Source: a virus
Lineage: Duplodnaviria > Caudoviricetes
Virus record (IMG/VR): IMGVR_UViG_3300017589_000264
Span: 1 to 34,781 of that record
Direction: 5' to 3' (one strand)
DNA: 34,781 bases
The notes below the pieces were generated by a model, which searched no databases, was not told the origin of the DNA, and was given only the letters and a program-made list of their open reading frames with translations. Positions 1-34,781 of the stretch are shown piece after piece. Within the stretch, counting starts at the first letter, position 1. Each line of letters opens with the position of its first letter. Made by a program: the position numbers and the translations under genes.

Positions 1-73
1 CTATCGTCTGCACTCGGAGAAAGTCTTTTGGAAATATTTTCGGACGTGGGTTCGACTCCCACCGCCTCCACCA
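1..73 (+). ncRNA. ssrA: 3' end of tmRNA (partial; continues left of the window), likely integration site
   Basis: GGACGTGGGTTCGACTCCCACCGCCTCCACCA at 42-73: GGAC plus T-arm GTGGG-TTCGACT-CCCAC and acceptor strand ending ACCA; no anticodon arm visible upstream. Confidence 0.85.
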
Positions 74-1512
74 TTGAATACTAAATCCGAACACACCAGT
101 TCGGATTTTTCATTTGTCAAATTGTAAGCAATTACAAGCTTTTCATCAGACAAATACACAGAGTTAATAAAGCATTCTATCATGTCTGCTTTGTTTTTTT
201 CTATGTTATAATCTAAATCCTTGTATTTGTTAAGAAGATAAACAATTTGTTCTTTAGTTAAATCCGGTTGTTTAATCATAGACATTTGAATTTCATATTC
301 AAGGTTTTCTTGAGCTTTTTCAAGTTCAGATAAACGGTCTTTAGTTGTCTTAGTAATAATCCCTTGTTCAATAGCTGCCATTATATTTTTTAAAGATTTT
401 TTAGTTTCAACAAGCTGCCTTTTTAAAGATAACATTTCAGTATTATCTTTGCTTTCGTGTTCCATAATAGAAATACACTTGTCAGCTATAATTTGTACAA
501 TATCATCTTGAAAAATATTAGCTATCGTTTCATCCACAACAAGAGACTCAAGCCATTCTTTTTTTACTGTAGATTTATCACATGTTTTCTCTCTTTTCTT
601 AGTAGAGCATTTATAGTAATTATAAACAACACCTTTTTTACCTTTGCCACTTTCACCAATCATGGCACCATTACAGTGGCCACAATATACTTTACCAGAC
701 AACAAATAATCCACCTTAGCCTTATTGCGCGCTGGGGCTTTTTTTATTTCTTTTAGTTTTCTCTGTACACTATCAAATAGTTCTTTATCTATTATATTAG
801 GAATACCATCTTCAATTTCGATATCATTCATAGTATAAACTCCTATATATTTTCTATTTTTAAGAATATGCCTTAAACTGTTTTTGTTATATTCACTACC
901 CCTAGAAGTTTTAAAACCTAAATCATTTAACATCCTACATATATCAATGACAGGTTCACCATCATTATACATTTTGAATATTTTTCGTACTACAGGAGCT
1001 GCATTTTCATCAATAATAAAATTCTTATTACTATCAGCTTTATATCCTAGTGCTAAATTACCACCAACAACTTTACATTTTAGTGCATTTTCTCTCATAC
1101 CACGTCTAATATTCTGTGATAAATTTGCAGAATAGTATTCAGCCATACCCTCTAGTAAAGATTCTAATATTATTCCCTCTGGTCCATCAGGTATACTTTC
1201 TTTGGCATAAATTAATTTAACACCATTCTTCTTTAATTTTGCTTTATACATAGCGGAATCATATCTATTACGCGCAAATCTATCCGTTTTCCATAATAAA
1301 ATAACATCAAAAGCTTTTTTCTCACTATCTTTTATCATACGTTGAAAATCTGCTCTCTGATCATTGGTTCCACTTTTAGCTCTATCTATGTATTCGCCCA
1401 TAACTGTTATGTCATGCATTTTAGCATAAGAATAACAATCTCTAAGTTGTCCTTCTATTGATTGTTCCGTTTGGGTGTCTGAACTGTATCTTGCATATAT
1501 AACTGCTTTCAT
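1..1512 (-). CDS. Large serine recombinase (phage integrase)
   Basis: YARYSS catalytic motif, DRFARNR, recombinase domain, Zn ribbon CGHC...YYKC...C, coiled coil. Confidence 0.95.
   Translation of the reverse strand: MKAVIYARYSSDTQTEQSIEGQLRDCYSYAKMHDITVMGEYIDRAKSGTNDQRADFQRMIKDSEKKAFDVILLWKTDRFARNRYDSAMYKAKLKKNGVKLIYAKESIPDGPEGIILESLLEGMAEYYSANLSQNIRRGMRENALKCKVVGGNLALGYKADSNKNFIIDENAAPVVRKIFKMYNDGEPVIDICRMLNDLGFKTSRGSEYNKNSLRHILKNRKYIGVYTMNDIEIEDGIPNIIDKELFDSVQRKLKEIKKAPARNKAKVDYLLSGKVYCGHCNGAMIGESGKGKKGVVYNYYKCSTKKREKTCDKSTVKKEWLESLVVDETIANIFQDDIVQIIADKCISIMEHESKDNTEMLSLKRQLVETKKSLKNIMAAIEQGIITKTTKDRLSELEKAQENLEYEIQMSMIKQPDLTKEQIVYLLNKYKDLDYNIEKNKADMIECFINSVYLSDEKLVIAYNLTNEKSELVCSDLVFNGGGGGSRTHVRKYFQKTFSECRR
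83..110 (+). terminator. Hairpin and T-run just downstream of the tmRNA CCA, embedded in the integrase CDS
   Basis: AAATCCGAAC-ACACCA-GTTCGGATTT then TT. Confidence 0.6.
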
Positions 1513-1516
1513 ATTA

Positions 1517-3037
1517 TCAACTACTTTCTATCCATTTTTTGGCTCTTCTAAATTCTAAGTTCTCTGCTTCCTTAACTGTAAACACATACTTTTCACCAGA
1601 AGAATTAATTTTTGTTTTGTCATATTGTTGATCGAATGGTAAATGATATATTTTTTCTTTAGTAATTCTATTTATATTGCATTTTATCATTGGGTATTTG
1701 CCCAATTCAAAATTTTCATGTACTTCTATACCTAAAGCTTGTGCAAATTCAGTAGCTGTATCTGACAATATAGTTGAAGTATATAGCACCGCCTTAATGT
1801 TACCAATTTTATAATCTCTTGTAAATTCAGAACAATAAACATTCTCATCTAATATATACATTTGCATTGAATCATTTTTATTTTGTTCTATCCAATATTT
1901 CACCGTTGTTCCATATAATTGATTAATAGAATTTTCTCGTATCACCTTTTTTTTTGACCAGTTTTTGCACTGTACAATATGGGTAATACCATTTTTGATG
2001 CATATTAAATCACGACCTAAATCTTCATATCCTTTTATTATTCCTTGGTAATAAACTTCATACCCTTGTTTTTCGTATGTATATCCTATATACTGCTCAT
2101 ATATTTTGCCTATTTGTTGTTTGCTTTTATTTTTTAACGTATATCTGTCTAATGCTAATTGATATTTTTCAATATTTGAAAGTTTATCATATTCTTCAGT
2201 AGAAAGATAATCTTTTGCATAATCATAGTTACTATTTTTATTGTCTACTAAAGGAATATTTGCTGAGACCTCATTTTCTTTTGATTCTTCTAGAATAGGA
2301 TAAAGACTTTCATAATATTTAACAGTGTACTCTAGCATTGTTTTTTCTTTAATTAAATTTCTTTTTTCTGTATTTATACGTTTTACTTCTTGAGCGGCTT
2401 TAAATGCTGGATTAGATTTTTTAGTAAGTTGCCATGCTATGTATTCATCTTTTTCTACACAGTACTTGCTATATAAATCAACAATCCATGGAATACTATT
2501 TTCTTTATCTTTAAGTAATTTATAAAAATCTTCGTATTTTATCTGCAGTTCTTTTTCCTTCTCTTCTAGTTGCTTTTCTCTAACGTGAAGCTTTTCTTCA
2601 AATAAATTTACATTATTAATTAATTCATTATCAAAATTCGCAGCGTCTATTAAAATATTCTCACTTTTTTTTATAAGTGGATTTCTTTTAGAAGTATTAG
2701 TAGCGTTTTTAAATAATAATTTAAGCAAAAAATAATTTAATATAAAGAATATAATAATTGCAATAAATCTTATGCAAAACTCTTTAAAAAATAATTTATA
2801 TTTTAATTCAACATTAACAAAATCTAATTGACCTTTTGGTTTTACAAATATAATTTGCCCATTCTCTGGAAGATTATATATATTATAATATTCTTTATTG
2901 TAATATCCATTAGCAAATGAAACTGGACCAAAATTAGATTGAACAACTCCATAACGTTCAAAAGGTATAAAAAACATTCCAGATACTATCATAATAATTA
3001 AACAAATCATAATTATTGTTTTATTTGAAATATCCAT
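1517..3037 (-). CDS. Membrane-anchored Mrr-like (PD-(D/E)xK, D..QxK variant) endonuclease
   Basis: Two N-terminal hydrophobic segments, coiled coil, then YE...GYEV...DLGRDL...VQCKNW Mrr-type core. Confidence 0.75.
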   Translation of the reverse strand: MDISNKTIIMICLIIMIVSGMFFIPFERYGVVQSNFGPVSFANGYYNKEYYNIYNLPENGQIIFVKPKGQLDFVNVELKYKLFFKEFCIRFIAIIIFFILNYFLLKLLFKNATNTSKRNPLIKKSENILIDAANFDNELINNVNLFEEKLHVREKQLEEKEKELQIKYEDFYKLLKDKENSIPWIVDLYSKYCVEKDEYIAWQLTKKSNPAFKAAQEVKRINTEKRNLIKEKTMLEYTVKYYESLYPILEESKENEVSANIPLVDNKNSNYDYAKDYLSTEEYDKLSNIEKYQLALDRYTLKNKSKQQIGKIYEQYIGYTYEKQGYEVYYQGIIKGYEDLGRDLICIKNGITHIVQCKNWSKKKVIRENSINQLYGTTVKYWIEQNKNDSMQMYILDENVYCSEFTRDYKIGNIKAVLYTSTILSDTATEFAQALGIEVHENFELGKYPMIKCNINRITKEKIYHLPFDQQYDKTKINSSGEKYVFTVKEAENLEFRRAKKWIESS

Positions 3038-3096
3038 ATTCGAGTTTTCTCCTAGTAAAATTAAGTGTAAAGAGCTTAATTAATATTATTAGCTCT

Positions 3097-3618
3097 TTAC
3101 ATGCTTTTTTTCGTTTGCTCTTCTATGGTACTCAAGGCAATATGTTCCGTCTTGCGTACATTTTCCAAGACATTTTTTTTATATTTTTCTTCTGCTTCTG
3201 CAACGGAATCAAAACTATAATCATTAGTCAAACTCATTTCAGCAATCGTCCCAGAAGAAACATTATCTTTTTTATTAAAATACTTCTTTATATGTTGTAA
3301 TATCGCTTGTCTTGTATTTTTATCTAATTCAAAATAACATTTCATAATATCAAGCTCTAAATCGTCCATACCTTGTTGTTTTACAAGTTCATCCAATGAA
3401 AATGTTTCTGTATTATTAAACATTTCACCTTGACCATTTCGGAACCAGTCTTCATTAATATTAAATTCTCTACATATTGAGATAATAATTTGATTAGAAG
3501 GAACTCTATTCCCAGTCTCATAATTAGCAATCGTATTTCTTGCAACACCTAATTTGTTACCAAAATCATTTTGTGTTAATCCTAAAGTATTCCTAATTTC
3601 TCTTATACGTTCATTCAA
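3097..3618 (-). CDS. Xre/CI-like repressor
   Basis: N-terminal HTH RIREIRNTLGLTQNDFGNKLGVARNTIANYETG; TTG start at 3618 after GGGGTG RBS; no S24 peptidase motif seen. Confidence 0.9.
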   Translation of the reverse strand: MNERIREIRNTLGLTQNDFGNKLGVARNTIANYETGNRVPSNQIIISICREFNINEDWFRNGQGEMFNNTETFSLDELVKQQGMDDLELDIMKCYFELDKNTRQAILQHIKKYFNKKDNVSSGTIAEMSLTNDYSFDSVAEAEEKYKKNVLENVRKTEHIALSTIEEQTKKSM

Positions 3619-3652
3619 ATGCGTCACCCCTTTATAATTTTTTTCTAATACC

Positions 3653-3681
3653 AATATAAAACAAAAAAGTCATATTGTCAA
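3653..3681 (-). promoter_or_regulatory. Leftward (lysogenic) sigmaA promoter
   Basis: TTGACA (3681-3676), 17 bp, TATATT (3658-3653). Confidence 0.75.
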
Positions 3682-3701
3682 CAAATAAATAAAAATAAGC
3701 A

Positions 3702-3730
3702 TTGACAAATGTTTCTATGAGACTTATAAT
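3702..3730 (+). promoter_or_regulatory. Rightward (early lytic) sigmaA promoter
   Basis: Perfect TTGACA-17bp-TATAAT; imperfect palindromes GTTTCTATGAGAC in the spacer and TGTTCACATGGACA over the start are candidate operators. Confidence 0.85.
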
Positions 3731-3770
3731 GTTCACATGGACAACAAAAACGAAAGATGAGGTGAAAAAC

Positions 3771-3929
3771 ATGGAAACAATTTTATCAAAAGATGAAAAG
3801 AAAGATGTTGAGGAAATACTTGATTTCTTATCTATATTAACTGCAGAGGAAAAAAAAGAATTTAAAAACTTCATGGACGGTGTTAAATTTGCAAAGTCCT
3901 ACAAAAACGAAGAATTAAAATCAGCTTAA
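3771..3929 (+). CDS. Small first early protein in the cro position (52 aa)
   Basis: ATG at 3771 after GAGGTG RBS; the ORF-track start at 3702 overlaps the -35 box. Confidence 0.75.
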   Translation: METILSKDEKKDVEEILDFLSILTAEEKKEFKNFMDGVKFAKSYKNEELKSA

Positions 3930-3955
3930 CTGGGATGATATAGGAGGGTGAAACA

Positions 3956-4114
3956 ATGGGTTTGATGGTAGACAATAACACTGCTTCAAAGATTATAAAG
4001 TTAGCTAAAGCATTTTATTCTGATCCTAATAATGTTAGGGAATTTGAGGAATGGAAAAAGGCTAGAGAGGCAGATAGTAAAAAACAGGAAGTCAAAGAAA
4101 TAATTCTAAAATAA
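3956..4114 (+). CDS. Hypothetical protein (52 aa, MGLMVDNNTASK...), not in ORF track
   Basis: AGGAGGGTG RBS; translated by hand. Confidence 0.7.
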   Translation: MGLMVDNNTASKIIKLAKAFYSDPNNVREFEEWKKAREADSKKQEVKEIILK

Positions 4115-4128
4115 TTAATATAGGAGGT

Positions 4129-4434
4129 ATGGTTATGGGTAAAAAATTAAACTATCTAGGTAATCCTGATGAGTGTTTCATATGTAAATCAACATATTGT
4201 TTACAAACTCATCACATAATGAATGGTGCTAATAAAAAATCATCTGAAAAGTATGGATTATTAGTTAAGGTATGTCCTAACTGTCATACCTTAGCACCTA
4301 ATTCTATTCATAGAGATTCTAATTTATTAAGAAAGCTAAAACAAATAGGGCAAGAACATTTTGAAGAGTCTGATACCAGGGAAGAGTTCATGAGGATATT
4401 TGGAAGAAATTATTTAGATTTGGAGGTAAGTTAG
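4129..4434 (+). CDS. HNH-like zinc-binding phage protein
   Basis: CFIC...HHIMNG...VCPNCH...IH pattern. Confidence 0.7.
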   Translation: MVMGKKLNYLGNPDECFICKSTYCLQTHHIMNGANKKSSEKYGLLVKVCPNCHTLAPNSIHRDSNLLRKLKQIGQEHFEESDTREEFMRIFGRNYLDLEVS

Positions 4435-4665
4435 ATGGAAAATAAAAATATGTTAAAATGTACAGATTGTGGCCATGATTTAAAACTTTCAGTTGCATAT
4501 GATGGATGTGACTGGAACAGTGAAAAAGGCGAAGGAAGCGGATTTGATTACGAAATATATTTTACATGTGTAAGTTGTGGATCTGTTTATCCAATAGGAC
4601 GATTACAACATGGATATGACTTCTGCGAAAACATAGAAACAAATAGACCATATAAGTCAATATAA
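4435..4665 (+). CDS. Small zinc-ribbon hypothetical protein
   Basis: CTDC and CVSC pairs; GGAGG RBS. Confidence 0.7.
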   Translation: MENKNMLKCTDCGHDLKLSVAYDGCDWNSEKGEGSGFDYEIYFTCVSCGSVYPIGRLQHGYDFCENIETNRPYKSI

Positions 4666-4674
4666 AAAAGTTTA

Positions 4675-4696
4675 AAAGAGAGTAAATCTCTTTTTT
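4675..4696. terminator. Weak intrinsic terminator
   Basis: AAAAGAGA-GTAAA-TCTCTTTT plus T-run. Confidence 0.5.
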
Positions 4697-4775
4697 AAAA
4701 AGCAATAGTAGGACAAGGTCCTTAACCTACTAATATATGTGTAAAAATAGAAAATATAACAAGGAGGAAAAAATA

Positions 4776-5519
4776 TTGAATGAATTATTAAAAGTTAATT
4801 TTGAAAATGAAAGACCTACAGTGCTTGGCAGAGAACTTCATGTATTTTTAGAAGTTAAAACACCTTATAAAGATTGGTTTCCAAGGATGTCTGAATATGG
4901 CTTTACTGAGAATTTAGACTTTAGCACAATTTTGAGCGAAAGTACAGGAGGTAGACCATCAACAGATCATCAATTAACAATCGATATGGCAAAAGAAATA
5001 GCAATGCTACAGAGAAATGAAAAGGGAAAAGTTGCAAGACAATATTTTATCCAGGTAGAAAAGGAATTTAATAGTCCTGAAAGAATCATGGCAAGAGCTT
5101 TAAAAATTGCAGATCAAACAATAAATTGCTTACAATTAGAAACTAAACAGCAAAAGCAAATTATAGGTGAATTAAAACCTAAGGCTGATTATACAGACAC
5201 AATATTAAAAAATAAAGGTCTAGTAACCATAACCCAAATAGCAAAAGATTATGGAATGACAGGGAATGCAATGAATGAATTATTACATGATCTAGGTATA
5301 CAGTTTAAACAAAGCGAACAATGGTTATTATACAAAGTTCATCATGATAAAGGTTATACACATTCCCAAACTATAAATATTATAAAAACTGATGGAAGAC
5401 CAGATGTAAAAATGAATACCAAATGGACCCAAAAGGGAAGATTATTTATTTATAATTTATTAAAAGAAAATTACATACTTCCAATTATTGAAACAGACCA
5501 AAACAAGGAGGCAATCTAA
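4776..5519 (+). CDS. Antirepressor (AntA/AntB-like N-terminus plus KilA-C domain)
   Basis: GRELHVFLEVKTPYKDWFPRM, IDMAKEIAMLQRNEKG, ITQIAKDYG, TKWTQKGRLFIY; TTG start after AAGGAGG. Confidence 0.9.
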   Translation: MNELLKVNFENERPTVLGRELHVFLEVKTPYKDWFPRMSEYGFTENLDFSTILSESTGGRPSTDHQLTIDMAKEIAMLQRNEKGKVARQYFIQVEKEFNSPERIMARALKIADQTINCLQLETKQQKQIIGELKPKADYTDTILKNKGLVTITQIAKDYGMTGNAMNELLHDLGIQFKQSEQWLLYKVHHDKGYTHSQTINIIKTDGRPDVKMNTKWTQKGRLFIYNLLKENYILPIIETDQNKEAI

Positions 5520-5644
5520 TGAATATTGTAACAGCATACGCACTTATACAGTTATATAAAGAGCATGGATGTGCATCTGTCTTTGCAGATGGGAACTTTT
5601 TAAGATTTGAGGAGGAAACTGATGATAAAACAATTTTGGAATAA
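5519..5644 (+). CDS. Small protein A1 (41 aa), paralogue of 6602-6712
   Basis: MNIVTAYALIQLYKEHGCASVFADGNFLRFEEETD...; AAGGAGG RBS. Confidence 0.65.
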   Translation: MNIVTAYALIQLYKEHGCASVFADGNFLRFEEETDDKTILE

Positions 5645-5741
5645 ATTTTGTGATGATAAAGAGTACATAAGACTTAAAATTGCGATAGCAATGATATTGA
5701 TAATTATAGTTATGGCAGTTGATAAGAGATACGGTTTATAG
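5622..5741 (+). CDS. Small membrane peptide B1 (39 aa), paralogue of 6705-6815
   Basis: MIKQFWNKF...IAIAMILIIIVMAVDKR; GAGGAGG RBS. Confidence 0.65.
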   Translation: MIKQFWNKFCDDKEYIRLKIAIAMILIIIVMAVDKRYGL

Positions 5742-5785
5742 ATGAAGATAATGTAATTTATACAGAACGAGAAAGGAGAAAAACA

Positions 5786-5947
5786 ATGGAAGAATTATTA
5801 AAATTAAAAACTAACCTTGAAAAGCTTATAGAAGCTAATTATGAAGATTATATTCTTGATGATTTTATATCCGATAGTAAAACTCTATGCGACCTGAATG
5901 AGTGTATAGAAGATGAAATCTCTTATTGGGAATGGGAAAATAATTAG
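5786..5947 (+). CDS. Acidic hypothetical protein (53 aa)
   Basis: AAAGGAG RBS; MEELLKLKTNLEKL...YWEWENN. Confidence 0.65.
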   Translation: MEELLKLKTNLEKLIEANYEDYILDDFISDSKTLCDLNECIEDEISYWEWENN

Positions 5948-5980
5948 TGCAACATAACAAAATTTACATGGAGGGAATTA

Positions 5981-6232
5981 ATGAACGAAATTGAATATGC
6001 AATAGACGTTATTAAAAAATTATCAGAGAGACTAAATAATAACGGTTATATAAAAACAGCAAATGATTTAGCAATACAAGCACTTGAAAAGCAGATACCT
6101 AAAAAGTTAGAAACGAATGATGAAAAGGACTATTGGAATTGTCCAAACTGTAAATTTGACTTTATGGGTTGTGGCTTAGAAGAAAGTCCAAAATATTGTT
6201 ATGAGTGTGGGCAAAGATTAGATTGGGAATAA
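5981..6232 (+). CDS. Zinc-ribbon phage protein
   Basis: ALEKQIPKK...CPNC...YCYECGQRLDW. Confidence 0.8.
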   Translation: MNEIEYAIDVIKKLSERLNNNGYIKTANDLAIQALEKQIPKKLETNDEKDYWNCPNCKFDFMGCGLEESPKYCYECGQRLDWE

Positions 6233-6263
6233 ATTTATATTAAATAAAAAAGGAGATAAAATA

Positions 6264-6416
6264 ATGAAAAAATATCAAATATTTTATAAATTTACAGGGG
6301 ATATAGAAGTAGAAGCAAAAAATGAAACAGAAGCTAAGAGATTAGCGGAGGATAGGGCGTGGGAAGATGCTAAATATAATAGTGAATTAGAAATTTTAGA
6401 TATATATGAAGATTAA
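6264..6416 (+). CDS. Hypothetical protein (50 aa)
   Basis: AAGGAG RBS; IEVEAKNETEAKRLA. Confidence 0.7.
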   Translation: MKKYQIFYKFTGDIEVEAKNETEAKRLAEDRAWEDAKYNSELEILDIYED

Positions 6417-6469
6417 AAATAATTAGTTAAACATAACAAAATTTATACTTACTTAGGAGGTAAAAACAG

Positions 6470-6601
6470 TTGAATGATAGATGTATAAATTGCAAGTATT
6501 ACAAAGATTTAGGATGTAGTGCATACTGGCCACACAAAGTTTGGATACCTACTCCAAAACAACAAACGTGCTCGAAATTTAAAGGAATAGAGGTGAAATA
6601 A
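6470..6601 (+). CDS. Cys-rich hypothetical protein (43 aa)
   Basis: AGGAGG RBS, TTG start; CINCKYY...C...CSKF. Confidence 0.6.
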   Translation: MNDRCINCKYYKDLGCSAYWPHKVWIPTPKQQTCSKFKGIEVK

Positions 6602-6712
6602 ATGGGAGTATTAACAGTATACGCATTAGAACAATTATATAAAATACATGGATGTGCAACAGTATTTGCAGATGGTAAGTTTTTAAAATTTGAGGAAGAA
6701 ACTAATGATTAA
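6602..6712 (+). CDS. Small protein A2 (36 aa)
   Basis: MGVLTVYALEQLYKIHGCATVFADGKFLKFEEETND; GAGGTG RBS. Confidence 0.65.
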   Translation: MGVLTVYALEQLYKIHGCATVFADGKFLKFEEETND

Positions 6713-6815
6713 AAAATTTTGGGACAAGTTTATAGATCCATTAGAATTTATAAGATTTAAATGTGCAATAGTCATGGTATTGATGATTGCAGGGTTTATG
6801 TTAGATAGGAGGTAG
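6705..6815 (+). CDS. Small membrane peptide B2 (36 aa)
   Basis: MIKKFWDKF...CAIVMVLMIAGFMLDRR. Confidence 0.6.
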   Translation: MIKKFWDKFIDPLEFIRFKCAIVMVLMIAGFMLDRR

Positions 6816-6818
6816 GCA

Positions 6819-6923
6819 TTGAATGATATTCAAACAGAAATTGCAAAAGCATTGGAACTCATAGATGATGTTGAAAAAATGAATGCTGATGAATTTGAAA
6901 TGAAGTATGGAGGTAAGAAGTGA
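6819..6923 (+). CDS. Hypothetical protein (34 aa)
   Basis: AGGAGG RBS, TTG start; stop overlaps the next GTG start (GTGA). Confidence 0.55.
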   Translation: MNDIQTEIAKALELIDDVEKMNADEFEMKYGGKK

Positions 6924-7909
6924 AAATAGGATTAATAGATGTAGATAGTAGGCTTCCAAATTTGGCTCTAATGAAAGTATCATCATATTATAAAACAAAT
7001 GATTGTGAAGTTAAATTTGTCAGACTTGGCGAAAATTATGACAAGATATTTGCAAGCGCAATTTTTACAAGGTCAAAAGGTGAATGTCAAAAGTTGCAAG
7101 ATTATTATGGCGACAAAATAGAAATAGGCGGTACTGGATGGGATATTAAGAAAGAGTTGCCTATAGAAATTGAAAATACGAAACCAGATTATGATTTATA
7201 CACCATAGAGGACATTGTGCAAAGAATTAAAGGCATTATGACAAAAGAACGTAAATTTGAAAAAGCTACTGAATTAGTTAATGCTGGCATTGGGTTTACT
7301 TCAAGAAGTTGCATCAGAAATTGTGGATTTTGTTTCGTACCTGAAAAAGAAGGTAATTTTAGAAATGTGGCAGAAATCAAAGACCTTATTAATCCTAAAA
7401 GTAATGTCCTGATACTTAATGATAATAACTTAACCGCAGATCCATTTTGTATAGACAAGCTTCATGAAATTAGAGACAGAAAACTAGTTGTGGATATTAA
7501 TCAAGGTTGTGATGTTAGACTAATGAATGAAGATATAGCACAGGCAATGAGTGAAGTAAAGCATTTAAGAAGCATCCACTATGCATGGGATTTGATGGGG
7601 TTTGAAAGTCAAGTAATGGAAGGCATAGAAACGCTTAAAAAATACATAAAACCGTATAAACATATGTGTTTTATGCTAGTAGGATTTAATACAACTTTCG
7701 AAGAGGATATGTATAGATTTAAGAAACTTGATGAACTTGGAATCAGACCCTATGTCATGAAATACAACGAAAAAAAGGATGATGAAAGGCTCAAGCATTT
7801 TGCTAGATGGGTAGATTCTATGATATACAAAGCAGTTCCTGATTTCGAAGAATATGAGCCATGGAAAAGAGTTAAATACGATTATTATAATCAAATAAAA
7901 TTATTTTAG
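6920..7909 (+). CDS. Radical SAM enzyme
   Basis: CxxxCxxC (CIRNCGFC) after TSR; LNDNN; N-terminal PNLALMK region. Confidence 0.85.
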   Translation: MKIGLIDVDSRLPNLALMKVSSYYKTNDCEVKFVRLGENYDKIFASAIFTRSKGECQKLQDYYGDKIEIGGTGWDIKKELPIEIENTKPDYDLYTIEDIVQRIKGIMTKERKFEKATELVNAGIGFTSRSCIRNCGFCFVPEKEGNFRNVAEIKDLINPKSNVLILNDNNLTADPFCIDKLHEIRDRKLVVDINQGCDVRLMNEDIAQAMSEVKHLRSIHYAWDLMGFESQVMEGIETLKKYIKPYKHMCFMLVGFNTTFEEDMYRFKKLDELGIRPYVMKYNEKKDDERLKHFARWVDSMIYKAVPDFEEYEPWKRVKYDYYNQIKLF

Positions 7910-7922
7910 AGAGGTAAATAGA

Positions 7923-8192
7923 TTGAATGAAAACTGGTATGCATTATGTATAGCTATAATACTAAAAACACCACCAGAAACAAGTTTTCAGTTATTAGGG
8001 GTAGGTAAAAAAAGAAGCATGTCTGTATTAAATTTTGACGATACGATAGACATGATTAATTTTAAAAGTGAAGGATTAACTTATAAGCAAATAGGAGAAA
8101 TGTATGGAATAAGTGAATCAGCTGCATGTAAAAGAATGAGTTACTACAAAAAAATAAAAGACCGCCCTGCTACAACAGAAACGGTCAATTGA
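7923..8192 (+). CDS. Small HTH regulator (sigma70 region-4-like)
   Basis: EGLTYKQIGEMYGISESAACKRM. Confidence 0.75.
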   Translation: MNENWYALCIAIILKTPPETSFQLLGVGKKRSMSVLNFDDTIDMINFKSEGLTYKQIGEMYGISESAACKRMSYYKKIKDRPATTETVN

Positions 8193-8213
8193 AAAACATT
8201 TTAAAAAACAATT
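8148..8213 (-). ncRNA. Putative ~65-nt antisense RNA overlapping the 3' end of the HTH gene
   Basis: Minus-strand TTTACA(8248-8243)-17bp-TATAAT(8225-8220), hairpin 8186-8160, U-run 8159-8148. Confidence 0.55.
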
Positions 8214-8255
8214 TAATTAATTATAACAGATAATCAAAATATTGTAAATAGGAAG

Positions 8256-8450
8256 GTGATTGCTTTCAAATTTTATAAATGTGAAAAATGCGGATATAGT
8301 ACATGGACTATGGAATCAATAAAGAAAACGAAATGTCTTAAATGTGGGAATTTAGTAGAAACAAAGGTTCAAGAAAAAAAGGCTGATACGATATCTAGTT
8401 TTCCTGGTGAATTTAAAAATATTAAATGCAGCATAAAAGATAGTAGTTAA
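8256..8450 (+). CDS. Zinc-ribbon hypothetical protein
   Basis: CEKCG and CLKCG pairs. Confidence 0.6.
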   Translation: MIAFKFYKCEKCGYSTWTMESIKKTKCLKCGNLVETKVQEKKADTISSFPGEFKNIKCSIKDSS

Positions 8451-8591
8451 TTTATTAATGAATTTAATAAGTAATATACAGGATTTTGATTTTAAATACA
8501 TAAAATCACTACCCTTAGCTTTTAGTACACAAAATAATCTTAAATTTTAATATTTATACAATACAAAAAATATACTAAGGAGAAAAAAACA

Positions 8592-8975
8592 ATGAATGAT
8601 GAAAGAAACGAAGAACAAAAAAGTATTTTAGATATGGTCCAGGGTGGAGTGACTGAGATCGTAAATGAGAACGTCGCACAGATATTATACAACATTCAAA
8701 ATCTAAATACAGATCTAAAAGCAAGGGAGTTAGTAATTAAAGTTAAGCTTTCGCCTGCTGATGAAAGGAGAAGGAAAATCAATGTTACTTATCAGACTAA
8801 TCCTAAGTTAAGACCAATTAATCCAATAGCAACAAGTATCTATGCTGCAGCTGATGAAAATGGGCAACTAACAGCAATGGAGTTGATGGAACATTTACCA
8901 GGTCAAATGAGCATGGATGGAGAAGAAGCTCCCAAACCTATAGTAATTAATTTTGCAAAAGTAGTAAATAAATAA
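8592..8975 (+). CDS. Conserved phage early protein (often annotated replication-terminator-like)
   Basis: NIQNLNTDLKARELVIKVKLSP...PGQMSM pattern; AAGGAG RBS. Confidence 0.6.
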   Translation: MNDERNEEQKSILDMVQGGVTEIVNENVAQILYNIQNLNTDLKARELVIKVKLSPADERRRKINVTYQTNPKLRPINPIATSIYAAADENGQLTAMELMEHLPGQMSMDGEEAPKPIVINFAKVVNK

Positions 8976-9003
8976 AAAAATAAAATTTAAGAAGGAGAAC
9001 AAA

Positions 9004-9756
9004 ATGTACGAAAATAACAGTGGTTTAAGAGAAGCAATAACTAAAATTGAGGAAATGGCACAGAAAGAAAACACTCAATTATTTGAAATTAATGGTGAGA
9101 AGTACAGCACAGGAGAATTAAACAAAATTAAAAGAGAATATTATTCTCCTAAAAACATTGATGTAAATACGTTAGAAAGTTTAGTAGATATAATTAAAGT
9201 TGAATTAAACAAAGCTTACAAGCCATTATTTTTAAGGGTTGCAAGTCCTATACATGTTGAAGTATTTAGCACATATCACTATTCAGAAGAATATTGCAGG
9301 AGAGATTATTTATATGCTGCTCTAGCTGAATTACCAAGTATTAGATTTAACGAATTTATGGACCATGAAAGCTTTATGATTGCATTAAGAAGTAAATTTA
9401 TAGAAACAGAAGATACCGCGTATTTATTAAAACTTTTATCATCTATAACTGATAAAAATTCTGTTGAAACAGAAGACAACGGATTGACCCAAACAGTACA
9501 AGCAAAAAAAAGTATTGTTATGGTTGAAAATGTAAATGTAAGACCTAAAGTAATATTAAAACCATTCAGAACATTTATTGAGCTAGACCAACCTGAAAGT
9601 GAGTTTTTATTAAGGCTTAAAGAGGGCGGTTACATAGGGTTGTTTGAGGCTGATGGTGGTGCGTGGAAACTTGAAGCAAAAGAATTTATTAAAGAATTTT
9701 TATCAGAGTATCTTGAAGTTGAGATTGCATCAGGGGAAATTATAGTAATAGCATAA
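9004..9756 (+). CDS. Conserved phage protein, usual partner of the upstream gene
   Basis: DNGLTQTV, LKPFRTFIELDQPESEFLLRL, LFEADGGAWK. Confidence 0.7.
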   Translation: MYENNSGLREAITKIEEMAQKENTQLFEINGEKYSTGELNKIKREYYSPKNIDVNTLESLVDIIKVELNKAYKPLFLRVASPIHVEVFSTYHYSEEYCRRDYLYAALAELPSIRFNEFMDHESFMIALRSKFIETEDTAYLLKLLSSITDKNSVETEDNGLTQTVQAKKSIVMVENVNVRPKVILKPFRTFIELDQPESEFLLRLKEGGYIGLFEADGGAWKLEAKEFIKEFLSEYLEVEIASGEIIVIA

Positions 9757-9760
9757 TATT

Positions 9761-9781
9761 AGGGGGATTATTCCCCCTTTT
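9761..9781 (+). terminator. Intrinsic terminator-like hairpin
   Basis: AGGGGGA-TTAT-TCCCCCT then TTT. Confidence 0.6.
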
Positions 9782-9802
9782 GAAAGAAAGGTGGCTTTTT
9801 AA

Positions 9803-10621
9803 TTGGCAGATATAAAGTGGATAAAGATGGCAGTTGATATTTTTGATAATAGAAAAATCAAGCAGATCAGAAAACTGCCTGATGGTGATGCAATAATTGT
9901 TGTATGGATGCAAATACTTTGCTTGGCAGGGCAAACAAATAATAGTGGAATGGTTTATTTTGCTAAAGATATACCATACACAGATGAAATGTTAGCGGTT
10001 GAATTTGACAGACCTATAAACTTGATAAGACTAGCATTAGCTACTTTTGAAAGATTTAAAATGATAGAGATTATTGATGATATATTATTAGTAAGTAACT
10101 GGGAGAAATATCAAAGTACTGATAAGTTAGAGAAAATTAAAGAGCAAAATAGGTTAAGAAAACAAAAACAACGAGAAAATGAAACTAATTTAATTGAATG
10201 TCACGTGACAGGTCACACAGATGTCACACAATATCACGCAACAGAACTAGAACTAGATATAGATATAGATAAAGATAAAGATAAAGATAAAGATATATAT
10301 AAAGACATTAATAAAAAACATAAATATGGTGAATACAAAAATGTTTTTTTGACTGATAAACAATTAGCTCAACTAAAAGATAAATTTCCAAATGATTGGC
10401 CATATTGGATTGAAACATTATCAGAAGGTATTGAACTTAAAGGATACAAGTATAAAAATCATTATTTAGCAATAACTAAATGGGCTAACAAGGATAATAA
10501 AGGTGGTGATATTAGTGGAAAATACGGAAACTCAATTAAATTTGATATCCCAAAGATTAATAAAAAGCCTTCAGGAGAAGAGAATCTCAATAAAACAATC
10601 AAAGAGCTTGGACTCATATAA
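9803..10621 (+). CDS. Phage replisome organiser (replication initiator)
   Basis: IKWIKMAVDIFDNRKIKQIRKLPDGD N-terminal domain; NWEKYQ; DKDKDK linker. Confidence 0.9.
   Translation: MADIKWIKMAVDIFDNRKIKQIRKLPDGDAIIVVWMQILCLAGQTNNSGMVYFAKDIPYTDEMLAVEFDRPINLIRLALATFERFKMIEIIDDILLVSNWEKYQSTDKLEKIKEQNRLRKQKQRENETNLIECHVTGHTDVTQYHATELELDIDIDKDKDKDKDIYKDINKKHKYGEYKNVFLTDKQLAQLKDKFPNDWPYWIETLSEGIELKGYKYKNHYLAITKWANKDNKGGDISGKYGNSIKFDIPKINKKPSGEENLNKTIKELGLI
10200..10242 (+). repeat. Four (G/A)TCAC iteron-like repeats inside the initiator gene; probable origin
   Basis: TCAC at 10201, 10213, 10224 and 10234 (10-12 bp spacing), followed by a purine-rich AT tract. Confidence 0.6.
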
Positions 10622-11282
10622 ATGTGAAAAATGCAAAGATACATATTGGATTCTTGATGGTAATAATTATAAAAGATGTGAGTGTTTTGAATTAAGCAAA
10701 GATGAAAAAATGTTTTACAAAAGCGGAATTAAGGATGATAGTTATACTTTTACAAACTTTGTGGAGTGGAACGACACTTCAACGCAAATGAAAAAGGTTG
10801 CTACTGACTATTTCAAGAGTTTTACGGAAATAAAAGATTGCAGACAAAATAGTATAGCATTTTTAGGACAAGTTGGTGGTGGTAAAACTCATTTAACTGT
10901 TGCCCTGGGCATGAACATTTTAAAAAGCAAAAGAATATCTGTTGTTTATTTAAGTTATAGAGATGTGGTAACAAATTTAAAACAAAATATGACTGATGAA
11001 GAATACTACCAAAGGCAACTAGACAAATATAGAAACGCAAAAGTATTGCTAATTGATGATATGCTGAAAGGTAAAACAACTGATAGCGATAAAAACATAA
11101 TGTTTGAGATTATAAATTATAGATATATAAACCATCTGCCAATTATTCTATCAAGTGAATATGATCTCAATGCTTTGTTAAATTTTGATGAAGCAATTGG
11201 ATCTAGACTCTATGAAATGTCTAAAGATTACATAGTTGAGGTTAAAAAGGATATTAAAAATAATTATAGATTGAGGGGATGA
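10515..11282 (+). CDS. DnaC/IstB-like ATPase (helicase loader)
   Basis: CEKC...CEC zinc motif, Walker A GQVGGGKT, Walker B LLIDD; GTG at 10515 after GGTGGTGA (track start 10503). Confidence 0.9.
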   Translation: MENTETQLNLISQRLIKSLQEKRISIKQSKSLDSYKCEKCKDTYWILDGNNYKRCECFELSKDEKMFYKSGIKDDSYTFTNFVEWNDTSTQMKKVATDYFKSFTEIKDCRQNSIAFLGQVGGGKTHLTVALGMNILKSKRISVVYLSYRDVVTNLKQNMTDEEYYQRQLDKYRNAKVLLIDDMLKGKTTDSDKNIMFEIINYRYINHLPIILSSEYDLNALLNFDEAIGSRLYEMSKDYIVEVKKDIKNNYRLRG

Positions 11283-11286
11283 AGAT

Positions 11287-11478
11287 ATGATTAATAAGGG
11301 TGACCAAGTGAAAATTAATGGTAGTGCTGAAGAAGAAAAATACAAAGATTGTATATTTGAAGTATTGAGTGAGCCATACAACATATGCGGTTCGGAAGTT
11401 GTGAAAATAAAATGCCATAAAACAGGTAAGTACTTTGGCGGAGGTTATGCTACAGAGTTTTTGGAGGTAGAAAAGTGA
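11287..11478 (+). CDS. Hypothetical protein
   Basis: GAGGGG RBS; operonic position. Confidence 0.7.
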   Translation: MINKGDQVKINGSAEEEKYKDCIFEVLSEPYNICGSEVVKIKCHKTGKYFGGGYATEFLEVEK

Positions 11479-11840
11479 AAATATTAGAAGAGCTAGTAGA
11501 TTACATATTAAACAACATCAAACCGTATCCAGGTAACGTTGAAGTTGCTGAAAATACATCTTACTTAGTTATGTTAATTAAGAAGTTTGACAAGGAGAAT
11601 AACAACGGTTGGATTCCTGTAAGTAATAGATTACCCAACAAAAAAGAGTGCAATAAGTTTGATGATTGTATGCACTCAAACTATAGAAAATTTCTTTGTA
11701 CAATTAAAATTGCAGATTATGAGCCGATAACTAGAGAACTTTATTATTCAAAAATATTTGGATGGAAATATGGTCCGTCTGATTATAACAAATATGTTAT
11801 AGCATGGCAGCCATTACCTGAACCATATAAGGAAGATTGA
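11475..11840 (+). CDS. DUF551-like phage protein
   Basis: GWIPVSNRLP...VIAWQPLPEPY. Confidence 0.8.
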   Translation: MKILEELVDYILNNIKPYPGNVEVAENTSYLVMLIKKFDKENNNGWIPVSNRLPNKKECNKFDDCMHSNYRKFLCTIKIADYEPITRELYYSKIFGWKYGPSDYNKYVIAWQPLPEPYKED

Positions 11841-12317
11841 GTGATGAATAAACCAATCTTAGATGCTTGTTGTGGAAGTAAAATGTTTTGGTTTGACAAA
11901 GAAAATGAAAATGTAATATTTATGGATAATAGAGAACTTGAAGATACGTTATGTGATGGCCGTAAATTAGTTATTAAACCAGACATTGTGGGGGATTTTA
12001 AAAACATTCCATATGATGACAAAAAATTTAAACTTGTTGTATTTGACCCACCGCATTTAGTACAGGTAGGCGAAAGTTCTTGGCTAGTAAAAAAGTACGG
12101 CAAGCTTCCAAAAGAGTGGAAAAGTGAATTGAAACAGGGATTTGACGAATGTATGAGGGTGCTTGATGATTACGGAGTATTGATTTTTAAGTGGAATGAA
12201 GAACAAATTAAATTATCGGAAATATTGAAAGTAATAAAATATAAACCGTTATTTGGAAACAGGAGAGCTAAAACTCACTGGTTAGTATTTATGAAGGGAG
12301 TTGACATAAAAGAATGA
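11841..12317 (+). CDS. SAM-dependent amino-methyltransferase (probable DNA MTase)
   Basis: ILDACCG SAM-binding motif and FDPPH catalytic-type motif. Confidence 0.85.
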   Translation: MMNKPILDACCGSKMFWFDKENENVIFMDNRELEDTLCDGRKLVIKPDIVGDFKNIPYDDKKFKLVVFDPPHLVQVGESSWLVKKYGKLPKEWKSELKQGFDECMRVLDDYGVLIFKWNEEQIKLSEILKVIKYKPLFGNRRAKTHWLVFMKGVDIKE

Positions 12318-12356
12318 ATCGAGAAGTAAAAATGAGATTCTCAAAGGAGGATAAAG

Positions 12357-12842
12357 ATGGAGAGATTTAGTGAAATTGATAAATCCATAGAAATATTAAA
12401 CAAATATCAATATATATTTAGCGGAACTGAATATTGTAATTTGTTAGATTCTTTAGAATATTTAAAAAAATACGAAGATACAGGATTAGAGCCAGAAGAA
12501 ATAACAAAAGTCATAAAAAGTGGCGTTCCTGAATGGATAGACAAATATATTGAATATAGAAAATTAGAAGAACAAGGGTTATTGATTAAATTTCCTTGTA
12601 AGGTTGGAGATATTGTTTATATTATACATGATTACAGTGATTTGAGAGACTATCAAAGGAAACCATTGTTAATACCTATAAAATGTAAAGTTACTTGCAT
12701 TATCATAGATGCAGATAATAAATATTATTATAATTTAGTAAGTATAGACGATTTGTTTCAAACCGGCGATACTTTTGATGAGATACCAGGTGACGATATA
12801 TATTCAACATTTGAAGAAGCTGAAAAGGCATCAGAACAATGA
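12357..12842 (+). CDS. Hypothetical phage protein
   Basis: YEDTGLEPEEI, EEQGLLIKFPCKVGDIVY, TFEEAEKA motifs common in Firmicute phages. Confidence 0.8.
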   Translation: MERFSEIDKSIEILNKYQYIFSGTEYCNLLDSLEYLKKYEDTGLEPEEITKVIKSGVPEWIDKYIEYRKLEEQGLLIKFPCKVGDIVYIIHDYSDLRDYQRKPLLIPIKCKVTCIIIDADNKYYYNLVSIDDLFQTGDTFDEIPGDDIYSTFEEAEKASEQ

Positions 12843-12952
12843 TATTTATAATAGGGTTTATATTAGGTGTGATAGTTGGAGCTGTTGGAATGAGTTTACT
12901 TGTAATTATTGGACTTGAAGAATATAAAAAAGAAAGGCTGGGGAAAAAATGA
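12839..12952 (+). CDS. Single-pass membrane peptide (37 aa)
   Basis: MIFIIGFILGVIVGAVGMSLLVIIG...; ATGA overlaps at both ends. Confidence 0.65.
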   Translation: MIFIIGFILGVIVGAVGMSLLVIIGLEEYKKERLGKK

Positions 12953-13164
12953 ATAGCAAGAACAATCTAAAAAAAAATGGCAGTGGATGTAATGATCCTA
13001 CAGCATTTGAAGCAATAAAATCAGTTACAAAATATACGAAAAATAGGGATCAAGAGGTTAAAGAAGCAATAACTTTGGTAAAAAAGATGTTTAAAAAGTT
13101 CGATATGGAGGTTATAAACAGGATGTACATAAAAGATAAAAAGACAGGTAAAAGGTATAAATAA
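12949..13164 (+). CDS. Hypothetical phage protein
   Basis: KNGSGCNDPTAFEAI...IKDKKTGKRY. Confidence 0.8.
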   Translation: MNSKNNLKKNGSGCNDPTAFEAIKSVTKYTKNRDQEVKEAITLVKKMFKKFDMEVINRMYIKDKKTGKRYK

Positions 13165-13604
13165 TGCGTAAAGATACTATAAGAGATTATGCGACAGAAG
13201 CTTTCAGATATTATGCAGCGAAGGGTATGACATATGAAATATTAAAAGAAAAATATTACAATGAAGCTTTAGAAAGTTATCAAAGAACGCATGAAAAGGG
13301 GACAGGCATAAGTAAACCAACCGAACAGGCTGTCATTTATGCAGAAAATAAATTAAGAAAAAAGCAAGCTGAACTTTGGGACATGCTTGCAGTAGAAAAA
13401 GCCCTAGCACAGTTACCGCTATATATAAAAAGTGCTGTAGAAATAGTATATTTTACTAATGCGGATAAAGATTTAGAAAAAGGTGAGATTAGTGAAAGAG
13501 TTCAATGTGCAAGTACATACATTTATTCTGATGTTAGCACAATTTATAGACATTTGAGAAAAGCTAGAAAGCTTTTTGCTTATGAGAGGGGGTTGAGAAT
13601 GTAA
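13164..13604 (+). CDS. Probable late transcriptional activator (RinA/ArpU-like position and fold)
   Basis: Last early gene; C-terminal AVEKALAQLP...STIYRHLRKARKLFA HTH. Confidence 0.65.
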   Translation: MRKDTIRDYATEAFRYYAAKGMTYEILKEKYYNEALESYQRTHEKGTGISKPTEQAVIYAENKLRKKQAELWDMLAVEKALAQLPLYIKSAVEIVYFTNADKDLEKGEISERVQCASTYIYSDVSTIYRHLRKARKLFAYERGLRM

Positions 13605-13658
13605 TAATAGTTATGCACTAACAGGAGTTTATACGATTAAAACATAATTATTTTTAAG

Positions 13659-13690
13659 AGAGATAGTCAAAATTAATTTTGGCTATCTCT
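13659..13690. terminator. Hairpin between convergent units
   Basis: AGAGATAGTCAAAA-TTAA-TTTTGGCTATCTCT. Confidence 0.6.
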
Positions 13691-13861
13691 ACATAATTGA
13701 TCTAATGTAATTTTTAATGCATCTGCTAATTTAACAGCAGTGCTTACTTTGCAATCTTCCCGTTTTTCCAAATCTTCTATCGTCCGCACGGGAACTCCCG
13801 ATAATTTTGATAGAGCAGGTACAGAGAGGCCCTGCTCTAATCTTATTTTTTTTAGATTCAT
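13673..13861 (-). CDS. Stand-alone Xre HTH protein (Aca-like position)
   Basis: LKKIRLEQGLSVPALSKLSGVPVRTIEDLE...KLADALKITLDQL. Confidence 0.9.
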   Translation of the reverse strand: MNLKKIRLEQGLSVPALSKLSGVPVRTIEDLEKREDCKVSTAVKLADALKITLDQLCRDSQN

Positions 13862-13883
13862 ATAATCAACCTTTTATTTATTT

Positions 13884-14135
13884 TTATATATCCTCGTAAT
13901 AAAGTTCTAATCTTCCTTCATCAACTTCAGTGTTAAACCAATTAAGTAAGTCATTTGCATCTTTTTTAGGATCATTATAAAGTTTCATGAAATCATCAAC
14001 TTGTTTGTTTGTCAACATAAACTCATGACACCTTTGATTAAATTCACGGAATACATAATATAATCTTTTCCCTTTTAGCGTGATGTGGTCGCATTCCAAA
14101 CTATTTGGTACTATTTTGATTGTTTCTTTTGACAT
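13884..14135 (-). CDS. Hypothetical protein (83 aa)
   Basis: AGGAGG RBS 8 nt before the ATG at 14135. Confidence 0.8.
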   Translation of the reverse strand: MSKETIKIVPNSLECDHITLKGKRLYYVFREFNQRCHEFMLTNKQVDDFMKLYNDPKKDANDLLNWFNTEVDEGRLELYYEDI

Positions 14136-14166
14136 TTTCAAATCCTCCTGTAATTTTTATTTTTTT

Positions 14167-14481
14167 TTATAAAGTCCTTCCACCTTCAGGAATATATGCA
14201 ACGTATCTATACTTAGAATCTCCACTACTATCGTAACGTCTTTCCTTTATTTCACTGTGTGCAATTTGCCATTCTGTGGCATCCTTGTAATCATCAGATT
14301 GATATACAATCTCTGCATTTCTATTATTAATAAAATTTTTTTCAAGTTCTTCAAGCGTATAGCGTTTGGTTTCATATTTTGATAGTTCACTACAACTGCC
14401 AATTTCATCCCCATTAGAAACGTCTATCTTTTCAACTACAATTATGTGTTTTTTTAATTGGCTAGCTTTCATTTCTTTCAT
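14167..14481 (-). CDS. Hypothetical protein (104 aa)
   Basis: GGAGGT RBS; first gene after a consensus promoter. Confidence 0.8.
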   Translation of the reverse strand: MKEMKASQLKKHIIVVEKIDVSNGDEIGSCSELSKYETKRYTLEELEKNFINNRNAEIVYQSDDYKDATEWQIAHSEIKERRYDSSGDSKYRYVAYIPEGGRTL

Positions 14482-14527
14482 TTTGTTACCTCCAATTTAT
14501 TTTTTAATTTGTTTTACCTTATAATTT

Positions 14528-14556
14528 ATTATACCACGCAACGACGTGGTTGTCAA
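14528..14556 (-). promoter_or_regulatory. Consensus sigmaA promoter with a palindromic operator in its spacer
   Basis: TTGACA(14556-14551)-17bp-TATAAT(14533-14528); ACCACG-N6-CGTGGT at 14533-14550. Confidence 0.85.
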
Positions 14557-14594
14557 TGCCTATTTTAGTTATTTTAAAATTATTTTTGTATAAG

Positions 14595-14630
14595 TTGCGA
14601 GTAGTAGGGGGTAAAAATGTGATATTATGT
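14595..14630 (+). promoter_or_regulatory. Possible activator-dependent late promoter
   Basis: TTGCGA followed by TG-type extended -10-like TGTGATATTAT; non-consensus spacing; upstream of late genes. Confidence 0.35.
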
Positions 14631-14664
14631 TATTATCGAAAAAGTTGTAAATAAGATTTTTAGG

Positions 14665-14698
14665 AAAAGTGCATCTCATTTTATGAAATGCACTTTTT
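14665..14698 (+). terminator. Terminator-like hairpin in the late leader
   Basis: AAAAGTGCAT...ATGCACTTTT plus T-run. Confidence 0.65.
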
Positions 14699-14861
14699 AT
14701 TTACAAAATTTCTTTTACTGGGTGCGAAACCTCCAAAAAAAATGAACATCCAGTAATTTTAATATGGTTGATACATTTATTGTATAGGGTGCATGTCTTG
14801 ATTAGCAGGGGTGGGTGCTTAGACATAAAAATATGGAGGAAAAAAGAGAGGTGAATTATGA

Positions 14862-15425
14862 GTGAACACTGTTGAACCGATTAGGGATAAAAATTTAATT
14901 TTAGATTTTGCTGATTATTTGAAATGTAAGAGAGATAGAGATTATGTGCTTTTTATGTTTGGAATTTATTCTGGATTAAGAATTTCTGATATTTTACCCT
15001 TAAAGGTTAGAGATGTGAAAGATGCAGGGTTTATTTATATCACCGAAGAAAAGACAGATAAAGAAAATAAACTAATAATAAATGATGAATTGAAACCGAT
15101 AATAAAAGATTATATTATTGGTAAAAGGGATTATGAATATCTATTTAAAAGGGACAAAGGAAAGGCCTTGCCAATTACAAGGCAAAGAGTTTGGCAAATT
15201 TTAAATGATGTAGCTGATGAATTTGAATATAAAGAGAAAATTGGTTGTCATACATTAAGAAAAACTTTTGGCTATTGGATATATCAAGATACGAAAGATG
15301 CTGCAATGTTACAAGATATTTTTAAACATAGTAGCATTGAATATACAAAACGATATATTGGAGTTAATCAAGATAGTAAAAATAAAATGATTAATAATTT
15401 ATCTTTTTCTAAGAGAATTAGATAA
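14862..15425 (+). CDS. Small tyrosine recombinase (catalytic domain only)
   Basis: GLRISD (R), EEKT (K), HTLRKT (HxxR), FKHSS, TKRYIG (Y). Confidence 0.92.
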   Translation: MNTVEPIRDKNLILDFADYLKCKRDRDYVLFMFGIYSGLRISDILPLKVRDVKDAGFIYITEEKTDKENKLIINDELKPIIKDYIIGKRDYEYLFKRDKGKALPITRQRVWQILNDVADEFEYKEKIGCHTLRKTFGYWIYQDTKDAAMLQDIFKHSSIEYTKRYIGVNQDSKNKMINNLSFSKRIR

Positions 15426-15442
15426 TTTTTTTTATACCTCAT

Positions 15443-15553
15443 GTTTTACATATATGGCTTATGTCAAATATCTTTTTAACGTAATGTTGTTTCTTCTATC
15501 AGTATATATAGGTCAAATTAAAATATTTTACAGAATGCTACGTTATGTCAAAT
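15443..15553. promoter_or_regulatory. Array of six dif-like half-sites (three inverted pairs); candidate recombinase target
   Basis: TTATGTCAAAT exact at 15459-15469 and 15543-15553, with related arms at 15443, 15474, 15508 and 15525. Confidence 0.7.
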
Positions 15554-15776
15554 ATAAATAAGTATAAATATATATTAAAATGTATTGAAATATCATAGGT
15601 TATTAGCCTTATATATAAAATAGGTGTAAAAAACATTGCAACGAATGTATGATTTTGCTAATTGAATGGCCAGAAAACAAACTCAATTGATATTGATATT
15701 ACATGTAAATTCAATGTGTGTAGAGTTCGACTTATGTTTAAAAATAAATATAAGTTTTAATAGGAGTTGATTTGGT

Positions 15777-16475
15777 GTGGGAAGGGCAAAAAGTCCTAAT
15801 AGAAATAAAGCTTTTGAATTATATATTGAGCGTGATGGAAATATAACATCTAAAGAAATTGCAAATATTTTAAATGAAAAAGTAAATAACATAAACATAT
15901 GGAGATCTAGTGATAAGTGGAAAGAAAAATATAAATGTAAGGTTGGTGCTCCATATGGTAATAAAAATGCTAATGGTAATGTAGGTGGCAGTGCCCCTTT
16001 AAAAAATTATAATGGTTTTAAGTATGGTAAGTATACTGAACGGATTCCTTTTGCTGTTAAAAATATTATGCAAGAATTAGATATTGAGGATCCTATTGAA
16101 AAGCAATGGAGAAGTATTTGTTTATTAGAGGCAAGAACTATACATATGCAAGATATAATGCACGTTAAAGATAAATCTGATATGACAAAAGAAATTAAAA
16201 AGATTTCTAAAGGAAAAACTAGTAGTACCGAATGGGATTTGCAATATGCATGGGATAAAGAGGCCAATTTGATGAATACTTTGTCTAGATCACTTGGAAC
16301 TTTGTCTAATATGATAGTTAAATATATAGAAATGGTTAATACAAATTGGGATACTGCTACAGAAGAACAAAAGTTGCGTGTTGATAAATTAAGAGTTCAA
16401 ATTGAAAATGAGAAAAAGTTTGATGGAAAGAATAATATAGTAATCTTTAAGGGAGAGGATTTACTTGAAGACTAA
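15777..16475 (+). CDS. terS: Terminase small subunit
   Basis: RSPNR-like start, HTH ending W...DKW, GAPYGNKNA motif, TEEQKLRVDKL. Confidence 0.88.
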   Translation: MGRAKSPNRNKAFELYIERDGNITSKEIANILNEKVNNINIWRSSDKWKEKYKCKVGAPYGNKNANGNVGGSAPLKNYNGFKYGKYTERIPFAVKNIMQELDIEDPIEKQWRSICLLEARTIHMQDIMHVKDKSDMTKEIKKISKGKTSSTEWDLQYAWDKEANLMNTLSRSLGTLSNMIVKYIEMVNTNWDTATEEQKLRVDKLRVQIENEKKFDGKNNIVIFKGEDLLED

Positions 16476-17850
16476 ACTCCTTGCTGAATTACATGAAATA
16501 TTTTTGCCTGATATTATTGGTAAAGGATATGCAACATTTTGGAATAATAAAAACCGATACAGAGTGTTAAAAGGTGGTAGAGCTTCTAAAAAATCAGTTA
16601 CTACTGCATACTGGTTTATTTATAACATAATGAAATATCCACTTGCTAATGCAGTTGTAGTTAGAAAGACATTTAGCACACTTAAAGACTCTACTTATGC
16701 TCAACTTAAATGGGCTGCAAGAAAATTAGGTGTTTATGATAAATGGAAATTTACTATATCACCATTGGAAGCCACATATTTACCAACTGGCCAAAAGATT
16801 TTATTTAGAGGATTTGATGATCCTTTAAAGCTAACATCAATTACTGTAGATATTGGAGTATTGTGCTGGGCATGGATTGAAGAGGCTTATGAGATAGAAG
16901 ATGAAGCCGATTTTGATACTTTCGACGAAAGTATACGTGGAGAAATGCCTGATGGCCTTTGGAAACAAATAACCATAACATATAATCCATGGGTTAATTC
17001 ACATTGGACTAAAACTAGATTCTGGGATAAAGTACATCCTAATACTTATAGACTTACAACAACATATAGGTGTAATGAGTGGCTGGATGATAGTGATAGA
17101 AAGCTAATTGAAGATGCTAGAATAAATAACCCTGACAGATATAAAGTTATAGGATTGGGCGAGTATGGAATACCGGGTGGTGTATACTTTGATGAATTTA
17201 GAACTGATATACATGTTATTAATTCTTTTGATATTCCTACTCATTGGAGACGATATAGGACTATTGACTATGGGTTAGATATGCTTGCTTGTTATTGGAT
17301 AGCAGTTGATACAAGAAATAAGGCTTATGTATACAAAGAGTTATATCAATCTAATTTAATTATTTCACAAGCTGCTAAAGCAATTTTAGATATGACTTTA
17401 CCAACTGAAAAAATTTATAGCACTATGGCCCCTGGAGACTTATGGAATAGAAGACAAGAAACCGGAAAGAGTGCATCAGAAATATTTATGGAGAATGGAT
17501 TATTTTTAACACAAGGTAATAATGAGAGGGTTCAAGGGTGGTTAAACTTAAAAGAATGGCTTAATCCGTATAAGGATGAGCAAAGCATTATGACTGCTGA
17601 TTTAGTTATTACTAAAAATTGTGTTAATTTAATAAGGACATTACCACAAATACAAAGTGATGTAAAAAATCCTAATGATGTAGCAACACAACCACATGAG
17701 TTGACACATGGACCTGATAGCATAAGATATTTTATTGCTGGCAGACCATCACCAGGTATTAATATTAAAAAACAAAATGTATATAATTTTAACTTTGAGA
17801 AACCAAAACCAAACCCAGTAGGAAAGGGGAATAAGATGCATGTTATATAA
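16465..17850 (+). CDS. terL: Terminase large subunit (PBSX-like)
   Basis: KGGRASKKS Walker A variant, WIEEA Walker B, TYNP, IDYG and HGPDSIRY nuclease motifs. Confidence 0.93.
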   Translation: MKTKLLAELHEIFLPDIIGKGYATFWNNKNRYRVLKGGRASKKSVTTAYWFIYNIMKYPLANAVVVRKTFSTLKDSTYAQLKWAARKLGVYDKWKFTISPLEATYLPTGQKILFRGFDDPLKLTSITVDIGVLCWAWIEEAYEIEDEADFDTFDESIRGEMPDGLWKQITITYNPWVNSHWTKTRFWDKVHPNTYRLTTTYRCNEWLDDSDRKLIEDARINNPDRYKVIGLGEYGIPGGVYFDEFRTDIHVINSFDIPTHWRRYRTIDYGLDMLACYWIAVDTRNKAYVYKELYQSNLIISQAAKAILDMTLPTEKIYSTMAPGDLWNRRQETGKSASEIFMENGLFLTQGNNERVQGWLNLKEWLNPYKDEQSIMTADLVITKNCVNLIRTLPQIQSDVKNPNDVATQPHELTHGPDSIRYFIAGRPSPGINIKKQNVYNFNFEKPKPNPVGKGNKMHVI

Positions 17851-18079
17851 TATTTTAATGGTTTGTATGATACCAGTTGTAGGTGCACTGGTATTTTTTA
17901 GTTATAGGCAAGGAATTAAAGACGGAAGAGCATTGAAAGAGGATAAAGAGATTAAACCTATTGTAGTTTTACCTAAGAGAGAAGCAAAACAAAGCGAAGA
18001 TGTTAAAAGATTAAATACTGTGCTTGATAATATTAATAATTACAATGGTGGCCCTATGGGACAAAGAGAGGTGAGATAG
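17840..18079 (+). CDS. Small membrane protein
   Basis: N-terminal hydrophobic segment; IxNYNG motif near the C-terminus. Confidence 0.7.
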   Translation: MLYNILMVCMIPVVGALVFFSYRQGIKDGRALKEDKEIKPIVVLPKREAKQSEDVKRLNTVLDNINNYNGGPMGQREVR

Positions 18080-19780
18080 TTGTTTGATAAATTAAAAGAT
18101 ACTAAGGAAACAACTGAAATATGGAATCTATACCAAAAGGGCATTGATTACATTCATAAAATTAGTTTAGTAAGTGAAACTGATGAAGCCCACAGAATGT
18201 ATACTGGAGACCAATGGTTTGGACTTCAAAGTGGTAAAGAAAAGATGCCAATGTTTAATTTTATCAAGGGTATTGTAAAATATAAAATTGCAATAGTATC
18301 TCAAAACAGTATGTCAGCTGTCTACAGTAACATGGGTTCTAAGGATGAAACGATAACAAAGGCATGTGAGGCTTTGAATGAACATTTTAGAAAGTCTTGG
18401 GAACTTGCTAAGATGGATACTTTAAGTTGGAAAGTTGTAAAAGATTCTTGTATCCAGGGTGATAGTTATTTGTTTTTTCCTAGTAGTGATGTAAAGGAGT
18501 CGCAAATACTTGATAATGTTAATGTTTTGTTAGGTGATGAAAAGAATTCTAACATCCAGGAACAGCCTTATATAATTATTGTTGAAAGGCGATTTGTAAA
18601 TGAAGTTAAGAAAGATGCTAAAAAATATGGAATCAAAAAAGATGATATTGATTTAATTGTTTCTGATGAAGATTATCAAAACCAATTAGGTGATAAAAAT
18701 GATGTTGAAAGCAAGAATGGAAAATGTACATCACTATTGTATATGTACAAGGATAAAGAAGGTATTGTTCATTTTTCAAGGAGTGTAAGAAATATAATAT
18801 ATCAACCAGATATTATATTACAATCTGCAGATAGCGAGGGTAATTTAACTGGAAGGGGACTTAAAAGATATCAGCTCATTAATTTCATTTGGGAAGACAA
18901 AAAAGGTACTGCAAGAGGTGTAGGAGAAGTAAAACAATGGATTCCTAATCAAATCGAAGTAAATAAGACTTTAGCACGTAGAAGTATTTCTATACAACAG
19001 AGTGCTTTTAGTAAGCTCGCATATGATGAGAATGCAATTAGTAATCCTGACGATTTAGATATTGTTGGTGCAAAAATTGCTATAAAAAATGGTACAGCAC
19101 AAAGCATAAATAATATGATTGCTTATCTTAATCCATCTACTATGTCATCTGATGCTAAAAACTTATCTGATGAATTAGTACTTACTTCAAAAGAATTAGC
19201 CGGTGCTGGTGACAGTGCAACTGGTGCAATAGATCCTACAAAGGCATCTGGAACAGCCATCATTGCAGTAAGAGACCAATCAGCTTTACCACTTAATGAA
19301 CAAATAACAACTTATAAGCAATTTGTTGAGGATTTAGCCTTATTATGGTATGAAATATGGGTTGCATATAATCCTAATGGATTAACTGTTGAGATGAAAG
19401 ATGAAGAACAAGGTGAATATCAATTTGTTATTCCAGCGGATGTATTAGAGGGTATGAAGGTAAATGTTAGAATTGATGTATCTCAAAATAATCCATATAG
19501 TAGATTTGCTCAAGAACAATCATTAGAAAACTTATTTGCAATGAAAGCCATATCATTTGATGAATATGTAGAGGCTTTGGATGAAGATGCAGCAGTTCCC
19601 AAAGGTAAATTACAGGATATAATTGATAAAAGGCAAGAGCAAATGAAAAAAGAAATGGAACATCAAGCACAAATTCAAGGTTTACAAAAACAGTTGCAAC
19701 AATATCAAGGGCAACTACAGCAATCAACAGATTTGATTACACAACTAGGAGGTGGTCAAGGTGAAATGCAAGCAATGTAA
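18080..19780 (+). CDS. Portal protein (P22-like)
   Basis: Position after terL; YTGDQW, FNFIK, SGTAI motifs; Q-rich C-terminal helix. Confidence 0.85.
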   Translation: MFDKLKDTKETTEIWNLYQKGIDYIHKISLVSETDEAHRMYTGDQWFGLQSGKEKMPMFNFIKGIVKYKIAIVSQNSMSAVYSNMGSKDETITKACEALNEHFRKSWELAKMDTLSWKVVKDSCIQGDSYLFFPSSDVKESQILDNVNVLLGDEKNSNIQEQPYIIIVERRFVNEVKKDAKKYGIKKDDIDLIVSDEDYQNQLGDKNDVESKNGKCTSLLYMYKDKEGIVHFSRSVRNIIYQPDIILQSADSEGNLTGRGLKRYQLINFIWEDKKGTARGVGEVKQWIPNQIEVNKTLARRSISIQQSAFSKLAYDENAISNPDDLDIVGAKIAIKNGTAQSINNMIAYLNPSTMSSDAKNLSDELVLTSKELAGAGDSATGAIDPTKASGTAIIAVRDQSALPLNEQITTYKQFVEDLALLWYEIWVAYNPNGLTVEMKDEEQGEYQFVIPADVLEGMKVNVRIDVSQNNPYSRFAQEQSLENLFAMKAISFDEYVEALDEDAAVPKGKLQDIIDKRQEQMKKEMEHQAQIQGLQKQLQQYQGQLQQSTDLITQLGGGQGEMQAM

Positions 19781-19907
19781 TACTGAAATGTTAATTGATA
19801 GTACAACTGTTGAGGAAAACAAAGAAACTTTTAATTATAAGTGTCCTAATCCTCAGTGTGGTAATTATGGATATAAAAAAGAAGAAAAAACGGAGGAAAT
19901 AAAATGA
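19761..19907 (+). CDS. Small zinc-ribbon protein (48 aa), not in ORF track
   Basis: MKCKQC...YKCPNPQC; GGAGGTGG RBS; ATGA overlap with the next gene. Confidence 0.7.
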   Translation: MKCKQCNTEMLIDSTTVEENKETFNYKCPNPQCGNYGYKKEEKTEEIK

Positions 19908-20155
19908 ACTTTGGAAAAGCTATTGAATTATTAAAAGAAGGTAAAAGGGTTGCGAGGCGAGGTTGGAATGGAAAAGGAATTTTCATTAAAATGCAAATAC
20001 AATTAATGGATAGAGGGTTTACTATGACACAACCGTTCATATATATAGATACGACAGAATTAGAAACAACTAATCCTTTAGCTCCAAAAGGTAGGGTGCC
20101 ATGGTTTGCAAGTCAAACAGATATGTTTGCTGATGATTGGATGGTAGTTGAATAA
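19904..20155 (+). CDS. tad2: DUF2829 / Tad2-like nucleotide-sponge protein
   Basis: MNFGKAIELLKEGKRVARRGWNGKG...VPWFASQTDMFADDW signature. Confidence 0.8.
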   Translation: MNFGKAIELLKEGKRVARRGWNGKGIFIKMQIQLMDRGFTMTQPFIYIDTTELETTNPLAPKGRVPWFASQTDMFADDWMVVE

Positions 20156-20592
20156 TGGAAAAGTATCTAGGCGTTAAGTTAATCGAAGCTGAACCAATAA
20201 TGTTAAATGATGCAGAAGAACATCTGAAAAAGAAAATACAGACTAATAATGAGCCAGGATATTTAATTAGATATCCTGATGGTTACGAAAGTTGGTCCCC
20301 TAAAGATGTGTTTGAAAAAGCATATATGAAAGTTGGAGACAACAATACAATCGAAGAACACAACATAAAAGAGTTTGTTAAATTCTATGATGTTAAGAAA
20401 TGGGGAGATAAGACAACAGTAGTTCATGCTATATTAGTTAATGGGTTTATTATAACTGAATCATCAAGTTGTGTAGATCCTTCTAATTTCAATATGGATA
20501 TAGGAGAGTCTATTTGCAAAGAGAAAATAAATAATAGGTTGTGGGAAATGCTAGGGTTTATGCTTCAGACAGGTGTTAAAGGAATAAAATAA
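20155..20592 (+). CDS. Two-domain protein: SWSPK domain plus N4 Gp49/Sf6 gp66-family (Acb4-like) domain
   Basis: GYLIRYPDGYESWSPKDVFEKAY; TTVV..L.NGF...ESSSCVDPSNFN..IG..IC...LWEMLGFML. Confidence 0.7.
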   Translation: MEKYLGVKLIEAEPIMLNDAEEHLKKKIQTNNEPGYLIRYPDGYESWSPKDVFEKAYMKVGDNNTIEEHNIKEFVKFYDVKKWGDKTTVVHAILVNGFIITESSSCVDPSNFNMDIGESICKEKINNRLWEMLGFMLQTGVKGIK

Positions 20593-20617
20593 AGGACTTA
20601 CAGTGTAGGTTCTTTTT
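20591..20617 (+). terminator. Terminator-like hairpin after the sponge-like genes
   Basis: AAAGGACTTAC-AGT-GTAGGTTCTTT plus T-run. Confidence 0.6.
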
Positions 20618-20668
20618 ATTTATACAAAATTATCGCAGGTAATAGCGTAAAAATACAGGGAGAGTGTT

Positions 20669-21427
20669 ATGTTTAAAAAATTAAATTTACAATTATTTGC
20701 TGAGCAAGGAATTGAAGAACCAAGCGTAGAAAATCAAGAGGTCGCTGTACTTGAAACAGATGAATTAATTGCTGGTGCAGAGAAAAATCAAGAACCAAGC
20801 GTAGAAAAGATTGATGTCGCTGAACAATCTATTGATGAATCTAAACCAAATAGGGATTTTGAAAAAGATAGTGCTTTTGCTAATATGCGTAGGCAAGTTG
20901 AACAAACAAAGAGACAAAATGAAATGCTTGCTAAAACATTTCAAAATTTTGGTTTTAATGGTACTCCAGAAGAAATCATTGACCAAGCTAATGCACATTA
21001 TCTACAAAAACCTATTGAAGAGGTTAGGCAACAAAGAATAACACAAGAACAACAGCAATCACAAGAAATGCAAAGACAAGCTGAACTTGATTTTTATAAA
21101 AGTAAAGAAATTGAAAGATTGATGAATGATGATTTACAAAGAATTCAGAAATTAGATCCTACTATAAAATCACTTAATGATTTAGGAGATGGATATTTCA
21201 ATTTAATCAAGGCTGGTGTTGATGCTGAAATGGCTTTTAATGTAATTCAACAAAAGAAACAAAGAGAAACAAAGATTCCCCCTACAGAGATAGGAAAGGT
21301 TAATTCTAAATCTAAAAGTGAAAAAGACTACTATTCACCAGAAGAAGTAGACAAGTTGTCTACTAAGGAATTAGATGATCCTAAAGTTTGGGAGAAGGTA
21401 AGAAATTCAATGACTAAATGGAAATAA
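20669..21427 (+). CDS. Capsid scaffolding protein
   Basis: Acidic and coiled-coil, directly upstream of the capsid gene; LNLQLFA leader; FANMRR. Confidence 0.8.
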   Translation: MFKKLNLQLFAEQGIEEPSVENQEVAVLETDELIAGAEKNQEPSVEKIDVAEQSIDESKPNRDFEKDSAFANMRRQVEQTKRQNEMLAKTFQNFGFNGTPEEIIDQANAHYLQKPIEEVRQQRITQEQQQSQEMQRQAELDFYKSKEIERLMNDDLQRIQKLDPTIKSLNDLGDGYFNLIKAGVDAEMAFNVIQQKKQRETKIPPTEIGKVNSKSKSEKDYYSPEEVDKLSTKELDDPKVWEKVRNSMTKWK

Positions 21428-21451
21428 AAAATATGAAAGGTAGGTAATAAA

Positions 21452-22264
21452 ATGAGTTATAACAATTTTAAAGCTACTGTATGGTCTAAATACATCCAGT
21501 TAGAGCTTGAAAGAAAATGCATCCTTGCAGATTGGTGTAATAAGAAATTCGAGGGGCAAGCAAAACATAATGAAAAGGTTAAAATAATTGGAGTAGGTAC
21601 TCCAACTATAGGTAACTATACTGGAACATCTATTGGAACTCCTGAAACTATTGATGATAGCTCTGTATTCATGACTATTGATCAAGCTAAATTTTTCAAC
21701 TTTATGGTTGATGATATTGATAAAGCACAGGCTCAACCTGGACTTATGGAAGCAATTTTGACTAATACAACAAGAGCTATGGCTATTGTAAGAGATAAAC
21801 ATGTTGCATCAAGGGCGGTTGAAGCTGGTTCGATTAGTTCATCTAAAAAAATAACAACGGCTGCTGAGGCTAAGACAGCTATTGATGAAGGTATATTAGC
21901 TTTAAGAGAAAAAGATGTTGAATTGGATATGGAAGTAGTAATTGAAATTCCGTATTTTGTTTACTTATTGTTTAAAGACAAGTTAGTTGAACTTAAAACT
22001 AACAATGATGAACTTATAAAAAAAGGAATCGTAGGAATGTATGACAACTGTTATGTAAGAACATCAAATAATCTTTACAATGATGGAACTGATACTCATT
22101 GTATGATTAGAACTAAAGATGCTATTGCGTTTGCAGGTGGAATTGATAAAACAGAAGCATATAGACCTGAATCATTGTTCTCTGATGCAATGAAGGGCTT
22201 AAATACTTTTGGTGGAAAAGTTGTAAGACCTAAAGAACTTTACGTAATTAAAGCACATAAATAG
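21452..22264 (+). CDS. Major capsid protein (HK97 fold, P22-coat-like)
   Basis: NFKATVWS, TIDQAKFFNFMVDDIDKAQ, FSDAMKGL..FGGKVVRP. Confidence 0.88.
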   Translation: MSYNNFKATVWSKYIQLELERKCILADWCNKKFEGQAKHNEKVKIIGVGTPTIGNYTGTSIGTPETIDDSSVFMTIDQAKFFNFMVDDIDKAQAQPGLMEAILTNTTRAMAIVRDKHVASRAVEAGSISSSKKITTAAEAKTAIDEGILALREKDVELDMEVVIEIPYFVYLLFKDKLVELKTNNDELIKKGIVGMYDNCYVRTSNNLYNDGTDTHCMIRTKDAIAFAGGIDKTEAYRPESLFSDAMKGLNTFGGKVVRPKELYVIKAHK

Positions 22265-22279
22265 AAGGGAGTGATATAA

Positions 22280-22618
22280 ATGGCAGCAACAGCAATAGTA
22301 AACACTAAGCTTGATAGAAATATAGCAGCTGCTTTACCAGCTACTGCAACAATAGATGGTACTGATGGTGCGTTAATAACAGCAGATGCAGATCAAAAGA
22401 TGCTTTTAATTCTAGAGAAAACTTCAGCAGCAGGAGATTTAACAATTGTTAAAGGTAATGCACTTCAAGGTACAACAGATTTAGTTGTAACTTTCGCAGC
22501 AGTTGGTTCAAAAGTTATTAACATTGAAAGTGGAAAGTTTGTAAATGTTAGTGGTACTAATAAAGGTAAAATTTTGGTAACTGGTGTAGGTAAGGTATCA
22601 GTTGTAGTTTTACCATAG
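22280..22618 (+). CDS. Probable head decoration protein
   Basis: Small A/T/V/G-rich protein between the capsid gene and a terminator. Confidence 0.55.
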   Translation: MAATAIVNTKLDRNIAAALPATATIDGTDGALITADADQKMLLILEKTSAAGDLTIVKGNALQGTTDLVVTFAAVGSKVINIESGKFVNVSGTNKGKILVTGVGKVSVVVLP

Positions 22619-22620
22619 AT

Positions 22621-22644
22621 AAAAGGTGGAGCAATCCACCTTTT
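22621..22644 (+). terminator. Intrinsic terminator after head genes
   Basis: AAAAGGTGGA-GCAA-TCCACCTTTT. Confidence 0.85.
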
Positions 22645-22707
22645 ATATTGTCAACATAAGAGTATATAGCGGTGCAACTCCGCAAATGTTGGGAAGGAGA
22701 TGAATAT

Positions 22708-23253
22708 ATGACAGTCAAAGAGATTATAGGTAAGATTATGGTTAATTTAGATGAGGTTACATCAAATAATCTGACAGTTAACTCTGCAGAATATATTGAT
22801 AAGATTTATCCTTTAATCGATACTATACAGACAGAAATTGCAACTATTGTTAAGCCTGTCAAAGCTTATATAACCATTGATAGTGTCAATAAAAGGATTG
22901 ATGTACCTGGTGATTGTTTTGAATTTTTAAAAGTTTATGACTCTGATATGACACCTATAAAGTTCTTGTTTTATGATAACAGGGTATTTCTAGAAGAAGA
23001 CGGAACTTTTACTTTGCATTATAACAAGTATCCTAAAAAAATAGATAAAGATACTCTTGATAGTGAAGAATTAGAAATTGATAGGGATTGTCAAGAAGCT
23101 TTAGTTTATGGTGTGTGTGCTGGTATCTGTATTAATGATGAGCCTGAGTTGTATGATACCTATTTAGATAGATATAATACTTTGCTTGCTAATATCACAT
23201 CTAGAATGCAAAACAATCCAAAGGCAAGCGTGATAGGTGGTTTTAGGATATGA
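22708..23253 (+). CDS. Head-tail adaptor
   Basis: ATG 22708 after GAAGGAG; Y...P...L.I......ALVYG adaptor-like pattern; position. Confidence 0.65.
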   Translation: MTVKEIIGKIMVNLDEVTSNNLTVNSAEYIDKIYPLIDTIQTEIATIVKPVKAYITIDSVNKRIDVPGDCFEFLKVYDSDMTPIKFLFYDNRVFLEEDGTFTLHYNKYPKKIDKDTLDSEELEIDRDCQEALVYGVCAGICINDEPELYDTYLDRYNTLLANITSRMQNNPKASVIGGFRI

Positions 23254-25127
23254 TTACAAGTAATAGAAATAGAAATAGCGTACCACGCAAAACAACTGTA
23301 TATAATCAATTTAGAGGTGTAGATTTTAGTGTTGATAGTTCTTTGGTTGATAAAGAAAGAAGTCCATTTGCTCCTAATTTGATAGCAGATACTGGTGGAA
23401 TGCCTGAAAAGCGTTTAGGGTGGAGAACTATACACACATTAGAACAACCTATTAATGGCTTGTTTTTCGGGGAAATTAATGGTGTTGATACTTTTATAGC
23501 TCATGGTGGAACAAAGCTTTATAAATGGAATATGCTTACTTTTACTGAGATTAAAACAGGTTTGAATAATGCAAAATCAACAGCTTTCTTTATGAAAGAA
23601 AATAACGTTGGTAAAATATATGTTCTTACTGGAAATGATTATATTAGTTATGATGGTACTACTGTAACATCTGTAAGTGATAATGCTTATGTACCTACTA
23701 TATTAATATCTAGAATTCCAACTGGTGGCGGAACTGTGCTAGAGGCCATTAATTTAATAGGCAATAAAAGAAAAGAAAGTTTTTTAGGTAATAACACAGA
23801 TAAAATTTATCAATTATCAGCAAATAATATTGAATCTATTGAAAAAATAGAGGTTACAAATGCTAGTGGTGGATTAGATACTTTAATTTTAACTACTGAT
23901 TATACAGTTGATTTAGTTACTGGCAAAGTTACATTTGTAGCTTTGCATCCACCTATTGTTGCTGGTCAGGATAATGTATTTATTACTTATAAAAAAACTG
24001 TGTCAGGATATGCAGATAGAATAAAGAAATGTACTATATCAACTCTTTATGGGTTAGGTGGAAGTAATAGAGTGTTTTTAAGTGGTAATCCTGAATATAA
24101 GGCCTATGATTGGTATTCTCAAATATTTAATCCATCTTATTTCCCTGATTTAGGCTATGGAGTTGTTGGAAGTGATGATACAGCTATTATGGGTTATCAA
24201 AAACTTGGTAAGTTTTTGATTATCATAAAAGAAGATAATCAGCAAGATAGCACTATATTCCAACGTTGGGGTACTTTGAAAGATGATGGAAGTATTATCT
24301 TTAATATTGAACAAGGTGTTGCCGGTACTGGTGCCATAAGTAAAAATTGTTTTGTTAATTTAATTGATGAACCTATGTTTTTATCAAGGCAAGGGATTAT
24401 GGCCACAACAAGTACAAATATACTGGCCGAGAGAACTGTTAGAAATAGATCATATCATATAGATCCACAATTGACTAAAGAGTCTAATTTATTTGATGCT
24501 ATTGCTACGGAATGGAATGGTTATTATGTTTTGGCTATCAATAGTAGAGTTTACATTTTGGATAGTAGAAATAAATCATATAAAAATGAAAGCAATAGTG
24601 ATTTTGTTTATCAATGTTATCATTGGGAAAACATACCTGCAATATGCTTTTTATCTATAAATGGTGAACTTTATTTTGGCACTAAAGACGGCAGAATTTG
24701 CAAATTTAATACGGATATTAAAGAACGTACAAGGTTCAATGATGATGATAAACCTGTTATTTGTTATTGGTCCACTAAAAATGATGATGATGGTGCCTCT
24801 TATCTTTATAAAACTATGCAGAAGAAAGGATGTACCGCTACTATTAAACCTTTTGTAAGGTCTAGTGCTAAGATATTAGTTGTTGCTGATGGTGACCCAG
24901 AGATTCAATTAAGGTACCACACAATGGATGTATTTGATTGGGATGATATAGATTTTGAAAGATTTACTTTCAATACTAATTTTAGTCCTCAGGATATTTA
25001 TTTTAAAAAGAAAATTAAAAAGTACAAGAGGTTACAAATTATAATTAAAAACGAGGGTTTAAGCGAAGGATTTGGTATTTTTCAAATTGTTAAAACTTAT
25101 ACTGTCGGTAATTATGCTAAAAAATAA
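23250..25127 (+). CDS. Podovirus tail nozzle / stabilisation protein (P22 gp10-like role)
   Basis: FRGVD start, KRLG, PSYFPD, FLSRQG; beta-rich 625 aa after the adaptor. Confidence 0.65.
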   Translation: MITSNRNRNSVPRKTTVYNQFRGVDFSVDSSLVDKERSPFAPNLIADTGGMPEKRLGWRTIHTLEQPINGLFFGEINGVDTFIAHGGTKLYKWNMLTFTEIKTGLNNAKSTAFFMKENNVGKIYVLTGNDYISYDGTTVTSVSDNAYVPTILISRIPTGGGTVLEAINLIGNKRKESFLGNNTDKIYQLSANNIESIEKIEVTNASGGLDTLILTTDYTVDLVTGKVTFVALHPPIVAGQDNVFITYKKTVSGYADRIKKCTISTLYGLGGSNRVFLSGNPEYKAYDWYSQIFNPSYFPDLGYGVVGSDDTAIMGYQKLGKFLIIIKEDNQQDSTIFQRWGTLKDDGSIIFNIEQGVAGTGAISKNCFVNLIDEPMFLSRQGIMATTSTNILAERTVRNRSYHIDPQLTKESNLFDAIATEWNGYYVLAINSRVYILDSRNKSYKNESNSDFVYQCYHWENIPAICFLSINGELYFGTKDGRICKFNTDIKERTRFNDDDKPVICYWSTKNDDDGASYLYKTMQKKGCTATIKPFVRSSAKILVVADGDPEIQLRYHTMDVFDWDDIDFERFTFNTNFSPQDIYFKKKIKKYKRLQIIIKNEGLSEGFGIFQIVKTYTVGNYAKK

Positions 25128-25140
25128 AGGAGGATAAAAC

Positions 25141-26520
25141 ATGATATTACCTATTGTAGCATCTCTTGCAGCTAAAGCTTATGATGCTTATAAAGATAAA
25201 GTTAATACATCAAGTACTGTGGCAAAATCTACACCAAGTACGTCAAATGTTGTTAAACCTGTTACTACAAGTAGTGCAACTAGTAGTACTCCTACTGTCG
25301 CAGATCATCAAGCTTATATAAACCAATCTAATCCTGGTGGGATGGATGCTTATACCAAATTACAACAAGATAGATATAATCAAGCATTATCAAGCAATGA
25401 CCTTGATTTATTAAAAAGATTGCAGGCAGATTCTGTAACTAGGGGATATGATTTGTCGCAACCTCAAAAAATTCAAGAATTACCTTTAAATAATCCTTAT
25501 GAACAGTATATGGCAGAAATGCAACAAAAATATGATAGCTTAAATAGTCAAATAGCTAATTCTAATCAACTAGCTGTTAATCAAGGTGTTGATAGGTTAA
25601 ATAGTCAAAGGTCAAATATTAATCAAGGGTTTGATGAAAATGCAAGACAAGCATATGTATCTAGTATGCAAGCTAAAAACGCATTACCTCAACAGTTAGC
25701 TAGTCAAGGTATAAATGGCGGTGCAACTGAAACTTCTATGTTAGGACTTAATACAAATTATGAAAACAATTTGAATAGTATTAATACTAATAGACAAAAT
25801 TCTTTATTAGATATTGATAACTCTATAATTGATTTAAAAAACAGTGGTAGTTTAAATACAGCACAACAAACTTTACAAAATAATCAAGCTGCATTATCTG
25901 CTTATCAAAACATGTTGAACAGTTCTGCTGGATACAACCAATGGTTAACTGAGTATAATTCAAATAGGGATGACACTGAGTATAATCAAAATTATCAATC
26001 CGGAAGAGATCAAGTAAATGATAATAATTATAACAATGAAATAGCTAATTCTAATAAACAAACAGAATATAATAACATTTTAAATCGTTTAAGTATGGGA
26101 TTGATTTCTGCTGATGATGCTGTAGCTTTGGGAGTTCCGGCTAATGATGTACAGGCTTATGTTGATAGAATTAAAGCTGCTCAAAGTGCAGAATTGGCTA
26201 ATACTATTGCAAGTACAAATAAAATAAATTCGAGTGGTAGTAAAAGTCCAACTGAAACAAGTCCAGTTACAACAGCTGATAAATATTTATCTCAGGGTAA
26301 TAGAACAAAAGCAATTGAAACTTTATCGTCTATATACACAAATAATGAAATTAAACAATACTTAGAAAGTAATGGTTATAGAACAGATGATATAGACTGG
26401 GGAAAAGAAGACATAAGTTCTCGCTATGAAAATCCACTTATAAGTACTGGAAATGTTATAAGTTATTATAAGAGCAAAGGATATACCAATGAACAAATTG
26501 CAAGTCTTTTAAATAAATAA
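25141..26520 (+). CDS. Probable DNA ejection / internal virion protein
   Basis: N/Q/S-rich helical composition, QQLASQGINGGATETS motif; position. Confidence 0.55.
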   Translation: MILPIVASLAAKAYDAYKDKVNTSSTVAKSTPSTSNVVKPVTTSSATSSTPTVADHQAYINQSNPGGMDAYTKLQQDRYNQALSSNDLDLLKRLQADSVTRGYDLSQPQKIQELPLNNPYEQYMAEMQQKYDSLNSQIANSNQLAVNQGVDRLNSQRSNINQGFDENARQAYVSSMQAKNALPQQLASQGINGGATETSMLGLNTNYENNLNSINTNRQNSLLDIDNSIIDLKNSGSLNTAQQTLQNNQAALSAYQNMLNSSAGYNQWLTEYNSNRDDTEYNQNYQSGRDQVNDNNYNNEIANSNKQTEYNNILNRLSMGLISADDAVALGVPANDVQAYVDRIKAAQSAELANTIASTNKINSSGSKSPTETSPVTTADKYLSQGNRTKAIETLSSIYTNNEIKQYLESNGYRTDDIDWGKEDISSRYENPLISTGNVISYYKSKGYTNEQIASLLNK

Positions 26521-26534
26521 GGCGGTGTTAATGT

Positions 26535-29500
26535 ATGAAATATACACCAGAAGATATTGAAAAAATATATCAAGATAGTAAAAATAAACTTTTGCCCACT
26601 AAAAATAGTTGGCCAGTTCAAACGGTTGTAAGGAAAAATAGTAACGTTGGTGTTTTACCAACTAAAGCTCAACAAGAATTAAGTTTTACAGATAAAATTA
26701 CTCAACCTATAAAAAATATAAAGTCTAATTATACTGTTGGTAAATTATCAGAGGAAGAAAATCAAGCATGGTCTAAATATAGATCTAGTCAATCTCAAGA
26801 TAATTTAAAACTTGCTCAAAATACAACGGATGTAAAGACAAAATATATTGAAAAAAACAAAGTGGGCCAAGGAAATTTATTAACAAAAGATTTTGCTCAA
26901 TATGTACCACAAATGATAGGTCAAATAGGGTCAGGTTTAAAAGGTGCAGGTGATACAGCTTTAAAAGGTGCTGCTGTTGGTGCTGGTACTGCGTTAATAG
27001 CAGGTCAAATGGGACCCCAAGTGTTAGCACCGGAAGAATTAATTACTGTGCCCGGTGGAGCAATAACGGGTGCCGTATTTGGTGGTAAAGCAGGTTATAT
27101 GAAAGGTGTTGCAGAATACAGCTATGACAGTATGGCTGGTTCTGCTTATAAAGGTTTGATTGATCTAGGTGTACCAAATAATATAGCTTTAAAAGTATCA
27201 GGTGATGAAGCTTTGGTTAGCTCTTTAATTGAAGCAGCTGGAGCTGGAGTTGATATTGCAAGTTTAGGCATAGGTAAACTATTATCAAAAGGTGGTACAA
27301 ATGCAGCAAGTAAAGTGGCAAAAAATAAACTTGTTTCTGCATTAAAGGCTTATGGCATTAACATAGCATCTGAGGGACTTGAAGAAGGATTACAAGAGAA
27401 GGTATCTATTGAAAGCGAAAAGAAAGCTATGGGGCAATCTGGAATTATAAGGACTGCTTCAGAACAAGAAGATTTACAAAGAATATTAGAGTCTGCTAAA
27501 GGTGGAGCTGCTATTGCTACTATTAGTGGTGGTGGAAATGCAATTGGTAATGTTGCAGTCAATACTATTAACAATAGACAGATAAAAAACAATCAAATGA
27601 AGAATTATACTAGCAAGAACATAGATAGCATAAAAACTCAAAATATTGACTCTAGTGAAGTTAATACTTTACCTGTGCAAGAAATAAAAAAAGAAAGATT
27701 TATACCAAGGTTAAAGGCAGTAAATGAAGCTTTTAAAAATGAAAATTTTGTTGAAACGCAAAATGAAGATAAGATTAATGATATTATTGCAAGGCGCAAA
27801 CAAAGTATTGCAGCAAAAGAAACTTCAAGTGATGTAATTCAAAATATTCCAATTTCAAATTCTGTAGAAATCAATACTAGTAGCAAGGCTCAAAAGTATC
27901 AAAAAAGGCAAGAAAATTACTTTGTAAAAGATATTGCTGATTCTTTGGGTATTTCTAGGTATGCTGATAAAAGTAGCTTAAAAGGCATGGTTAATGAACT
28001 TACAACTGAATTAAAAACAAATGAAGTTGTTGCTCCTGAAAAGATTGATAAATTGTTCAATACTATTGTTGAAGATGGAATTCAGGTTGATTTTAGTTTC
28101 TATAATAAATATAGAGATTTAAAGGACCAGGTAAGGAATACAAAGTTATATGTTAGTGATGATGTTAAAGCTGATTTTGATAAAGGTGAATATAACAGTT
28201 TTAGGAAAACAAATTTAGGAAATTTAACATTAACAAAAGATAAAGGTTCCATGCAAATTGACAGTTACTATCAAGAGTTAAGTGAAAACAATCCTGATTT
28301 TTTTCCAAAAGATATAGTTCATCCTGCTGATCAGTTAAGACAAATAGCTGATGTACAAAATAGCATTGTTAAAACAGAAAACAATCTTGCTCTATACATT
28401 GATAATGATGTTGAATATAAAGAATGGGCTAGACGTGAATTTGATGTTGCTGTTGAAAAATTATCAAAAGAAGCTAAGCAAGTTAAAAAGGTACAGGATG
28501 AAAAGGCTGCTAGGATAGAAGAAAAAGCAATTAACAAAGAAATGGTAGCTAATACTAAGGCAGAAGACATGCATGAAGTTTATAGGATGAAACAAATGTA
28601 TCAAAAGCAATATGATAGTGCAGTGAGAAAAGAGATATTGACTAAAAGAGATAGTAAATTTGTTGATATGCTTGTAGATGGTGATATTACGATAGATGAT
28701 TTACCTAGTAATGTTAACAAAGGTGGAATAATTAATATTTATAAGACAAAAGAGCCTTTGAAAAATATTGATAAATCAATTAAGGATTATAATAGATCTC
28801 ATAAATCTGTTATGAGAGAGAAAGCTGATGAATTGATTAGTAATACTGATACATGGAAGGATAAGGCAAGTGGTTTCCAATATCAACGTGAAACTATGGA
28901 AAGAAACATAAGAGATATAGTACCTAACAAACAAGAGGCAAATGCTATAACAGAAACATATTTTACTCCAATACATGAAAATGAAGCTAAAGCAACTAAA
29001 TTAAAAAATAGTATGCGTGATGTTGTTAGAAAAATTAATTTGCAAAATAAAAATATTTATGAAGTGGCCTATGAAGCAGAAAATGGATTACCTTTTATAA
29101 AAAAGGTATCTGAAAGAGCATTGGTACAACTTTTAGGTGAAGGTAAAATAAAAAATGACATGATAAAAAAGAGTGGTGCTGATGTAAATAAGATTGAAAA
29201 TGCTGTTAAGGAATTTAGGGGTATTTATGATAAATTGATTACTGAGTCTAACAATGTTTTAATCGAAAACGGTTATTCACCAGTAGAATATAGAAAAGAT
29301 TATTTTCCACACTTTACTGATGATAAGCCTGATAATTTACTTAACAAAATAGGGAGATTGGTTGGGATAGATGTTGACACTAAAGAACTACCAATGGACA
29401 TAGCTGGTTTAACTCATACTTTTAAACCAGGCAAGAGGTGGGTAGGTAACTTTTTACAAAGAACTTCTGATGTAACTGAATATGATGCTGTACAAGGTTT

Positions 29501-31277
29501 TGATAGATACATTGAGGGTGTGTCTGATGTGATACATCACACAGAGGATATTCAAAGACTTAGAGCGCTTGAAGACTCGTTAAGGTATAAACACTCAAGT
29601 GATGGAATAAAGGCCGAAATTGACAAGATAAGAGAAATTGACACTATATCTGAATTGGATAAAGTTAATAGAATTGAAGAAATATATAAGATTGATAAAA
29701 GTAAGTTGCCACACTTTGTTACTGAACTTAGAAACTATACCGATAATTTAGCTGGTAAAAAAGCTCTTGGTGATAGAGATGTCGAACATGTAGTTGGACG
29801 TAAAATTTATGGTTTAGCAAAATGGTTTGAAAATAGAGTAGCATCTAATATGGTTGCTGTTAATCCTGGTAGTTGGTTAACAAACTTTATTCCTTTAACA
29901 CAGGGAATGGGTGGTGTTAAAACTACAAATCTTTTGAATGGAATGAAAGATACTATTAGTTCTTATGCTAAAAATGATATGTTAGCTGATAGAAGTACAT
30001 TTTTAGTTAATCGTAAAGGCAGTGAACCACTTATTAAAACAAAATTAGAAAAGGTTAGTAATACTTTGTCTAGCCCTATGCAAATAATAGATAGTTTTAC
30101 TTCTGAAACTTTGGTAAGAGCTAGATACTATGAAAATATGCGTAATGGTATGCCAGATATTGATGCCATGAAGGACGCTGATAAATGGGTTGCTGGGGTT
30201 ATGGCGGACAGATCAAAAGGTTCATTACCAACTAAATTTAACAAAAAGAATCCTGCTTCGAATGCTTTTAATATGTTTCAATTAGAAGTAAATAATCAAT
30301 TAAGTTATTATTTTAAAGATGTACCAGATGATTTAAAAGAAAAAGGTGTTGCAGCATTGGCTATGGCTTTTACTAAAATGTTTGTTGGTTCCTGGTTGTA
30401 TAATCAACTTTATGAAAAATTAACTGGTAGGAGAGCAGCACTAGACCCTATTGATTTAATATCTACTGCGATAGGTGATTTTAAAGATAAGGATAAAAAG
30501 ACTTATCAAGCTGTAGCAAATACTGCTAAGGGTGTTGTTCAAGAAATGCCTTTTGTTGGAGGTTTAATTGGTGGTGGTAGGTTGCCTATTTCATCCGCTA
30601 TCCCTGATGTAGAAAATACAGTTAAATCAATTACCGGTCTTGCAACTGGTGAAATGCCTACCAATAAAGCTTTGAATGTACTGGGTAAAGAAGTTGCTAA
30701 GCCGGCTACATATTTTCTGTTACCTTTTGGTGGTGGACAAGTTAAAAAGGCAGTGGAAGGTATTAGTACTGTTAATAAAGGTGGTAGTTTTGGTATTGAT
30801 AGTCAAGGTAGAGATACTTTGCAGTTTCCAGTAGAAAAGAATTTAGGTAATTATGCGAAGTCAAGTTTGTTTGGTAAATACTCATTGCCTACTGCAAAGG
30901 ACTATATTGATAGTGGATTTAAATCTTTGAGTGGACCATATACGGAAAAATATAAGGATGCTTTGAGTACTGGTTTTACATCTGATCAGTTTTTAAACTC
31001 TTATAAAGCACAGAAAGAAGCAGAGAGTGATAAGGATAGGGATGGTAATACTATTTATCTTTCTTTAGCTAGTAATAAGAAAAAGGCTATTGATGATGCT
31101 AATAAGGGTATGAGTAAAGAAAGACTTGAGAAGTTATATTCATATTTTGATGTATCTGAAAAGTTATGGAAGGATGAAGTTAAGAAAGATGTTAAAAAGG
31201 ATAAGCAAAATTCTTTACCTACTATTAAATCTATTACAGTGAATAGAAAATTACCTACTATAAAGAAAAAGGAGTGA
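26535..31277 (+). CDS. Large internal virion / ejection protein (1580 aa)
   Basis: G/A-rich N-terminal region, YFPH motif, helical C-terminus; no tape-measure-like periodicity seen. Confidence 0.6.
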
Positions 31278-31278
31278 T

Positions 31279-32853
31279 ATGATGGCTTTTAATGATTATA
31301 AGATAAATTCTTATGCAAAAAATATTAAAGATTTATCTAATCGCCCAACTGATGATGGAATGACTGCTGCTCAGTTAAAAGCATTTTTTGATGGTCGTGG
31401 AGATGATGAAATAAAAAGTAGTATTAATGGCTTGATTGATGAATTGGTTAATCTTGAACTTAATAAGGTTCCCCATTCTAATGATGTTAAAGGCATTAGA
31501 ATTAACGGTGATAATGTAATAGAAATAACCTTAGACGGTACAATTTGGACTGCAACAGGTTCTAGTGGCCATTTGATTTTAGATAAATTAGGAACTTTCC
31601 TTCCACAAAGGTCAAGACTTAAATTTGCTAATTCCACTGTGACGGATGATGGCACCATGACTATCGTTGATGGTGTTAAAGGTGATAAGGGTGATAAAGG
31701 TGAAACTGGTTCAACTGGTATTCAAGGTCTGCAAGGAATACAAGGGCCAGAGGGTAGAATTTGGACTCCTTCTATTGATAATGATGGTTTGATATCCTGG
31801 TTTCTATCTACATCAACAATAACTCCTATTGCTAGAAATATAAGAGGTCCACAAGGTATACAAGGTATTCAAGGTTCGCAAGGTCCCCAAGGTATACAGG
31901 GTAATGTTGGTGGCGCAGGAGTACAAGGTCCACAAGGTCCACAAGGTGCTGATGGTAATCCTGGTTTAGATGGACGTAGTTTTACTGTAAAAGGTAGATA
32001 TGACACTTTATTGGATTTGCAAAATGACTATCCTTTTGGAGTTGATGGTGATGCCTGGGCGGTAGGTAGTATTGCTAATAATGTTGTCTATGTATGGGAT
32101 ATAAATTCTTTGACTTGGAAAAACATAGGTGGCATTGTGGGTCCACAAGGTCCACAAGGAACGCAAGGTATTCAAGGTCCACAAGGGTTAAAAGGTGAAC
32201 AAGGTCCGCAAGGAACACAAGGGATACAAGGGATACAAGGTTCACAAGGGATACAAGGAGCAGAGGGACCCCAAGGACCTAAAGGTGATCCAACAAGTGT
32301 AAATAATATATCTGCAGTTGCTGGTAATATAACCTTGAAAGCTGAGAATATCCTTTTTGATGAAACAAAGACAGTTAAGGAACAAATTAACTCTTTCGCT
32401 CCCCATTTGTCAGATTTAATTACGGATGCAGATGGTGCTCATGGCTTAAAAATTGAAGAGGGCGCATGGACACCAGTGCTGGGTGCAACTGGAACTGCTT
32501 TTACTAGCGTTACTTATGATGCATCAACATTTGGTAAATATATTAAAATTGGTGATAGAGTACATGTACAGGGGCACATAAAAACATCTGCTGTGAACAT
32601 AGGCAGTGCAAGTGGTTATATTGCTATTGGTGGGCTCCCATTTGTTTCCGAGGAATGGTCAACTATACATGTTGGTTATTCTTCTGGCTGGGTGACGAAT
32701 AACCCTGATAGTATTCTTAAGCTGAAAGGTAATGCGACAGCGTTACTATATTATAGAGCAACGGCTAATGGAGCAGCGCAACAATTATTGGTGACAAATG
32801 TTGCGACATCCGTAGGTAATGAAATATATTTTAGCGGTGAATTCACCGTATAA
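31279..32853 (+). CDS. Tail fibre with collagen-like repeats
   Basis: Three Gly-X-Y tracts; C-terminal GAWTP...[12 protein letters not shown]...IGGLPF tip-like domain. Confidence 0.8.
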
Positions 32854-32865
32854 GGAGGATAAAAG

Positions 32866-33096
32866 ATGATAGAAAAATACACATTAGATATGTTAACACA
32901 AGATAATGTTAGCGTTAAGAAACAAACTTATATTGATTACATGGGACAACAATATCCCATAGGCGATCCGTGGAGACGAGCTTATGTCAATAACGTACAA
33001 GGCAGAGAGCAAATAGTTGCAGAGTTACCTGTCGCACAGGTCAATTCAATCATGGCTGTTTGGGGAGATACTCCAACTGTAATAGAAGAAACCTAA
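32866..33096 (+). CDS. Small fibre-associated protein
   Basis: AAGGAGG RBS; follows the fibre; AVWGDTPTV. Confidence 0.7.
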   Translation: MIEKYTLDMLTQDNVSVKKQTYIDYMGQQYPIGDPWRRAYVNNVQGREQIVAELPVAQVNSIMAVWGDTPTVIEET

Positions 33097-33122
33097 GGAA
33101 CAAAAGAAAAATTTGGTGGACT

Positions 33123-33149
33123 AAGAGCTTATTAATTAGGCTCTTTTTT
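33123..33149 (+). terminator. Intrinsic terminator before the lysis genes
   Basis: AAGAGCTTA-TTAAT-TAGGCTCTT plus T-run. Confidence 0.7.
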
Positions 33150-33173
33150 ATTATAAAAATTGAGAGGTGTTGG

Positions 33174-33665
33174 ATGAATGAATATTTAAAAAGTGCATTT
33201 GAAAGTGTGCAGCCATTTTGTGCATTATTGGTTAGTATAATTACTTTTATAATGTTTCCTGAGGGTACATATTTGACGGCATTTTGTGCAGTTCTTGGAG
33301 TAATGCTGTTAGATATACTAACTAAGTATTACGCAATAGGGTGCAATCATGGTGGGATATGGAAAAGCATTAAAGGAAAATTTATAAATAGCAATGACAT
33401 GTGGGTAGGTACATCTAGAAAGATTTTTACATATCTAATAATATTTATAATGGTAGGTTTAAGCTATAGAGTATCACCAGTGGCAGGAGTAGCATCCTTC
33501 TTGGGCACTGTTGTATACTCTGTTTTGTTTTTAAGAGAATGCCAGTCTATATTAGAAAATTTAAATGATGCTGGCAGTGATGTTGGATGGTTATTAGCTA
33601 TAGTAAAGAAAAGAAAAAACAAAATATTAGAAGATGAAGGAGTAGAAAAGGTGGAAGGAGATTAA
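33174..33665 (+). CDS. Holin (phage holin family 4-like)
   Basis: Several TM segments, D.LT, INS..M..G...K, E..SILENL; ATG 33174 after GAGGTG. Confidence 0.8.
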   Translation: MNEYLKSAFESVQPFCALLVSIITFIMFPEGTYLTAFCAVLGVMLLDILTKYYAIGCNHGGIWKSIKGKFINSNDMWVGTSRKIFTYLIIFIMVGLSYRVSPVAGVASFLGTVVYSVLFLRECQSILENLNDAGSDVGWLLAIVKKRKNKILEDEGVEKVEGD

Positions 33666-33670
33666 TAAAA

Positions 33671-34417
33671 ATGAGCGAGTATAAAATAATACAAAAAACT
33701 ACCCCAAACCAAATGAGTCGTTTTAGTTGGAAGCCTGATATAATCGTTAGTCATATTACAGAGGGTAGTTATACTGGAGCTGTTAGTTGGTTAATGAATC
33801 CAGCATCTCAAGCTTCAGCACACTTTGTTATATCTAAATTAGGTGAAATAACACAGTTAGTCGATATAACACAAGCCGCCTGGATAAATGGTACCAGGTT
33901 AAATAAAAATGATACGGGTCCTGGATGGTATGGAGATTCTACTTTAAAATTAGTTAAAGAAAGAAAAACAAATGCTAATTTTTACAGTGTAGGAATAGAG
34001 CATGAAGGAATCTATAGTCAAAACAAAGGTAAACTTACTGATGCACAGTTTAAGGCTACAGTATGGTTGCAAAAGCACATTATTTCAGAGGTAAAGCGAA
34101 TATATGGAACTGACATAATAATTGATAGAGAGCATATTGCGGGGCATTATCAAGTTGATCCTATCAGAAAACCAAATTGCCCGGGGCAGAGTTTTCAATG
34201 GGATGAATTAATCTTAAATTTAAAAGGAGTTGATGAAATAATGGAAGAAATAAAAAGATATAAAAACATTAAGGAAATGCCTGAATGGATGCAGCCTTAT
34301 ATTAAGAAGTGGGTTGACAAGGGTTACATCAAAGGCAACTCAACTGGAGAACTAGATTTTTCAGAAGATATGGTAAGAGTTTTAATAATTTCAGAGAGAA
34401 TGATGGAGGGAAAATAA
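33671..34417 (+). CDS. Endolysin, N-acetylmuramoyl-L-alanine amidase (Amidase_2)
   Basis: IVSHIT, SAHF, SVGIEHE, GHYQV...KPNCPG; short SLH-like C-terminal region. Confidence 0.9.
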   Translation: MSEYKIIQKTTPNQMSRFSWKPDIIVSHITEGSYTGAVSWLMNPASQASAHFVISKLGEITQLVDITQAAWINGTRLNKNDTGPGWYGDSTLKLVKERKTNANFYSVGIEHEGIYSQNKGKLTDAQFKATVWLQKHIISEVKRIYGTDIIIDREHIAGHYQVDPIRKPNCPGQSFQWDELILNLKGVDEIMEEIKRYKNIKEMPEWMQPYIKKWVDKGYIKGNSTGELDFSEDMVRVLIISERMMEGK

Positions 34418-34418
34418 A

Positions 34419-34781
34419 ATGGAAAATATAACTTATCAAATTGTAACACTTGTAATATCTTTAATAGGAGTAATTTTAACCGGATTGGTAGTTCCATGGA
34501 TAAAATTAAAAGTAACCAATGATAAGCTCGCATCAGTTGAGATGTGGGTAAATGTAGCAGTGGCTGCAGCTGAACAAATGAAAGCTGCAGGGTTAATTAC
34601 TGATGATAAAAAAACATATGTAATCAAATTTTTAAAAGATAAAGGCATCACTATTACAGATCAAGAACTTGATGCCTTGATAGAGGCTGCAGTGTATGAA
34701 CTGAACAAAGCTAAAAACTTACTATTTACTGATTTAGCTTTACAAGGTGAAACATTGAGTACAGAAGAGATAAGCAAATAG
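34419..34781 (+). CDS. Holin (LL-H family-like)
   Basis: Single N-terminal TM, AVAAAEQ, KK.YV, LIEAAVYEL. Confidence 0.85.
   Translation: MENITYQIVTLVISLIGVILTGLVVPWIKLKVTNDKLASVEMWVNVAVAAAEQMKAAGLITDDKKTYVIKFLKDKGITITDQELDALIEAAVYELNKAKNLLFTDLALQGETLSTEEISK

Follow-up and report, generated by a model that had tools for sequence, protein, structure and literature searches.

Gene content between portal and scaffold

In the window analysed here, a 34,781-nucleotide stretch of viral DNA, three short genes (ORF-A, ORF-B and ORF-C) occupy the space between the portal gene and a putative scaffold gene. The features of the region are, in order:

18080..19780, + strand: portal gene, left flank of the slot (PF16510, E = 1.3e-8; phrog_156 portal, E = 7e-19)
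19761..19907, + strand: ORF-A, 48-aa four-Cys zinc ribbon (GTG start; AGGAGGT at 19747-19753; CxxC...CxxxxC)
19904..20155, + strand: ORF-B, Tad2-family sponge, 83 aa (PF11195, E = 6e-24; GGAGG at 19892-19896)
20155..20592, + strand: ORF-C, 145 aa, two domains (TAATG overlap with ORF-B)
20155..20340, + strand: ORF-C residues 1-62, small beta domain, here domain X (homology to the RyR Tad N-domain)
20350..20592, + strand: ORF-C residues 66-145, Acb4-family domain (PF13876, E = 9e-21)
20591..20615, + strand: terminator-like hairpin (11 pairs) and T-run, closing the slot
20633..20654, + strand: conserved element of the TCGC-N7-9-GCG-AAAAAT type between terminator and scaffold start, also seen in the intergenic regions of relatives
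20669..21427, + strand: putative scaffold gene, right flank of the slot, assigned by position (no Pfam match in a profile search)
21452-22264: major capsid gene, after the scaffold gene (phrog_267, E = 1e-41)

ORF-A starts inside the portal gene, overlapping its last 20 nt, and the junction of ORF-A and ORF-B is an ATGA overlap. ORF calls and a hairpin scan bear out the first-pass annotation, which had described three coupled ORFs ending in a hairpin; all three are on the + strand and overlap. The hairpin had been counted as part of a sponge cassette, but it is a feature of the head module: in 11 of the 12 intergenic regions examined, including those of empty-slot relatives, a stem next to a T-run lies upstream of the scaffold gene. 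The number of hairpin-type sites (3 in 3.5 kb compared with 1.3 ± 1.2 in shuffles) is by itself not significant. The TCGC-N7-9-GCG-AAAAAT element, which was also found in 11/12 intergenic regions and has no Rfam family, is possibly a late promoter or regulator site. A chance snoRNA (E = 1.8) was the sole match in the Rfam scan, and a Pfam line for Pertussis_S1 (E = 0.27) is also a chance match.

A search for a promoter of the cassette found none (12 sigma70-like sites compared with 18.5 expected), and a TATAAT at 19618-19623 was rejected, as it lies within portal codons and is missing from most relatives. The position of the genes fits late expression, and the cargo would probably be made late, on the terminase–portal message. 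Late expression is not general, however, because fusions of domain X in N4-like and crAss phages adjoin replication genes.

Tad2-family and Acb4-family sponges

Profile, PDB, fold and literature evidence confirm that DUF2829 is Tad2. ORF-B matches PF11195 with 84.8 bits (cut-off 25, E = 6e-24; Pfam profile search) and seven PDB Tad2 sequences with E values of 4e-14 to 2e-9; known comparators are ModTad2 (9EIB), SPO1 Gp34.65 (8SME) and HgmTad2 (8KBI). ORF-B retains each of the seven gcADPR-pocket residues that were compared (W21, N22, G23, W67, S70, T72 and D73, with W21, N22, G23, W87, S90, T92 and D93 of HgmTad2 as the reference). ORF-B is close to Tad2_71, an inhibitor of Thoeris I, II and IV (10.1101/2025.08.24.671296): 50 of 82 positions, or about 61%, are identical in a hand alignment to the supplement of that paper, and both proteins have the YIDTTxLxTxNP segment that is distinctive of Tad2_71. 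By this analogy, a tetramer of ORF-B would sequester 3'cADPR and probably His-ADPR and N7-cADPR, Thoeris signals of the ADPR type; that it captures at least one of the three is very probable.

The earlier proposal that Tad2 also sequesters some cyclic dinucleotides probably does not carry over to ORF-B. The Tad2 type that binds cyclic dinucleotides (HgmTad2/SptTad2) has an insertion of 35-41 residues between beta2 and beta5. ORF-B, in contrast, is of the short-insertion type, with ~13 residues after beta2 by sequence comparison, and because the long insertion that forms the HgmTad2 pocket is missing, binding of cyclic dinucleotides by this protein appears unlikely.

The equation of the N4 Gp49/Sf6 gp66 family (PF13876) with Acb4 is confirmed by the same four kinds of evidence. 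Residues 66-139 of ORF-C match PF13876 with 74.7 bits (cut-off 27, E = 9e-21), and the domain matches the Acb4 structure 9E4W by profile (E = 2.4e-6). 9E4W is also the best fold match of this domain (Foldseek ranks 1-10, all 9E4W; VIA, Z 7.8, rmsd 3.1, 75 aligned). Of the ten residues with which SPO1 Acb4 contacts 3'3'-cGAMP, five are identical in ORF-C (K36, F48, F62, N63 and I66); the other five differ (E49I, V56C, Y57V, T70I and K81E), which counts against the reading favoured here. The guanine-reading E49 corresponds to Ile99 of ORF-C, and among 116 homologues this position is Ile in 67, Val in 23 and Glu in 20. In the Acb4 paper, eight of eight diverse homologues assayed bound cGAMP. We consider it probable that the Acb4 tetramer of ORF-C binds cyclic dinucleotides of the CBASS type, perhaps with an altered base preference given the Ile at E49. 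Unlike SPO1 Acb4 (Bacillus phage, 9E4W), ORF-C carries the N-terminal domain X, an architecture shared with KP06_gp41 of crAssphage and with Clostridium phage CP51.

An exchangeable slot in the head operon

The cargo of the portal–scaffold slot differs between close relatives:

Window: Tad2 + X-Acb4
L086/87: Tad1 (PDB, E = 1e-49)
L088: Acb2-like (PF24729, E = 7e-24)
L090: X-Tad2
L091: Y + in-frame TAG + Tad2
L093/117: X-Acb4 + Sequestin
L095/112: X-Tad2 + Y
L108: Sequestin
L113: Tad2
L116: Y alone

A known sponge domain is present in 9 of 10 close lineages, as mixes of Tad1, Tad2, Acb2-like, Acb4 or Sequestin; two loci (L109 and L114) in which the sequence ends right after the zinc-ribbon gene were left out of this scoring. 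L116 and L093/117 have the same scaffold N-terminus and different cargo. Cargo genes would enter between the zinc-ribbon gene and the terminator, and be translated by coupling. The phages that have the slot are temperate and probably Firmicutes-infecting. A fixed site with variable content is also seen in the anti-signalling hotspot of N4-like phages, which runs from primase to vRNAP and holds Tad2, Acb4, Sequestin and unknown genes, according to the report on RyR Tad (10.64898/2026.06.04.730250); unlike that hotspot, the slot described here forms part of a head operon and contains between 0 and 4 short genes.

The 48-aa zinc ribbon is a real, conserved gene, with four Cys invariant in 5/5 aligned sequences, and its homologue overlaps the end of the portal gene in 21 of the 26 loci found with the ORF-A alignment. 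Two loci (L106 and L107; 39% identity, unrelated context) were dropped as chance matches. All Pfam matches of ORF-A fall below the cut-off, and its Atlas neighbours are unnamed. In 11 loci (L096-L103, L110, L111 and L115), the homologue precedes the scaffold gene and the slot contains no sponge. As the gene is still at the portal end where the slot has no sponge, it is not slot cargo, and the suggestion that the zinc ribbon is part of an anti-defence cassette is not upheld. ORF-A is probably a core gene of the head module, fixed in this phage clade, and may also couple the translation of the cargo.

Domain X is a widespread beta domain with a crystallised relative

The motif GYxxxYxDGYxSWSPKxVFExAY of the first-pass annotation is located at residues 35-57 of ORF-C, within a domain (residues 1-62) that matched no Pfam family. 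Its invariant residues are G6, G35, Y40, Y44, W47, S48, P49, K50 and F53, and the model has three strands, with residues 1-10 unpaired in both monomer models. The domain is not new, however. Sequence comparison identifies it as a homologue of the N-terminal domain of RyR Tad (vB_PatP_CB1 gp68; 35% identical across 66 aa, E = 5e-9), and both match phrog_9467, 872 and 18865. The available part of the report on RyR Tad (10.64898/2026.06.04.730250) describes a beta1-swapped dimer in the crystal, a fold without assigned function that is often a single ORF, an active gp68_C, and a gp68_N that alone has no apparent activity against type I Thoeris, the sole system reported there. The RyR Tad N-domain is fused to RyR beside the primase, whereas domain X is fused to Acb4 in a head operon; fusions of the gp68-type N-domain to other sponge families are not mentioned in that part of the report. 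Among papers open without subscription, this report was the only one found on domain X or the portal–scaffold slot.

The family comprises 4,771 clusters at 50% identity and spans crAss, N4-like, P22-like and clostridial phages, with ~40-50% identity across these groups, as well as gut Firmicutes phages. Domain X was rejected as a form of Sequestin, Tad2, Acb4 or WDGH (no Pfam match; hhalign probabilities <0.3%). Sequestin (PF21825) is all-helical with 60-80 aa, whereas X is a beta domain without a PF21825 match at E values up to 1. Sequence comparison with solved structures gave no match, and the fold search gave nothing above Z 3.9; Dec is not among the 50 matches shown, a result compatible with kinship. 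The Y/PGDYG-like family (phrog_419) aligns with an hhalign probability of 29%, over the last helix only, and PGDYG-annotated models appear among the weak viral fold matches of X. In the Sequestin table of 10.1101/2025.07.12.664507, the domain X motifs SWSPK and SWSPA occur 198 and 29 times, respectively, and the Lockin table has 2 rows with such motifs; a Pfam-based fusion search would probably not list the domain because Pfam has no model of it.

Domain X is fused to six sponge folds and also stands alone

The fusion partners of domain X are Tad2, Acb4, Sequestin, Acb2/Tad1, RyR and Lockin. An HMM search found a sponge domain together with X in 75 of the 80 top viral loci (37/42 after merging at 90%), and 16 of 17 long homologues are fused to a sponge; these counts are of best-scoring matches and are biased to close relatives. 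Among the 150 top 50%-representatives, 44 have a sponge domain by Pfam and 62 lack an extra segment, some perhaps being cut by contig ends. ORF-C follows the multi-sponge fusion logic of the Tad2-Acb4 and Acb4-Sequestin fusions (10.1101/2025.07.12.664507), and fusion to sponges is also the criterion by which Sequestin was discovered.

With a stand-alone query, domain X was found as a separate gene in 66 of 80 loci, which are largely redundant gut-phage records. In 61 of the 66 it is ≤30 nt from a long upstream ORF, and all eight upstream genes sampled encode lysins (endolysins) of several catalytic types. As the HMM search found no known sponge within 2 kb (0/66 loci), guilt by association does not extend to these copies. 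Small, phage-encoded, fused to known sponges across families and also present alone, domain X has these marks of a viral sponge and, as nominated earlier, is a good anti-defence candidate.

Possible functions of domain X

On balance, we favour the view that the window contains an exchangeable portal–scaffold slot of a prophage, with predicted Tad2 and Acb4 sponges that are likely made late, and with domain X as a likely third, independent anti-defence module. We find it fairly likely that X has an activity of its own and dimerises by strand swapping, as seen in the gp68 crystal; against such an activity, the only direct test seen, in the available part of the gp68 report, is the inactivity of gp68_N alone against type I Thoeris. 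The leading putative role, at slightly less than an even chance, is that the invariant residues bind a small immune signal, one that differs from the gcADPR of type I Thoeris. A weak link to Dec counts against a sponge, as it offers a non-sponge function.

In that unlikely alternative, X is a reduced Dec-like capsid-binding domain that docks on the coat protein or procapsid and either tethers the fused sponge at the place where capsid-sensing systems act or masks the capsid trigger; by its title, PMC12578639 describes a capsid-sensing staphylococcal Thoeris. The link is a bridge through phrog_11049, which all 83 X sequences match (window X: E = 9.5e-8, profile 68-96) and which Dec N-domains match at overlapping positions (phage L, E = 0.019; L360, E = 5e-4; L362, E = 0.14). 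The predicted strands and helix of X align by eye with beta1, beta4, beta5 and the last helix of Dec, in an order similar to that of the N-terminal OB-fold domain of phage L Dec (PMC6449081). Some X-family genes are deposited as 'Dec protein' or 'decoration protein' (H177-H180 and H187), and X genes are often in head or lysis operons, a late position shared with dec of phage L (PMC6449081). Compared directly, however, the X profile scores Dec no higher than shuffled controls (hhalign probability 0.3%), and scans for bridging sequences that started from gp68_N and Dec yielded nothing beyond their close relatives. The main Dec capsid contacts, K30 and Y49, fall where X is variable or missing, X has no trimerising spike, and its ~40-50% identity is maintained across phages with very different heads, some copies being in replication regions.

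We think it still less likely that X has no target of its own and serves passively, through strand-swapped dimerisation or as a folding aid, to stabilise or cross-link sponge oligomers. The swapped dimer and inactive isolated domain in the available gp68 data would suit such a module, as would the unpaired residues 1-10 and the position of X as the first detected domain in 80/80 top viral loci. Yet the partners oligomerise or work without it (the isolated Acb4 domain is a tetramer, the isolated Sequestin domain is a dimer and, in that report, gp68_C is active), full-length stand-alone copies persist downstream of several unrelated lysin genes where no sponge is close by, and the invariance of the aromatic and polar residues in the motif seems stricter than would be needed at a dimer interface.

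Least probable is inhibition of a defence protein by direct contact, as for Tad3-Tad8, rather than by small-molecule binding: the weak fold matches are to small barrels that bind proteins (Mfd/CarD RNAP-interaction domains, Z 3.9 and 3.7; Tudor/chromo, Z ~3) and, in N4-like hotspots, inhibitors that are not sponges occur in clusters with sponges, but Z-scores below 4 are uninformative, the great majority of known fusion partners bind ligands, and conservation across many host phyla better fits a universal ligand.

Routes to new immune signals and inhibitors

The Tad2 and Acb4 genes are themselves ordinary; new here are the exchange of cargo in the slot and the stand-alone context of domain X, and the value of the locus lies in two testable leads. 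Sponges have previously been used to discover immune signals. The ligand of a domain that is found both joined to six sponge folds and on its own could therefore expose a new defence pathway. Tentatively, and with more doubt than for signal binding itself, we propose that X, perhaps together with the Y/PGDYG-like family as a relative, makes up a very large sponge family that has gone unrecognised and that shares ancestry with Dec; if it binds a signal outside current panels, identification of that signal would uncover a new signalling defence.

The organization of the slot suggests that sponge production in temperate phages is timed to coincide with head assembly. If the reading of the slot is correct, it is a guilt-by-association source of further new inhibitors, and swapping among near-identical phages already points to four candidates among the unassigned slot genes: Y, a 75-78-aa family, a 68-76-aa family and an HExxH protein.

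A swap slot between portal and scaffold

The site between the portal and scaffold genes is a swap slot. Portal and zinc-ribbon sequences served as queries to gather loci, which were then read for cargo; a domain of a known sponge (an immune-signal-sequestering phage protein: Tad1, Tad2, Acb2, Acb4 or Sequestin) was present in 9 of the 10 close cargo-carrying lineages. In the window, the first-pass annotation had described a three-ORF cassette with a closing hairpin, which we confirmed together with the ATGA and TAATG overlaps between the ORFs; these encode a 48-aa zinc ribbon (ORF-A), an 83-aa DUF2829 protein (ORF-B) and a 145-aa protein (ORF-C) with an N-terminal domain, X (residues 1–62), and a PF13876 domain (residues 66–145).

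Slot cargo in the window and its close relatives (L-numbers, relatives' loci; Y, another small slot family). Sequestin in L093, L108 and L117 was assigned by eye and by BLAST among those loci, not by Pfam scan.
Window: Tad2, X–Acb4
L086/87: Tad1 and a 78-aa gene (75–78-aa family)
L088: Acb2-like
L090: HExxH protein, X–Tad2
L091: Y, then Tad2 beyond an in-frame TAG
L093/117: X–Acb4, Sequestin
L095/112: two further genes, X–Tad2, Y
L108: 75-aa gene, Sequestin
L113: Tad2 (contig end cuts the locus)
L116: Y alone

The slot is empty in more distant lineages (L096–98, L103, L110, L111 and L115), and in L089 the zinc ribbon is also absent. In L099–102, likewise more distant, it holds one 61–66-aa gene (L099:678-878), helical-looking by eye and found both with and without sponges. 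Clostridium phage CP51 carries Tad2 and X–Acb4 at a similar position. In literature outside subscription journals we found no account of this head-operon slot.

Of 12 intergenic regions of relatives, 11 have a terminator-like T-run and a conserved element, TCGC-N7-9-GCG-AAAAAT (window 20633–20654), ahead of the scaffold gene. Because both also occur in empty slots, cargo would insert upstream of a terminator already in place and, given this pre-existing T-run downstream, may be co-transcribed with terminase and portal; a sequence scan of the slot region found no cargo promoter. The element had no match in Rfam and is a possible late promoter or regulator site.

The zinc ribbon had been put forward as a further anti-defence candidate, a proposal that found no support. 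In 21 of 26 loci its gene overlaps the end of the portal gene (of the other five, three are unconfirmed by BLAST and two are chance matches), and in 11 loci it is kept there, ahead of the scaffold, with no sponge present. The zinc ribbon is not slot cargo; the preferred reading is that of a core head-module gene.

Several other small genes lie in or near the slot. The 75–78-aa family (L086:4366-4602 and L108:287-514; 54% alike, without a Pfam match) adjoins Tad1 or Sequestin and is a candidate new inhibitor. A 68–76-aa family (L095:1380-1610 and L090:604-810) is alike by eye, and L090:2644-2994 encodes the HExxH protein, of 116 aa. The slot Tad1 (L086:3976-4353) matches chain I, named gp184, of PDB 8y6v (E = 2.7e-7). 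We take 8y6v to be a jumbo-phage capsid, in which case a Tad1-like protein would sit in a virion.

Tad2 and Acb4 in the window

Both sponge assignments of the first-pass annotation were confirmed, and each protein is a new member of a known family. ORF-B is Tad2, by its match to the PF11195 profile (E = 6e-24) and to seven solved Tad2 sequences. All residues that hold gcADPR in HgmTad2 are present, whereas the long insertion that forms the HgmTad2 cyclic-dinucleotide pocket is missing (10.1101/2023.11.15.567273). By eye, its closest relative among the Tad2 rows of Table S2 (supplement parts 1 and 4 of 5; 10.1101/2025.08.24.671296) is Tad2_71, identical at 50 of 82 positions in a hand alignment. 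Because Thoeris I, II and IV are all blocked by Tad2_71, ORF-B is likely to counter Thoeris broadly.

The PF13876 domain of ORF-C is Acb4: PF13876 is the Acb4 family (10.1101/2024.12.30.630793), a profile built from 116 homologues matches 9E4W, and 9E4W ranked first in both of two fold searches with the AlphaFold model (pLDDT 96.5). Five of ten SPO1 Acb4 contact residues are kept, assuming a one-residue shift between the PDB chain and the published numbering. At the position of E49, which reads guanine in SPO1 Acb4, ORF-C has Ile, as do 67 of the 116 homologues, and base preference may therefore differ.

Domain X, a recurrent sponge partner

X has no Pfam model. Over 66 residues it shares 35% identity with the N-domain of vB_PatP_CB1 gp68, the RyR Tad protein (10.64898/2026.06.04.730250). 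For this N-domain, that source describes a fold without assigned function, often a single ORF, which crystallized as a beta1-swapped dimer and alone was inactive against type I Thoeris, the one system covered by this sole negative activity test. X is already in print as one unexplained domain. The family comprises 4,771 clusters at 50% identity (E up to 0.001) and occurs in 118 annotated phage records. Fusions to Acb4, Tad2 or Sequestin account for 75 of the 80 top viral loci (three more look so by eye), 16 of 17 long homologues and 44 of 150 top representatives, the last being the less biased figure. Further partners are Acb2/Tad1, RyR and, in the supplement of 10.1101/2025.07.12.664507, Lockin. 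Outside subscription journals, we found no paper on X fusion across sponge families (background: PMC13243611, PMC13728456 and PMC9024508).

A stand-alone X query gave 80 loci, 66 stand-alone and 14 fused, with redundant records (30 distinct X-ORF ends). By HMM search, no known sponge lies within 2 kb of any of these 66, and in 61 X starts ≤30 nt from a long ORF; the upstream gene was a lysin in all eight sampled (343 nt away in L251). P0153, an amidase–glucosaminidase carrying X at its C terminus, probably merges an endolysin with the stand-alone X gene usually found behind it.

That X is a passive dimer tag is made less likely by the conservation of stand-alone copies and by the independence of sponge partners from X. 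The aromatic–polar motif is conserved in phages whose heads and hosts are unrelated, which favours a common small ligand. We predict that X probably has an activity of its own; that this is sponge activity is possible, at slightly short of even chances.

The WDGH domain (PF25311) is another candidate anti-defence module, given its place in four-domain X–WDGH–Sequestin–Tad2 proteins (P0139–P0142 and L077). Seven of 150 representatives (P0168, P0184, P0189, P0191, P0204, P0210 and P0297) share an unnamed C-terminal segment joined to X.

Possible kinship of X with Dec and Y

Modelled as a monomer (pLDDT 86), X is a small beta domain for which no solved structure gave a convincing match. PDB 6E3C is presumably Dec, the phage L capsid-decoration protein. 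The Tad2 survey excluded homologues containing the 6E3C domain (10.1101/2025.08.24.671296). Direct comparisons of X with Dec were not significant; phrog_11049 is matched by every one of the 83 X sequences and, with weak scores at overlapping positions, by Dec N-domains. The Dec region holding its strongest capsid contacts, K30 and Y49 (PMC6449081), is missing or variable in X. X–Dec kinship is plausible and capsid binding by X less so.

Kinship of X with Y (phrog_419; PGDYG match weak) is only suggestive. Y fills the slot three times, yet in general its association with sponges is weaker (of 80, 10 are fused and 7 neighbouring). It is the sole slot gene at L116:446-715, precedes Tad2 across the in-frame TAG at L091:2656-3198 and forms a Y–X–Acb4 fusion in P0146; its motif is present in the published Sequestin and Lockin tables.

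Other genes of the window

As recorded, the window is a provirus; it carries genes for integrase, repressor, replication, terminase, portal, capsid, tail fibre and lysis. The one genome-collection relative is labelled a Firmicutes bacterium. Other genes are:
26535–31277: 1,580-aa protein without a PHROG match
1517–3037 (−): 506-aa protein beside the integrase, weak PHROG match, 'membrane associated'
6920–7909: radical SAM gene
14862–15425: second integrase-family gene, before the terminase
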